A stretch of DNA of 64,000 nucleotides from an uncultured delta proteobacterium (GTDB lineage: Bacteria; Desulfobacterota; Desulfobacteria; Desulfobacterales; JAHEIW01): assembly GCA_963706575.1 (NCBI GenBank), contig CAVPNL010000004.1, positions 192,001 through 256,000 on the forward strand. The letters are read 5' to 3'. Numbering within the stretch: the first letter of the stretch is position 1; the number at the start of each line of letters is the position of its first letter. Shown here piece by piece: positions 1 to 64,000 of this stretch. The notes under the pieces were generated by a model. The model did not search any database and was not told the DNA's origin. It worked only from the letters and a program-made list of their open reading frames with translations. Position numbers and translations under genes: made by a program.

Positions 1-105
1 AGAAGCGGCCGCCGGCCGCAATACCACCCCGGACACACCCAATCTGAGACCGCCAATGTGACTCTGCTGCTATTAAAAAAAAGTGCACAATTGCCGTTAT
101 TAAAA

Positions 106-133
106 TTGACATCAAACCGGAGTATGCTATAAT
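106..133 (+). promoter_or_regulatory. sigma70-type promoter upstream of the sigma54 activator gene
   Basis: TTGACA(106-111)-N16-TATAAT(128-133) with TG extended -10. Confidence 0.7.
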
Positions 134-329
134 CCGTATACAAAAGTGAATATAGGCTCTTATGGCTTTTTTGCGGTGTTGAAAAGAAAAAAACCTTTAA
201 AATATATATAAGACTTTGTTTTTTAATATAAAAATTAAATTAAATCACTGGTTAAAAAAATATCAGCATGATATAAAATGATTCAAATTCAGACAAAATC
301 ATTCCATTGTTGGGTTAGGGTGTATAAAA

Positions 330-1832
330 ATGGATAACAACCTAAAGCATGCGGGGACGTCTATTGATCGCCTGAAAGAAATCTCTACCTGGGTATCATC
401 GGTACAGGACCTGGATCAACTGCTTGAACTGATCATCGAAACGGCTACACGGATGATGGATGCAAAAGCCAGTTCGCTGTTGCTTTTGGATCCCAAAACC
501 CAAAGATTGTATTTCAAAGTGGCCACCGGTGAAAAAAAAGATGACGTCAAGCAGTTTGAAATCGACCTGGGTCAGGGCATTGCGGGCCATGTGGCCCAGA
601 CAGGCGAGCCGCTGTTGATTCCAAATGTTTCCAAGGACCCGCGCTGGTATAAAGAAATCAGTGAAAGCATCGGGTTTGAAACCCGTTCGATTGCCTGTGT
701 TCCTATGAAAGTCCGGGGAGAAATTATCGGTGTTGTTGAAATTATTGACAAGACCGACGGCAGTGAGATAACAGATGCCGATTTAAAAATTTTATCCGTC
801 TTTGCCGAACTTGCTGCCGTGGCCATCGGGAATGCCCGCAAAATCGAACACGATAAAAAGGAAATCAGGGATCTCAAAGAGAAACTGGATCTTAAATATG
901 AACTGATTGGAGAAAGCCCGGCACTTACAAAAGTCATTTCCGATGCGGTCAAGGTGGCGAACTCGAAAGCCAGCACCTTAATATTGGGAGAAAGCGGCAC
1001 CGGCAAAGAATTGCTCGCCCGTTTGATTCACCGCGTGGGGTCAAGGAAAGACGAGCCGATGATCGTGCTCAATTGCGCCGCCTTGCCGGAATCATTGCTT
1101 GAAGATGAGCTTTTCGGCCATGAGAAAGGCGCCTATACCGGTGCAACCGGCCGCAAGATTGGAAAATTTGAACTTGCCGACAAAGGGACGATTTTTCTTG
1201 ATGAAATCGGCGAAATGAGTCCGGGCATGCAATCCAAGCTGCTGCGCATTTTGCAGGAGGGTGTATTTTACCGTGTGGGTGGCAATAAATCAATCCCGGT
1301 GGATGTTCGCGTCATCGCAGCGACTAACCGAAATATCGTCGAAGATGTCACTGAAGGAAGGTTTCGTGAAGACCTTTACTACCGACTGAATGTCGTCCAA
1401 ATTCAAATGCCCCCTGTTCGGGAGAGAAAAGAAGATATCCCGTTGTTGGCTGATTATTTTTTAAACATGTTTAAGCTGGAACGGGGAATGTCGAATCTAA
1501 CCATATCGAAAAAAGCGCTGGATGCCATGATTCAATATGATTGGCCCGGAAATGTGCGCGAAATGAAAAACGCCATCGAAAGAGCCGTCGTCATGGGAAA
1601 CGGCGGGGCAATCATGCCGGAAGATTTGCCTCAATTTGCCGCCAAACCCAGTTACCCGGGAATGAAAGTTGGATTGACGTTAAAAGAGGCCATCGACTTT
1701 TTTAAAAAGGAATTCATCACCCTGAACCTCAGGCATACCGGCGGTAATAGAAGTTTAGCAGCCAAAAATATGAATATCCAAAGAACCTATTTGTCTCGCC
1801 TCATCGGCCGGTACGACCTGATAGACACATGA
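330..1832 (+). CDS. GAF-domain sigma54-dependent transcriptional activator (NifA-like architecture)
   Basis: N-terminal GAF, Walker A GESGTGKE, ELFGHEKGAYTGA loop, FLDEIGE, WPGNVRE, C-terminal Fis-type HTH. Confidence 0.93.
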   Translation: MDNNLKHAGTSIDRLKEISTWVSSVQDLDQLLELIIETATRMMDAKASSLLLLDPKTQRLYFKVATGEKKDDVKQFEIDLGQGIAGHVAQTGEPLLIPNVSKDPRWYKEISESIGFETRSIACVPMKVRGEIIGVVEIIDKTDGSEITDADLKILSVFAELAAVAIGNARKIEHDKKEIRDLKEKLDLKYELIGESPALTKVISDAVKVANSKASTLILGESGTGKELLARLIHRVGSRKDEPMIVLNCAALPESLLEDELFGHEKGAYTGATGRKIGKFELADKGTIFLDEIGEMSPGMQSKLLRILQEGVFYRVGGNKSIPVDVRVIAATNRNIVEDVTEGRFREDLYYRLNVVQIQMPPVRERKEDIPLLADYFLNMFKLERGMSNLTISKKALDAMIQYDWPGNVREMKNAIERAVVMGNGGAIMPEDLPQFAAKPSYPGMKVGLTLKEAIDFFKKEFITLNLRHTGGNRSLAAKNMNIQRTYLSRLIGRYDLIDT

Positions 1833-1954
1833 AACTGTTTTGGAATCATTAAAATCGTGTTATGGTGTTTGGAAAACCATTAGGGACAAATATGGTCAAA
1901 GCCCCACCGTTGATCAAACCATGCCCCCCCGTCATTGAATAAAGGCAAAATCTA

Positions 1955-2551
1955 ATGGAAAAAAACAGCATTTTATTAGTAGATGATGACCCGTTTATTC
2001 TGGAAGGTATTGCAGCAGATTTAGAGAACCAGGGTTTTAAGGTAACCAAGGCCGACAGCGGCGACCGCGCCCTGGAATTGCTCGCAGAAACCGATTTTGA
2101 TCTGGTGATAACGGATCTGGTCATGGAAAATATCGACGGAATACAGGTTTTAAAAAAAGCCAAAGATCTCAATGCACACACGATGGTCATTATCCTTACC
2201 GGTTACGGCAATATTCAATCCGCCATTGAAGCTTTGCGGCACGAAGCCGATGACTATTTACTGAAACCCTGCGAGTCGGCAGAAATGCTTTACCGGGTCA
2301 ATCAATGTCTGGCTAAAGCGGAGCTTTCGCGAAAAATAACGCTTTATCAGACCATACTGCCGATGTGCTGCGTATGTAAAAAAATAAGGGACGACCGCCG
2401 GACGGAGCCCGGTAAGGGAGATTGGGTTGCGGTTGAACAATTTATCCACGATAGGGCTAACCTGGATATTACCTCCAGCTACTGCCCGGAATGCGCCCAG
2501 CAGACCATGGAGACCTTTACAAATCATCAGGCTACTCAAACCAAAAAATAG
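1955..2551 (+). CDS. response regulator receiver with C-terminal Cys-rich domain
   Basis: LLVDDD, DLVITDLVM, LTGYG, YLLKP; tail LPMCCVCKKIRDD...SYCPEC. Confidence 0.88.
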   Translation: MEKNSILLVDDDPFILEGIAADLENQGFKVTKADSGDRALELLAETDFDLVITDLVMENIDGIQVLKKAKDLNAHTMVIILTGYGNIQSAIEALRHEADDYLLKPCESAEMLYRVNQCLAKAELSRKITLYQTILPMCCVCKKIRDDRRTEPGKGDWVAVEQFIHDRANLDITSSYCPECAQQTMETFTNHQATQTKK

Positions 2552-2623
2552 CTGTCTGAGATTCGATTAGACTCCCCGGTAGACAAAAACTTGAAGTTAT
2601 CTTAAATGTAGTAGATCACCTAG

Positions 2624-2732
2624 TTAGGTTGACCGGTTGAGCCTGTTTAGGCCGTTGAAATAGCAAAAACGTCTCTTTCTATCTTTCTTACCGGCTAATG
2701 GGCTAACCGGTAACAGCACAAGGCGCTTAACC
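2624..2732. repeat. degenerate short-unit inverted repeat (GGTT(G/A)ACC / AACCGG-type units)
   Basis: left arm ggttgaccggttgagcctgtttaggccgtt, right arm taccggctaatgggctaaccgg...ttaaccg. Confidence 0.45.
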
Positions 2733-2759
2733 GATAAGAGTACGGAGGTAGAGATTAAA

Positions 2760-3614
2760 ATGGTCCGAAAAATTCTCATACCATTTGTCATCATACTGCT
2801 AATGGTGGCATCGGCAGCAATTGGATCCGCGACAGTAGAATGGGAGGTCCTCAATACACTTAAGCTGGACGCTCCACCGCTGGATGTGGCAATTTCCCCC
2901 GATGGTAAGACTGTCTTTGTTTTGACCCATGAAGGCAACATTCATATTTATGAAGTCAACGGCCGCCTCACAGATAAAATTGAAGTCGGTGAAAAAATCG
3001 ATCAGATTAAGCTCGGCCCAAAAGGAACGCACCTGTTTGCAACCAGTCGGCAAAACAAAGCAATTAAGGTCATTGCGCTTGATTTTATCAAACAAATATC
3101 GACCAATGGGTCGCCTTACAAAGGTCTCGTGGATGCACCGGTTGTCATTGCCGACTTCAGTGATTTTGAATGACAATACTGTGCGAGGCTTGCGCCTCTG
3201 CTCGAGCAGGTGCTCGAGAAAAACCCCAAGACGGTCAAAATTGTTTTTAAAAATTTTCCGATTCGCAACCACAAGTTTGCTATTCAAGCCGCTGTAGCAG
3301 CACTGGCTGCAGATCGTCAGGGAAAATTTTGGGATTTCCACGATGAACTGTTTAAACAATACAACAAGCTTAATGAAGAAAAAGTCCAGGAAATTGCAGC
3401 GAAACTCAAGCTGGATAAAGCGCAATTTGAAAAAGACAGGAAAGACCCCTTACTGATGGAACAAATCAAGTATGATTATAATGAAGCCATCGGGATAGGA
3501 GTACGCAGCGTTCCATCGGTATTTGTTAACGGGAGAAAACTAAAAGACAGAAGCCTGAATGGATTTCAGGCCCTAATTGATAAAGAATTAGAAAGCCTTA
3601 AGCAAAAAAAATAA
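2760..3614 (+). CDS. exported DsbA/DsbG-like thioredoxin-fold selenoprotein (UxxC), 284 aa with UGA read as Sec
   Basis: ORFs 2760-3173 and 3210-3614 are in the same frame; readthrough of TGA 3171-3173 gives DFSDFE-U-QYC-ARLAP, matching the FSDFxCPxC motif, plus KNFPI and cis-Pro RSVPS; N-terminal signal peptide. Confidence 0.88.
3183..3218 (+). promoter_or_regulatory. candidate bacterial SECIS element(s)
   Basis: hairpin GCGAGGC-TTGC-GCCTC(T)GC (3183-3201) and hairpin CTCGAGC-AGGT-GCTCGAG (3201-3218) just 3' of the in-frame TGA. Confidence 0.65.
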
Positions 3615-3642
3615 AGGTCACCACCGTCGCTTAATCTGGCAA

Positions 3643-3768
3643 CTGGTTAAATGGTCAAATCGTCGAGTGGTTAATTAGGTAAGGAATATTGTCCTTTTTG
3701 ACGGTTCAACCATTTGACCATTTGACGAACCACCAATTTACTAATTGACCAATCGACCAATTCACTAT
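3643..3768. repeat. 8-nt-unit inverted repeat element (TGGTYAAA / TTTGACCA)
   Basis: tggttaaa-tggtcaaa-tcgtcgag-tggttaat followed by complementary units accatttg-accatttg...accaattt-actaattg-accaatcg-accaattc. Confidence 0.65.
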
Positions 3769-3803
3769 TCAACGCTTTCAACAAAAAAGAACCCGCCTGA
3801 ATC

Positions 3804-5456
3804 TTACGACCGATTTCGGTCTTGAGAATTTTTCAAAGATGCCCCGATAAAATCTCGAAATAGCGGATGCGGTTCCATCGGTCGGGATTTGAATTCCGGG
3901 TGAAATTGACACCCCAGAAACCAGGGATGATCACCGATTTCGATGATCTCCACCAGTTCACCGTTAGGCGAAGTCCCGCTGATGACCATTCCCGCTTCCT
4001 TCAACCGATCCAAATAGTCGTTGTTGAATTCATAACGGTGGCGGTGCCGTTCGGATATCTCTTTTTTTTGATAAGCCTGGTAGGCAAAAGAATGGGTTTC
4101 AATGCGGCAGCTGTAAGCGCCCAATCGCATCGTCGCACCTTTATCAGACAAATCATCACGTCGCTGAACGGTCTGACTCCTTTCATCAAACCATTCGCGC
4201 ATCAAGTAAATGACCGCATGGGCCGTATCAGGATCAAACTCCGAACTGTTTGCGTTTTCCAGACCGGCAACATGCCGGGCAAATTCAATGACGGCAATTT
4301 GCATCCCCAAACAAATGCCAAAGTACGGCACATTTTTGACCCGTGCGAAATTGGCAGCGCATATCTTGCCTTCAATGCCACGTTCCCCAAATCCCCCGGG
4401 CACCAGGATGCCGTCCGCATCAGCCAGCATCTGGTTGCAGGTTGCGCTGTCCAGTTTCTCGGAATCAACGAAGTTCAGATTGACCTTGGAGTCGTTGGCG
4501 ATCCCCCCATGATACAGCGCTTCATTCAGGCTTTTATAGGATTCAGTGAGATCAACATATTTACCGACGACAGCAATGGCCACCGAATGCTTGGGTGCCT
4601 TGATTTTCCTAATGAGTTCCTCCCAGTTCTCCAGTTGAGGGTTCCGCGTCCAGATATTGAGTAACTCAATAATTTTGTCATCCAAACCTTCTTGATGAAA
4701 GATAAGGGGAACTTCATAAATATGATCCACATCTTTGGCCGTTATGACCTCTTCAACGCCGACATTGCAAAAAAGGGCAATTTTCGCCTTGATGTCTTTG
4801 GACAGGAATCTGTCGGTGCGGCATAGAAGAATGTCGGGCTGGATGCCGATACTTCTCAGCTCTTTAACACTGTGCTGGGTCGGCTTGGTTTTGACTTCAC
4901 CGGCGGTGCCGATATAGGGTACCAGCGTTAGATGAATATAGAGCGAATTAGCTTTGCCCACATCTGCTCTAAATTGTCGAATTGCCTCTAAAAATGGCAG
5001 ACTTTCAATGTCACCGATCGTGCCGCCGATTTCGACAATGACCACATCAACATCGTCAGCGGCCAGTTTGATACTGTTTTTGATTTCATCTGTAATGTGC
5101 GGGATGACCTGCACGGTTCCACCCAGGTATTCCCCTTGGCGCTCTTTGGTAATGACGGAATGATAAATTTTACCGGTGGTAAAATTGTTGTCTTTGCCCA
5201 ATCTGGCGTGGGTGAAACGTTCATAGTGGCCCAGGTCAAGATCGGTTTCAGTTCCATCATCGGTCACAAACACCTCGCCATGCTGAAAGGGATTCATCGT
5301 TCCCGGATCCACATTTATATAGGGATCCAGTTTTTGGATGGTCACGGTTAAGCCCCGGCTTTCCATCAAAGCGCCAATGGCAGCCGATGCAAGCCCTTTG
5401 CCAAGGGATGAAAGCACACCACCGGTTACAAAAATATATTTTGTGTCTTTTGCCAT
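3804..5456 (-). CDS. pyrG: CTP synthase
   Basis: [45 protein letters not shown]. Confidence 0.99.
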
Positions 5457-5552
5457 CTTCTCCCCTCACTCAGTTCCATATTCAATAATTAATCGTCATT
5501 CTGACCATTAGCATTCAAAATGCCGTCTGATATTTGCCCGATCACCAGGGCC

Positions 5553-5597
5553 AAAAAAGCGAAAAAGCCCTTGGTGCGATGCCCAAAGGGCCTTTCG
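5553..5597 (-). terminator. intrinsic terminator-like hairpin upstream of pyrG
   Basis: minus strand CGAAAGGCCCTTTGG-GCATCGCA-CCAAGGGCTTTTTCG then CTTTTTT. Confidence 0.6.
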
Positions 5598-5766
5598 TAG
5601 CAGGCAAATATCAATTTTTGGATTGTGCAGAATTTTAAAATGGGCGCTGCCTTTCTATTAAGGTAGGAATTGCAAAAGTGTTTTTTTTAACTACGTAGTT
5701 TCTCAAAAAACAGGACAAATTGCAATATTAAAATTGGACCAGGGGAGCCGAATTTTCTGCCATTTT

Positions 5767-6843
5767 TTATTCAAATATTTTTTTGAATTCCTCGATTGTT
5801 TTTTGAACCTCGCTTAAACCCTCGCTCTCACCAGTCCGGTTCGGCGTTTCCGCACGTTCGCGGTATTCCAATTTCAGACGCACAATATCAAAGACGTCTT
5901 TTGAAAAGTTCGGGTTGATCTGATAATCATCAACTTCAATTGACCGCACGATCACGCCGTCTTGAATAAACTCAATTAGCATCGGGTAACTTATTTTCCC
6001 GATCTGTTGCCAGTTCGAATACCGAATTTCAAGAAAACCCGCTCGATTGCTGTACGGGCTTTTCTCCCCGAAGACAATGATACCCAGTGGCTGGAAGGTT
6101 TCCTTATCGATCCATACCTGGGGAACCGTCTGATCGGGAAATTCGGCTCCGACCACAAGTGCAAGCCGGCTATCAAATCTTCCCAGGCTCGATACGGAAA
6201 TATCGATACCCAGATTCGACAGGCGCTCAGAAAGTCCTTCTCTCGATCGATAGAGCAGCAGGTCCTTGTAAACATCAAATTGCGATTCAGCGGCGTCTGA
6301 AATAACCCCGTCTATCACCGTAATCGTCTGCCCTTGATTGGATACAAATACCCGCTGATTTGACTCAGAAACGATATCGGATCGAAACGCCTCCGAAAAT
6401 ACATATTTAATCGACTCGTCTAATTGAATGGTCTCGATCAACTCGGGTGATGGCACCGTTTGATCCGGCACTGCTGGCTGACCGTCCCTTAAATTTGCTG
6501 AATCGTTGACCTCATCAAGGCTGTCATTTTTACTCAGAGAATCCGGCTGAGTCACCTCTGCCTCATCATGGGGAGGCGTCGCCTGCTCGTGGCCCGGACC
6601 GGTTGAAACAGTTTGCATCTCCCCTTCTCTATCATCTGCAGGAACCACTTGAGGCTGCGGCGCAACATTGTAAAAAATTACTCTTTGAGAAACAGAAAGG
6701 CTCTGGGCTTGGCCCAGTTTCTCGGTCATTAACTGAATGATATGAGGCCCCTGAAGCACGTATGATTGCAGAATGGTGGGCGCCAGCACGATCAGGACCA
6801 GGCTTAACGCCGTCCCGGCAATTATTTTTAAAACAACAGTCAT
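5767..6843 (-). CDS. exported LolA-like / lipoprotein-sorting-fold protein with acidic Pro-rich insert
   Basis: start reset to MTVVLK after AAGGAG at the end of eno; hydrophobic N-terminus; C-terminal QVWIDKETFQP...IRYSNWQQIGKISYP...INPNFSKDVF pattern. Confidence 0.6.
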   Translation of the reverse strand: MTVVLKIIAGTALSLVLIVLAPTILQSYVLQGPHIIQLMTEKLGQAQSLSVSQRVIFYNVAPQPQVVPADDREGEMQTVSTGPGHEQATPPHDEAEVTQPDSLSKNDSLDEVNDSANLRDGQPAVPDQTVPSPELIETIQLDESIKYVFSEAFRSDIVSESNQRVFVSNQGQTITVIDGVISDAAESQFDVYKDLLLYRSREGLSERLSNLGIDISVSSLGRFDSRLALVVGAEFPDQTVPQVWIDKETFQPLGIIVFGEKSPYSNRAGFLEIRYSNWQQIGKISYPMLIEFIQDGVIVRSIEVDDYQINPNFSKDVFDIVRLKLEYRERAETPNRTGESEGLSEVQKTIEEFKKIFE

Positions 6844-6847
6844 TTTG

Positions 6848-8146
<1,299 letters not shown>

Positions 8147-8285
8147 TTAAAAAAGTCCGGCTGCTTGAACAAATATTAAAGAAATGTTACTCTGCAATAG
8201 CGTTGATGTCAAGTATGGCCGGCGGCGCTGAAGCCTACTTCTCGAAGTAAAACCCGGAAAAGGCGCAAAGGAAGATCGGACAAAT

Positions 8286-8702
8286 ATGAAAGATAGAAGT
8301 AAAAATTCATATACAACAGCGCACCTGTTTGTATCGGCCATCCGGGTCTGGGAATATCAAAACGATACCCCCCCGGCATTAGAAGAAATAAGTCATATGC
8401 TGGCGATGTCAATTGAACGCACCAATTATATCTGCCGAAAACTGAAGGAAATGGGAATTGTCGACAGCGTCGAGGGGTCATTTGGAAATCGGCTGTTTAT
8501 CCGTGACCATTTGAGAATCGAAGAAATCCCGCGCGAAGATGATGAAAGCAAACTGGAAGAGGAACTTAAGAAATTTAAAGAATCCCAGAAAGGGCTTTCA
8601 CAAAAAATTGAAACCATTCAGGCCAAACAGGCACAGAAGAAAAAAGATCTGTTTGCCGAAATGGAGAAAAAACTTAAACAGGAACTGGATAAAAAAGTAT
8701 AA
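8286..8702 (+). CDS. hypothetical protein, winged-helix-like N-terminus and coiled-coil C-terminus
   Basis: PPALEEISHMLAMSIERTNYICRKLKEMGIV resembles wHTH; K/E-rich tail. Confidence 0.6.
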   Translation: MKDRSKNSYTTAHLFVSAIRVWEYQNDTPPALEEISHMLAMSIERTNYICRKLKEMGIVDSVEGSFGNRLFIRDHLRIEEIPREDDESKLEEELKKFKESQKGLSQKIETIQAKQAQKKKDLFAEMEKKLKQELDKKV

Positions 8703-8720
8703 AAGTGAATGGGGATTTAA

Positions 8721-9191
8721 ATGGACATTGGTAGGCCCGGTCAACAACAGACCTATTATCGCAAAGTGATTCGCAAGGATCATGACCAGATATCCCTTGA
8801 TGCGGACATGATACGCCTGCTTATCGCCATCGATGAAAATAAGAGTCTGTATCAAATTGCCGATGAAGTCGATATGGGAGCCGACACACTGAAAACAAAT
8901 TTAAAAAAGTTGCTGCAACAGGGGCTAATTGAGCCCGTAAAAAAGGATCTGCCCGTTCTGGATAGGATTTTTTTACAGGCGCTTAAAATCAATCTATCGA
9001 AGGTGATCGGCCCCATGTCTGAAATTTTAATCGAAGAGGTCGTGTCGGAAATGGAATTAACCGGCCCCGGAATTCCGGTAGACCAGGCAGCGGAATTGAT
9101 TACATCGTTATCTCATGAAATACCCGATGATGGAAAGCGAATCGAATTTAAAAAATCCATGATGGATATCTTAAATAAAAAGCGAACCTAA
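8721..9191 (+). CDS. winged-HTH protein with C-terminal IGPM helical domain
   Basis: SLYQIADEVDMGADTLKTNLKKLLQQGLIE; LSKVIGPMSEILIEE...AELITSLSHEIPD. Confidence 0.65.
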   Translation: MDIGRPGQQQTYYRKVIRKDHDQISLDADMIRLLIAIDENKSLYQIADEVDMGADTLKTNLKKLLQQGLIEPVKKDLPVLDRIFLQALKINLSKVIGPMSEILIEEVVSEMELTGPGIPVDQAAELITSLSHEIPDDGKRIEFKKSMMDILNKKRT

Positions 9192-9208
9192 ACGGAGGAA
9201 TACTAACC

Positions 9209-10555
9209 ATGATGGACATTAGTTGTGATGCCTGTGGGAAAAAATATCGAGTTGATGAAACGAAGATGAAAGGCGAACAAGCCAAGGTTAAATGCAAAGC
9301 CTGCGATAACATCATGGTCGTAAACAAGCCAGCACCCGAACCTGCTGATGAACCTTCATTTCCTCCTGAAATACCTGAACCTGTGGAATCTCAGGCAGCA
9401 CAAGTACCTGAGCGTGCCATTGAACGGCCGGCAGCACAACGCCGGGAGCCTGAAGACATCCCCACGCCAATTTACGGCGGCCAGAAGGTCCGATTCGGCC
9501 TGTTTGGTAAAATAATCACCGTCATGCTCATTGTCAGTTTGTTGCCGTTTGCAATTTTCTGGGGAATCACGCTGCGGGAAACCAATGAACGCATTCGCAC
9601 GGACACCGAGGCATTGATGGCGCAAACAGCCCGGGGGCTGGGAAATCAGGTTGATGGCTGGATCGATAACAATGTGTCCATTCTGCGCACCGCAGCCAAA
9701 CTTTCAGAAATCACCACCATGGATGGGATACAACAAAAGCCGATTCTGGAAACGATTCAAAAACAATACCCGTGGATGTATCTGGTGTTTACCGTTGGCA
9801 CCGATGGCATAAATGTTGCCAGGAGTGACGATGTGCCGCTTAAGGACTACTCTGACCGACAATATTACAAAGATATTATGCGCGGCAAAAACCTCAGCTG
9901 GCAGACACTGATCGGAAAGACCTCCAAAAAACCGGCCCTTGTTCTATCAGTGCCCATCAAATCAGATGATCAAACCATTGGTGTCATGGCAGCCGCAATG
10001 ACCGTTGACGACATATCCAAAAACATTGCCACATGGAAAACCGGAAAGACCGGTCATGCCTTTTTGGTGGATGAGAAAGGCTATGTGGTCTCCCATCCCA
10101 ACCGGCAGTACGTGGCCAAACGCGAAAACCTAAACAGCCATCCTCTCATTGCCAATTATCGTAAAAAGGGTTGGACCACCATCACCACTCGATTTACCAC
10201 CTTGAACGACCAACCGGCCGTTGGTCATGTGCGCAGCAATAATTACGGGTGGGCACTGGCTTTGCAGCAGGAAGAAAGTGAGGTATTTTCGGCGCTGAAC
10301 CGGGTGCAAAAGTTTGCGCTGACCTTGCTGGGGTGTACCATTTTACTGGTATCCGTTATCGCCTGGTTTTCCGCCCGGGCAATCGTGACGCCGGTAATGA
10401 AATTGACCGATGCCGCCGAACGCATGAGCCTGGGCGAGCTGAATGTAAAAATTGATATTAAATCCAGAGATGAGATCGGTTTGCTGGCACAGGCGATTGG
10501 ACGCATGCAGACCAGCTTAAGGCTGGCGATGAATCGCCTCCGACGCAAACGCTAA
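9209..10555 (+). CDS. zinc-ribbon (MJ0042-like) + TM + Cache + TM + HAMP protein without output domain
   Basis: CDAC...CKAC; two hydrophobic segments; DYSDRQYY and GHAFLVDEKG Cache motifs; HAMP PVMKL...DEIGLLA at the C-terminus. Confidence 0.85.
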   Translation: MMDISCDACGKKYRVDETKMKGEQAKVKCKACDNIMVVNKPAPEPADEPSFPPEIPEPVESQAAQVPERAIERPAAQRREPEDIPTPIYGGQKVRFGLFGKIITVMLIVSLLPFAIFWGITLRETNERIRTDTEALMAQTARGLGNQVDGWIDNNVSILRTAAKLSEITTMDGIQQKPILETIQKQYPWMYLVFTVGTDGINVARSDDVPLKDYSDRQYYKDIMRGKNLSWQTLIGKTSKKPALVLSVPIKSDDQTIGVMAAAMTVDDISKNIATWKTGKTGHAFLVDEKGYVVSHPNRQYVAKRENLNSHPLIANYRKKGWTTITTRFTTLNDQPAVGHVRSNNYGWALALQQEESEVFSALNRVQKFALTLLGCTILLVSVIAWFSARAIVTPVMKLTDAAERMSLGELNVKIDIKSRDEIGLLAQAIGRMQTSLRLAMNRLRRKR

Positions 10556-10706
10556 AAGAGGAGCACTCCGCGCACTTCCTGTGCTCCGTTTAAGGAGCGC
10601 TTCGCTCGATGAGCGCTTCGCTTGAGGTAAAAGGCAAGACAAAGATGGAATCTCTCAAACCTAAAGGTCCGCAGGACCGCTCCTCAAGGCCTGAAAGGCC
10701 ACTCTT
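10556..10706. repeat. palindromic intergenic element of GAGCGCTTCGCT-type hairpin units
   Basis: gagcgcttcgctcgat-gagcgcttcgcttgagg on the left; cctaaag-gtccgcaggac-cgctc and cctcaag-gcctgaaaggc-cactc on the right; between convergent genes. Confidence 0.55.
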
Positions 10707-11140
10707 TAGTTTGTAGTGCCGATGATGGTGACTTCGATGGTGCGTTGACGGGCCCGCTTGTCATGGTTGAGGGCCACAACCTGCTGCCAGGTTCCCAGCT
10801 TCAGGCGCCCTTTTCGAATCGGCAAGGCAATTGAGGGCCCCAATAGCGCGGCCTGCACATGACTGTGCCCGTTGCCGTCATGCCAAGCCTTTTCATGCTC
10901 ATATTCCAGGCCCGGTGGCGCCAGGCGATTGACAGCTGCCATTAGATCTCTGACCACCCCGGGTTCATATTCGATGGTCGTCAAAGAACCTGTCGACCCC
11001 ACTATTGTGGCTGACAGATTTCCATTCTCAACCCGCAAATCATCTAACAATTGCTCCAGCGCCGGTGTAATGTCACGGATGTCAGGCCCCGTATCCAGAC
11101 TGACTTTTACAGATTCATAAAAAATAGATAACGATTTCAT
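10706..11140 (-). CDS. YjbQ (UPF0047) family protein
   Basis: GSTGSLTTIEYEPG, HDGNGHSHVQAALLGPS, LGTWQ; start reset to MKSLS after AAGGAGA. Confidence 0.92.
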   Translation of the reverse strand: MKSLSIFYESVKVSLDTGPDIRDITPALEQLLDDLRVENGNLSATIVGSTGSLTTIEYEPGVVRDLMAAVNRLAPPGLEYEHEKAWHDGNGHSHVQAALLGPSIALPIRKGRLKLGTWQQVVALNHDKRARQRTIEVTIIGTTN

Positions 11141-11377
11141 ATTTCTCCTTCCTAATCGGTAAAGTGGTGCAATTTGGTCAAAACAAAATAATCCTGGATA
11201 TTTAAATTCTATCGAAAATCTTTCATCTGTAATAATGAAATGGTTGAACCAGTGAATCAAGAAATATTTCTAAACTGGTATTTCATAGTAGCGGACAACG
11301 CTAGCAAAGATAAAGAGGTTGCAAATTTTGAGCAGGCTTATTAAAATTATAATCGAATCTGATTTAGGAGATCTGCT

Positions 11378-11866
11378 ATGAAAAAAATGTATAAATTAAT
11401 GGCAATTTTAACGGGTTTCTTTACCATCATTGTTCTCAATTTTTCAGCCCTTCAGGCCGGATTGATAGAGCCAACCCGATCCCTCAAAGCAACCGCTGAA
11501 GACCCGGGTCAGCTAACGGTATTCAGTGAACCGCCGGGTTTAAACATCAAATTGGATGGGAAATCCGTCGGACAGACGCCGATGCGAATTAATATGGTCG
11601 ATCCGGGGACCCACCAGTTGCAGGTCGGGGAGTCTGTCACCGAAATCTATGTCGAACCGGGCCAACCATTTCATATTAGCCTGTTTAAGAATAAATTTAT
11701 CCAATTCCAGGTTGCTAAAAAGGAAACATCAGGAGCCGGAAAAACATTCGCCTCTGAAACCCAGGCCCCGAAACCCTCCTCTGGTTATTTAAGGACAAAG
11801 GAAGAAAACCGTAAGGCCTGGGAACGGTGGATGCTTTTTGTCAATGGCAGTTCCAATCATTTTTGA
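11378..11866 (+). CDS. secreted PEGA-domain protein
   Basis: signal peptide; GQLTVFSEPPGLNIKLDGKSVGQTP...PGTHQLQV. Confidence 0.8.
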   Translation: MKKMYKLMAILTGFFTIIVLNFSALQAGLIEPTRSLKATAEDPGQLTVFSEPPGLNIKLDGKSVGQTPMRINMVDPGTHQLQVGESVTEIYVEPGQPFHISLFKNKFIQFQVAKKETSGAGKTFASETQAPKPSSGYLRTKEENRKAWERWMLFVNGSSNHF

Positions 11867-12341
11867 GGACTGCTGCTTTGCCCCAAAGAATCCCATAATA
11901 CCTTCATTGATCAGCAGATCCTATCCATTTTTTGTCTGCTCCCGGGGTACCGGATCGGTTGATCTGCCAGCTGGGAATCGCTTAAGCTGCCCGTTTCTTG
12001 CTATCACATCAGACACCTTGTATTCCGTCAAAATTTAAACTGGCTATATCCTTTTATATACACCGCAGTGTTTTCAGGTATCAATAAAAGTCAAATATTA
12101 TCAGATAATTACGTCCTGTATCTCGATGGATGTATGTAAAAGTGTACAAAATCGGCCCCATTTCTTTTATGTAGCGTAAAAAAATGAATGGTTTTTCATT
12201 TTTTATAACAATATAACTATTTAATATATATATAATAACCATTTTTAACAAAAAATTGGTCGCCTGCTGATGAGATATTGGCAGGAAAATTGCTCTATAT
12301 TTTGTTCTTGTATATTTCCAACCTATTGGGCCTAGGGGGCA

Positions 12342-12857
12342 ATGAAGATGGAGCGCAGAAATCACCAACGCTATGGGGTCAAACCAGGCACTTTTGCCAT
12401 CCTCAGATCCACATCCATCGAATTGAGCAAGATAAAAGATATGAGCATGGGGGAGATTGCCTTTGCGGTGATCAAATCCAAACCCATTAAAATGGGTCAA
12501 ATAACCAATATCTCAAAAGATGGGCTGGCGTTTCATTACATCGATCGTCAGGATGGATCCAACAGCCTGTTTAAAATGGATATATTATTTGCCGGAGAGG
12601 CATTTTATCTGGATCGGCTACTGTTTAAGCCGGTTTTCGATATCCTGGTTGAAACAGATATCCCGCTAAATTCGTTTCCCATTCGAAAATGCGGTGTACA
12701 ATTTGGTGAACTGGATCACCGGCAACGATCTCAATTAGAATATTTCATCTGTAACCATACACTCGCTACAACCGATTTCAAGCCGGCGCTTCAGCCCTGG
12801 AATGATTCAAAAATGATGCTGTGTAAACCCAACGAAATGGTCGAATCAATCGTTTAA
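12342..12857 (+). CDS. PilZ-domain protein
   Basis: ERRNHQR (RxxxR), NISKDG (NxSxxG), CGVQFGEL. Confidence 0.82.
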   Translation: MKMERRNHQRYGVKPGTFAILRSTSIELSKIKDMSMGEIAFAVIKSKPIKMGQITNISKDGLAFHYIDRQDGSNSLFKMDILFAGEAFYLDRLLFKPVFDILVETDIPLNSFPIRKCGVQFGELDHRQRSQLEYFICNHTLATTDFKPALQPWNDSKMMLCKPNEMVESIV

Positions 12858-12869
12858 CCCGAACTGTTT

Positions 12870-13160
12870 ATGGCTCAATATGCTGCCCACCTGATGAAAA
12901 ATAAAAGAAAATATCCGCGAAAATTTTGTTCAGAGTCCTCATTTTTTGCAACCCGATACGGCGTTCACGAATGCTTCATAAAAAATCTGGGTAGCAAAGG
13001 CGCATTTATTGAAACCGATTTGTTTTTACCAGAGGGAAATATCGTGACAATCGCCTTGCCCGCTCGCGGGGCCGACAGCGGTCTCAAACTGAAAGGTAAA
13101 GTCGTATGGGCGGGTCAGTATGGATTTGGGATAGAATTTAGAGAATCCATCCTGATTTAA
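12870..13160 (+). CDS. stand-alone PilZ-domain protein
   Basis: KRKYPR, NLGSKGAFI, KGKVVW, GFGIEF. Confidence 0.78.
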   Translation: MAQYAAHLMKNKRKYPRKFCSESSFFATRYGVHECFIKNLGSKGAFIETDLFLPEGNIVTIALPARGADSGLKLKGKVVWAGQYGFGIEFRESILI

Positions 13161-13601
13161 ATCATTGTTGCACACTATCATCAAAAAGATTCGAACATAA
13201 GAAGATAAGATGGTGCCATTCTGCCCTACGCCCGCATCTTTACCTCCGCAACCAGCCCTGTTATCCAATTCCAGCGTTCTTTACTAGAAGATAAAATCCC
13301 TGCCGCTGTAACACCGTCAAATTGTGAAATAAATTACACAAACTGTGTCACTTTTTTTTCAAAGTCCGCCAGGCTACTAATTCGGATAGAAAGATAAGTG
13401 TTTATAATTAACTAAATATCTCATTATTTGTGTAATCGATTGGGTTTGCACGATTTTTGCTTCTAAGGAGAATTCAGGGGGGTATGTATTTTCTAAATCC
13501 CAAATATTTCCCTGGGGTTAAATCAATATTTCTATATAACTATATATCCATAAAAATGGAGCCGGAGCTGACATTTACACGGGAGATGAGGAAAGCATTA
13601 T

Positions 13602-13997
13602 ATGAATAAAAAAATGGATTGTCTGAACCAAAAGGGATTTACTTTAATTGAATTAATTTCTGTAATGATCATTATGGGGGTGGTTGCATCCGTATCCATT
13701 CAGAAATTTGATATCGTATCCGATACCGCAGGCGAAAGGGCATTACATTTGGGAATTAAAGAACTCAATATCAGAGAATCCTTAACATGGTCGAATGTTA
13801 AAATTTCCGGTGATGGATATTCCAATGATGAAGATCTATGGTCCCTGGTCGAACCGGATCTGGATCTGGGCGGCAAATATCGTTGGGACCCCGGTCCGGA
13901 TATATCCGCCGGGGGCACCCTGCACTTTGATTCGAATTCCATAGCGCTTAACCGGCAGCCATCAACAACGACATCAGCGGGTAAGTGGGAACCGTAA
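13602..13997 (+). CDS. type IV pilin-like protein (prepilin N-methylation motif)
   Basis: QKG|FTLIELISVMIIMGVVA class III signal peptide. Confidence 0.85.
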   Translation: MNKKMDCLNQKGFTLIELISVMIIMGVVASVSIQKFDIVSDTAGERALHLGIKELNIRESLTWSNVKISGDGYSNDEDLWSLVEPDLDLGGKYRWDPGPDISAGGTLHFDSNSIALNRQPSTTTSAGKWEP

Positions 13998-14023
13998 TCC
14001 CATTTAGCCTGGCATCCGATCTG

Positions 14024-14058
14024 AAAAAGCAGGGTCGCTAAGCGGCCCTGCTTTTTTT
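14024..14058. terminator. bidirectional intrinsic terminator
   Basis: AAAAAGCAGGGTCGC-TAA-GCGGCCCTGCTTTTTTT between convergent genes. Confidence 0.85.
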
Positions 14059-14064
14059 ACCTGT

Positions 14065-15447
14065 TTACAAGACCAGCGACTCAATAAATTCCAGCAGCTG
14101 GTTCAGGTTCTGGCAGGGGCGCACCTCGTCACAGTATTCCATATAGGTGCGCATTTCACTGTCGCCGCTATACCAGAAATAGGGTGTTTCTGGATTCAGC
14201 CAGATCACCCGCCGGCTTCTTTCGCGCATTTTGTCTAAAATTTTTTCTTCCGGATTGGTGTAATTGGTTCGCCCGTCACCGATAATGATCAGGGTTGTTT
14301 TTTTGTTGAGGATATCCAAGTAGCGGTTTTTAAACTGCCGAAAGGTCAACCCGTAGTCGGTTGCCGCGTTGTATTCAATATTGGCTTCTTTGAGAATTTT
14401 TTCAATGGCCTGATTGATTTCATGATCCTCAAAAACACGGGTCACCTCATCCAGTCCTGCTACAAATACAAAACTCCGCACCTGGGTAAAGCATTCCTGC
14501 AGCGAGTAAAGCATATTTAACATAAAGCGTGCCGCCGACCAGACGGATCCGGAAACATCACACAGGGCAACGATTTTGGCTTTTCGCTGCGGGTGACGGC
14601 GAAAGAACAGTTCAATCGGAATCCCTTGATAGCCTGCAGCCCGGCGAAGCGTTTTTTTGATATCTAACATACCCCTGCTACGGTGAGCATATCGTCTGCT
14701 GATGGTGTCTTTTAGCTTGCGCACCAGCTGCTCGATTACTTCCCGCATGGTTTCCACTTCTTTTTTGGTCAGGGATGCAAAATGAATCTCCCCCAGATGA
14801 TCCAGCCGCTGCCGATAAGATACATTTATATCAGTGGTATCTGCATATATCCGGCGGTCATGGGTTAACAGCCGGCGCGCACTTTCCAGACGGCTTTTAA
14901 AATGTGCGTCTAAATCCCGGCGTGCTTCCCAGTTTATCTGGTCCCGATTGTCGGCAAGAAACTGCTCCAGTGCCTTTTCAGCCGAATTGAGCCCCAGCAT
15001 GATATCAAGACGCCGTGTTACGGCCCCTAAATTGGACCCCAGACCGCGGTTTTGGTCGTCAGCATTTGCTCCGATCTGCTGAAGCTGTTCAAAATAAGGG
15101 AGGGGGTCGCCGTCTAAAAAATCAAGCACTGCCTGCAGGGTCTCATTTTCGTTTTCTGCCGGCGCCAGCGCGTGCAGAATATCGTGGATCTGTTCCGCCA
15201 GCGGTTCGGAACCGACGATTGAAGCATCCTGGCGCAGCTCGTGGAAAAACATTTGATAAAGGCGGTCAAAATGGTGCTGTTCCCTGCGGCTCTTGGCGAA
15301 ATTAGCGCGCAAGACCCCGGCAAACTGGGGCTCATCCATGATATCGACCAATCCCAATTGATCCAGGCAATCCAGCACCTCGGAGGTCGATACCCGCAAA
15401 CCCGCCGAGCGGGCGCAGGAGACGAATTTTAAAACCAGGTCAACCAT
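14065..15447 (-). CDS. CoxE-like vWA-domain protein
   Basis: LDIKKTLRRA, LCDVSGS MIDAS, TDYG, IIGDGRTN, WLNPE. Confidence 0.9.
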   Translation of the reverse strand: MVDLVLKFVSCARSAGLRVSTSEVLDCLDQLGLVDIMDEPQFAGVLRANFAKSRREQHHFDRLYQMFFHELRQDASIVGSEPLAEQIHDILHALAPAENENETLQAVLDFLDGDPLPYFEQLQQIGANADDQNRGLGSNLGAVTRRLDIMLGLNSAEKALEQFLADNRDQINWEARRDLDAHFKSRLESARRLLTHDRRIYADTTDINVSYRQRLDHLGEIHFASLTKKEVETMREVIEQLVRKLKDTISRRYAHRSRGMLDIKKTLRRAAGYQGIPIELFFRRHPQRKAKIVALCDVSGSVWSAARFMLNMLYSLQECFTQVRSFVFVAGLDEVTRVFEDHEINQAIEKILKEANIEYNAATDYGLTFRQFKNRYLDILNKKTTLIIIGDGRTNYTNPEEKILDKMRERSRRVIWLNPETPYFWYSGDSEMRTYMEYCDEVRPCQNLNQLLEFIESLVL

Positions 15448-15452
15448 TGGAA

Positions 15453-15557
15453 AAATGCCTAAAGTTTGAAATGCCTAAAATGACTAAAATAAAAATGGGA
15501 TTTTAACGTTTTAAAACTTTAGGCATTTTAGATCATTTTAGGCATTTTAGTGCATTT
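15453..15557. repeat. CTAAA(A/G)TG-unit palindromic element, short copy
   Basis: atgcctaaag/atgcctaaaa/tgactaaaa versus ttttaggcat/ttttagatca/ttttagtgca. Confidence 0.75.
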
Positions 15558-15558
15558 T

Positions 15559-16482
15559 TTATTTGACTATCTGATCCAGCTTATTCCCCACCAGATCCGC
15601 ATCAGCCTGATATTTGAGAATCACATTCAAAGTATCCCTGACCACTTCCGGAGACAGGTCTTCGATTTGAAGTGCAATCAGCGCTTGCGCCCAGTCCAGG
15701 GTTTCCGAAACACAGGGCTTCTTTTTCAGATCCAGATCCCGAATCTTGTGGATGGCATCGATCAACTGGTCGGCCAGCCGATCCTTAATCTGAGGAATTT
15801 TAAGCCGCACGATTCGCATTTCAAGGTCGCGGTCCGGATAATCAATATAAAGGTGGATACAGCGCCGCTTCAAAGCATCGCTCATATCGCGTGAATCATT
15901 TGAGGTTAAAAATACAAAGGGGATATTGCGGGCCGTGCGGGTGCCCAGTTCGGGAATGGATACCTGAAAGTCGCTCAGCACTTCTAAAAGAAACGCCTCG
16001 AATTCAGGATCGGATTTGTCGACCTCATCCACCAGCAAGACCACCGGTTTGGCGGATGAAATGGCCTGCAGCAGCGGTCGCGGTTGAATAAAGCGTTCTG
16101 AGAAAAACGCATCCTCCTGGGCCGCTATGCGATCCACTGCCTCCGGAAGATTTCGTGCGCCGGAAACCACATCATCAATTTTTTCTTTCACCATCTGAGT
16201 GTAAAGCAGTTGTTTGGCATACTCCCACTCATAAAGTGCTTTGGTTTCATCCAGTCCCTCGTAACATTGCAGGCGGATCAACTCACGTTCCAGGCTGCGG
16301 GCGACGGCCTTTGACAATTCCGTTTTACCCACTCCGGCAGGGCCTTCCACCAACACCGGTTTCTGGGTGGCCTGGGCCAAAAAAACAACCGTTGCAATCG
16401 TTTTTGAACAAATGTAGTCGGCTGCCTCCAGCGATGCGGCCACATGATCAACATCCTTAAATTTCTTCAATTTCTTACCCAT
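15559..16482 (-). CDS. MoxR-family AAA+ ATPase (CoxD-like)
   Basis: EGPAGVGKT, RLQCYEGLD, LLVDEVDK, DALKRRC; adjacent to the vWA partner. Confidence 0.92.
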   Translation of the reverse strand: MGKKLKKFKDVDHVAASLEAADYICSKTIATVVFLAQATQKPVLVEGPAGVGKTELSKAVARSLERELIRLQCYEGLDETKALYEWEYAKQLLYTQMVKEKIDDVVSGARNLPEAVDRIAAQEDAFFSERFIQPRPLLQAISSAKPVVLLVDEVDKSDPEFEAFLLEVLSDFQVSIPELGTRTARNIPFVFLTSNDSRDMSDALKRRCIHLYIDYPDRDLEMRIVRLKIPQIKDRLADQLIDAIHKIRDLDLKKKPCVSETLDWAQALIALQIEDLSPEVVRDTLNVILKYQADADLVGNKLDQIVK

Positions 16483-16731
16483 TGAGATTCACCCTGCGAT
16501 AGCGTGCGGTTGACAAAAGTATTTCTTAAAACTTTCATAACACACTGCCCATCCAGATTAAAGATAATATACAAAAGAATAGTTGGTTCGTCTATTGGCA
16601 CGTTAGGGCCCAAACTGAAAGTGACGCAAAGAATTTAGACGATGCGCTGTTCCTTATAGCCGACAGATTTGATTTCTACTTAATATTGTAGTACTTCAAA
16701 AGCATGTTCATCACCCAGGGAGTCATCCATC

Positions 16732-18378
16732 ATGAAAAAAATTAGACGATTCCATCTTAAAAATGACATGCTGGCCGCCAATTTTTTAGCTAACTTTGTT
16801 GGGGTATTTTTAGTAAACGGCCTGTTAATTTTGGCCGAAGGAACTCCTCCCAAACAAATTTGGACGCACCCGGTTGCGTATTGGGTGGATGCGCTTTTTA
16901 CACCATTTGCATTTATTTTTGTTACAGTGGCAACCCTGGTTTATGAAAAACCGATTCGCCATTGCTTAAATGCATTTTTCACAGGAGAATCTGCCTCCCG
17001 GAATCTACAACGCAAAGCCAGCCGCCGCCTGCTAAATGAGCCATTTGTCCTCATTATGCTGGATTTGAGCATGTGGCTGCTCGCCGCCGTTGTTTATCCC
17101 GTGATACATTGGGCCTATGGTGGTGGTACGAACATGATTCAGCGCTCATTGTATCTGAATATCAGCACCGGCCTGATCACAATTACCATGGCCTTTTTTT
17201 TGCTGGAACATATTTTACAAAAGAAGCTTGCACCTCTATTTTTCCCCAATGGCGGCCTGACATCGATCCCTAAAACAATGCGCATACGAATTCGCACCCG
17301 CCTGGCCGCGCTGTTATTTGCCTGTAACCTGATTCCGCTGATATCAATCATGCTCATGATGATGCGAGTCGGCGGTCTCCATCAGGATGCAGTCACCACC
17401 CTGCAGCAGTTGCGAATATCCATATATATAAATGCTTTTGTTTTCTTAGGGATTGGCATATATCTGACAGGTCTGGTCAGCAAGAATTTAACCATTCCCT
17501 TTACGGAAATTATTCAGACCCTGCAGGGGGTCAGAAACGGTCGCTTTGATAAAAAGGTACAGGTCACCACCAACGATGAAATCGGTTATACCGGAGATGT
17601 CATCAACGAAATGACCGAAGGGCTAAAAGAGCGCGAGCGCCTGCAGCAATCCTTGGATATCGCCATGGAAGTCCAACAAAACCTGCTGCCCGCAAAAGCG
17701 CCTCAAATAGATGGCTTAGATATTGCCGGCATCAGCATCTATTGTGAGGAAACCGGAGGAGATTATTACGATTATCTATTGACCGGTGAAAACGGTCTGA
17801 AAAAGGTCTGCGTGGTGGTCGGCGATGTCGCCGATCACGGCATCCCATCGGCGTTGCTCATGACGACGGCGCGGGCTTTTCTGCGCCAGCGCACCTCGCG
17901 ATCGGGTGAACTGGATCAGGTGGTCTCTGACGTGAACCGGCAACTGACCCGGGATGTCGAAGATTCCGGACGTTTCATGACGCTGTTTATCTGTGAGATC
18001 GACCGCAGCAATGAGGTCATTCAATGGGTCAACGCTGGTCATGACCCGGCGATGATCTACGATCGTAAAAGCGGCGAGTTTGAAGAACTCAGCGGCAATG
18101 CTCTGCCGCTGGGTGTTTCCGAGATGACGGCCTATCAAAAATTTGATAAAAAGATTAACCCGGACCAGATCATCATGATGGGAACCGACGGCATCTGGGA
18201 GGCCCAAAGCCCGCAAGGTGAAATGTTCGGCAAAGAACGTTTTAAAGATATTATCCGGAATACTGCCGGTCGGTCGGCAAGAGATATCCTTCAGGCGGTT
18301 ATCAAAGAAGTCGACAGCTTCTGTCATCCGCTGGAAAAAACGGATGATGTCACTTTGGTGGTCACCAAAATTACGTAA
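16732..18378 (+). CDS. membrane HAMP + SpoIIE/PP2C-type phosphatase
   Basis: about 6 TM segments, HAMP NDEIG, GGDYYD, GDVADHG, NAGH, TDGIWE, DDVTLVV. Confidence 0.92.
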   Translation: MKKIRRFHLKNDMLAANFLANFVGVFLVNGLLILAEGTPPKQIWTHPVAYWVDALFTPFAFIFVTVATLVYEKPIRHCLNAFFTGESASRNLQRKASRRLLNEPFVLIMLDLSMWLLAAVVYPVIHWAYGGGTNMIQRSLYLNISTGLITITMAFFLLEHILQKKLAPLFFPNGGLTSIPKTMRIRIRTRLAALLFACNLIPLISIMLMMMRVGGLHQDAVTTLQQLRISIYINAFVFLGIGIYLTGLVSKNLTIPFTEIIQTLQGVRNGRFDKKVQVTTNDEIGYTGDVINEMTEGLKERERLQQSLDIAMEVQQNLLPAKAPQIDGLDIAGISIYCEETGGDYYDYLLTGENGLKKVCVVVGDVADHGIPSALLMTTARAFLRQRTSRSGELDQVVSDVNRQLTRDVEDSGRFMTLFICEIDRSNEVIQWVNAGHDPAMIYDRKSGEFEELSGNALPLGVSEMTAYQKFDKKINPDQIIMMGTDGIWEAQSPQGEMFGKERFKDIIRNTAGRSARDILQAVIKEVDSFCHPLEKTDDVTLVVTKIT

Positions 18379-18402
18379 AGGCTATCTTAAAAATACAACA
18401 AG

Positions 18403-18561
18403 GAAAGTGCGCTAAAGTGAGAAGTGATCTAAATTGACTAAAGTTATGGAATTCTGCCCGTCGAGAGCCTCAGGGTCGAACGATCATTTTTATTAATGAT
18501 GGAGCATAGCGACGCCTTAACTTTAGGCACTCTAGGCACTTTAGCTCACTTTAGTCACTTT
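18403..18561. repeat. CTAAAGTGA-unit palindromic element, core reversed, with nested insert
   Basis: core is the reverse complement of the 36580 and 53568 cores; contains an extra ccgtcgagagcctcagggtcgaacg segment. Confidence 0.8.
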
Positions 18562-18635
18562 TTCATACGTTACACCAATTTATAAAACAGCATATAATTT
18601 GGATATTTAAATATTTACCGATAGAGGAGGAACGA

Positions 18636-19289
18636 ATGGACAAACCGATTGAAAACTATTGGCAGATTAGACTGGCGGAGGTGAAAACGGCCCTGGAAGC
18701 CAATAACTTTGAAGTTTTTTTAGCGGAAAAAAAGGAGGATGTGCATAAAATCGTCCTTGAGGACCTTATTCCACAATTAAAGCCCAAGACCATATCCTGG
18801 GGCGGTTCCATGACGTTTACCGGATCGGGCCTTTATAAAAAACTCAAAGACAGATCGGATATCGAAGTCTGGGATACGTTCGACGGCAAGATTTCCGATG
18901 ATGAAAAAAATCAACGGCGCCGGCAGGCCTTGCATACCGATCTGTTTATCACCGGAACCAATGCCGTCACCGAAGCCGGACAACTGGTGAACCTGGATAT
19001 GATCGGTAACCGGATCGCGGCGCTGACATTCGGTCCCCGCTGGGTCATCATTATAGTCGGGCGCAATAAAATCGTGCCCGATCTGGAGGAAGCCATTTTC
19101 CGGGTGAAAAACTATGTGGCCCCCACTAATTCCATGCGGCTGGATAAGAAAACACCCTGTGTCAAAACATCTTTTTGCGAAGAATGCAAAAGCCCGGACC
19201 GCATCTGCAATACCTGGACCATTACCGAAAAATCATTTCCCAAAGGCAGGGTAAAAATCGTACTCATTAATGAAGATTTAGGATTGTAA
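18636..19289 (+). CDS. LUD-domain (lactate utilization, LutC/YkgG-like) protein
   Basis: GGSMT, TGTNAVTEAGQLVNLDMIGNR, VGRNKIV, C-terminal PC...CEECKSPDRIC. Confidence 0.88.
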   Translation: MDKPIENYWQIRLAEVKTALEANNFEVFLAEKKEDVHKIVLEDLIPQLKPKTISWGGSMTFTGSGLYKKLKDRSDIEVWDTFDGKISDDEKNQRRRQALHTDLFITGTNAVTEAGQLVNLDMIGNRIAALTFGPRWVIIIVGRNKIVPDLEEAIFRVKNYVAPTNSMRLDKKTPCVKTSFCEECKSPDRICNTWTITEKSFPKGRVKIVLINEDLGL

Positions 19290-19342
19290 TTTGATTTAAT
19301 CTTGACACGCAACTATCAATTTCCTACATATCTTTAAAATAT

Positions 19343-19418
19343 TAGGTGGGGGTGGCTGAAATCAGCCTGAGATTATACCCTTGGAACCTGATCTGGGTAA
19401 TTCCAGCGAAGGGAATGT
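19343..19418 (+). ncRNA. TPP riboswitch aptamer
   Basis: GGGG...GGCTGAAATCAGCC-TGAGA-TTATACCC-TTGGAACCTGATCTGGGTAATTCCAGCGAAGGGAA directly upstream of thiM. Confidence 0.95.
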
Positions 19419-19448
19419 GTGGAATCGATCCGCATCGCATTACCGATC

Positions 19449-19478
19449 AAGCCGCTTACCGCTGGAAGCGGCTTTTTT
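19449..19478 (+). terminator. riboswitch expression-platform terminator
   Basis: AAGCCGCTT-ACCGCTGG-AAGCGGCTT-TTTT between aptamer and thiM. Confidence 0.85.
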
Positions 19479-19536
19479 CATCAATTGGTCGGTATTAAAT
19501 CGAGTTTGACAAATTGCAAACCGGGAGAGATCAATT

Positions 19537-20346
19537 ATGCTAGACCTAAATAAAAAAGCAGCGCAAAATTTATCTGCCATAAGGGCGCAAAAGCCCCTGA
19601 TTCATAACATTACCAATTATGTGGTCATGAATTACACGGCCAATGCCCTGCTGGCAATGGGTGCTTCGCCGGTAATGGCCCACGCCCAGAATGAAGTTGA
19701 AGATATGGTTGCCTTTGCCGGCGCGCTGGTGCTCAATATCGGCACCCTGACTGATGATTGGGTTCATTCCATGATAAAAGCCGGCAAAAAGGCCTCCGAG
19801 CTGCAAACACCCATTATTTTAGACCCGGTCGGCTCCGGGGCCACCCCGCTGCGTACCGACTCCAGCAAACAAATTATCGCGGAAACCCGGGTCAGCGTCA
19901 TCCGCGGCAATGCTTCGGAGATACTTTCCCTGCGGCATGCCGATTCCAAAACAAAGGGGGTGGATTCGATTCACTCGGTGGATGAAGCCGCCAAAACCGC
20001 AACCGTACTGGCTCAGGAACTCGACACCACCCTGGCAATCACCGGGCCGGTGGATCTGATCACCGACGGTGAGCGGGTGATCCGGGTTAAAAATGGACAC
20101 CCCCTGATGGGCTATGTCACCGGAACCGGCTGCACGGCCACCGTGACCATCGGCGCCTTTTTAGCCGTCGACGATGATCCGCTCAGTGCCACGGCAACTG
20201 CCCTGGCCTATTTTGGTCTGGCCGGTGAAGTTGCCGGACAAAATGCCAGCGCTCCGGGAAGCTTCATGATCCAGATGCTCGACGCCCTTTATACCATAAC
20301 CCCCGAAGCGCTTGAAGCGGGCTGTAAAATAGAGGCGGATGAATAG
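19537..20346 (+). CDS. thiM: hydroxyethylthiazole kinase
   Basis: PLIHNITNYV, GASPVMA, LNIGTL, LDPVG, IRGNASEI, VTGTGC. Confidence 0.96.
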   Translation: MLDLNKKAAQNLSAIRAQKPLIHNITNYVVMNYTANALLAMGASPVMAHAQNEVEDMVAFAGALVLNIGTLTDDWVHSMIKAGKKASELQTPIILDPVGSGATPLRTDSSKQIIAETRVSVIRGNASEILSLRHADSKTKGVDSIHSVDEAAKTATVLAQELDTTLAITGPVDLITDGERVIRVKNGHPLMGYVTGTGCTATVTIGAFLAVDDDPLSATATALAYFGLAGEVAGQNASAPGSFMIQMLDALYTITPEALEAGCKIEADE

Positions 20347-20423
20347 CGCCCCTGGCGCTTATTCATGGTTCTGGGTTCTGGGTTCAAAGGTTGGTTAACG
20401 GAAGATAGATGTCAAAAACGAAA

Positions 20424-20478
20424 GTAGGGTCGGCCTCTGTGCCGACCTCTGAATGGCGGGCGCAGAGGCCCGCCCTAC
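20424..20478. repeat. GTAG-type REP doublet (REPIN-like) inside a 7-nt-unit repeat element
   Basis: GTAGGGTCGGCCTCTGTGCCGACC ... GGCGGGCGCAGAGGCCCGCCCTAC, flanked by ggttctg-ggttctg-ggttcaa and cccagaacc. Confidence 0.75.
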
Positions 20479-20530
20479 TTCTGAGCCCAGAACCTTTAGA
20501 CCTTCGAGCCGAAAGGTAGGGGCAAGTATT

Positions 20531-21175
20531 ATGAAATTACAAAACATCGACTATTCCCTGTACCTGGTAACCGACCGGGGGTTGGCGCGCGGCCGCACTA
20601 CCCTTGAAATTGTCAGCGCCGCCGTTCACGGAGGCACTACCGTCGTGCAATTACGGGAAAAGGATTGTTCCACCCGGGATTTTATTGAACAGGCCCTGGC
20701 GATTAAAGAATTCCTCACTGATCACGGCGTCCCCCTGATCATTAATGATCGCGTGGATGTTGCCCAGGCCGTAGAAGCCGATGGTGTGCATCTGGGGCAA
20801 ACCGACATGCCTCTCGGAGCAGCCAAAAAGATCCTGGGAGATTCGATGATCATCGGCATATCGGCTGAATCTTTACAGGACGCCATCGAGGCTCAAAAAG
20901 GCGGGGCCGACTACCTGGGCGTCAGCCCCATTTATGCAACGCCCACCAAAACCGATACGGCACCACCTTTCGGCCTGGAAGGGCTGCGGGAAATCCGCAA
21001 GGCCGTCAGGCTCCCGCTGGTCGGCATCGGCGGTTTGAAGCGCGACAACGCCGCCGAAGTCATCCGCAATGGCGCAGACGGCGTGGCCGTGGTTTCCGCG
21101 ATCGTTGCCGCCGACGACCCTCAAGCGGCTGCAGAAGTGTTAAAGCAAATTATTATCGAGGCCCAACAGAAATGA
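20531..21175 (+). CDS. thiE: thiamine-phosphate synthase
   Basis: LYLVTD, VQLREK, INDRVD, GVHLGQTD, TPTK, IGGL; start reset to MKLQNID because the upstream extension is repeat DNA. Confidence 0.96.
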   Translation: MKLQNIDYSLYLVTDRGLARGRTTLEIVSAAVHGGTTVVQLREKDCSTRDFIEQALAIKEFLTDHGVPLIINDRVDVAQAVEADGVHLGQTDMPLGAAKKILGDSMIIGISAESLQDAIEAQKGGADYLGVSPIYATPTKTDTAPPFGLEGLREIRKAVRLPLVGIGGLKRDNAAEVIRNGADGVAVVSAIVAADDPQAAAEVLKQIIIEAQQK

Positions 21176-22191
21176 CGCTTAAAGAAATCGGCGAATTCGG
21201 TTTTATCAAAAAAATCAGCCGCGGCTGTTTGATTCGACCGGACAACATTATCAAAGCCATCGGTGATGATGCCGCCGCATTTGCAACCGCGCCCGACCAG
21301 CTGTCATTGATCACAACGGACCTGCTGGTTGAACGCGTTCATTTCCTGCGAGAGGCCATCTCCGGGTTTGACCTGGGCTATAAATCCCTGGCCGTCAACC
21401 TGAGCGACATCGCCGCCATGGGCGGCACCGCTCGGGAAGCATTTGTCAGCATCGCCATACCCGATGATTGCCGGCTGGATTATCTCGAAGCCGTATACAG
21501 CGGCATTAAAGATCTGGCCGCCGAATTTGATGTCAACGTTCTGGGCGGGGACACCACCCGCTCAAAAAAGGACCTGATCATTAATATCGTGGTGCAGGGC
21601 ATCGTATCAAAAGAAGAGCTCTTATGCCGCGATGCCGCCAGGGCCGGAGATGTGATCTTTTCCACCGGTTTTCTGGGAGACAGTAAAGCCGGATTGCATC
21701 TGATATTAAATCAAATTGACGCCGACACCGAACCGCTGGCAGCATTACTGAAGGCCCATCTGGTACCGCAACCGCATCTACCGGAGGGGCGCTTTCTCGC
21801 CTGCCAACCCGGTGTTCATGCCGCCATCGATACCAGTGACGGCTTGAGTTCAGACCTTGCCCATATTGCCGAAGAAAGCCGGGTGGGCGCCCGTCTGTAT
21901 GCGGAAAAAATCCCCATTTCGCCAAACCTGAAAGACTTCTGCACCCGTTTTGATTTTGACCCGATAAATTACGCCCTTTCCGGGGGCGAGGATTACACTC
22001 TGCTGTGCACGATCGCACCGCAGAATGCAGACAAAATTGCGCATGATTTTGAAAAGGAATTTAAGCGCCCGCTTTTCGCTATCGGAGAAATAACCGCAAA
22101 GAAACAGATAGAAGTCGTTTATGCGGGCGGTGAAACCAAACCCCTGCCCCCCACGGGTTGGGATCATTTCAAGGCCGAAGAAAATGAATGA
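21172..22191 (+). CDS. thiL: thiamine-monophosphate kinase
   Basis: GEFGFI, IGDDAA, NLSDIAAMGG, GGDT, DTSDGL, GGEDYTL, GWDHF. Confidence 0.95.
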   Translation: MTLKEIGEFGFIKKISRGCLIRPDNIIKAIGDDAAAFATAPDQLSLITTDLLVERVHFLREAISGFDLGYKSLAVNLSDIAAMGGTAREAFVSIAIPDDCRLDYLEAVYSGIKDLAAEFDVNVLGGDTTRSKKDLIINIVVQGIVSKEELLCRDAARAGDVIFSTGFLGDSKAGLHLILNQIDADTEPLAALLKAHLVPQPHLPEGRFLACQPGVHAAIDTSDGLSSDLAHIAEESRVGARLYAEKIPISPNLKDFCTRFDFDPINYALSGGEDYTLLCTIAPQNADKIAHDFEKEFKRPLFAIGEITAKKQIEVVYAGGETKPLPPTGWDHFKAEENE

Positions 22192-23023
22192 AGCTTCGCA
22201 ACATCGGAAAACTCCCGCACAATATTGTAAAGTCCTGACCATCGCCGGCTCCGACAGCGGCGGCGGCGCCGGCATTCAGGCCGATCTAAAAACCTTTTCC
22301 GCCATTGGCTGTTACGGCATGTCGGTCATAACGGCCCTGACCGCCCAGAATACCCAAGGCGTAAATGGCATCCATGCTGTCCCCCCGGCTTTTGTCGTGC
22401 AGCAAATTGAAGCGGTGTTCAGTGATATAGGCGCCGACGCCGTCAAAATCGGGATGCTTTACTCGGCCGAGCTAATCGAAGCGGTGGCCGCAGCGCTTAA
22501 AAAACATCGCGCCCGTAAGATCGTGCTGGACCCGGTCATGGTGGCCCAGAGCGGCGACAAACTGCTGCAGGACGACGCCATCGAAGCCATCAAAACGCAT
22601 TTGATGCCACTGGCAGATGTGGTCACGCCCAATATACCGGAAGCTTCAGTCCTGTGCGGAAGGCAGTTAGCACAATGGAGCGATATTGAGAGCGCTGCCA
22701 AAACTCTGGCGCAACACGGCAGCCACAGCATTCTGATTAAAGGCGGCCACGGGGATGAGGATAAAAGCACCGATCTTCTTTTCCTGGCCCGTGAAAATCG
22801 CTTTGTCAGCCTGACGGCCGACCGCATCAAGACCAACAACAACCACGGAACCGGCTGTACCCTGTCATCGGCGATTGCCGGTTATATGGCCAGGGGCAAG
22901 GATATCGAGGCAGCCGTTCAAGAAGCCAAATCGTTTATGAACCAGGCCATCGCCGCCGGCGCAGCCTATAAACTCGGCCACGGACACGGCCCGGTGCATC
23001 ATTTTTTTCAATGGTGGGAGTAG
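22184..23023 (+). CDS. thiD: hydroxymethylpyrimidine/phosphomethylpyrimidine kinase
   Basis: LTIAGSDSGGGAGIQADLK, TAQNT, KIGML, HGTGCTLS, GHGPVHH. Confidence 0.96.
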   Translation: MNEASQHRKTPAQYCKVLTIAGSDSGGGAGIQADLKTFSAIGCYGMSVITALTAQNTQGVNGIHAVPPAFVVQQIEAVFSDIGADAVKIGMLYSAELIEAVAAALKKHRARKIVLDPVMVAQSGDKLLQDDAIEAIKTHLMPLADVVTPNIPEASVLCGRQLAQWSDIESAAKTLAQHGSHSILIKGGHGDEDKSTDLLFLARENRFVSLTADRIKTNNNHGTGCTLSSAIAGYMARGKDIEAAVQEAKSFMNQAIAAGAAYKLGHGHGPVHHFFQWWE

Positions 23024-23093
23024 CAGTTTCCAAAAATTACAGCTTTTAAGAATCTATGGATATCACAAGTTCTCTGTTTTAGTGATATTCTCA

Positions 23094-23201
23094 GAGACTG
23101 TCGAAAAAGTCTAATTTCAACCATTTTCCAAAATTCGGGTATAGTAATATCAAGTACTTAGAGGCACTAAAAACACACATTTTAGGTTTTCCGACAGTCT
23201 C
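23094..23201. mobile_element. 108-bp MITE-like element
   Basis: terminal inverted repeats GAGACTGTCGAAAAA / TTTTCCGACAGTCTC with flanking TCA duplication. Confidence 0.7.
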
Positions 23202-23299
23202 TCAATGTATCGGTACTTGGATGGTATTTGGTTTTCTTGATAAATATCTATCCTGTACTTTTAGACCGACTAACTTGGATTTATTGAAAGTGATCATTC

Positions 23300-23602
23300 A
23301 TGTCGAAAGAGGAGTCAAAAAGGAAAAGTTATAGACGCGGGGTTAGGTTTTCATTAAAGGCACCCACTGCAAAAGAGGTCTTTCTGGTGGGAGATTTTAA
23401 TAATTGGTATGCCGGAGTTAATCCCATGAAACTTGATGAGGATGGATCATGGAAGGTAAGCTTAATTATTCCTCCTGGAAGGTATGAATTCAAGTTATTG
23501 GTGGATGGCAAATGGCGTGAGGGAACAAAAGAGGAACAGACAGTTCCCAATTGTTTCGGGACTTTGAACAATGTCCTGATTGTGCCCGAAAAGGGGAAAT
23601 AA
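23300..23602 (+). CDS. stand-alone glycogen-binding (CBM48/AMPK-CBM-like) protein
   Basis: AKEVFLVGDFNNW, PGRYEFKLLVDGKW, NCFGTLNNV. Confidence 0.85.
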   Translation: MSKEESKRKSYRRGVRFSLKAPTAKEVFLVGDFNNWYAGVNPMKLDEDGSWKVSLIIPPGRYEFKLLVDGKWREGTKEEQTVPNCFGTLNNVLIVPEKGK

Positions 23603-23675
23603 TTCTATTCCATTGCACAAAACAGTGTATATCAATTCTGAAAATTCTTGTGATATTCAATTTTAATCACAACTC

Positions 23676-23714
23676 AAAAGGGTGAATCCGACCCTATGGA
23701 TTTGCCCTTTTTTT
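23676..23714 (+). terminator. intrinsic terminator
   Basis: AAAAGGGTGAATCC-loop-GGATTTGCCCTTTT plus T run. Confidence 0.75.
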
Positions 23715-23946
23715 AGCTTCAAAGCCGCATTTTTCCGGCCTTCGGTTTGACGCCAGATTTAAAAATGCGATCGGTTGCAGATATCCATCTCATATCTGAA
23801 GTTTCGCCAATTTTTGGATACTCTCAATCGGTAGTTGGCTGGTATTTGGTTTTCTGGTACGATACTCTATGGAAGTTAAGGATGTAATACATTACAAAGG
23901 TAATGATATACAAATCTGAATAATCACTTGTTAGGAAGGGTAGAAA

Positions 23947-24411
23947 ATGAAAGAATTGCGCAGAAAAGACCGTGCTATCAAGGAGGAGGAAGCCATAGCT
24001 ATTTTAAATAAGGCGGAATACGGCGTGCTATCGACAGTCGCTGAAAATGGAGAGCCCTATGGTGTGCCCCTGAACTTTTGTTCAATTAATCACTGTATAT
24101 ATTTCCATTGTGCTGTTGAGGGACAGAAACTTGACAATATCAAACAAAATAGATCTGTCTCCTTTTGCGCTGTTGGAAATACAGAGGTATTACCTGATAA
24201 ATTTGGCACAAAATATGAGAGTGTGATAGTTTCAGGAGAGGCTGAAGAAGTGTTTGATATGAATAAGCAGCTTGCCCTGGAAGGAATATTGCATAAGTAT
24301 TCTCCAGAATTCATTGACAAGGGAATAAAATATATCGAGGATTTAAAAGAAAAAACCAGAGTATTCAAAATTACCATCAATAAATTAACCGGCAAAGCAC
24401 GAAGGCAATGA
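23947..24411 (+). CDS. flavin-binding pyridoxamine 5'-phosphate oxidase-like (Nim-like) protein
   Basis: LRRKDR, PYGVPLNF, IYFHCAVEGQK, YESVIVSG, LTGK. Confidence 0.85.
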   Translation: MKELRRKDRAIKEEEAIAILNKAEYGVLSTVAENGEPYGVPLNFCSINHCIYFHCAVEGQKLDNIKQNRSVSFCAVGNTEVLPDKFGTKYESVIVSGEAEEVFDMNKQLALEGILHKYSPEFIDKGIKYIEDLKEKTRVFKITINKLTGKARRQ

Positions 24412-24498
24412 TTCCGCCAAAAAAATCTTTCGATTGACACTTTTTCGCCACGCTCAATAGACAGGTGCACTCAAGCGATAGATTTCATTGATCAACAT

Positions 24499-24930
24499 AT
24501 GGAGGAAAAAATGCCTGACATCTTGCTTGGAGTCATAATTGGCGGATTAATTGCAAGCATAACTCCGATAGTTATGATAATTTTAGATCACAGACGTTGG
24601 CGACGTCAGTCAGCACTTGAGCAGCTAAGATTTGAACGGAATAGACTTGAGAAAATATTCAGAGCGAATCTTAAAAGGTTTTCGAAGGCAATCACTGAGA
24701 ATAGCTATCCATCAGATATGATCATGGATTTTATTTTAACGATGCCGAATGAGGTTTCTTCGAAATTCAAAGATTTTTTAGCTGACCCTAATAAAACAGA
24801 TGCAAAATGTAAAAAAGCTTATTTTAATGTAGTTTCATCGATGAAAAAGATCTTATCTGATATCGACAGTAAAATTGAAAACATAATTTCTCAAAAACCA
24901 AAATTCTTTAAAATTCCACCTAAAAAATAG
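24499..24930 (+). CDS. hypothetical membrane-anchored protein
   Basis: N-terminal hydrophobic LLGVIIGGLIASITPIVMIIL followed by charged helices; AT-rich. Confidence 0.6.
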   Translation: MEEKMPDILLGVIIGGLIASITPIVMIILDHRRWRRQSALEQLRFERNRLEKIFRANLKRFSKAITENSYPSDMIMDFILTMPNEVSSKFKDFLADPNKTDAKCKKAYFNVVSSMKKILSDIDSKIENIISQKPKFFKIPPKK

Positions 24931-24984
24931 TCGATCTAAAACTCCATATTTCTCCAACTTATCAAAGATTTTTGAGGCCATAAA

Positions 24985-25185
24985 TTGGCCCAATATCTTT
25001 GTTGGTGCCTCACTTTAAATCCTCGACATACAACAGTATGCCTGCGGTTTACGACCCACAAGCCGTATAAGATCAGACGGGGAATCCCGCAACGCGGTAA
25101 AACTCGGCCCTGCCGTGCGTGTCCCGGCGAAGCCTTTAGGCGAAGACGGGATCTTGAACCAAAATCCTATTTTGGAGATGGGTTC
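24985..25185. repeat. copy of the 39168-39309 element (reverse orientation) carrying two nested inserts
   Basis: ttggcccaatatctttgttgg...cctcgacatacaacagtat...atcttgaaccaaaatcctatttt..agatgggttc matches the reverse complement of 39168-39309. Confidence 0.85.
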
Positions 25186-25295
25186 TATATACTCATTGAT
25201 TTGACACAAGATTATATTTACGATATTTAAATTTCACCATCCTGCCTTACTTCAACATCATTCAAACTGCATAACCATTAATGGAGGGCACGAAA

Positions 25296-28200
25296 ATGCT
25301 ATGCCCGAAGTGTCAGTTTGAGAATGCCGATGGCATGAATTTCTGCGGCAAGTGCGGAGCAAAATTAGAAATGTTTTGTCCGCAGTGCAATTTCGGGAAT
25401 CCCCCTGAATACGAATTTTGCGGAAAATGTGGTTATAAGCTGTCCCTTCCTTCAGAAACCGCTACCAAAGAACTTTCCTTTGATGAAAAATTAGACCAAG
25501 ATTCAAAAGTACCTTCCCAAAGGCCTTACCGAAAAAATCCTATCTCAAAGAGACCGGATTGAAGGCGAGCGCAAGCAGGTGACGGTGATGTTCTGCGACA
25601 TGGAGGGTTTTACCCCTCTGTCGGAATTGCTGGGTATCGAAGAAGCCTACTCGATCATGGATCAGGTTTACGAAATCCTGATTCATAAAGTCCACGACTA
25701 TGAAGGTACGGTCAACGAGATGACCGGTGATGGGATTATGGCGCTTTTTGGCGCTCCGATTGCCCTGGAGGATGCACCGCAACGCGCAATTCGATCAAGC
25801 CTTGCCATTCACCGAGAGATGGCAAAATTCAGTGACCAATTGAAGCAAGAAAAAAAGGATATCCCGTCTGTTAAAATGCGGATTGGCATACACACAGGAC
25901 CGGTAGTCGTCGGTACTGTGGGCAACGATCTGCGGGTTGAGTTCAAGGCAGTTGGCGATACAGTAAATCTGGCTTCTAGAATGGAAGGACTGGCAGATCC
26001 AGGGACAACCTATGTAACAGAGGATACATTCAAACTTACTGAAGGGCTTTTTCGGTTTGAGGCCCTTGGGAGAAAAAGAGATTAAAGGTAAGAAAGAGCC
26101 AGTGAAAGTTTACCGGGCGATTGCCCCCAGTACCAGCAGGACCAGATTCGATGTCAGTGCTGAGAGAGGCCTGACACCGTTTGTAGGAAGGGAGCGAGAG
26201 CTTGAACTTTTAATCGATGGCTTTGAGCGGGCCAAAGCAGGTCGTGGACAGGCCTTTTCGATCGTGTCTGAGGCTGGGATAGGTAAATCAAGGCTCTTGT
26301 ATGAGTTCAGAAAAGCGGTCGCCAGTGAAGATGTGATGTTTTTAGAGGGAAGATGCCTGTCCTACAGCAGCGGGGTTGCTTACCATCCAGTTATAGACAT
26401 CCTAAAAGCAAACTTCGATATCCGCCAGGGTGATGGGGATTCAGAAATCAGGGAAAAAGTCAAAAGAGGTTTGAAAATAATAGGGTTGGATGAAGCTTCT
26501 TCTCTTCCTTATCTGCTGGAGCTTTTTTCGGTGAAAGACAGCGGTATCGAAAAGATTCCTATGAGCCCCGAAGGCAAAAAAAGAACGAATGATGGAGGTA
26601 TTCAAACTAATCACCCTCAAGGGTTCTGAGATCCGGCCTCTAATTACGGCTTATGAAGACCTCCACTGGTTGGATAAGAGTTCAGAGGAAGTATTGAAAT
26701 ATGTTTTGGAAAGCATACCGGGGGCAAGGGTCTTGATGATATTCACCTACCGGCCTGAGTTCGTGCATACCTGGGGCGGCAAGTCATATCACAGTCAGAT
26801 GAACCTCAACCGACTCTCCAACCGGGAAAGCCTATCGATGGTGAGCGACCTTCTGGACACAGAGTCCATCGATAGTGATCTTGAAGAGTTAATTCTGGAA
26901 AAGACAGAAGGGGTTCCCTTTTTCATTGAAGAGTTCATACAGATCCCTTAATGATCTAAAGATCATCGAGAAAAAACACAACAAATACCGCTTAGCAAAA
27001 GATATCCAGGATGTGACCATTCCTTCCACGATTCATGATGTCATCATGGCCCGGGTGGACTCGCTTGCCTGAGGGTGCCAAAGAGGTGCTTCAGATCGGA
27101 TCAGTAATCGGGAGGGAATTCAGTCACGATCTGATCATGAAGGTGATAAACCTTCCGGAAGCTGAATTATTGTCAAATCTCTCGGCCTTAAAGGATTCAG
27201 AGCTTCTCTATGAGAGAGGTATATTTCCCCAGTCCACCTATATCTTTAAGCATGCCCTGACCCAGGACGTGGTCTATGATTCGATACTGACCAAGAGTAG
27301 AAAGCATATTCACGAAGAGGTGGGCAAAGCCATAGAAAATCTCTATGCGGAGAGGCTGGAAGAGTTTTACGAGATGTTGGCCCTCCATTACGCCGAAGCG
27401 GGCCTCAGTAAGAAGGCGATTGGCTACTGCCAGCGGGCGGGTACGCGCGCCACCGAGCGCTCGGCGTACCAGGAGGCAATAAGCCACTTGACGACCGGCC
27501 TGAGCTTGCTCCAGAACCTGCCGGAGACCCTGGCGCGTCATCAGCAGGAACTGGCGCTGCAGACTGCGCTTGGGGCAGCATCGCTTATGGTCAGAGGGCA
27601 CACGGCTCCCGAAGTGGAAGCCGCCTACAGGCGGGCTCATGTCCTTTGCCAGCAGCTGGGTGACACCCAGGACATGACTTCCTGTCTTGTTTGGTCTGTG
27701 GCGGTTCTATGTGATGCGGGCTGATTATGACATGGCCCGCCAGCTTGGTGAGGAGCTCCTCGGTCTATCCGAGCGGAGCGACGAGTTACCGCTTCATGTC
27801 CTTCCGCATTATGCGGCGGGCTTCACTTGCTTCTGTCTGGGGGAGCTGCTCCGGGCGCGCAGCCACTTAGAGGAAGGCATAGCGCACTATAACCCGGCCC
27901 AGCGGAGTATCCCCGTGTTTCGGGCCGGTCAAGACCCCGGTGTCGCCTGTCGCTTCTATGCAGCCCTTACGCTGTGGCTCCTGGGCTACCCTGACCAAGC
28001 CCTGGCGCGCGCCCAAGATGGACTGGTGCTGGCCACCGAGCTTGCCCACCCCTTCAGTAATGCCTTTGCTCTGGTTGGTGTGTCCATGGTAGAGCGGCTT
28101 CGCCGAGACGAGCAGGACGTCTATGACCACGCTGAGGCTACCGTGAACCTCTCGACCGAGCAGGGTTTTCCATCCTGGTTGGCGTTGGGCACAGTTATGC

Positions 28201-28709
28201 GGGGCTGGGCCTTGACGGCCCTGGGGCAGCGACGAGGAAGGGATGATACAGTTACGCCAAGGTATCACGGACTGGCGTGCCATTGGAACAGAATTGTTCG
28301 TGCCGTATTTCCTGGCCGACCTGGCCGATGGGTATGGCGCTCTCAAGCAAGTCGACGAGGCACTCGACGCCCTGAAAGAGGGATGGGAGGGGATGGAGCG
28401 GACGGGCGAACACTGGTGGAAAGCCGAGGTGCATCGCCTTAAAGGGGACCTGCTGTTGCATCAGTCCACTTCGGATGTAGCTCAGGCCGGCAAACTGCTT
28501 CCGGCAGGCCCTCGACGTGGCCCGAAGTCAACAGGCCAAATCCTTGGAGCTCCGCGCGGCCACCAGCCTGGCTAGACTCTGGCTGTCCCAGAGATAAGCG
28601 TCAGGAGGCCTATGACCTGCTGGCGCCGGTGCACGACTGGTTCACCGAGGGATTTGACACCGCCGACCTCCAGGAAGCGAAAGCGTTGCTAACGGAACTT
28701 GAGAAGTAG
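25296..28709 (+). pseudogene. double zinc ribbon + class III adenylate/guanylate cyclase + AAA (STAND-like) + TPR protein, broken by nine +1 frameshifts (about 1134 aa if corrected; possibly sequencing error)
   Basis: CPKC..CGKC..CPQC..CGKC; VTVMFCDMEGFT, GDGIMALFG, VGDTVNLASRME; FVGRERE, EAGIGKSRL, EDLHWLD, GVPFFIEE; C-terminal ELRAATSLARLW, WFTEGFDT; frame advances by +1 at each break. Confidence 0.85.
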
Positions 28710-29046
28710 ATTCCTTTCAAGAGACGGGCGTCGCCGAGATCTTGCGAAAGGGTTGCTTTTTCTTATCCGACTGAACCCCTGTATTCGACAACCCTCACGT
28801 GCCCCTATTGCTGGCTCACGGTTGAGTTTGACCCCTTCGCTCTTCAGTCATGGGTGAACCCCATTCTTTTTGGCAATAAATACATCCGTATTTTTCTAGT
28901 TCATGATTTGGCACTAAAGCCGCAGGTACGATAAGTTGCATATATCCGTCTAATGCCTGAAAAATTTTTAGAAAAATTGATACTTGGAGATCTCTCAATA
29001 AATCACCAGTTCAACAAAAAAGTTTTACAATAGTTGGGGAAATGCT

Positions 29047-29652
29047 ATGAGTAAAAAGAATTTTTTGTCGGCTTCATTCCTTCTTATCTTTGCTACAACC
29101 GGTTTTGCCTCCCAAATCAGTAGGATTACCTTATCTGAATTGTATGTAAAATCTGATCTGATCGTAATGGCAGAAGTCGTCAAGCTGGTTAAAAATGGCA
29201 ACCAGGACCAGGTTACCATAAAGGCTGATGTGCATCTGAAGGGTATGAGCTCTCAAACAGTCTATACTTTCGATCTTTTCACCCGTGGAGGGCTGAAAGA
29301 TTTTGACCCATCCCTCAAGGAAGGCGATACGGGAATCTTCTTCCTGAAAATCAGAGAACAGGACGATCAAGTTGAAAAAGCCTATTGGGGTAGTGTTGCC
29401 ACTTTCCAGAAAAATCACTTTGACTCAGCGGCCACCACCTCTTCCACATTACTTGATGCTTGGCGTTCTCATCGAGTCAAACACCGGCAGATAAGGGATA
29501 TCGAAGCGTATGAACGTGGATTTCGAAAAGGATTTGCCGGCCCAGCGGGACTTGTGGACGGTTCGGCCGATTTCAACTTGGGGCATTCTGACGGGATGAT
29601 CGCAAAAATGAAGAAATTCCCCGATCAGAAGGATGCGGTCGACGGCAAATAG
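29047..29652 (+). CDS. hypothetical secreted protein
   Basis: signal peptide ending TGFA; ITLSELYVKSDLIVMAEV start of mature region. Confidence 0.7.
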   Translation: MSKKNFLSASFLLIFATTGFASQISRITLSELYVKSDLIVMAEVVKLVKNGNQDQVTIKADVHLKGMSSQTVYTFDLFTRGGLKDFDPSLKEGDTGIFFLKIREQDDQVEKAYWGSVATFQKNHFDSAATTSSTLLDAWRSHRVKHRQIRDIEAYERGFRKGFAGPAGLVDGSADFNLGHSDGMIAKMKKFPDQKDAVDGK

Positions 29653-29677
29653 CCGCGCCTGATCCTCGCCGTTTAAG
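29619..29677 (+). other. degenerate integron attC-like site
   Basis: GGAT(G)CGGTCG(A)CGGC-AAATA-GCCGCGCCTGATCC imperfect palindrome with two extra bases, ending in GTT; gene is preceded by GTTGGGG at 29033. Confidence 0.45.
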
Positions 29678-29760
29678 GCACCTCCAACTTAGCAAAGGTT
29701 TTGAGGAAACATAAAAATATTGTGATACCAAAAGTGAGGCTTGATATGTAAAAAATTAGG

Positions 29761-30606
29761 TCATACAAAAAAACGAATATATATCCCCACTGCAACCGCC
29801 CACCCCAGGATGAGGATTGTTATGATTGCACAGCCGCCGGCCAGCAGTTTGTGGACAACGTTCTCTTTTTTGCGCTCTTGATACCCAAGTAGAAACCCCA
29901 GACCGATTCCCGCAGCGATGCCCCCGCCGTGCCCCCAGTTGTTAATCACCGGAACCATTATGCCAAAAAAGAAAATAATAATCACCCAGATGCCGATTTG
30001 TTTGTAAAGCGCTCGCCCGTAAACGCCGCCCCGGCTTTTGCCGTAATACAGCAGGGCGCCTGCCAGGCTGCAAACCGACGCGGAGGCGCCGATGGTCCAG
30101 GGAACCGCAGCCAGATAGGAAATAAAAAAACCGATGACCCCGCCCAGGGTGTAGATGATGAACATCCGATACACACCGTATTCCCGGGACACCAGCAAGC
30201 CCAGCTGGCGGAAAGCCGCCATATTAAAAAAGATATGCAGGAGGCCGCCGTGCAGATAACTGGCGGAAACCAGGGTCCAGTATCGCTGAGAGGCGTCGAT
30301 GGGAACTTTTCCGGTGGCGCCCAGCAACTCAAGGATCTGCCCGGAAGGTGATAGAAAGGTCAGCGGATTCAACGCCAATCCGAAACCTCTTGGATTTAAC
30401 AACAGGGAAATCACGTAGACAGCCACATTGATGCCGATGATCGATTTCACCAGCAGATAGGGATTATTGAATCCGCGGGTCAAGATATTATTTTTATACC
30501 AGGCGGCAGGGTTCCCCGTCCCGCAATACGGGCAATTCTTCTCTGATGTACTGATCAGCTTTTTACAGTTTGGACAAAGCAGAGATTGTCTTTTATGAGT
30601 TTGCAT
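29761..30606 (-). CDS. rhomboid-family intramembrane serine protease with N-terminal zinc ribbon
   Basis: CPNC..CPYC; HGGLLHIFFNM, IGAS, NWGHGGG; multiple TM segments. Confidence 0.9.
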   Translation of the reverse strand: MQTHKRQSLLCPNCKKLISTSEKNCPYCGTGNPAAWYKNNILTRGFNNPYLLVKSIIGINVAVYVISLLLNPRGFGLALNPLTFLSPSGQILELLGATGKVPIDASQRYWTLVSASYLHGGLLHIFFNMAAFRQLGLLVSREYGVYRMFIIYTLGGVIGFFISYLAAVPWTIGASASVCSLAGALLYYGKSRGGVYGRALYKQIGIWVIIIFFFGIMVPVINNWGHGGGIAAGIGLGFLLGYQERKKENVVHKLLAGGCAIITILILGWAVAVGIYIRFFV

Positions 30607-30796
30607 AGGTTGATCGATTATAACAAACGACAAAGTATTACAAGACGATTAACTCTATCAGAAAGATAGGGTTCATTTCTAATTTACAATAAGACTCCAA
30701 CCTATTCGGTCAAGTTCAGGGAATATAAACAACATGCTCCTTTCTAAACTATGAAACGCTCAAATTAGGATGGCACAATGTGATACAGCTTTCCAA

Positions 30797-30825
30797 TTGA
30801 CACATGGGCGGGTTTTTCCTATGAT
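30797..30825 (+). promoter_or_regulatory. sigma70-type promoter of the redox operon
   Basis: TTGACA-N17-TATGAT. Confidence 0.65.
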
Positions 30826-30971
30826 AAACTCCGATTCGAAAGATCGCCCGGGTAATTCCTTCCAAATTTCTGCAGCTATCATTTGGAACCGGAAAATGTT
30901 TCAGTCATCGATTATTTCTTTTTCGCCTCAGCGAATTCAGGGTTAAAACGGTGCGATGAGCAGAGGATTGC

Positions 30972-31988
30972 GTGAATCAAAAAATTAAAGCGAAACCAGC
31001 TCAAAAACAGAGCCTTCTGAGCCTGATGATACTGGGAATCCTTGTGGTTATCGCCGGCGGTGTTTATCTTGCTCAGTTTAACTTTAATCCCGCCGTTCAG
31101 CAAATGGCCCCCGCTTTAACAGCCGACAAAAAAAACCAGATCGCCCCACCGGCATCAGCCGAAAAATCATTGATATTAACACCACCCGGCCAGGCGCCTT
31201 TAAGCCCTCCGGAAACCTTTGACGCCGCCACCCTTTCAGATAAAATCAACGGCAAGGCGGAATTGTACCTGTCGGCCGGCTTTGTCCGGCTCCACAGCCA
31301 GCGTTTTAAAGACGAAACCGCCGGGGAGGTCTGGATGGAGGTTTTCGTTTACGACATGCAGACGCCGCAAAATGCCTTTTCCGTTTTCAGTGCCCAGCGC
31401 AGAGATGATGCCCAAACGCTGGAGGTCGCACAATATGCCTATCAAACCCCAAACGCCCTATTCTTCGTCCACGGCCCCTTTTATGTTGAGGTTGTTGCAT
31501 CCGATATCTCAGAGACTATCATTCAACCGATGATCGCGTTTGCCGAAGCCTTCATCGCCAATCATCCCATCAAGGCCCAGACCATCGGTGAAAAGGAACT
31601 GTTTCCCGAGGAAGGTCTGGTTCAAACCAGCATTTCACTGGTGTCCGCAGATGCGTTCGGCTATGAGCGGTTTGATCAGATATTTACGGCCACCTATAAG
31701 CTGCAGGACAGCGAATTTATGGCCTATTATTCCCGCCGAAAGACCCCCGGGGAAGCGGAAGATCTGGCAGCGAGTTACCGGGATTTTTTAATCGCATTCG
31801 GCGGCAAAACGGTCGAATCCGACCTGGGAATTAAAACAGCGAAAATGATTGATATTTTGGACACCTACGAGATTGTATTTTCCCACGGCCCCTATCTGGC
31901 CGGCGTGCGCGAAGCCGCAGATCAACAGCCGGCACAGGAATTGGCAATGCAATTGTTTAATAGAATCAAAGCGGTCTCCGCTGAATAG
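30972..31988 (+). CDS. membrane-anchored periplasmic protein, DUF6599-like
   Basis: N-terminal TM; LSDKINGKAELYLSAGF, VYDMQTPQNAFSVFS. Confidence 0.7.
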   Translation: MNQKIKAKPAQKQSLLSLMILGILVVIAGGVYLAQFNFNPAVQQMAPALTADKKNQIAPPASAEKSLILTPPGQAPLSPPETFDAATLSDKINGKAELYLSAGFVRLHSQRFKDETAGEVWMEVFVYDMQTPQNAFSVFSAQRRDDAQTLEVAQYAYQTPNALFFVHGPFYVEVVASDISETIIQPMIAFAEAFIANHPIKAQTIGEKELFPEEGLVQTSISLVSADAFGYERFDQIFTATYKLQDSEFMAYYSRRKTPGEAEDLAASYRDFLIAFGGKTVESDLGIKTAKMIDILDTYEIVFSHGPYLAGVREAADQQPAQELAMQLFNRIKAVSAE

Positions 31989-32042
31989 CGGCATTGAACT
32001 GATCTTCGCGGCTGGAAGCCGCGATAAAAAGGAGCTTAAAAC

Positions 32043-33023
32043 TTGAACAATGACCATTTAAGTCGGCGTCAATTTATGACGCGCTCTGCCAAAGCCGGCG
32101 CATCCATTCTGGCCGCCTGCTCGATCAGTTACTGGTTTTATGACAGCGCCGGACCGGCCCGTTCAGCGCAGGACGTCTCCGGCGTTCAGATACCCGATTT
32201 TTCGATGCCCCAGCTGGGCCAGCGCATGAGCATTGTTCGCGGCAGCAGCCGATCTGAAACCCTGGAACTGGCTTTAAAATCCATCGGCGGCATGCAAACC
32301 TTTATCAAAAAGGGAGACCGGGTTCTGTTGAAGGTAAATGCGGCTTTCGCATCACCGCCCATGATTTGCGCAACAACTCATCCGGATATGGTTAGCGCGA
32401 TAACCCGTTTGTGCTTTAAAGCCGGTGCCGCATCGGTCATGGTAACCGACAACCCGATCAACGATCCGGCCAGTTGTTTTCGCTTGACCGGAATTGAGCA
32501 GGCCGCCCGGTCTGCCGGAGCAACCGTTACCTTCCCGCAAAAGGAATTTTTTAAACCTTTCAGCCTGGCGGAAGCGCAGCTGATTCGCAACTGGCCGGTC
32601 TTGTACGAACCCATAAGCCGGGTTGACAAAATCATCGGCACCGCGCCGGTCAAGGATCATCACCGCAGCGGCGCGTCCATGATCATGAAAAACTGGTATG
32701 GATTGCTGGGCGGGCGGCGCAATATTTTTCACCAGGATATTCACACGATCATCAAAGAACTGGCAATGATGATAAAGCCGACCCTGGTGGTCCTGGACGG
32801 CACCACCACCATGATGCGTAACGGCCCGACCGGGGGCTCGTTATCAGATCTGAAAGAAACCCAAACAATGATCGTCAGTACCGACCAGGTGGCAGCCGAT
32901 GCCTTCGGCGCCAGCCTGCTTGATAAAACCGTCGATGAGCTGGCCTTTATTAAAAAAGCAGAAGCGATGAAACTGGGCACCGCTGACTTTCAATCGCTGA
33001 ATCCGGTGATGGAGGCGATATGA
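32043..33023 (+). CDS. Tat-signal DUF362 family protein
   Basis: SRRQFM; GDRVLLKVN, TTHP, PVKDH, MKNWYG, NGPTGG, DQVAAD. Confidence 0.88.
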   Translation: MNNDHLSRRQFMTRSAKAGASILAACSISYWFYDSAGPARSAQDVSGVQIPDFSMPQLGQRMSIVRGSSRSETLELALKSIGGMQTFIKKGDRVLLKVNAAFASPPMICATTHPDMVSAITRLCFKAGAASVMVTDNPINDPASCFRLTGIEQAARSAGATVTFPQKEFFKPFSLAEAQLIRNWPVLYEPISRVDKIIGTAPVKDHHRSGASMIMKNWYGLLGGRRNIFHQDIHTIIKELAMMIKPTLVVLDGTTTMMRNGPTGGSLSDLKETQTMIVSTDQVAADAFGASLLDKTVDELAFIKKAEAMKLGTADFQSLNPVMEAI

Positions 33024-33027
33024 AAAA

Positions 33028-33250
33028 GGTTCAGGGTTCAAGGTTCAAAGGTTCGTATATTAAGTGTCAAGCAAGTTTTTTTTGTTTAATTGGTTTGATT
33101 GGTTCCATTAGTTCGATTGGTTAAGCTTTAACCAATAAAACCAATTAAACCAATTAAACTAATGCAACATTGCATTGTGCCTAACAAAACTCAAAAACCA
33201 GAACGATGAACCCTGAACCTTTGAATCTTGAACCTTTGAACCCTGAACCT
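33028..33250. repeat. nested inverted tandem repeats: outer 7-nt GGTTCA(A/G) / TGAACC(C/T) units, inner 9-nt TTGGTTTAA / AACCAATTA units
   Basis: ggttcagggttcaaggttcaaaggtt ... tgaaccctgaacctttgaatcttgaacctttgaaccctgaacct enclosing ttaattggtttgattggtt ... aaccaataaaaccaattaaaccaattaaac. Confidence 0.8.
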
Positions 33251-33301
33251 GCTGAAAATTTGCAATACTCTCATACCGCCGATACGAGACTGATACCGAC
33301 A

Positions 33302-35251
33302 ATGAACATCGTAACCACCCGCCGAATCTGCCAGATATTTTTTTTCATCCTTTTTTTGTGGTTTTGTCTGGCAACCATACTGGGAGAGCACTGGTGGCAG
33401 CTGCGGGGATGGCCCGTCAACTGGATCCTGCAGCTGGATCCGCTGGTGGGCCTGAGTACCCTACTCACCACCCGGACGCTTTATACCGGCCTTGTGTGGG
33501 GCCTTGCCACGGTGATCCTGACGATTGTGCTAGGCCGATTTTTCTGCGGCTGGTTGTGTCCGTTCGGGTCTCTTCATCAATTCGTCGGCTATCTTGCCAA
33601 GCGCAAACGCTCACTCAAGACCAAAATTGAGCTGAATCGATACCGTTCGGCGCAGTCGCTAAAATATTGGATCCTGGTCTTTGTGCTCACCATGGCCATC
33701 GCTGAACTGGCGATTGATGCGATCCGCCTGCCGCGCACCACACCACTGGGCTCCGCAGCGCTAATAGCGCTGGCTTTAACGACAGTCATCATCCTGGCCA
33801 TCCGGCAGACAGAACGTAATGCTAAAAAAGCCATCGTCGCCGTTCTGGCCGTCGCCGGCTGCTGGGTTTTAATTAGCTTTTTATTCTATGAGGACTGGCG
33901 ACCGGTGGCATCGCTCCAAATCGGGCTATTGGATCCCATCCCGCTGGTCTACCGTTCGGTCAATTTACTTATCCTGCCCCTTGTCGATCAAACAACCCTG
34001 ACGACCTCGAGCAGCCCGCGGCTTTATGCCGGCACCTGGCTGATCGCAGCCATCTTTGTGGTGTCTATCCTGTTGAACTTAATCTGGCCACGGTTCTACT
34101 GCCGCTTTGTCTGCCCCTTGGGAGCCCTTTTCGGGGTGCTGGGCCGCTTTGCCATCTGGCGCATCGGCAAAGCCAGAGAAGAATGCACCGACTGCCACCT
34201 GTGCGAAAAAAATTGTGAGGGCGCCTGTCAGCCAACCCGCCGGATTCGAATTGCGGAATGTGTTCTTTGCTTAAATTGTATGGACGACTGCCATCATGGC
34301 CTGATGGGTTATCATGCCGCACCGTCCGCCAGCGGCGAAATCCTTTCACCGGATCTGTCCCGGCGGGAATTTTTAACCGCAGCCGCCTCCGGAGCCGCTG
34401 CCATACCGCTGCTGCGGATCGGCGGCAACCCGGGGCCCAACTGGAATGCGCGCCTGGTACGCCCACCGGGCAGCCTGCCGGAACAGCAGTTTCTATCGCG
34501 CTGTATAAAATGCGGCCAATGCATGCGCATCTGCCCGACCAATGTAATCCACCCGGCCGGACTGACAGCCGGCCTGGAAGGTCTGTGGACACCGGTGCTC
34601 AATTTTAGAATCGGCACCAGCGGGTGTCAGCACAACTGTATCGCCTGCAGTCACCTTTGTCCGACAGCGGCGATTCGACCCATCAGCCTCGAGGAACGCC
34701 AGGGAATCGGACAGTATGTTGAACAGGGCCCCATAAAAATCGGCACTGCCTTTATCGATCGCGGTCGCTGCCTGCCCTGGGCCATGGACCGGCCGTGCAT
34801 CGTCTGTCAGGAAAATTGCCCGGTCAGCCCGAAAGCCATCTTCACCCGGGAGCTGTTCAATACTATACGCAGCCAGCATCCGCTGGTTGTTAAATCTGCC
34901 GATGCCACCCGCATCGAGTTTCAAACCGATGCCCTGGCTGCAAATCATTACGCCACCGGAGATTATTTTTGCGTCGTTCCGGGAAATCCGGGACGGCGAG
35001 GACGGCAAATCATCGCCAATACATCCCGCAGCCTGACGGTTGACAGTAAATTCCCGTTTGAAAAGCCGCCGCAGGCTCAGGATTCAGTGTCGATTCAGAT
35101 ACGGCTCCAGCAGCCCTATGTCGATCCCAAACGCTGCATTGGCTGCGGGGTTTGCGAACACGAATGCCCGGTTCGCGGCCAACGCGCCATCCGCGTCAGC
35201 GCTGAAAACGAGTCCCGGACCCGCCAGCATGCGTTGATTCTGCAAATCTAA
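33302..35251 (+). CDS. membrane polyferredoxin, NapH/MauN-like fused to NapG/MauM-like
   Basis: GRFFCGWLCPFG, RFYCRFVCPLG, several CxxCxxCxxxCP motifs, internal SRREFL and RPPG; start reset to MNIVTT. Confidence 0.88.
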   Translation: MNIVTTRRICQIFFFILFLWFCLATILGEHWWQLRGWPVNWILQLDPLVGLSTLLTTRTLYTGLVWGLATVILTIVLGRFFCGWLCPFGSLHQFVGYLAKRKRSLKTKIELNRYRSAQSLKYWILVFVLTMAIAELAIDAIRLPRTTPLGSAALIALALTTVIILAIRQTERNAKKAIVAVLAVAGCWVLISFLFYEDWRPVASLQIGLLDPIPLVYRSVNLLILPLVDQTTLTTSSSPRLYAGTWLIAAIFVVSILLNLIWPRFYCRFVCPLGALFGVLGRFAIWRIGKAREECTDCHLCEKNCEGACQPTRRIRIAECVLCLNCMDDCHHGLMGYHAAPSASGEILSPDLSRREFLTAAASGAAAIPLLRIGGNPGPNWNARLVRPPGSLPEQQFLSRCIKCGQCMRICPTNVIHPAGLTAGLEGLWTPVLNFRIGTSGCQHNCIACSHLCPTAAIRPISLEERQGIGQYVEQGPIKIGTAFIDRGRCLPWAMDRPCIVCQENCPVSPKAIFTRELFNTIRSQHPLVVKSADATRIEFQTDALAANHYATGDYFCVVPGNPGRRGRQIIANTSRSLTVDSKFPFEKPPQAQDSVSIQIRLQQPYVDPKRCIGCGVCEHECPVRGQRAIRVSAENESRTRQHALILQI

Positions 35252-35274
35252 CGATTCCTAAGGAGCAATCAGTT

Positions 35275-36480
35275 ATGATTCAAAAGCATTCAGGCTGGAC
35301 CCGCAGAGCATTTTTAAAAGCCGCCTGTGCCACGGGTGCGGCATCCGCTGTGTCGCTTCAAAATTTTCCGGCATCGGCATCCGATGAAGCGGTTGTCGTT
35401 CCGACCCGCCCTTTTGGCAAAACCGGAATCGAGGTCCCTGTTCTGGGCTTCGGCACCAGTTTGCATGTTGCCTTCAGCCAGTTGCTGCTCAAACAGGCCG
35501 TCAAATGGGGCGTCACCTACTGGGATACGGCAAATACGTATATGGGCGGCAATAGCGAAAAGGCAATCGGCAAATATTTCGCCAAATACCCTGAAGACCG
35601 CAAAAAAGTGTTTCTGGTGACAAAATCCCACGCCTGGACCACAAACGGTCTAACCCGTGACCTGAACCAGTCGCTCGAGCGTATGCAGACCGATTATATT
35701 GATCTGTACTTTACCCACGGTGTCTGGAGCGCTGACGAATTGGACGCAAAGACAAAGCGCTGGGCGGAGAAAGCCAAAGCAGAAGGCAAGATCCGTTTTT
35801 TTGGCTTCAGCACCCACAGCAATATGGAAGAATGCCTGCTGGAAGCTGCCGGTCTCGGCTGGATCGACGGCATTATGATGACTTACAATTATCGGCTGAT
35901 GCATTCAGATGACATGCGGCGTGCAGTGGATGCCTGCGTCAAGGCCGGCATCGGCTTAACCGCCATGAAAACCCAGGGCGGTGGTCAGGTCAAAACCGAC
36001 ACCGCAACCGAGCTTGAGCTGGCCGGTCGCTTTTTGCAAAAAGGCTTCACCGACGGCCAGGCCAAACTCAAGGCGGTCTGGCAAGACCCGCGGATCGCCA
36101 GCATTTGTTCGGAAATGCCCAATATGACTCTTTTGATGTCCAACGTTGCCGCCGCCGTGGATAAAACCGCGCTGTCCGCTCAGGACAGGCAAATACTGCG
36201 CAAATACGCGCAGGAGACGCGTTCAGATTACTGCGCAGGCTGCAGCAAAATTTGCGAGCCAGCCGTAGCGGCTGAAGTCCCCATCGGCGATGCCATGCGT
36301 TACCTGATGTATGCGCGCAGCTATGGCAATCACAAGAAAGCCAGCGATCGTTTTAAAAGAATCCCGCAAAAGATTCGCGAACAGATGATTCATCTTGATT
36401 ACACTTCTGCGGAACAAAATTGCCCCCGTAAAATTGCGATCGGCAAGCTTATACGTGCGGCAATAAAAGAATTGTCATAA
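35275..36480 (+). CDS. Tat-signal aldo/keto reductase with C-terminal Fe-S motif (paralogue 1)
   Basis: TRRAFLK...ASA; RPFGKTG, WDTANTY, LVTK, DYIDLYFTH, GFSTH; CAGCSKIC...CP. Confidence 0.9.
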   Translation: MIQKHSGWTRRAFLKAACATGAASAVSLQNFPASASDEAVVVPTRPFGKTGIEVPVLGFGTSLHVAFSQLLLKQAVKWGVTYWDTANTYMGGNSEKAIGKYFAKYPEDRKKVFLVTKSHAWTTNGLTRDLNQSLERMQTDYIDLYFTHGVWSADELDAKTKRWAEKAKAEGKIRFFGFSTHSNMEECLLEAAGLGWIDGIMMTYNYRLMHSDDMRRAVDACVKAGIGLTAMKTQGGGQVKTDTATELELAGRFLQKGFTDGQAKLKAVWQDPRIASICSEMPNMTLLMSNVAAAVDKTALSAQDRQILRKYAQETRSDYCAGCSKICEPAVAAEVPIGDAMRYLMYARSYGNHKKASDRFKRIPQKIREQMIHLDYTSAEQNCPRKIAIGKLIRAAIKELS

Positions 36481-36751
36481 AGCTATCTCAATAATAGCGA
36501 TTTATTTTCGAAGACAGAAAATAAGTTCCACAGGTGCTCTAATGTTATAAGTGCCTAAAATGACTAAAATGAGCTAAAATGACTAAAGTTAAGGTTTCGC
36601 TCGCGCTCCATCTTTTATTATAGATACGATAGAATTCCTCCATTTTAGGCATTTTAGATCATTTCTAATTTTAGCTCATTTGTTGTTATAAGCACGTTTT
36701 ATTTGGTTTAGAACTTTAACATCGGACGTTAGATGGATTTTTGAGATGGGT
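36481..36751. repeat. element with ATCTCAA/TTGAGAT ends enclosing a CTAAAATGA-unit palindrome (36549-36681)
   Basis: agctatctcaa ... ttgagatgggt; inner core matches 53568-53637. Confidence 0.7.
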
Positions 36752-36803
36752 AAAACCGATCTCGACCAACAAAAGAAATAATCTTCAAAGGAGAATACAG
36801 CAG

Positions 36804-38012
36804 ATGTCTAAAAAGGAGACTCGATGGTCCCGCAGAAGCTTTTTAAAGACCACCGGGATGGCAGGCCTCGGATCCATAATTGCCCCTATGGCCGGCTTGG
36901 CCCGTGCTTCTGACAGGGCCTCGGTGGTGCCCACCCGGCCTTTCGGGAAGACCGGCGCGAACGTTTCGATTCTGTCCCTTGGGGGCATGTTTGATATTGC
37001 TTCGAATCAACTTTTAATGAAACAGGCGATGAATTGGGGCGTAACCTATTGGGACACAGCTGATTGCTATCAAAGGGGCAGTGAAAAAGGCGTTGGCAAA
37101 TTTTTCAGCCGCCAGCCCGATGCCCGCAAAAAGATCTTTCTTGTGAGCAAGTCCGACGCACGCGACCCGGATAGAATGACACGGCTATTAAATCGATCCC
37201 TGGATCGCATGAAAACGGATTATATCGACCTTTATTTTGTTCATGGAATCTATCGTATTGATGAGTTGGATGGCCGGACAAAAGCCTGGGCCGAAAAAGC
37301 TAAAGCCGCCGGCAAGATTCGATTTTTTGGATTCAGCACCCACAGCAACATGGAAGAATGTCTGCTGGACGGTGCCAGGCTGGGTTGGATCGACGGCATT
37401 ATGATGACCTACAATTATCGACTGATGCATTCAGATGACATGCGCCGTGCAGTCGATGCCTGTGTCAAGGCCGGCATCGGCCTGACGGCCATGAAAACCC
37501 AGGGTGGCGGTCAGGTCAGAACCAATTCGGAAACCGAGCTCAAGCTGGCCGGTCGATTTCTAGAAAAAGGTTTCACCGACGCCCAGGCCAAATTAAAAGC
37601 GGTGTGGCAAAACCCGCAAATTTCGAGTATCTGCTCGCAAATGCCGAATATGACCATCCTGATGTCCAATGTGGCCGCCGCCCTGGACAAAACCCAACTT
37701 TCCGCTAGGGATACATCATTGCTGCAGCAGTATGCCAAAGAAACCCGTTCGGCTTACTGCACCGGATGCACCGATATCTGTGAATCGTGCGTGGAGGGAG
37801 AAGCGCCCATCGGCGATGTAATGCGTTATCTGATGTACTGCAACAGCTATGATGACTATGAGCTGGCCTCAGCCGGGTTCAAAAAAATTCCACAAAAAAT
37901 CCGAACACGACTGACCCATCTGGATTATTCAATGGCAGAACGCAAATGCCCCCAGGGGCTGCCCATTGCAACGCTGATGCAGGAAGCCAAAAAGAAATTG
38001 GAAACTTCTTAA
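36804..38012 (+). CDS. Tat-signal aldo/keto reductase with C-terminal Fe-S motif (paralogue 2)
   Basis: SRRSFLK...ARA; WDTADCY, DYIDLYFVH, GFSTH; CTGCTDIC...CP; start reset to MSKKET after AAGGAG. Confidence 0.9.
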   Translation: MSKKETRWSRRSFLKTTGMAGLGSIIAPMAGLARASDRASVVPTRPFGKTGANVSILSLGGMFDIASNQLLMKQAMNWGVTYWDTADCYQRGSEKGVGKFFSRQPDARKKIFLVSKSDARDPDRMTRLLNRSLDRMKTDYIDLYFVHGIYRIDELDGRTKAWAEKAKAAGKIRFFGFSTHSNMEECLLDGARLGWIDGIMMTYNYRLMHSDDMRRAVDACVKAGIGLTAMKTQGGGQVRTNSETELKLAGRFLEKGFTDAQAKLKAVWQNPQISSICSQMPNMTILMSNVAAALDKTQLSARDTSLLQQYAKETRSAYCTGCTDICESCVEGEAPIGDVMRYLMYCNSYDDYELASAGFKKIPQKIRTRLTHLDYSMAERKCPQGLPIATLMQEAKKKLETS

Positions 38013-38068
38013 CTTTGTGTCCTTCGTGACCTTCGTGGTAAAATTATCTAGCGAGGAAATGTTGACCC

Positions 38069-39049
38069 TCACGTTTTATAGGTTTTCAGCATGTCCTGCG
38101 CTTCTGATATCATTTCATCCCGCAAGGCTGCCGGTGCCAGAACCTCAGCCTTGGATCCCCAGGTCATCAGCCAAAATTTAATTTCGTCGGTTCCGGCCAC
38201 CCGCGCTTCAAAAATAAGGGACCCGTCCTTCTGGGGTTCAATTTTCTGGGTCTTGTGCCAGATTTTTTCGTTGATGTATCCGGCGACTTCAGGCGCAAAC
38301 CGGATTCTGACGTTTTGCGGCTTGCCGTGAAATACGCCGAAGCTGGTCTGCATAAAATCTTCGACCTTAAAATCTTCCGGCATTTCAAATGTTTCATCCG
38401 TTAACTTTAACGATTTGATGCGGTCCAGGGCAAAAATCCGGATGTCTTCCCGCAACCCGCAATTTCCAACCAGGTAAAACGCTCCGTCAAAAAACCAGAT
38501 TTTGTACGGGGCGACTTTGCGCCGCGTCTTTTCTTTGCGGCTCATGGTAAAATATTCGATTTCGATAATTTTGCGACGGATGGTGGCTTCACTGACCCTG
38601 TCGATTGATTCCCGCAATTGGCCATATTGTTTATACGGCTTGGAGCCGACCTCAAAGCTTTCCTCTATCCGGTCGAGATATTGGGTTGTTTCAGCCGGCA
38701 GGGTCGCTTTTATTTTCCGGAAAAACGATTCCAGAGATTCATAAAATACCGTATCTTTTAAAACCGTCATCAATCCCCGGCTGAAATAAAGCGCCATCAA
38801 TTCAGTCAGGTTAAGGGGAATGGGGATGTTGTGCCGGGCGCTGTCGAGAACGGACCACAGATTTTTGCCATCTATGCGGTCGGTAAAAATCGGAAAGCCG
38901 GCCAGCTGTAAGGCCTCCAGATCCCGATATACCGTGCGCCAGTGATATTCAAGCTCCCGGGCCAAATCAGCGGCTGACTTGCCTCTGCGTGAAGCAATTA
39001 AGCTTTGCAAAATCCGCCACTGCCGGGCCAGTTGATCTCCCCGTGCCAT
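38069..39049 (-). CDS. HTH-WYL-WCX transcriptional regulator (PafB/PafC/YafY-like)
   Basis: RTVYRDLEALQLAGFPI HTH; RKVAPY, FYLVG, RIFALDRI WYL motifs; WLMTWGSKAEVLAP WCX; start MARGDQ after GGAGG. Confidence 0.92.
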   Translation of the reverse strand: MARGDQLARQWRILQSLIASRRGKSAADLARELEYHWRTVYRDLEALQLAGFPIFTDRIDGKNLWSVLDSARHNIPIPLNLTELMALYFSRGLMTVLKDTVFYESLESFFRKIKATLPAETTQYLDRIEESFEVGSKPYKQYGQLRESIDRVSEATIRRKIIEIEYFTMSRKEKTRRKVAPYKIWFFDGAFYLVGNCGLREDIRIFALDRIKSLKLTDETFEMPEDFKVEDFMQTSFGVFHGKPQNVRIRFAPEVAGYINEKIWHKTQKIEPQKDGSLIFEARVAGTDEIKFWLMTWGSKAEVLAPAALRDEMISEAQDMLKTYKT

Positions 39050-39167
39050 AAACGTCCTCCCACTGCACAAATCGTTAACAAAATTATAATCTGTCTTTAA
39101 ACATGATGTTGTCAACAGTTAAACTTCCAACCAGGCCGTTGGTCAAGTTTCTATAAAAAAAATTTTG

Positions 39168-39309
39168 AACCCATCTGAAAAATAGGATTTTGGTTCAAGA
39201 TCGCGGCGGGGCCTCGTTTAAAACCGGAGGTATACTGTTGTATGTCGAGGATTTTAAACGAGGCTCCAACAAAGATATTGGGCCAAAAGACATTTTTGAG
39301 ATGGGTTCA
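39168..39309. mobile_element. MITE-like palindromic element
   Basis: ends GAACCCATCTGAAAAAT / ATTTTTGAGATGGGTTC; inner arms GCCTCGTTTAAAA / TTTTAAACGAGGC; second copy at 24985-25185. Confidence 0.75.
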
Positions 39310-39323
39310 ATTTTTTTTCAGCA

Positions 39324-39358
39324 GTTTGTCCGGATCTGACAAACCACCATGCTAATGT
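39324..39358 (+). promoter_or_regulatory. palindromic operator plus extended -10, candidate WYL target promoter
   Basis: GTTTGTC-N7-GACAAAC followed by TG-C-TAATGT. Confidence 0.5.
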
Positions 39359-39434
39359 TGAACACAAAAATGAAATATTTCTAATGATTTCCATCAAAAG
39401 AAAACCGCTAAACGAAAAAAAAGGGGGTGCAAAA

Positions 39435-39623
39435 ATGACAAAACATATTTTCAACCCGGATTATCATGATTGTTACGAATACCATGGAAACACGACAATC
39501 GAGCTTACCCGCAGACAGGGCGAAATTACCTTATGGCGGGATTGGATCACCTTCGATACGGTCCAGGAAGCAGCCGACTATTTTAATGAGCACTGCAGCA
39601 GCTATGAATATGCCGGTTCCTGA
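39435..39623 (+). CDS. 62-aa hypothetical protein
   Basis: AAGGGGG RBS; MTKHIFNPDYHDCYEYHGNTTIELTRRQGEITLWRDWITFDTVQEAADYFNEHC looks globular. Confidence 0.65.
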   Translation: MTKHIFNPDYHDCYEYHGNTTIELTRRQGEITLWRDWITFDTVQEAADYFNEHCSSYEYAGS

Positions 39624-39748
39624 AATTCAGCAGGTGCTTTGTGCCGGTCGGATAATAATACGGTTTTCTCTAAAGAATTTGGGGCTTAAGATCCACTCGT
39701 GAAGGAAGGTTATCAAGAAGTAAGGGGCATATTTTTAAAATTAGGCAC

Positions 39749-39950
39749 TAAAACCGGTTTCAAAACCTTTAGATTTTGGCTGAGGGCAAGGCGCCGATTC
39801 GATTCAAAACCGGAGCGTACTCGATAGTACGTGAGTATTTTGAATCGAATTGACGAGCTCCTTAATATTCATAAAAACAGATGTGAGATCCCGCTTTGGC
39901 GGGGCAACATAGCCCTCGGGCAAAAGATGAGGGTTTTGAAATCGGTTTTA
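39749..39950. repeat. long palindromic element related in its core to 39168-39309
   Basis: ends TAAAACCGGTTTCAAAACC / GGTTTTGAAATCGGTTTTA; core AAAACCGGAGCGTAC..GTACGTGAGTATTTT. Confidence 0.75.
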
Positions 39951-40430
39951 TTCTTCTTTCGGGTGACATTGTATACAGCCGGTTGGACCGGTGATCGGCA
40001 ATGGGCCATCAAGTTTTTTGCCTGAAGTTTCGATTTTTCTATTTTTAAGCTTCATGATCTTGTGGCACCCGATACATAGTTCATGATAGGCCTTTTTAAA
40101 ATATTTAATTTCCTCAGACCTAAGGGGGGTCCCCTGCTTGGATTTAGTCGCCGCTACCTTCACATCATGACAGCCGGATGTCATACACCCCTTTATTTGG
40201 GTGGTGCCCTCCCATTTGTGATGGCAGGTCTGGCATTCGAACCCAAAATGTCGGGGATGCGGAAATTCCACAGAGACTCTTTTTTGTTCCACCCCATCGG
40301 GAGCACCGAGCTCGATGGTTCCCATCGGGACACACATGTCCTCAACGTCTTCCTCACCGGAAACAGCCGGCACCGATCCGCAAATTATGGCAATCACAAA
40401 ACACACCCCTAAAATAACCACCTTCTGCAT
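39948..40430 (-). CDS. tetrahaem cytochrome c3 (class III) family protein
   Basis: signal peptide; FPHPRH, CQTCHH, CMTSGCH, CIGCH, CIQCH. Confidence 0.92.
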   Translation of the reverse strand: MQKVVILGVCFVIAIICGSVPAVSGEEDVEDMCVPMGTIELGAPDGVEQKRVSVEFPHPRHFGFECQTCHHKWEGTTQIKGCMTSGCHDVKVAATKSKQGTPLRSEEIKYFKKAYHELCIGCHKIMKLKNRKIETSGKKLDGPLPITGPTGCIQCHPKEE

Positions 40431-40740
40431 AGCCAACTCCCTTTCAAGATAAGATAAATTTAATTTCACGTGTTATGGGTGGCGCAATATATATACCCAG
40501 AAAAAATACATTTTTGCGGTTTAAAATTAAAAAGGAATTAATGCTCTATAAATAAAAAAATTTCAACCCTAAATTTAACTTTTGCAAAAAGAGAGAAAAA
40601 TTTGACAATTTAGAGGTAAATAGGGTATAAAATAGCTAGAATTATTAGAAATTCTCACCGGAAGCAGCCTCAAAAATGACAGATCACCGTTTAATAAACC
40701 TTCATTAAAACTTTTTTATACTATTCATCAAGGAGGTTTC

Positions 40741-43266
40741 ATGGGAAAACCAGCCCGTGATGAATTGGTCAAACGAATCAAAACACTCGAAAAACAGACC
40801 GCCGCCGGATCTGCCGGGACATCATCCATAAAACCCGAATACGGTTTTCGAACCTTTGCCGAACAATCCCCCAACATGATCTTTATTAACAAGGGGGGTC
40901 GTGTCGTTTATGTTAACAATAGATGCATCGAGGATATGGGCTACAGCCGGGAGGAATTTTACGCACCGAATTTCGATTTTATGTCCCTGATCGCGCCGGA
41001 ATCGGTTGATTTAATCCGGTCCAGTTTTAAGCGACACATGGCCGGCGAAGATATCGAGCCCTACGAATATTCCCTATTGGACAAAAAAGGGAAAAGAATT
41101 GAAGCCATTATTACAACCAAACTGATCGACTATGCGGATGGAAAAGCGATTCTGGGCATTATCACCGATATCACCGACCGCAAACGGGTAGAAGAAGAAC
41201 TGCAGTATCGGTTGAAATTCCAGCATCTCATTACCACGGTTTCCAGCCAGTTTATCAATCTGCATCCGGCTCAAATCGATGATGAAATTGATCACACCCT
41301 TGAGCAGATCGGCGAATTTGCCGATGCGGACCGCAGTTATGTTTTTCAATTTTCTGACGACCAAAAATCGGTATCCTGCACCCATGAATGGTGCGCGGAG
41401 GGAATCAAGCCGACCATTGAGCGTATTCAAAATGTTCCGGTGGAAACTTACCCATGGGCCATGAAAAAATTCCTGCGCGGAGATATGGTTTTAGTCCCCC
41501 GCCTTTCCGACCTGCCCCCTGAGGCCATCAAAGAGAAGCAGGAATTTGAACAACAGGGTATTCAATCGATATTGGCCGTGCCGATGATCATTAGCAGTAA
41601 GGTCATGGGGTTTATCGGGCTGGATTCGGTCGGCGAAGAAAAAATGTGGGCGGAGGACATCGGCTCTCTGCTGAAAATCGTGGGGCAGGTGTTCGCCAAT
41701 GCATTGGATAATAAAAAATTCCGGCAGGCCCTGCAGGAAAGCGAGGAACGCCTGCGCACGGTTTATGAAACGTTTCCGGATTCCGTCACCATTGTCCAGA
41801 CAGAAAATGGGCGCTTTGTTGATGTCAACAGTGCTTTTACACGCTTGACCGGCTGGGCAGCCGAAGATGTCATCGGTAAAAAAGAAGCCGATCTTAAAAT
41901 ATGGCACAACCGCAATGACCGTGAAAAACTGAAAGCGGGCATTGCCCAACATGGCAAGATCGAAAATTTGGAAGCTAAATTCCGACTTAAAGATGGAAGC
42001 ATAATAACTGCCCTGATGTCGGCCGTTTTGATAAGGCTCAAAGGAAAGCCACACATCCTTACCATTACCCGGGATATCAGCGATCGCAAATCCGCACAGA
42101 AAGAACGGGAACAATTAAGAACTCAGCTGATTCAGGCCCAGAAGATGGAGGCCATTGGGACATTGGCCGGCGGCATTGCCCATGATTTTAACAACATCCT
42201 CGGTGCGATTATCGGCTATGCCGAGATGGCGCTATACGATACCCAAAAAGATTCAATGGAGCATTACAACATCGACCAGGTGCTCAAGGCGGGACATCGG
42301 GCCAAAGATTTGGTAAAACAAATTCTGGCATTCAGCCGCAAAAGCGAACAGGATAAAAATATCATTTTATTAACACCCATTGTTGGAGAAGCCTTAAAAC
42401 TGCTGCGCGCTTCATTGCCGACCACCATTGAAATAAGACAAAATATCGAGCCCCACCTGGATGCTATTTTTGCCGATCCAACCCAGATGCATCAGGTAAT
42501 GATGAATCTCTGCACCAATTCGGCCCACGCCATGGGGGATACGGGCGGCATTTTGAATGTCGAATTGCACAATTTGGATCTGAACCTCAAAAAGGCCGTT
42601 CAATATTCTGAACTCAATCCCGGCCCCTATGTACAGCTCAGCATCAGCGATACGGGCGACGGTATGGATTCTGCAACCATGGACCGCATATTTGATCCTT
42701 ATTTCACCACCAAAGAACAAGACAAAGGCACCGGTATGGGCCTGGCTGTCGTCCATGGCATCATTAAGGGGCACGGCGGCGGTATCCGGGTTCAAAGTAA
42801 ACCCGGCAAAGGGACCCGCTTTGATATTCTTTTTCCGGTTATGGGAAAACACATGGAATCAGAAACCGAAGAGTTAAAAGCACTGCCAACCGGCAAGGAG
42901 CACATTCTGTTCATTGATGATGAGGACACCCTCATTGACCTGGGTGAAAGCATGCTGAAAAAGCTCGGCTATCAGGTGGAAACGCGAACCCGCCCGGATG
43001 AAGCGCTCGAGATCTTTGGGGCAGCACCGGACAAATTTGACCTGGTAATTTCCGATATGACGATGCCCGGCATGACCGGTGACATTCTGGCAGCGGAATT
43101 GATGAAAATCCGCTCTGATATCCCTGTCATTATTTGCACCGGCTACAGCGAAAGAATAGATGAACAGCGGGCCAGGAATCTGGGAATTAAAGGGTTGATA
43201 ATGAAGCCATTTACCATTCGCGGCCTTTCCAAAACCGTTAGGGCGGTTCTCGATCAAAAAAGTTGA
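40741..43266 (+). CDS. cytoplasmic hybrid histidine kinase PAS-GAF-PAS-HisKA-HATPase-REC
   Basis: GGIAHDFNNIL, MNLCTNSAHAM, GTGMGL, LFIDDE...DMTMP...KP. Confidence 0.95.
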   Translation: MGKPARDELVKRIKTLEKQTAAGSAGTSSIKPEYGFRTFAEQSPNMIFINKGGRVVYVNNRCIEDMGYSREEFYAPNFDFMSLIAPESVDLIRSSFKRHMAGEDIEPYEYSLLDKKGKRIEAIITTKLIDYADGKAILGIITDITDRKRVEEELQYRLKFQHLITTVSSQFINLHPAQIDDEIDHTLEQIGEFADADRSYVFQFSDDQKSVSCTHEWCAEGIKPTIERIQNVPVETYPWAMKKFLRGDMVLVPRLSDLPPEAIKEKQEFEQQGIQSILAVPMIISSKVMGFIGLDSVGEEKMWAEDIGSLLKIVGQVFANALDNKKFRQALQESEERLRTVYETFPDSVTIVQTENGRFVDVNSAFTRLTGWAAEDVIGKKEADLKIWHNRNDREKLKAGIAQHGKIENLEAKFRLKDGSIITALMSAVLIRLKGKPHILTITRDISDRKSAQKEREQLRTQLIQAQKMEAIGTLAGGIAHDFNNILGAIIGYAEMALYDTQKDSMEHYNIDQVLKAGHRAKDLVKQILAFSRKSEQDKNIILLTPIVGEALKLLRASLPTTIEIRQNIEPHLDAIFADPTQMHQVMMNLCTNSAHAMGDTGGILNVELHNLDLNLKKAVQYSELNPGPYVQLSISDTGDGMDSATMDRIFDPYFTTKEQDKGTGMGLAVVHGIIKGHGGGIRVQSKPGKGTRFDILFPVMGKHMESETEELKALPTGKEHILFIDDEDTLIDLGESMLKKLGYQVETRTRPDEALEIFGAAPDKFDLVISDMTMPGMTGDILAAELMKIRSDIPVIICTGYSERIDEQRARNLGIKGLIMKPFTIRGLSKTVRAVLDQKS

Positions 43267-43286
43267 ATTCCAATCAACTTTTTTCC

Positions 43287-45236
43287 TTACCCCGAAGCGG
43301 GTAAGGAAATCGTTATAGTGCAGCCGCCTCCCGGATTATTCTCGGCCGTGACATCTCCTCCGATTAACTTGATAAATTTTTTGACCAGGGCCAGACCGAT
43401 TCCGGTACCCCGGGTTTTTCGGGCCAGGGCGTTGTCGACCCGGTAAAAATCATCAAAAATTTTGTTAAGCGCATGACGCGGAATCCCGGGCCCGTGATCG
43501 GAAACTGCAATTTTTATGCGGTTTGGTTCCTGATAGATTCGAATCGTGATCTCTTTTTCAAGCGCCGAGCGGCAAAATTTGATGCTGTTTTCAATCAGAT
43601 TGATCAACACCTGAATCATGGCTTCACGGTCATATTTAAACGGGCGGATATCCTCCTGAACAATTTTCAAGGTGAACCCTTCCTGCCGCAGTTTGGCCTG
43701 CATGACAGTTTGAACTTCTGCGGCCACCTCTTCAAATGTTCCCCGGGTCAGATTAAGAGATCGCTGTTTTTTCTCCAGTTTGGCCAGATCGAGAACATTG
43801 TTAATCAGACGGGACAGTCGGGAACCCTCGGAATTGATAATCTGAAAATACTCCTGTTCCCGTTCGCTATCTTTTGCAATTCCCTGCTCGAGCATTTCAA
43901 TGTACATCCGTATATTGGTTAGCGGCGTCTTTAATTCATGCGTAACCGATGAGACAAATTGCGAACGGCGCTCGGAAAGATCCACGATGGCCCGGGCGCT
44001 TTTATAGATCGCAAACAATCCGATTAAAAAAATGGCCGCCAGCACGACCATCATGATCATCAGCGTGTTGCGACCGGTGGAACGCGGAATCTCATCAAAG
44101 CTCAATGAGGCATTTAAAAATGCAAACGGCGACGGAAATGACCGCTTCAGGACAAATTTAGGGTTATGCGTTGCTATACCGCCTTGCACCAGCACAATTC
44201 CCCGGCCCTGATCCATAACCTGCAGGCGCAGGCTGGCATAGTCGGCCATGGGCTGGGCAATGAAGTAATTCTGCGTCAGATGCTTTAAAAACGCGCCTAT
44301 CCTTAATATGAAGCCCTGCCGGTATATTTTCTGGTTGATCATGATGCGGCGAAAGATAAACATTTGATCGGCGCCGATAAGGACCGATTGCAAGGGGGCG
44401 ACCTCCACTTGAAAATTTTCTTCATCCCGGGTTTCAGGTGCAGCTTCTCCTGGCGCATCTGCTTCGGGCTCCGACGGGTAGATCTCGCGGCGCCTGTATT
44501 TTTTGGCAGCCCGGTCCTTTTCATTATCCATCAGTGAATCTTCTGCAGCCGGACTGCGAGCGGGGCCACTTTTGGATAATGCCGCGGCCAGCGGGGCGGG
44601 GCTCTTGCCGGCTTCGCCAACTTCCTGGCGGGCCACATTTTTAGCCTGGGCCACGGTGACTTTTTCAAAGCGCTTTTCTTTTTGCCCGAGGCGGGCTTTA
44701 GGTTTCTGGGAGCGGGTTAAATCCAGATACTTTTCAGCAAATCCGCTTTGCTGCTTCTGTTCGGCTTCAGCCACCTCCCGGGCCGGCGGGACGGTTATTT
44801 TATCTGTAACGGCCGTGCGTTTACGGTTAAAGATGCGATTGGCGCTCTCCAGCCGGGCCACGGCATCTTTGCGATCCACGGCAACGGATTCCCCGGCCTG
44901 GGCCAGAGGCGTTTGAAATGATCCGTCGGGGTTATTCTGAAAATAGCCGAGGATATAACTCTGCGCCGGCAGGTGTGAAAGGGGTGAACGATTTTCTTCG
45001 AGACGCCCCCCGGGGGGGCTCATATAGAAATTGTATTCATCAATGGCGCGAGCCTCCTCCATCTGAACGAGTGCCTCAAGGGCCTGTTCCATTTCGTCAA
45101 ACAGGGTGTTGGCAAAAAAACTCAGGGTGGCGGTTTCTTCCTGCTCCAGGCCGCGATAGGTTCGCATTATAAAATATCCGAGCGGAATCGACAGGGTCAC
45201 ACAAAATATGAGAATTAAAATTTGTAAGCGTTTCAT
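43287..45236 (-). CDS. membrane sensor histidine kinase
   Basis: two TM segments around a large extracytoplasmic domain; THELKTPL, NLIENSIKF, DHGPGI, GTGIGL. Confidence 0.93.
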   Translation of the reverse strand: MKRLQILILIFCVTLSIPLGYFIMRTYRGLEQEETATLSFFANTLFDEMEQALEALVQMEEARAIDEYNFYMSPPGGRLEENRSPLSHLPAQSYILGYFQNNPDGSFQTPLAQAGESVAVDRKDAVARLESANRIFNRKRTAVTDKITVPPAREVAEAEQKQQSGFAEKYLDLTRSQKPKARLGQKEKRFEKVTVAQAKNVARQEVGEAGKSPAPLAAALSKSGPARSPAAEDSLMDNEKDRAAKKYRRREIYPSEPEADAPGEAAPETRDEENFQVEVAPLQSVLIGADQMFIFRRIMINQKIYRQGFILRIGAFLKHLTQNYFIAQPMADYASLRLQVMDQGRGIVLVQGGIATHNPKFVLKRSFPSPFAFLNASLSFDEIPRSTGRNTLMIMMVVLAAIFLIGLFAIYKSARAIVDLSERRSQFVSSVTHELKTPLTNIRMYIEMLEQGIAKDSEREQEYFQIINSEGSRLSRLINNVLDLAKLEKKQRSLNLTRGTFEEVAAEVQTVMQAKLRQEGFTLKIVQEDIRPFKYDREAMIQVLINLIENSIKFCRSALEKEITIRIYQEPNRIKIAVSDHGPGIPRHALNKIFDDFYRVDNALARKTRGTGIGLALVKKFIKLIGGDVTAENNPGGGCTITISLPASG

Positions 45237-45931
45237 TTTTCAGGTTCCAGCCGGTAGCCTTCCCCCCTGATGGTGGTTATAAGCGGCGTATCGCCGATTA
45301 AAAGGGCAATTTTTTTGCGCAGTTTTAACATATGAATGTCGACGGTACGGGTTTCGATATCGGCGTCGGCATATTGCCAAACCTCGGTGAGCAGTTCTTT
45401 TTTAGAGACGATCCGGTCGCGGTAGCGATGTAAATATGCGATGATATCCATTTCCTTGCGAGTCAGCTCAACGGTTTGACTTTGATATTCAGCGATCAGG
45501 TTTTTCCCGTCAAAAAAAATGTCATGAAAACGAATTTCCATGTCACCGGGATTTTTCCCGGTACGCCGCAAAACCGCCTCTACCCGCACCATAACTTCCC
45601 TGAGTGAAAATGGTTTGCTGATATAGTCATCGGCACCGGCATTAAAACCGGTAACGATATCATCCTCAGAGCCTTTGGCGGTAATGATGATAATGCCCTG
45701 GTCCGGCTTTTTCCGGCGAATTTCTTTGCAGATAGAAAACCCGTCGAGTGTCGGCAGCATGACGTCCAGCAGGATCAAATCGAACGGTTCGTTCAGACCC
45801 ACATTAAGCCCCTGCCCGCCGTCATCGGCGTCCCTAACTGCATAGCCATTGTAAACCAGCACATCAACAAGGCCGCGCAACAGGGCCGGGTCATCTTCAA
45901 CAACAAGAATACGTGCTTTCGGTCTTTTCAT
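45233..45931 (-). CDS. OmpR/PhoB-family response regulator
   Basis: LVVEDD, LDVMLP, GADDYISKPF, TRTVDIH, TIRGEGY. Confidence 0.95.
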   Translation of the reverse strand: MKRPKARILVVEDDPALLRGLVDVLVYNGYAVRDADDGGQGLNVGLNEPFDLILLDVMLPTLDGFSICKEIRRKKPDQGIIIITAKGSEDDIVTGFNAGADDYISKPFSLREVMVRVEAVLRRTGKNPGDMEIRFHDIFFDGKNLIAEYQSQTVELTRKEMDIIAYLHRYRDRIVSKKELLTEVWQYADADIETRTVDIHMLKLRKKIALLIGDTPLITTIRGEGYRLEPEK

Positions 45932-45951
45932 TTAACTCTGTCCACCCTTTT

Positions 45952-46074
45952 ATTGATCGCGGCAAGATGCCGCTCCCACAATCTCCTTAAAGGCATAATA
46001 CAGCACATTGTGATGATAAACAAAATAGTGGGAGTGGCTTCCAGCCACGATTTTGCTTCTCCGTTTTTCGCCGA
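45952..46074. repeat. REP doublet (GTGGGAG-type), inverted copy of 60483-60604
   Basis: attgatcgcggcaagatgccgctcccaca ... gtgggagtggcttccagccacgat with similar spacer. Confidence 0.85.
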
Positions 46075-46087
46075 ACCGATATCAAAC

Positions 46088-46190
46088 ATTATATCACATC
46101 GGCCCGATTTCAAAGTAAAAGTTATGTAAAATCCTGCCCCGTTTTTTTTACATTTCTTTGAATTGAGTTTTGAAGGCTTTCGACTAAAAT
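46088..46190. promoter_or_regulatory. divergent promoters with tandem direct-repeat boxes
   Basis: GTAAAA-N5-GTAAAA (46115-46131) and TTTTAC-N5-TTTGAA (46146-46162); -10 boxes TATAAT (minus, 46088-46093) and TAAAAT (plus, 46185-46190). Confidence 0.55.
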
Positions 46191-46256
46191 TAGAATTATA
46201 CGGCAGGGCCTAAAACCCTGCTCAAAAACCGATTAGATACACGAAAGGAGCAACCC

Positions 46257-47690
46257 ATGAAACCCACTCGTCTAAAATCATTTGTTTTGATTATCGTCTT
46301 GATTGCCGCCACCGGGGCGGCGATGGCCTATTCGGCCGGCGCGGGAAAATCCTGGCTTTCAGGCCTGATTGCCCGCCCCAGGGTAGACACTCCCCCCATT
46401 GGATCCGGCCCGGTAACCCTTAGCGGTCGTCTGGTCCAGGATAAAGTTTTGCAGGGATCGGATGGCAGAGTTCATCTGGCCTTAACCCTGCAGGCCGCTG
46501 AGGGTTTCGATCCGCAATCCTCAGAAGCCCGCAATGTCGATATGGTCATTGTACTGGATCGCAGCGGTTCAATGAAAGGCCGTAAAATTAATGACGCCCG
46601 GCAGGCGGTTTTACACCTTTTATCCGGCCTGACCGCCAAAGACCGCTTTGCGCTGGTCACGTATTCGGACAGGGTTCAGCAGGTTTCGGGTTTAAAGTAT
46701 GTCACCGCTGATCATGGCAAACAGCTGAAAGCGCTGGTTAGTGCCATTCGCGCCGGCGGTGGAACCAATCTGGGTGACGGACTCCAAACAGGCATCAACC
46801 TTATGCTGGCGGCAGATGAAAACGGAAATGCCAGAAAGCTAATTCTTATCTCCGACGGTCTTGCCAATAAAGGCATAACCGATGCCACCCGGCTTGGTCA
46901 GATGGCCGGTGTCGCCGTGGAAAAAGAATTTGCCGTTAGCACCGTCGGGGTGGGAAACGACTTCAACGAGCAGCTGATGACAACCATTGCCGACCGCGGC
47001 GCCGGAAATTACTATTATTTGGAAAACCCGTTGGCATTTGCTGAAGTGTTTCAAAAGGAATTTTTCTACACCCGCACAACGGTTGCAACCAATGTTTCGA
47101 TATCTTTTCCCCTGGGCAGCGGCATATCCGTCGTAGATGCCGCCGGGTACCCCATCACCGTTCAAAAAGACCAGGCCGTTTTCTACCCGGGCGATTTGCG
47201 CGCCGGACAAACCCGCAAATTGTTTCTGACGTTGCAGGTGCCCACCGGCGAACCGGGAAGTTTTGAACTGGGTCGGATCAAGGCCCGCTGTCGTTTCAAC
47301 GGCCAGACAATGGAAACCGATCTGGGGGGTTCTTACAAAATTGCCTGTGTCAAAGACCAAAGAGAGGTGCAGGCCTCGATCGACAAAACCTCCTGGACTG
47401 AAAAAGTCATTCGAGAAGATTATAACCGGCTCAAACAGGAAGTCGCCGCTGATATCAAGTCCGGCAAAAAGCAAAAAGCCCTGGGACGAATCCACAGCTA
47501 TTACCGTGAGCAAGAATCGATCAATGCAGCCGTCGGGTCGGCCGAGGTCACCCAAAATCTGGATCGGGATCTCAAAGACCTGCAGCAAAGAGTCGAAGAT
47601 ACGTTTGAAGGCTCTCCGGCTGCAGTTTCCCGGAAACAAAAATCCAATTCAAAAACCCTGCAGTATGAGGGTTATAAAGGGCGACGATAA
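46257..47690 (+). CDS. exported vWA-domain protein (YfbK-like)
   Basis: signal/anchor peptide; VLDRSGSM MIDAS, GGTN, LISDGLAN, GAGNYYY. Confidence 0.9.
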   Translation: MKPTRLKSFVLIIVLIAATGAAMAYSAGAGKSWLSGLIARPRVDTPPIGSGPVTLSGRLVQDKVLQGSDGRVHLALTLQAAEGFDPQSSEARNVDMVIVLDRSGSMKGRKINDARQAVLHLLSGLTAKDRFALVTYSDRVQQVSGLKYVTADHGKQLKALVSAIRAGGGTNLGDGLQTGINLMLAADENGNARKLILISDGLANKGITDATRLGQMAGVAVEKEFAVSTVGVGNDFNEQLMTTIADRGAGNYYYLENPLAFAEVFQKEFFYTRTTVATNVSISFPLGSGISVVDAAGYPITVQKDQAVFYPGDLRAGQTRKLFLTLQVPTGEPGSFELGRIKARCRFNGQTMETDLGGSYKIACVKDQREVQASIDKTSWTEKVIREDYNRLKQEVAADIKSGKKQKALGRIHSYYREQESINAAVGSAEVTQNLDRDLKDLQQRVEDTFEGSPAAVSRKQKSNSKTLQYEGYKGRR

Positions 47691-47702
47691 AAGGAGATAA
47701 TC

Positions 47703-48263
47703 ATGGCCATTTTAACCCGTATTTTCCGGCTTTTTAAAGCAGACATCCATGGTGTCATGGATCAAATTGAAGACCAGGGTCTGTTATTAAAACAGCATCT
47801 CAGGGATATGGAAGAATCCCTGGTTCAGAAAGAGACCAAACTTAAGCAAATGTGTTTTGCAAGGGATCAGGCCCGGCAGGACTATGAGAAGGGAATAAAA
47901 GAGAGCAACAACCTGGAGCAAAATCTGGAAGTCGCCATCCGAAAAGACAGAGACGATATTGCCCGCATGCTGATAAAAAAGCTAAAACCCCTGGCCCACA
48001 TCCAGTCGGAGCGCTGCAGTCATATCGACCGACTGAATCATGAAACCAAACAGTTCAAAGAAGATATTGAACTGCAGCGGCTGAAATATGAACAGCTCCG
48101 GCAACAAGCTGCCAATTTTTTCCATCGTACCGAAAAACAGAATGAGGATCCTATCTGGCCGGCGATGCAAGCCGACTTTGGCGTCAATGATCTCAGCGAT
48201 GAAGAGATTGAACTCGAACTTCTCCAAAGAAAGGAAGCCTTAAAAGGAGGTGCAATATCATGA
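47703..48263 (+). CDS. PspA/IM30 family protein
   Basis: MAILTRIFRLFKADIHGVMDQIEDQ..LLKQHLRDME N-terminus, coiled coil, DDIAR. Confidence 0.85.
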   Translation: MAILTRIFRLFKADIHGVMDQIEDQGLLLKQHLRDMEESLVQKETKLKQMCFARDQARQDYEKGIKESNNLEQNLEVAIRKDRDDIARMLIKKLKPLAHIQSERCSHIDRLNHETKQFKEDIELQRLKYEQLRQQAANFFHRTEKQNEDPIWPAMQADFGVNDLSDEEIELELLQRKEALKGGAIS

Positions 48264-48829
48264 GCATCATGAAATCCAAGACAACGCCCATACGCTCGAC
48301 CATCGTCTGGGGATTGATTGGCGGGCTGGTTTACATTCCGCTATCCTCGGCCTTAAGCCTTATGATGTTCTGGCCGCTGGGCATTCAACTATCACTCTGG
48401 ATATTGTTGGCCGGATACGCAGTCCTGCTGTCCCGCTGGGCGTCCCGACCGCTCAGATCTATCGGTTTACCTCTGTTGCTGTTGCTCCTGTCTGCGTTTT
48501 TGATTGAGTCAGCGACGGCATTTTTATTTACAGCTTTCGTGACGTTGAGCTGGATTCGCAGTGGTATCTGTTTCAAAAGAAAACCCCTGGCAAAACGACT
48601 GGCTGCGGAAATGGGCCTGGGCCTGGGAAGCGGCCTGCTGGTGTCGGGTGCGGTGCCCGGCGTGACCCTGGTCTGGGCGCTCGGGGTGTGGCTGTTTTTT
48701 CTCATCCAGGCGCTGTACTTTGTTCTATTTGAATATCAAAGTGACCCCCAAACCAAAATTGAAGTGGATCCCTTTGAAAAGGCGAAGATGGCAGCTGAGA
48801 AAATCCTGTCCGGCGGGGCTTTTTATTGA
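48260..48829 (+). CDS. multi-pass membrane protein
   Basis: about 6 hydrophobic segments; ATGA overlap with the pspA-like gene; C-terminal DPFEKAKMAAEKIL. Confidence 0.8.
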   Translation: MSIMKSKTTPIRSTIVWGLIGGLVYIPLSSALSLMMFWPLGIQLSLWILLAGYAVLLSRWASRPLRSIGLPLLLLLLSAFLIESATAFLFTAFVTLSWIRSGICFKRKPLAKRLAAEMGLGLGSGLLVSGAVPGVTLVWALGVWLFFLIQALYFVLFEYQSDPQTKIEVDPFEKAKMAAEKILSGGAFY

Positions 48830-48907
48830 CATTGACGCTGGACTCTGATGAAAAAGAAATTATAATAGTCTATCTGATAGAAGTCGGAGGTAGAAAAAAT
48901 CAAAAAA

Positions 48908-49612
48908 ATGGCGCAAAAGAAAATCAGACATAAACTGCCGCCCGATCTTGCCGGCCAAAATAAGCTGGAAATCGTTTTGAAATCTGATGTGGCCGGCACG
49001 GCAGAGGCCATTGGTGCCAGCCTGTCTGAAATTGAGGTCCCCGGTGTTCAAATCGACCTTATCCAGATCGGGATCGGCAAAGTATCCAGGTCTGATGTGC
49101 TCATGGCACGCACCGGCAGCAGATTGGTGATCGGATTCAACGTCGATCTTATGCCAAAGCTGAATCAGGAAATCAAAGAATTCGGTGTTGAGGTAAGGCT
49201 TTATGATACGATCTATAAATTGACCGAAGACATTCGAAAAATTGCTCAAAGCTTTAACATCACGTCCCCCGAAGAAAAAATCACCGGCAAAGCCACGATC
49301 ATTGCTACTTTTAAGCCCGGCCCGAAAGGAATGGTTATCGGGTGCGAGGTGCTTGAAGGCGCCATTGAGCTGGGCAATGAATTTCGGGTCATCACCGCCA
49401 TGGGACCGGCTTATTTCGGAAAAATCACATCCCTGCAAATTGAAAAGCAAAATGTCAAATCGGGCAAACCCGGACAGCAGGTCGGAATCAAACTGGTGGG
49501 ATGGAACAAGGCCAGAGTCGATGACCTGGTGGAATGTTTTGAAAGCCTGAAACCGAAAGGGGGCGGCCGCTGGAAGCCCGGCAGCGGCGTTGTTCGTTCC
49601 ATCTCTTCGTAG
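48908..49612 (+). CDS. stand-alone translation initiation factor IF2 C-terminal (domains III-IV) paralogue
   Basis: IVLKSDVAGTAEAI, GIGKVSRSDV, IGFNV, VEVRLYDTIYKLTEDI, GCEVLEG, ITSLQIEKQNVKSGKPGQQVGI, DLVECFE follow the IF2 C-terminal motifs in order; no G domain. Confidence 0.85.
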   Translation: MAQKKIRHKLPPDLAGQNKLEIVLKSDVAGTAEAIGASLSEIEVPGVQIDLIQIGIGKVSRSDVLMARTGSRLVIGFNVDLMPKLNQEIKEFGVEVRLYDTIYKLTEDIRKIAQSFNITSPEEKITGKATIIATFKPGPKGMVIGCEVLEGAIELGNEFRVITAMGPAYFGKITSLQIEKQNVKSGKPGQQVGIKLVGWNKARVDDLVECFESLKPKGGGRWKPGSGVVRSISS

Positions 49613-49683
49613 AATCATGGTTTCCCTCCTTCGTCTTAAAGGCTACGGAGGACAAACAGGTGTCAGGCGTCGGGGTCAAAAGA

Positions 49684-49870
49684 TAAGTGCTGAGGACTGA
49701 GCAAAAAAAATTGCCTGGCGCCCGACCAGTTCAACATGACTTGTCGGTTTCCGCCATGAATCGTCCTTCTGGGACCATGAGTTGTCGTTTTCCGCCTTGA
49801 ACTGGCAAGACCTTTTTCGCCCTTTTAGATTTAGATCTACCTCAGACCTCGGCACTCAGTCCTCAGTCCT
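49684..49870. repeat. 7-nt-unit inverted repeat (GTGCTGA/GGACTGA vs CTCAGTC) enclosing an 80-bp element
   Basis: gtgctgaggactgag ... ctcagacctcggcactcagtcctcagtcct; inner CCAGTTCAA / TTGAACTGG. Confidence 0.65.
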
Positions 49871-49935
49871 ATCTTTATTTTGTGCTTCTAATTTGAAATT
49901 AATCAACTTTACTTTTGATAACGAGAGGGGACCCG

Positions 49936-50256
49936 ATGGCAGTTAACTTTATTTATATGACCGCCGGCAGTAAAAGCGAAGCCCAAAAAATCGGGAAAGC
50001 ACTGGTTGAATCCCGCCTGGCTGCATGTGTGAACATTTTAGATAACATGCAGTCCATTTATCGATGGGATGAAAAAATCCAGGAAGATACAGAGGTGGTT
50101 TTAATTGCCAAAACCACTGACACGCTGGTTCCCCAGCTGATCGACAAAGTCAAATCGCTGCATAGTTACGACTGCCCCTGCATTGTCAGTTTGCCGGTAT
50201 TAGACGGCTACCCGCCGTTTTTGGACTGGATCCAAACGGAAGTCAAAAGGCAGTAG
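49936..50256 (+). CDS. cutA: divalent-cation tolerance protein CutA
   Basis: LVESRLAACVNI, SIYRW, HSYDCPCIV. Confidence 0.95.
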   Translation: MAVNFIYMTAGSKSEAQKIGKALVESRLAACVNILDNMQSIYRWDEKIQEDTEVVLIAKTTDTLVPQLIDKVKSLHSYDCPCIVSLPVLDGYPPFLDWIQTEVKRQ

Positions 50257-50347
50257 GGCAGCCCTCCGTGGCTGCCATTGAAGTCGGCACCCGTCTTCGT
50301 CACGCTAAAAGCGTGACTTCGCCGCGCCAGGCAGAGGCCGACCCTAC
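50253..50347. repeat. GTAG-type REP doublet interrupted by a 42-nt hairpin insert
   Basis: GTAGGGCAGCCCTCCGTGGCTGCC ... GTCGGCA[50290-50331]CAGAGGCCGACCCTAC. Confidence 0.75.
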
Positions 50348-51468
50348 TTTATGGGTTTAAAAGTCGCCTTCAAAAACCGGGGCCGATAGAGCCGGGCATC
50401 ACTTGCGGTTTTATTAAAATCCACTGAATTGGCAATATAGGTTATGATAAGCTGATCGGGGGCTTGCGAAAAAATTGCATGCGCCTTGGCGGCGTAACAA
50501 AAAATGGAATTATCCCATTCGGCTTCCGGACACTGATAAAGCCATATCGGATCGCTCCAGGGGCCCTGGGGTTCCGGGGACAGTCGCGCCATAATGTTTT
50601 TCGATAATCCATCCTGGGAATAAACAGCCGCGTATTGCTTTAGCACCGGAAGATAACTTACCGAATACTCATGGGGCATATTGGCGCTCAAGCGGCTGAC
50701 CTGCCTGAAATCCGACACCCAGTGACCGTCGGCATAAAAGCGCCACCGGGAATAGTCGGCCAGCCGGGAAACCGGTACCCGGGCTAAAATCATGTGTTTT
50801 TTCCGATCAGTGCTGCCGGCCTCTTCAGTCGTTCCATAAATATATAAATCATTGTCAATCTGTAAAACTGCCGATCCCCAGAGGATGCTTTCGGAGGCTG
50901 AAAATTTTGACCAGGGAATTCGAGATTGACGGACCCGCCAGGCGGACGGCAATTCCGCGGGATTTTCAACATGGCCCAGCCAGGTCCCGATAACCTTAAA
51001 GTCAAAAACGGCATTTCCTGCGGTTCGCTCGACCTGGATCAAAAAAAGGTACAGTCCCTTTGCAGTCAACACGCCGTCAAACACCCAAAACCACCCCCGG
51101 CCATCGGCCGGTCGTATAAAAGCAGCGGGGCTGCCGTCGCCTGCGCGACCGAAGTGGAAATCCATTTCAGCTTCGGCCGGGCTCCTGCCGTGTTGGATGG
51201 CCACTGAATTATTGACAAGGGTCGCATTCACGTGCTGCCCGTTTTTTAGCTGTCCGATCCACGTATCACCGAAAAACCAGGCAATTGTGTTTTGGTTTAA
51301 GGCAACCGAATAGGCCCCGTCTGCACCGGTCCAACCGTCTTGGTTGGAAAAAAGGGCATCATATTGCGGCAGCATTTCAACTGCGACATTCAGCCCCGGC
51401 TTCCCGCCCGCACAGCATAAAAGCGATACCGCTAAAAGAATGATAAACAGATAGTTTCGTAAGCGCAT
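50344..51468 (-). CDS. DUF4185/DUF5005-like lipoprotein, probable beta-propeller
   Basis: lipobox-like SLLC; GWTGADG, WFFGDT, PQGPWSDP, CYAAKAH, YRPRF. Confidence 0.7.
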   Translation of the reverse strand: MRLRNYLFIILLAVSLLCCAGGKPGLNVAVEMLPQYDALFSNQDGWTGADGAYSVALNQNTIAWFFGDTWIGQLKNGQHVNATLVNNSVAIQHGRSPAEAEMDFHFGRAGDGSPAAFIRPADGRGWFWVFDGVLTAKGLYLFLIQVERTAGNAVFDFKVIGTWLGHVENPAELPSAWRVRQSRIPWSKFSASESILWGSAVLQIDNDLYIYGTTEEAGSTDRKKHMILARVPVSRLADYSRWRFYADGHWVSDFRQVSRLSANMPHEYSVSYLPVLKQYAAVYSQDGLSKNIMARLSPEPQGPWSDPIWLYQCPEAEWDNSIFCYAAKAHAIFSQAPDQLIITYIANSVDFNKTASDARLYRPRFLKATFKPIK

Positions 51469-51513
51469 TTATTTTTCTCTCAGGGATCGGGAAGTTTTTT
51501 CATTCCAAACGCA

Positions 51514-51537
51514 TCATTCCCGCGCAGGCGGGAATGA
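51514..51537. repeat. ATTCCC-N8-GGGAAT palindrome
   Basis: TCATTCCCGC-GCAG-GCGGGAATGA. Confidence 0.6.
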
Positions 51538-52986
51538 CGGAAAAAAACGACCAGTCCTTACAATTAAACGAAAAATTTCACCCGCCAACTTGGTGCCGCC
51601 GTCATAAAGGATAACACCCTTTGGTGTTTTATCCAGGGAATAACCGGTGGGTTTGGTGAAGAGCTGATCTTCAAATACATAGCGCTGGAAATCGTCACTG
51701 AAACGCGGATGGGCGATACGGGCAATCGCCATGGCCTTTTCGCCGGTCGTCAGCCCCCGCAGGTCGGCAATACCGTATTCGGTGACAATCACAACACCGT
51801 CGAAGGCACTGGCGGTTAAACTGATACCGGGCGGATGCATTTTTGTAATTTTTGATTCCCCCCGATGGGTAATGCTTTTGATGGCGATAATCGGCGTGCC
51901 GTAAGCCTCGTCATTTAGCGCCCGAATAAAGTCCGGCTGACCGCCGACCCCACTATAATAGCGCCGGGGATCGATGAAATCCGCCCAGACATTTCCCAGC
52001 AGGTCGACCCCGATGGCCGTGTTAACCGAGATGAAGGGGCTGTTTTTGCGAATGGTTTCCGCCGAGTTGGTATAGGATGAAGGGCGCATTTGAACGCCGG
52101 CGCGCATATGCACAAAGTCATAGAGATCTCTGGAGCCCATGATCAGGCTGGTGGTGCTGTAGCCCAGATTGGCTTTCTTTTTGCGATTGGTAACAATGCC
52201 TTCTTGTTCCAGCAGCATCAACCCGTCACCGTAAAGCTCGGTTTGCACGCCGAGATCCTTATATTGGGCATTGCGGATGGTGCCGACAACCGCATCCGGG
52301 ATTTTGCCGATCCCCACCTGCAGGGTAACACCGTCTTTGATGAAATGGCGGGTGATCAGTTCGCCGATCCTTATTTCTTCAGGCGCCAGGTTTTCAAAGT
52401 CCGGGGCGCTGAAATCATAAACCGGCTTAACCCCCGCCTCGATGATACAGTCAATGGACTGGGCGTCCACCACGCTCTGGCCCTGGGTAAACGGCATCGA
52501 GGAGTCCAATTCGGCGATCACGATTTTCGCATGATCAATGGCAGTATGGAGGGCTTCAACCGATAGCCCCAGACTGAATTCACCCGTAAACTCATTTCGA
52601 GAGACCTTTAACAGAACCACATCGGGTTCATATTTGCGCCCTTTTCCGATTAAGCTGTCCAGATTGGCCAGGGTACAGGGAAGGTAAAATGCGCGCCCCT
52701 CATTGGCCGCCTTGCGAACCTCACCTCCTGAAAAAATCGAATAGGCCATCACCCGATCCTGCAGACCCGCTTCAACATAAGGTACCGGTCCCTGCAAAAG
52801 CAGGTGAACCATATGGATAAAAGGCAGTTTGGGTTTGCGGGACTTTATGGATTCGGTCAGGGCTTCAATCGAGGCCGTCGGGGTGGCGGCATTGGAACCC
52901 AGATAACACACGATTTCGTCTTTGCCTTTAAAGGTTTCGGCAATAATAGCTCCAATTTGATCCAGTGTAATTTTTCGGGGCAGCAT
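51514..52986 (-). CDS. acetyl-CoA hydrolase/CoA-transferase family protein
   Basis: TLQVGIGKIPDAV, LGVQTEL, YSGVGGQPDF, VTEYGIADLRG, IAHPRF. Confidence 0.9.
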   Translation of the reverse strand: MLPRKITLDQIGAIIAETFKGKDEIVCYLGSNAATPTASIEALTESIKSRKPKLPFIHMVHLLLQGPVPYVEAGLQDRVMAYSIFSGGEVRKAANEGRAFYLPCTLANLDSLIGKGRKYEPDVVLLKVSRNEFTGEFSLGLSVEALHTAIDHAKIVIAELDSSMPFTQGQSVVDAQSIDCIIEAGVKPVYDFSAPDFENLAPEEIRIGELITRHFIKDGVTLQVGIGKIPDAVVGTIRNAQYKDLGVQTELYGDGLMLLEQEGIVTNRKKKANLGYSTTSLIMGSRDLYDFVHMRAGVQMRPSSYTNSAETIRKNSPFISVNTAIGVDLLGNVWADFIDPRRYYSGVGGQPDFIRALNDEAYGTPIIAIKSITHRGESKITKMHPPGISLTASAFDGVVIVTEYGIADLRGLTTGEKAMAIARIAHPRFSDDFQRYVFEDQLFTKPTGYSLDKTPKGVILYDGGTKLAGEIFRLIVRTGRFFPSFPPARE

Positions 52987-53219
52987 TTTAATACCTCATA
53001 AAATTTGAAAAAAGACCGTCTCTGCAGACGATGATGGCCCTTTGTAAGGACAAACCGCCCATAAACGACATTCGCTTGAACAGCCATAAAAAGTATAGGG
53101 TGAAAAAGTTCTCTTTACAAGCAATCATCTCAAACGACCTTAATGAATATTATGTTTCTTTAACACTCTAATTGATCGTAAAGATAATGAAAATTCAGAT
53201 GATTTCAAAATGGAGGGGA

Positions 53220-53549
53220 TATAATGCGGCTGCCTGGAGCGCAGAGCTCCGGCAGGAAGGCAAACCTTCCTTGAAAATCGGTGCAGCCGTTGCCAGCGGC
53301 CGGATTATTTTTGGTGTGGTCGGTGATGAATTCCGCATGGAATATACCGTCATCGGGGACGCCGTAAACCTGTCCGCCAAGCTTGAAAAACATACCAAAT
53401 CAGAAGGCGTCCGGGCAATTTGCACCGCATCGGCCTTCAAGATGGCTGTCCGTCAGGGCTATCAGTCAGCGCCGACTATAGAGCACCGCAAATCGCGCAA
53501 CATCGAAGGTGTCGCCCGCCCGGTGGATATCATTGTATTAGCCCCTTAA
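53220..53549 (+). pseudogene. C-terminal fragment of a class III adenylate cyclase
   Basis: LKIGAAVASGRIIFGVVG..RMEYTVIGDAVNLSAKLE present; N-terminal half with the metal-binding Asp residues absent, upstream DNA AT-rich. Confidence 0.7.
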
Positions 53550-53563
53550 AGTTGTTATAAAAC

Positions 53564-53670
53564 AAGTGACTAAAGTTAAGGAATCGCTTTGCTCCATCTT
53601 TTCAAATAAAAATGATAGAATTCCACAACTTTAGGCATTTTAGATCACTTTAGTCACTTTAGCTCACTTG
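53564..53670. repeat. CTAAAGT-unit palindromic element
   Basis: gactaaagttaaggaatcgctttgctccatc...gatagaattccacaactttaggca then tcactttag units. Confidence 0.8.
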
Positions 53671-53793
53671 CCTTTTAGAGCCTTAGGAATATGCATGGCA
53701 GGCACCCTATAAGCAGGTGATAAGTTTATGGAACCACCACTATAAATCTATATAAATGGCCAGATTGCAACTGCCTAAAACAACAGCTTTTTC

Positions 53794-53822
53794 TTGACGC
53801 GCCAGTCAAAAAATAATACCAT
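53794..53822 (+). promoter_or_regulatory. sigma70-type promoter of the pilin cluster
   Basis: TTGACG-N17-TACCAT. Confidence 0.5.
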
Positions 53823-53913
53823 CTAGAGTGGTTTCCCGGCATAACCATGGCCAGGAATCTGCTTAACCATTCGTAAAGAACCCCGAAGCCAGGTCTTTTT
53901 AAAGGGAATTTGG

Positions 53914-54405
53914 ATGCAACGCAAGCAACAGGGCTTTACATTGATTGAAATCACTGCCGTTCTGGTGTTAATGGCCATCATCTCCGCCTATGTCATCGGG
54001 CGATCGGTGAATACCGAACAGATTGATCTCGCCGCTCAAACCGACAGGATCCGAAACCAGATCCGGTATACGCAGGCAGCGGCCATGAAACAGTACGATA
54101 AGACGTTACAGGTCTGGGGATTAAAATGTAACGCAGACCCCAATCAATACTGGCTTTTTGAGGGCCAGAATCCGAATGACGTTTTAAGGCAGAGAAAATT
54201 TCCGGGAGAGCAAAATTTAAAAATCTCTTTGGCTGGCCGGGGCGTCGACAATATGACCGCCTTTACGCTTCTCTTCGATCGATTCGGAAGGCCCTATCAG
54301 GATTCACTCAGTACACCCCTGAACAGTCCATTACCGATAACCGTCTCAGCTGCCGGTCAGACACGAACCCTCCAGGTAAGCCCGGAAACCGGGTTGGTGC
54401 AATGA
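53914..54405 (+). CDS. minor pilin/pseudopilin (FimT/GspH/MshC-like)
   Basis: QQG|FTLIE; IRYTQAAAM, FDRFGRP, VSPETGLV. Confidence 0.85.
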   Translation: MQRKQQGFTLIEITAVLVLMAIISAYVIGRSVNTEQIDLAAQTDRIRNQIRYTQAAAMKQYDKTLQVWGLKCNADPNQYWLFEGQNPNDVLRQRKFPGEQNLKISLAGRGVDNMTAFTLLFDRFGRPYQDSLSTPLNSPLPITVSAAGQTRTLQVSPETGLVQ

Positions 54406-54878
54406 CGTATTTAAAATCTATGAAAATCGACTCAAAGGGCTTTACGCTTGTAGAAATTATCGTCACTATTGTGGTGGCCGGTATCCTGGGCGCTATTTTT
54501 GTGCATCTGATGGGCACTGCTCTGAATGCCAGCTGGAATTCGGTGGAAATTGTGCGCGATGAAGCTGGCGGTGAAGGCGTAATGGAAGAGATCATCGCGG
54601 ATTACGTTGATGAAATGAACAGTGATCCGGATAATGCATTAGACACACTTGTAACAAATAATAGTAATCCACTTAAGAAATACGGTGAAAATGTGACGAT
54701 GCAGTATATCGTGTTCGATGGAGCTGGAAATGAGGTCGCTGCGGGATCGAGCGACAACTTAAAAGTTATAATGAAGTCACCGGGTTCAATTTCACCGGCA
54801 ATAGCGGGGCGTTATCCGCTGACGACCATTTTGACAAAAAGCAGAACGACAAATAATGACCAGATCGTTATTTATTAA
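54402..54878 (+). CDS. minor pilin/pseudopilin
   Basis: SKG|FTLVEIIVTIVVAGILG. Confidence 0.85.
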   Translation: MTYLKSMKIDSKGFTLVEIIVTIVVAGILGAIFVHLMGTALNASWNSVEIVRDEAGGEGVMEEIIADYVDEMNSDPDNALDTLVTNNSNPLKKYGENVTMQYIVFDGAGNEVAAGSSDNLKVIMKSPGSISPAIAGRYPLTTILTKSRTTNNDQIVIY

Positions 54879-55380
54879 AATACGGCCAACAATCCGGCCG
54901 CAAAAAGGGTTCACCCTGGTGGAGCTGATCGTCACACTTGTGCTGGTGGGGATCATCGGCACTTTTACCACCCTTTTCATGTACACCGGTCTCAACGGCT
55001 ACCTGCGAGCCAAGGATACATCCGAGGGCGCACTGAAGGCTCAAATCGCGCTTGATCGCATCAGCCTGGAATTGAGAGATATCAATAATATCTCTGCTTT
55101 AAACCCGGATACGAATATTGACTATACCAGCGAAACATTACCCGGTAACCGTAAAATAATCTTAAACGGCAATAAAATTGACCTTGATGTCGATGGCAAT
55201 GCGAATACGTTGTTGGATTCAGTTGTCAGCTTCGATCTGGAGCCAACTTATACGGATTTAAACCATTACGCCGACGGTGACCTGGAAGTCGGATCAATCG
55301 AGATCAGTTTTACCGTTGGAGAAATCCAAAGGCCTTTCAGCGTCCGGATATTTCCGAGAAATATGGTCGCCAAACCCTGA
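54856..55380 (+). CDS. minor pilin (PilW/MshO-like)
   Basis: QKG|FTLVELIV; ALDRISLELR; IFPRN. Confidence 0.85.
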   Translation: MTRSLFIKIRPTIRPQKGFTLVELIVTLVLVGIIGTFTTLFMYTGLNGYLRAKDTSEGALKAQIALDRISLELRDINNISALNPDTNIDYTSETLPGNRKIILNGNKIDLDVDGNANTLLDSVVSFDLEPTYTDLNHYADGDLEVGSIEISFTVGEIQRPFSVRIFPRNMVAKP

Positions 55381-55461
55381 AACTGTTTTTTTTACTCCGG
55401 CTGTTTTTTACCTTGAAAAAACAAAACAATGCAGCCCTGATAATAAAGACCATTATTAATA

Positions 55462-58400
55462 ATGCGATTTCAAAAACCATCTGATCGATTTTTTAAGCGT
55501 TTGCATAGTAGACGGCCATTAAATCCGGCCGGCAATGTGCTGATTTATGTTGTGGTTTTGATGCTCATCTTCGGTGTTCTGGGCGTCGTCATGGTCTCGC
55601 TGTTCACATCTACCACTGCCAGCACGGTCACCCGCAATGATTCCCGCCGGGCGCGCTACATGGCCGAATCCGGCATGCGCTATGCCTTCAGCGAGATGCG
55701 CAAGGCCGATTTTGATCTGAATCATATGATCAACACCCTCAATACTATCACCTATAAGATCGGCGCCACGGAAAGTTTCAGCATCAATGTATTCAGCCCG
55801 TGGATGGATTCCAACAGAACCCAGTCTTCGCCATCTGATGGGCCCCTGACACTCCTTGTCCCGATAGGCGAAATTCCGACCGGCTATATCATTCCGCCAA
55901 ACAACATCTATGCAATCAACTATGAATTCACAGGAACTACACCGACAGAACCCGGCGGCGTGGCTGAAATTTCAAGTGTTGCCGGCCAAACGTTGACAAC
56001 GCTGGATCTAAATTTAAGCCAGGTCTTTAATGCCGGTGAAGACGAGCGGATTTGCTTCGCGGTTAAGCCCACGGTAGACCGGGTTGTTACCGATGGTGGG
56101 GACTTATATATCGCACCGGAAGCAGAAGGAGTTTTTCCCCAGGTATGGAGGTGCATTCAGCATCGGGCGAAATGAATATTTTTACGAAGAACTAATCGAC
56201 GATCCGGACAATAACAGGGTCATTCTCACGAAATTTATCGAAAAGACCGGATGCCGTTTGGGGAATAACAGCGACCACATCCGATTATGTTATTTTATCC
56301 CCCCGCAATTACCTCGTGGTGCCCACCGGCACATCTGACGGCACCGTTTACGGCGGTGATTATCTTTTCGGAAAAGGCATTTATGATGCCTCTTTGATCC
56401 GGCCCGGTTCCCGCAAACCGGATATTACGGCTGAAGATTTGGTTTCCAATTTGAGCGAGCAGGAAACCGATACCCGGTTTTTCGAAACAAACCTGGTTGA
56501 CTATGAGCTTGAAATCGGCGGCGGGACCAGCGATGAATTCGGATCCGCATTTTTCGATGCCAACATGTCCGTCGGCGGCGACCAGAACTATTGCGCCCAG
56601 GGTGCCTGCCTGTTTAATTTAGGAATTCGGGCATTTTTTCTGCTCGATTTCAGCCAACAGGGCGACGGCATAACATTTACTTTGCTCAGCAAGGGTTTCG
56701 GTGGGCTCGGCCCCCCCAACAACAGCGCTTCTTCGGCGGGCGGTGATTTCGAGCTGAGCGAGCTGATGGGTTATGCCGGAGACAGCCGACTGGATGCCGC
56801 CGGCACCACATTTTTAGCCTCTGATCCGGACGATCAGGGTCTGGATCCGCCTAAAATCGCTGTTGAATTCGACACCCGAACGAACAACAAGGTGGGTGAC
56901 CCCCCACCGGATTATTGCGTCGATGCCAGCAACGCCAACAGCGATACTCGAAACGATCCGCTTATCGGCAATAAAGATGCTGTGCAGTATGTATTCTGGG
57001 GACGAACCAGCTTCTTAAACATTCCTTGCCGGGACAACAACATCTTATATGACGACAACCGCCATGACGCCGATGGTGAAGAACCAACGGAAGAGTGGCG
57101 CTTTGAGGGCGCAAGCGCCTCATATTCGGTGTGGCGCCCGGCCATAGGTCCGGACGGCACGATCTACGTGTCGGCATTAGATGCCACCCTTTATGCGCTG
57201 AATAAAGACGGATCTCAAAAATGGACTTTTAACCTGACGGATGATAACGAGTACATGCCGGGGGTGGATCCCGTAACAGGAACCGTCTATTCAGACATTT
57301 TTGGCAGCTCTCTTGTTGCCATAAACCCGGATGGTACGGAAAAATGGCGGTTTCTCATTGTACCCAGTTCAGACGTGGGTTCTACACCCACCGTTGGGCC
57401 TGACGGGGTCATCTATTTCGGAACAGACAATTCACAGGAACTTATTGCGCTTAATCCAAACGGCACGGCAAAGTGGCGGTTTCCCACTATAGGAGCGGTG
57501 GACAATGTCCCGGCGCTAAACTCAGATGCCTCGGTGGTTTATTTTGTGGCCACGGACCCGGACACGTTAAACAATGATGCGATGTTATATGCGCTTAACA
57601 CCGCTGATGGATCTTTTCGGTGGCGCTACCCCCTTGTTGCAGAGAACAATGAACTCACCTCGTCTCCCACCGTCGATACCAAGGGCACAGCCAATCCAAA
57701 TGATGATGTCATCTATGTGGGAGATGATGACGACTATGTTTATGCTTTCAAGCCCGCCGTGCGCCTCACTGATCCCAATGCTGCGGCACCCTTACCACTC
57801 GGACCGGGCGAATGGCGGTTTCGCACCAACGGCGAAATTGAATCCTCGGCGGCTGTGGATCCGGACGATGGCACCATTTACATCGGATCGGATGACGGCA
57901 ACGTGTGGGCAATTAATCCCAATGGTACCGAAAAGTGGCGCTATGACACAGGCGCTGAAGTTGAATCATCACCGCTTGTCGATCTCGATGGAACCATTTA
58001 TGTTGGATCTACCAATGGTAGATTTTTCGCGCTCAATCCGAATGGTAATCTAAAATGGGCTTTCCCAATACCGCCGTTGGGGCCGGTGGGTTCAATACCG
58101 GGTTCTCCAGCTCTGGGATCGGACGGCTTTATCCATTTTGGTTCGAATGATTCGAACTTTTATACCATCAGCCAGTTTGCAGATCCCAGGAACTTTAAAG
58201 ATGAAGATAAAAGTGCCGGCAAGCTAATAACATTTGAAGATCTGGATTCAAGCGTATCTGTGGACAGCAACAACGATTGGCTAAACGGTGCCGGCGCAAA
58301 AGGCTCCTGGGCCGTCCGGCTGGAAGTGGACCGGTCCCTTGTTCCCAATGCGGACGGGGAGTTTGACTACGAGCTGCGTCTATGGATGAGACAGTGCCCT

Positions 58401-58676
58401 GATCAGAATGATTTCCCGTGCAGCAATATCCTGGGAACCTTCTATCAGGACACTCGCATCGCATATGATTATACCGCTGTTCAAGACCTGCCCATGCGCC
58501 AGCGCTTTCGCCTCAGTGGTGTCGAACAGGACGCTTTTGAGCGCTTCTTTTTCGGCTTTACCGGCGCAGCCGGAGCAGAAGCGTTGGAGGCCACCATCAG
58601 TCAATTCCAGTTGAGTTTTATCCGCCCCGGCGATCCGGTGGTCGATTGCGAGAACGATGCTGCCAGATGGCCTTGA
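55462..58676 (+). CDS. PilX-like N-terminus fused to L-type lectin and PQQ-type beta-propeller, about 1070 aa after correcting two +1 frameshifts near 56140 and 56232
   Basis: G|NVLIYVVVL lacking Glu5, RARYMAESG; GDGITF, IAVEFDT, GFTGAAG; repeated P..GPDGTIY.G...ALNPNG..KW.F. Confidence 0.78.
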
Positions 58677-58755
58677 GAAGATTCACCTCCGTTGCCGGGT
58701 TGTACACCGGGGCTTTAATTTATTCTGTGAAATAACTGCTCCACTACAAAGATAA

Positions 58756-58788
58756 TAAAGCCCGCTGAAATATCAGCGGGCTTTTTTT
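58756..58788. terminator. intrinsic terminator between convergent genes
   Basis: AAAGCCCGCTGA-AATA-TCAGCGGGCTTTTTTT. Confidence 0.85.
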
Positions 58789-58812
58789 GCTTGCAACAAT
58801 TTCAATCTGCCA

Positions 58813-60270
58813 TCAACCGGGATCCGATTTGTGCGGCTTATCTGATTTGGCAAAATGGGTTTTGAAGTATTGCTTAAATGCCATGATCGCATACTGGGTG
58901 GCACGGATACCGATGTATTTCTCGTGGGCCACGAGCACCGATAGGATGAGTTTGCCATCCCCTGCTTTATCCTGCGCGTAGCCGACAAACCAGTCATATT
59001 TGACATCGTCGGTCTTATTGTTGATGGTGCCGGTTTTCCCGCCGATCTCTAAACGGGAGATTATTTTATCCCGGCGATACCTGCGAACCGCGCCTCTCAC
59101 CGTGCCGGATCGGGTGGTGGCTGTCATCAGTTCATGCAGCGCATTCGATGTATCCGGCGCAACGGCCTGATTGATGGTGGTGGGTTGGCTGCGATACAGC
59201 TCGAGCCCGTTTTCGCCAACGATCCGATCAACGATGGTGGGCTCGATGAGTTTGCCGCCGTTGAATATCGTTGCTGCGATTAAAGCGCCGTGAACCGGCG
59301 ACATCTTTGTCTGCCGGTTAAATCCGCTGGCGATCTCCGCCCACTGGTAGGGCTCATCGGTAATGACGGTCTCACTGGGGGATAAAGCGATTTCAAAATT
59401 AATCGGGTGGTTAAATCCAAATGCCCGGGCATAGGATTCCAATTCGTCCTTTCCCAGATGCAGCGCCCCGAGTTTGCCGAATACAGGGTTTACCGATTTG
59501 GCAAAGGCATTTTTCAAGGATATTTTGTTGGTATATTTGTTTGATTTTTCTTTGAGTTGCGATCGGTAAAGCGTGTGTCTGCGGCCGTTAAATTTTAGCT
59601 CTGAGTCCAGACGGAGGTTGCATTTTTCAATGGCCGCCGCTGCGGTGATGATTTTAAAGATGCTGGCAGCCGGAAAGGCGCTTTCAGTGCACGGATTTTT
59701 CGAAGGATCGGTTTTGTCATAGCCCACCATGGTCAGAATACGGCCATCTTCCGGGTCCATGGCAACAATGGCAATCTGGCTTGAATTTTTTCGGTCTAAT
59801 TTTTTGATCAGATAGTTTTGCAGGGATGGATCAATACTGGTTTGCACCAGCAGGCGTTTGCCGTTTGCCTGAACCTCAAAGGAATTGTCCAGTAAATTTG
59901 TAATCTGTCGGCTATCGATAAGATGCTGGATGTCATCTTTGTTAAAGGACATCGATGCCTCAGTCTTAGGGGAAGGTGTTTGGCGGTCGACGACTTGAGG
60001 CGTCTCTTTGGGGTTGTCGGGAAACGATCCGAAAGATCCGCTAATGGAGAGATAAACCATAACAGAGACGGCGATTAAAGGCAGAATAAATTTTAAATAC
60101 CTCCGGATAAATTGTTTCTGAGCGGTATTTCTTTGCGCCCGCTGCAGCCGGCCCTGATATGCCCGCCAGCTTGAACCGGGCATCGTTGTGATCCGAGATT
60201 TGGGTTTTAAAAACATGTTTCCGATCCAGTAGCCATTACCATTAGGTGACATCCCTGTTTTTCGTGGCAT
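58813..60270 (-). CDS. penicillin-binding transpeptidase-domain protein (start uncertain)
   Basis: TM anchor; SIFK (SxxK), SVN, KTG motifs. Confidence 0.88.
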   Translation of the reverse strand: MPRKTGMSPNGNGYWIGNMFLKPKSRITTMPGSSWRAYQGRLQRAQRNTAQKQFIRRYLKFILPLIAVSVMVYLSISGSFGSFPDNPKETPQVVDRQTPSPKTEASMSFNKDDIQHLIDSRQITNLLDNSFEVQANGKRLLVQTSIDPSLQNYLIKKLDRKNSSQIAIVAMDPEDGRILTMVGYDKTDPSKNPCTESAFPAASIFKIITAAAAIEKCNLRLDSELKFNGRRHTLYRSQLKEKSNKYTNKISLKNAFAKSVNPVFGKLGALHLGKDELESYARAFGFNHPINFEIALSPSETVITDEPYQWAEIASGFNRQTKMSPVHGALIAATIFNGGKLIEPTIVDRIVGENGLELYRSQPTTINQAVAPDTSNALHELMTATTRSGTVRGAVRRYRRDKIISRLEIGGKTGTINNKTDDVKYDWFVGYAQDKAGDGKLILSVLVAHEKYIGIRATQYAIMAFKQYFKTHFAKSDKPHKSDPG

Positions 60271-60384
60271 ATCTGGATATTATCATAAATATATATACAA
60301 AAAAAGCTGTAATTTCGTGGGTATACTTTATCGTTGGGATGGTTTAAAGACGTTGCCAGGTCTGAGAAAGCACGTTTTGGCTTG

Positions 60385-60747
60385 AACTTATCTCAATAAT
60401 GTGGATCCGGGCTCATGACCCCGCGAAAGCGGGATTATAAGTCCAATCTTAAAAAATTATTGTATGCATCAAGGCGCGGGGCGGCGAAAAAGCGGAGCAA
60501 CAAAATCGTGGCTGGAAGCCACTCCCACTTTTATTTATTATCACAATGTCCTCTGTTTCATGCCTTTAAGGCAATTGTGGGAGCGGCATCTTGCCGCGAT
60601 CAATGAGTCCCGCCAGCGGCGGGAAGCCGAGTCGATCAACGCTTTGATGTTCATAAAAAAAGATTGAAATCCCGCCTTGGCGGGGCAATCCCGCCGCAGG
60701 CAGAACCAATGGGTGCTTAGTCTGCTGGAGGCGGCTTGAGATGAGTT
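60385..60747. repeat. composite element with AACT(T/C)ATCTCAA ends containing a REP doublet and CCCGCC..GGCGGG hairpins
   Basis: aacttatctcaa ... ttgagatgagtt; 60483-60604 matches 45952-46074 inverted. Confidence 0.7.
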
Positions 60748-61006
60748 TCAAATAGAGTGCTTGAGTTATACGGGAGATAACCGGAAAGATGGGTTCGCTG
60801 AATTGTCTGCCAAAATGAATTTGAAAAACGTTAAAATCTGTAAAGGTACGTTTTATTATTTTAAAATCGCACGAAAGATTAAAAGAAGATCATCTTTGTT
60901 GCAGAAATTATCATTACCCAGAGCACGAGCGAGATGGGTAAGCCGAAAATCATTCCTCTAAAGAGCGTATGCATCGCTCATATCCTTTGAGAATTCAAAC
61001 GCTTTT

Positions 61007-61105
61007 TCAGTCGTCCTTTTCAGGTTTACCGGTCAGAAGCATATATAAAAAAAATGCCAGACCGAAACCAATTAAACCAAAGCCGATAAAAACCATATTG
61101 TCCAA
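61007..61105 (-). CDS. 32-aa single-TM small protein, not in the ORF track
   Basis: GGAGG-N7-TTG; MDNMVFIGFGLIGFGLAFFLYMLLTGKPEKDD. Confidence 0.55.
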   Translation of the reverse strand: MDNMVFIGFGLIGFGLAFFLYMLLTGKPEKDD

Positions 61106-61551
61106 AACTCTACCTCCTGCATAAATTCAAACCGGCACCGCCAACATTAAGAGCCTTGACCGGCTGAGGGAACTCAGCCAGTCCGGACACCCGGGGGCCC
61201 GGCAGTTACCCACAAGGCAAACCGGTATTTTAGAATGAACTCCGGCCAATAAATGCAGCGCATTTATGCGCGAATCATCCATTCGACACATCCAGGGAAT
61301 CCCTGGATTTGTATTTTTTAAGTAAATCCTGGATGGCCTCTTCAAGGAGATCATTCTGCCGCTTATCCAGCCGCGCAGCGAGCACTTTAATTTCTCTGAT
61401 GAGTTCGGCATCCAGGGTGGTATTATACATTTTTCTTAAACCCATAATATTCCTCTTATAGAAATATCGGTAACTATACGGGGAACTTTAGAAAAAAAAT
61501 GGGCAGCTCAATAAATGAGCTGCCCACCAGGGAAGAAAGGAAAAAAAATTA

Positions 61552-62689
61552 TTACCAGTGCAACGCCAAACGGTTATCTCTGTCCAATTTTACGCGGGTT
61601 CCAAAGGAGGCACCTTCTCTATTTAACGTATTCATTAGCCAGATCGCCTCTGCGCCTGAAGCCCGGTTTACCTTAAATCGCCTAATCCTGAGTCGGGGTC
61701 ATTTGCAAACTGATAAGCTTTCCATTCGCGGAATTTACGGTGGCAAAATACATCAAGGACAAATCCGCCCTGAATTCTTCATATCCGCCGATGCCTTCGT
61801 AGTCATTTAAAAAATCACCGCAGCCGTAAAGAATGAGTCTGTCCCTGTAAACTTCAATTGCTTTGACATGATGCGATGAATGCCCATGAATGATGTCGAC
61901 ACCGCCATCATCAATCAGTCGATGCGCAAAACGTCTTTGCTTGCGGGAAATATCATATCCCCAGTTCCCGCCCCAGTGCATGGATATCACCACAATATCG
62001 CCCGCGCGTTTAACTTCCTGAATTTTTCTCTGAATATGGCGCATGGATTTAGCGCCCAGGCCGGGCAGCAGATTTACACCGGGTCTATTTTGCCCGGCGG
62101 CCCAGGTCAATGGAATCCCGCTGCTGGCCAAACCGAATGCGAACACCAGCACCCTGCCATTGCCTGCGACAGGAAGCACGGCTGGTGCCCCGGCCTCTGC
62201 GATATTTTGTCCGGCCCCGGCGGTTTTTATGTTGACAGTTTTCAGTGATTCCAGGGTCTCAGAAAGACCCACATATCCCCAGTCCAAAACGTGGTTGTTG
62301 GCCAGAGAACAGCCGTTTATACCGGCTGCCGTCAAACTGGCAATATTTTTGGGATGCATCCGGTAGTTGATCCCTTTGCCTTCCCAATAATCGTTACTGT
62401 TGGTGACGCTGGTTTCCAGATTGATCAGCCTCAGATGCGGTGCCGCTCGATCCAATTCCTCAAGGGCGTCGCCCCAGATGTATGCAAAGCTGACCGGTTG
62501 CTGAATGGGGCCGTTTACTTCTTCAGCCAGTTTGACATATCCCCTGGCACTTTTCAGGTAGGACTCGTATATTTCAGGGTCAGCGGGGTGCGGCAGCACC
62601 TGATCAATGCCTCTGCCGGTCATGACATCACCGCACATAAATATCTTGATGTGGCCTGCCATATCTTGCCCAATTGCCGGTGTCCACAT
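61552..62689 (-). CDS. CapA/PgsA-family metallophosphoesterase, one +1 frameshift near 61688; start uncertain
   Basis: GDVMTGRG, NLET, LANNHVLDWG, HWG, GHSSHH, YGCGDF; corrected C-terminus PTQIRRFKVNRAS...LHW. Confidence 0.85.
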
Positions 62690-62771
62690 AACCGCGGAAA
62701 GAAAACACCCGGTTAAACTGTAAAAAAGAAATTTGCGGAATCGAGCCGATATGAATCGGGCGTCCCAGAAT

Positions 62772-63538
62772 CTATTGCCACAATCCTTTTGCAACGCAGG
62801 CTTTTTTGACAAAGGGATTTTCATTTTTTTGTATCTCTTCGATCCTTTTGGCTCGCTTACATTCCCATTCATCAACCGGGTCCTGTTGATCCCAGGTTTT
62901 GAAAAGCTTGCGGTCTTGCTCATTGATGAGGTCATAGGCAGGATAGGCCCAATCCATGTAGAAATATATCCTGGCGATATCGCCCCTTACTTCAGCAGGG
63001 GGTTCTACTTCACTGTGTGCGATCTCAATATCACAATTGCCGAAACCGGCCTTTTCTCCCGGAACCATTCCATAATTGCAATTTGATCTTAACTCACTGA
63101 TTTCTCCGATAGCCGGAACCAGGTTGTAAAGATCACACTGCATAAACCTGAAATTGATATTCATCTTTTCAGCACAATTCAGTCCCTTAAAAGGCCTGCC
63201 CCGGCTATCCAGGCATTTCGGGTGCCCATCGCGCCATTCGGAAAATTTGTAGCCGAAAGAATCGAGACGAACGATATGCTCCCACTCCAGCCGGCTGGCC
63301 CCTTTCGATTTTCTTTTGGGAACGTACCCGTTATTGTGGATCACATAATTCCCCTGTGTGTACTGGGAGCCGCAATAAAAGGTTTGCTGATGGCCGCGGT
63401 AAATTTCCCGCATCAGGATTCTTTTGGCTTTGCTGAAGGACTGAATTTGGCGGTTGCCTTTGCTGCGCGGCATAAACCGGATCCGTTAACTAGGCAGATC
63501 AAAACCAGAGCCATTATAAAATGTCCGAATTTCTTCAT
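62772..63538 (-). CDS. endonuclease I (EndA/Vvn-like); signal peptide out of frame
   Basis: TFYCG, EWEHIV, DLYNLVPAIGE, RGDIARIYFYM, DPVDEWE; MKKFGHFIMALVLICL from 63538 joins the body if two bases are removed. Confidence 0.85.
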
Positions 63539-63751
63539 CGCATAATCCTCAATTTGTATGTGGGCAAAGCGAAAGCGAAAAAGGAGGGAAGCCCTGTTTT
63601 TTTCTCAGTGCTACCCCTACCGCATATAAATGGGATTAGTCAACCAAGTCTCCGCCTAATGCAAAAACAGAACGGCCATCACGGTGATCTTGCGATCCTA
63701 TTTGTCAATCAACCGTTAAGAAAAAATACCTAATTGATATTTCTTAATTAA

Positions 63752-63787
63752 ATAAAGCCCGCTGGTATACCAGCGGGCTTTATTTTT
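63752..63787. terminator. intrinsic terminator
   Basis: ATAAAGCCCGCTGG-TATA-CCAGCGGGCTTTAT; same stem as 58756-58788. Confidence 0.8.
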
Positions 63788-63811
63788 GCTCAAGCGTGTA
63801 AAAACGGCCGG

Positions 63812-64000
63812 CTAAGTCGAAACCGCCTCGGGAAACCCGTGCCTTAAAGCGAGCTTGCCGAACATTTGGGCCAGCCCGACCCCCAGCGAAAAAACAGAGC
63901 CCACATCAAGATTTTTGTCTGCGGTTTCGTCAAAAAAAACATTGAGACTGGATTCCAGTCCGTCTTCGGGCAACCAGTAACAGATCATGATGGGAACTGC
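63812..64000 (-). CDS. 3' end of a DUF3786-like protein, truncated by the window edge
   Basis: VPIMICYWLPEDGLESSLNVFFDETADKNL...GLAQMFGKLALRHG then TAG. Confidence 0.6.
   Translation of the reverse strand, partial: AVPIMICYWLPEDGLESSLNVFFDETADKNLDVGSVFSLGVGLAQMFGKLALRHGFPEAVST

Follow-up and report, generated by a model that had tools for sequence, protein, structure and literature searches.

Based on its reading frame, domain content, homologues and evolutionary constraint, we confirm that the window (the whole stretch of DNA analysed here, 64,000 nucleotides long) contains an intact gene encoding only domains III and IV (C1 and C2) of the translation initiation factor IF2, and that this gene belongs to a monophyletic, selected family of stand-alone infB paralogues (Table 1). 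The ORF at 48908-49612 (+) specifies 234 aa and is free of internal stops; upstream, a TAG in the same frame (48878-48880) lies 9 codons from the ATG and restricts the open frame to 243 aa, and therefore no G domain can precede it. Pfam recognizes PF11987 (IF-2) at residues 17-109 with an E-value of 2e-25 and EF-Tu D4/D2 at residues 140-198, while the InfB profile TIGR00487 is matched only over its positions 385-581 of 587, with 131 bits against a cut-off of 424. Domain III is also matched structurally (VIA-align Z 16, rmsd 1.7 over ~102 residues). The protein aligns with E. coli IF2 687-883, so that an E. coli number is obtained by adding 669 to the residue number; IF2 positions are given below in E. 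coli numbering. The first-pass annotation, which had described a stand-alone frame without stops covering IF2 domains III and IV, is thus borne out by translation, Pfam and profile, and the divergent motifs it had singled out, SLQIEKQNV and QQVGI, are both present and aligned to the IF2 motifs it had named. The mis-assembly it had kept in view is excluded by the 641-kb contig and the identical gene order in congeners.

The full-length infB that it had expected elsewhere in the genome lies on another contig (G000:C6:537919-540495) and encodes an 858-aa IF2 with a G domain within a nusA-infB-rbfA operon; from their translations and order we take the ORFs around it to be rimP, nusA, rbfA, truB and pnp. 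The 234-aa protein shares 29% identity with this host IF2 over 200 residues, gap-free. The host genome also carries fmt. As a separate observation, another genome (G383) holds a second full infB (L131, G383:C47:10495-14103), a 608-aa frame with a canonical pocket and lower GC, whose product is 49% identical to host IF2, the other copy of that genome being 60% identical; it is probably contamination of the bin (4%).

Table 1. Features of the IF2 domain III-IV gene and its surroundings, in window positions (residue numbers refer to the 234-aa protein)
Feature	Positions	Strand	Basis
VWA-domain gene, PspA/IM30 gene and membrane-protein gene (context outside the family)	46257..48829	+	Pfam
Terminator-like hairpin (48804-48818) and T run, end of upstream membrane-protein gene	48804..48828	+	Consensus scan
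Promoter-like element: -35 hexamer, 16 nt, TATAAT	48839..48866	+	Scan and conservation in relatives
Stand-alone IF2 domain III-IV (C1-C2) paralogue gene, 234 aa	48908..49612	+	ORF, Pfam, profile, homologues, selection
Basic low-confidence N-terminal extension, residues 1-17	48908..48958	+	Positive net charge in 49/53 members; pLDDT <50
IF2 domain III (C1), residues 18-115	48959..49252	+	K694, D696, G699, G726, D732 and Y772 retained (E. coli numbers)
Inter-domain linker, residues 116-122	49253..49273	+	Block of lower pLDDT
IF2 domain IV (C2) beta-barrel, residues 123-213	49274..49546	+	Pfam; net charge median +4 vs 0 in IF2
Family-specific beta-hairpin 163-167 (S/T-A-M-G-P) in place of the invariant R832 hairpin of IF2	49394..49408	+	Residue counts
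Rebuilt fMet-pocket wall, residues 175-193	49430..49486	+	Residue counts; pocket definition from PMC4783127, accessible text
C-terminal tail specific to the family (W222, P224, strand 227-231)	49547..49609	+	Predicted fifth strand of domain III
cutA, 3' neighbour in the Desulfobacterales lineage	49936..50256	+	Pfam, congeners

Distribution, phylogeny and selection

Homologues of the same length, proposed at the outset as a check, were recovered by every search. Searching with the single sequence produced 591 matches from 865 candidates (E <= 1e-10), of which the best 120 are 211-264 aa long; with a profile, 895 of 5938 candidates passed E <= 1e-45, and the best 120 of these measure 218-321 aa. 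Both searches were length-limited. When the limit on length was lifted, the 23 best representatives (>135 bits) were 127-281 aa long and full-length IF2 first appeared at 129 bits. Family length, ~220-270 aa, is uniform across two phyla, Desulfobacterota and Nitrospirota. In a set of 7998 candidates of 467-2000 aa, no fused form reached E <= 1e-60, which is weak evidence, and three candidate members (P0145, P0169 and P0270) were rejected as pieces of IF2. A scan of species genomes yielded 52 loci, all short stand-alone frames, from genomes titled Desulfobacterales, Desulfobulbaceae, Syntrophobacteraceae, Nitrospirota or Thermodesulfovibrionales, or unplaced.

Within these two phyla the family is patchy and occurs beside a normal infB. 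Among congeners the gene is found in 16/21 (14 whole, one cut by a contig end and one with its 5' part deleted), the five genomes lacking it being 78-91% complete, and in other families of the order in 1/36 genomes. A draw from the phylum contained it in 10/400 genomes, nine of the ten with a second match, which in the five cases listed is a long IF2 frame; a draw around a Nitrospirota carrier contained it in 1/150, and infB is likewise present in all five further carriers examined. Clusters of family length from the same phyla, all without a name, occur in the ESM Atlas. In databases the members go under "translation initiation factor IF-2" or else "hypothetical protein", labels that hide the family. 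Pfam matches of all 53 members analysed are confined to three IF2/EF-Tu-type families (PF11987 in 53/53, PF14578 in 49/53), and neither Pfam nor NCBIfam was found to have a model for the family as such. A link to RqcH-dependent ribosome quality control was considered and rejected, RqcH (PF05833) being present in 2/10 carrier genomes searched, a count that incomplete genomes can depress.

In a FastTree phylogeny the 53 family rows fall into a single clade, apart from the 97 IF2 rows (support 0.999, stem 0.60). A quick IQ-TREE run on 32 of these family rows and 40 of the IF2 rows likewise recovered the clade (SH-aLRT 100), did not place it with Desulfobacterales IF2, and gave its stem as 0.92 + 0.81 across the midpoint root; the Nitrospirota members grouped together (SH-aLRT 97). 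We rejected reading a donor lineage from the IF2 rows nearest the family, since these rows (P0205, P0250) are themselves divergent and probably subject to long-branch attraction, and we claim no root. One of them, P0205 (also P0369), is a bacterial-type IF2 of 669 aa with a divergent fMet pocket that is labelled Aenigmarchaeota archaeon, possibly through mis-binning.

The proposed test of constraint revealed strong purifying selection: across 75 of 78 pairs from 13 congeneric genomes the median Nei-Gojobori dN/dS is 0.074 (range 0.037-0.129), compared with 0.034 for the same part of infB, three pairs having been dropped for saturated infB dS and the pairs not being independent of one another. 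Domain III (0.056) is at least as constrained as domain IV (0.082). Synonymous divergence of the family gene tracks that of infB (ratio 1.03, rho 0.80), which fits co-inheritance, and the GC and GC3 of the gene resemble those of its neighbours. Truncated copies do occur: two 5'-deleted or remnant copies retain residues 99-233 (L018) and 126-233 (L132), both with flanking genes in place, and a third retains residues 196-233 (G022:C1:5025001-5025114). These copies, from the related genomes G018, G022 and G023, indicate that the gene can be lost. They are also what could be cited for the suspicion, voiced at the start, of an infB piece undergoing decay or an artefact of assembly, which the median dN/dS, the uniform length in two phyla, the separate clade far from host infB and the neighbour-like GC and GC3 refute to the point where we give it practically no credence.

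Transcription signals and genomic neighbourhood

The upstream TATAAT reported in the first-pass annotation is present at 48861-48866, and belongs to a promoter-like pair with a -35 hexamer 16 nt away. As a single match this does not exceed chance, the window having 7 promoter-like sites against 4.1 +/- 2.2 in shuffles; it is conservation in relatives that distinguishes the element. The 28-mer recurs with <=4 mismatches at 8 of 17 related loci, a further three have its 3' half only and six are without it; its distance from the ATG in these loci is 45-253 nt, and the genome has a single copy of it when up to 6 mismatches are allowed. It is probably the gene's own promoter. The GGAGG noted alongside it does exist (48886-48890) and was rejected as the ribosome-binding site, for which it is a poor candidate because it lies 17 nt before the ATG and its position is not kept in the 15 relatives inspected.

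As had been noted, nusA and rbfA are absent from the surroundings; the gene order in the host lineage is VWA, PspA, membrane protein, the IF2 III-IV gene and CutA. Co-expression with the upstream genes, which had been suggested, finds weak support: the terminator-like hairpin (weak evidence by the scan, which gave 12 sites of this kind where shuffles gave 6.8 +/- 3.0) and the conserved promoter-like 28-mer both intervene between the membrane-protein gene and the ORF, and judged from these signals independent transcription appears likelier than an operon. That membrane-protein gene is a neighbour at only 16 of 52 loci, the others having unrelated neighbours, and the linkage to pspA is accordingly lineage-limited. 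Scans of the neighbouring genes did not reveal a conserved context of translation genes. Contigs from RNA libraries cover parts of the ORF in 4/4 runs, mostly at 85-95% identity; 28-30 of 30 bins of the 6.5-kb stretch are covered, holders have only 5-7% of the words, and the contigs may derive from DNA.

Among the genes near the more distant members are MsrAB, Hsp20, Usp, rubrerythrin, thioredoxin, DegP and GroEL. In a scan such stress genes made up 14/206 genes near these members and 2/145 in control regions of the carriers (Fisher p 0.018), one neighbour scan having left out repeated families. We nonetheless rejected a stress-gene neighbourhood, since the set was picked after the neighbours had been viewed, the loci are related, a single locus accounts for three of the hits, and the excess vanishes with a more broadly defined stress set (15/206 vs 7/145, p 0.38). 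At seven Nitrospirota loci (L057, L065, L072, L073, L076, L077 and L083) one gene family, identified as MsrAB in the two members scanned, occurs within 6 kb of the IF2 III-IV gene, which may reflect inherited gene order only.

Three further features of the surroundings were observed. A sensor kinase and an OmpR-type regulator are divergent from the VWA-domain, PspA/IM30 and membrane-protein genes in a genus-conserved module (43287-48829) that looks like an envelope-stress unit. An intergenic repeat at 49650-49870, with 12-nt inverted arms (49690-49701 and 49855-49866) and ~20 genome copies (78-84% identical), resembles a small non-autonomous element. Another intergenic repeat at 45950-46050 consists of two short conserved arms around a variable middle and has ~20-30 genome copies; many variants of it occur in sediment runs, and in L032 there is a similar palindrome upstream of the gene.

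The fMet pocket, rRNA-contact residues and C-terminal tail

Residues were counted in alignments of 53 family and 97 IF2 rows and in a larger set of 145 members. According to the accessible text of PMC4783127, the fMet-A76 pocket of IF2 comprises S844, R846, R847, F848, K849, F804, F809, I812, C815, E860, C861 and G862, where R847 and F848 cradle the fMet; part of a preprint (10.64898/2026.06.26.734871) describes F804 and F848 as flanking fMet and R846 as wrapping A76. The floor of this pocket is nearly invariant in the 145 members (F804 in 144, C815 in 143, S844 in 145, G862 in 145), and G814 is kept in all 145. The pocket wall has been replaced: R846 by H/Q in 140/145, R847 by I in 133/145 (R in 3), F848 by E/G in 129/145, E860 by Q in 131/145 (K also occurs; E in 1) and C861 by V/A/I in 142/145, while K849 is retained in 63/145. 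None of four diagnostic states (R/H847, F/Y/H848, E/D860, C861) is kept in 52/53 members, whereas three or four are kept in 93/97 IF2 rows and two or fewer in 4/97. Three of the five pocket residues defined by NMR (R654, Q655 and E713 of G. stearothermophilus; PMC4611024, accessible portion) are likewise changed. These counts show that the family has lost the fMet-discriminating residues. In E. coli IF2 the single change R847G strongly lowers affinity for fMet-tRNA and suppresses the dominant lethality of GTPase-dead IF2, as reported in the available part of PMC8709274.

Several positions that in IF2 face the ribosome are kept: Y772 in 51/53 and 144/145 members, G726 in 52/53 and 145/145, and V725 as V/I in 140/145. 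Y772 adjoins the sarcin-ricin loop (SRL) when IF2 is extended (PMC4783127); in the compact factor its stacking partner is A1067 of H43, and that of V725-G726 is A2660 (PMC9192638, accessible text; P. aeruginosa numbers + 49). D833, which contacts G2661 of the SRL in the compact state, has become A in 138/145 members, and R832, present in 97/97 IF2 rows, occurs in 0/53 family rows, its hairpin being replaced by one with G166 in 144/145 and P167 in 140/145. On the switch-facing H10 helix E730 (87/97 in IF2) is K/Q/R, mostly K, in 137/145 members. The family-specific positions, namely hairpin 163-167, E147, K195 and R139-K140, are as conserved as those inherited from IF2. With a median pI of 9.2, both tails basic in 49/53 members and a net charge of +4 in domain IV compared with 0 in IF2, the family is shown to be more basic than the C-terminal half of IF2 itself.

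The C-terminal tail is marked by W222 (144/145) and P224 (132/145); the W-x-P signature occurs in 0/70 bacterial IF2 rows, 15 of the 85 rows being unparsed. Two AF2 models (pLDDT 91 and 87, pTM 0.68 and 0.57) both contain the strand 227-231. A two-chain fold of domain III against domain IV with the tail scored 0.70, the best of three controls scoring 0.00; this docking mark was reached by 116/157 solved complexes and 2/215 mismatched pairs. The runs agree in at least 81% of contacts with partner pLDDT of at least 79, and pair 227-231 with 95-98, W222 with I112/S115, and P224 with R72/L73/E95; the tail alone forms the partner side of the interface, with no confident contacts between barrel and domain III. 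On the domain III side E95, L98 and L73 are conserved in 144, 141 and 140 of 145 members, and the predicted interface thereby accounts for several family-specific positions of domain III. In intact IF2, domain III packs on the switch regions, and H12 faces the G domain when the factor is extended (PMC9192638). We infer from this that the tail would cap a surface orphaned by the loss of the GTPase: it is predicted to add a fifth strand to domain III near Y772 and to cover the H12 face, and might place R230 and R97 beside Y103. A conformation locked in the compact, GDP-like state was considered and drew no support from the models, which lie nearer to extended IF2 (TM 0.65-0.72, one model 0.70) than to compact IF2 (0.39-0.40), and which at their low pTM are not evidence against it. 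A sub-branch (L103, L104, L105, P0137 and P0144) ends just after domain IV and is devoid of the W-x-P tail, and two of its members, L105 and P0144, are also without part of the first barrel hairpin; the sub-branch thus offers a test, provided by nature, of what the tail does.

Past domain IV, mammalian mitochondrial IF2 (mtIF2) likewise shows W-x-P in matching register, within its W-D-P-G end, and the C-terminus of this protein is anchored close to both domain III and the G domain (PMC7287080, accessible text). It differs in being a full GTPase that binds fMet-tRNA, and in a chain that ends one residue past the aligned stretch and so lacks the extra strand. The likeness is assumed to be convergence, the trees having been built without mtIF2. 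Because the two chains docked are halves of one protein and mtIF2 carries W-x-P in the same register, the docking pass may partly be memory; for the strand 227-231, mtIF2 offers no counterpart that could have served as a template.

From IF2 itself (InfB, TIGR00487) the family inherits both folds, with order and spacing unchanged, at 28-38% identity, together with Y772, G726, F804, C815, S844 and G862. It differs in having no N domain, no G domain and no domain II, in falling below the TIGR00487 cut-off, in its replaced fMet wall and R832 hairpin, in a new basic N-tail and a W-x-P-strand C-tail, and in being a non-essential, patchy gene at its own locus outside the nusA-infB-rbfA operon. The family is a derived variant and not a member of IF2 proper.

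Comparable proteins and candidate functions

We propose, with roughly even credence, that the family provides a GTP-independent accessory protein of the factor-binding site of the 50S subunit that may hold the ends of non-formyl tRNAs. Under this proposal an old partial duplicate of infB, consisting of domains III-IV only, would have become an accessory protein whose domain III docks at the SRL and uL11 stalk and whose domain IV reaches towards H89/H71, there either blocking or guarding the factor-binding site or holding the 3' end of a tRNA without formyl-Met, most probably when cells are stressed or growing slowly. Loss of the fMet wall could have made a factor without GTP-driven release tolerable, by analogy with the R847G suppressor of GTPase-dead IF2. 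This reading is favored by the selected nature of the family, the retention of Y772, V725-G726 and the floor of the CCA groove, the basic surface, the predicted docking of the tail over the H12 face and the rescue by R847G of GTPase-dead lethality. Against it, we infer all of its binding steps, and the kept glycines and aspartates as well as F804 and C815 may be structural; the compact-state contacts D833 and R832 are lost, the tail result is subject to the reservation about memory, and the domain arrangement has the low pTM values given above. The gene, moreover, is rare (10/400), dispensable and without conserved translation-gene context. Isolated C1-C2 of IF2 may bind ribosomes poorly. The accessible part of PMC4783127 attributes ribosome binding of IF2 to domain I with domains II and III. 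A narrower formulation, which we advance only tentatively, is that these proteins are the first bacterial family of IF2 paralogues, SRL-docking mimics of IF2 in which the tail replaces the GTPase contact, and that they either block the factor-binding site (hibernation or anti-association) or grip the CCA ends of non-formyl tRNAs on the 50S subunit. Balon is reportedly a non-GTPase accessory protein near the factor-binding site that acts in ribosome hibernation; the likeness to it lies in the inferred role only, and Pfam families of the Balon-type hibernation proteins are matched by none of the 53 family members.

The retained pocket floor and the basic N-tail would also suit a protein that binds free tRNA 3' ends off the ribosome, with tails and barrel contacting uncharged or elongator tRNAs and domain III serving as a scaffold. 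The precedent is Pbp11 of Thermococcales, a GTPase-less, stand-alone barrel resembling EF-Tu domain II, whose flexible N-terminal tail is needed for tRNA binding (PMC9540759, accessible text). The match of our protein to its model NF041207 is weak (20.9 bits against a cut-off of 100), and Pbp11 is a single ~11 kDa barrel devoid of IF2 domain III. The rebuilt wall also resembles small stand-alone EF-Tu-D2-like barrels (~85 aa) annotated as "translation elongation factor-like", which share its beta4-beta5 signature: one of them scores 33.7 bits on the family domain IV profile and 15.5 on that of IF2, and profile-profile comparison gives a probability of 96% over 64 columns. The constraint on domain III, at least as strong as that on domain IV, and the kept, exposed Y772 are unexplained on such a Pbp11-like role, which we consider doubtful. 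The host itself encodes a small barrel of this kind, of 86 aa (G000:C4:635108-635365 (-); L134:4109-4366), found in 22/24 genomes of the host family and 123/401 of the phylum, five of the listed phylum matches lying in frames of 419-444 aa. Co-occurrence of the two genes, which the host family seemed to show, was rejected: the barrel is present in 1/10 phylum carriers (background 122/400) and 1/5 other carriers.

Exaptation for a partner outside translation, whether a protein or another RNA, contacted through hairpin 163-167, E147, K195 and R139-K140, would make sense of the high conservation of these positions outside the predicted tail interface, of the long stem branch in both trees, and of surroundings devoid of translation genes. 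We regard it as rather unlikely, as Y772, V725-G726, the CCA-groove floor and the basic surface are easier to understand as RNA contacts, and the absence of a fused partner domain among the longer candidates adds weak evidence in the same direction.

The first-pass annotation had favored a role in binding or sequestering initiator tRNA or in modulating initiation; in its strict form this would be a factor dedicated to initiator fMet-tRNA that damps initiation by binding or sequestering it. Isolated C2 of IF2 does recognize fMet and fMet-oligonucleotides (PMC4611024), F804, G814, C815, S844 and G862 are kept, the host has fmt, and some true IF2 rows, the 4/97 mentioned above, also keep no more than two of the diagnostic residues. 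Yet R847, F848, E860 and C861 are all replaced in 52/53 members, the NMR-defined residues are largely altered, and R847G alone suffices to cut the affinity strongly (PMC8709274). A role at the translation machinery thus stays plausible, while the specific binding or sequestration of initiator tRNA, its pocket wall replaced, is weakly supported and in our judgement quite improbable. Modulation of the GTPase of host IF2 or another translational GTPase, by binding its G domain in trans, would draw on the packing of domain III against the switch regions in intact IF2 (PMC9192638), and is rendered very improbable by the altered H10 face (E730 to K/Q/R) and the predicted covering of the H12 face by the tail.

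We found no published description of this family in the literature searched, most subscription journals and supplements having been outside its scope. In their accessible portions two surveys hold that bacterial IF2 has never been duplicated (PMC1780047; PMC4342817, with "zero bacterial duplications" for reasons that are unclear), the latter having kept only sequences with a G domain. The family would represent a route round this barrier to IF2 duplication, with the GTPase dropped, the fMet pocket disarmed and the orphaned surface capped, and offers a natural experiment on IF2 domains III-IV acting alone in a 26-kDa protein that is easy to test. If an SRL-docking mimic of IF2 is indeed what it encodes, the gene would point to an undescribed form of translation control in slow-growing sediment anaerobes.
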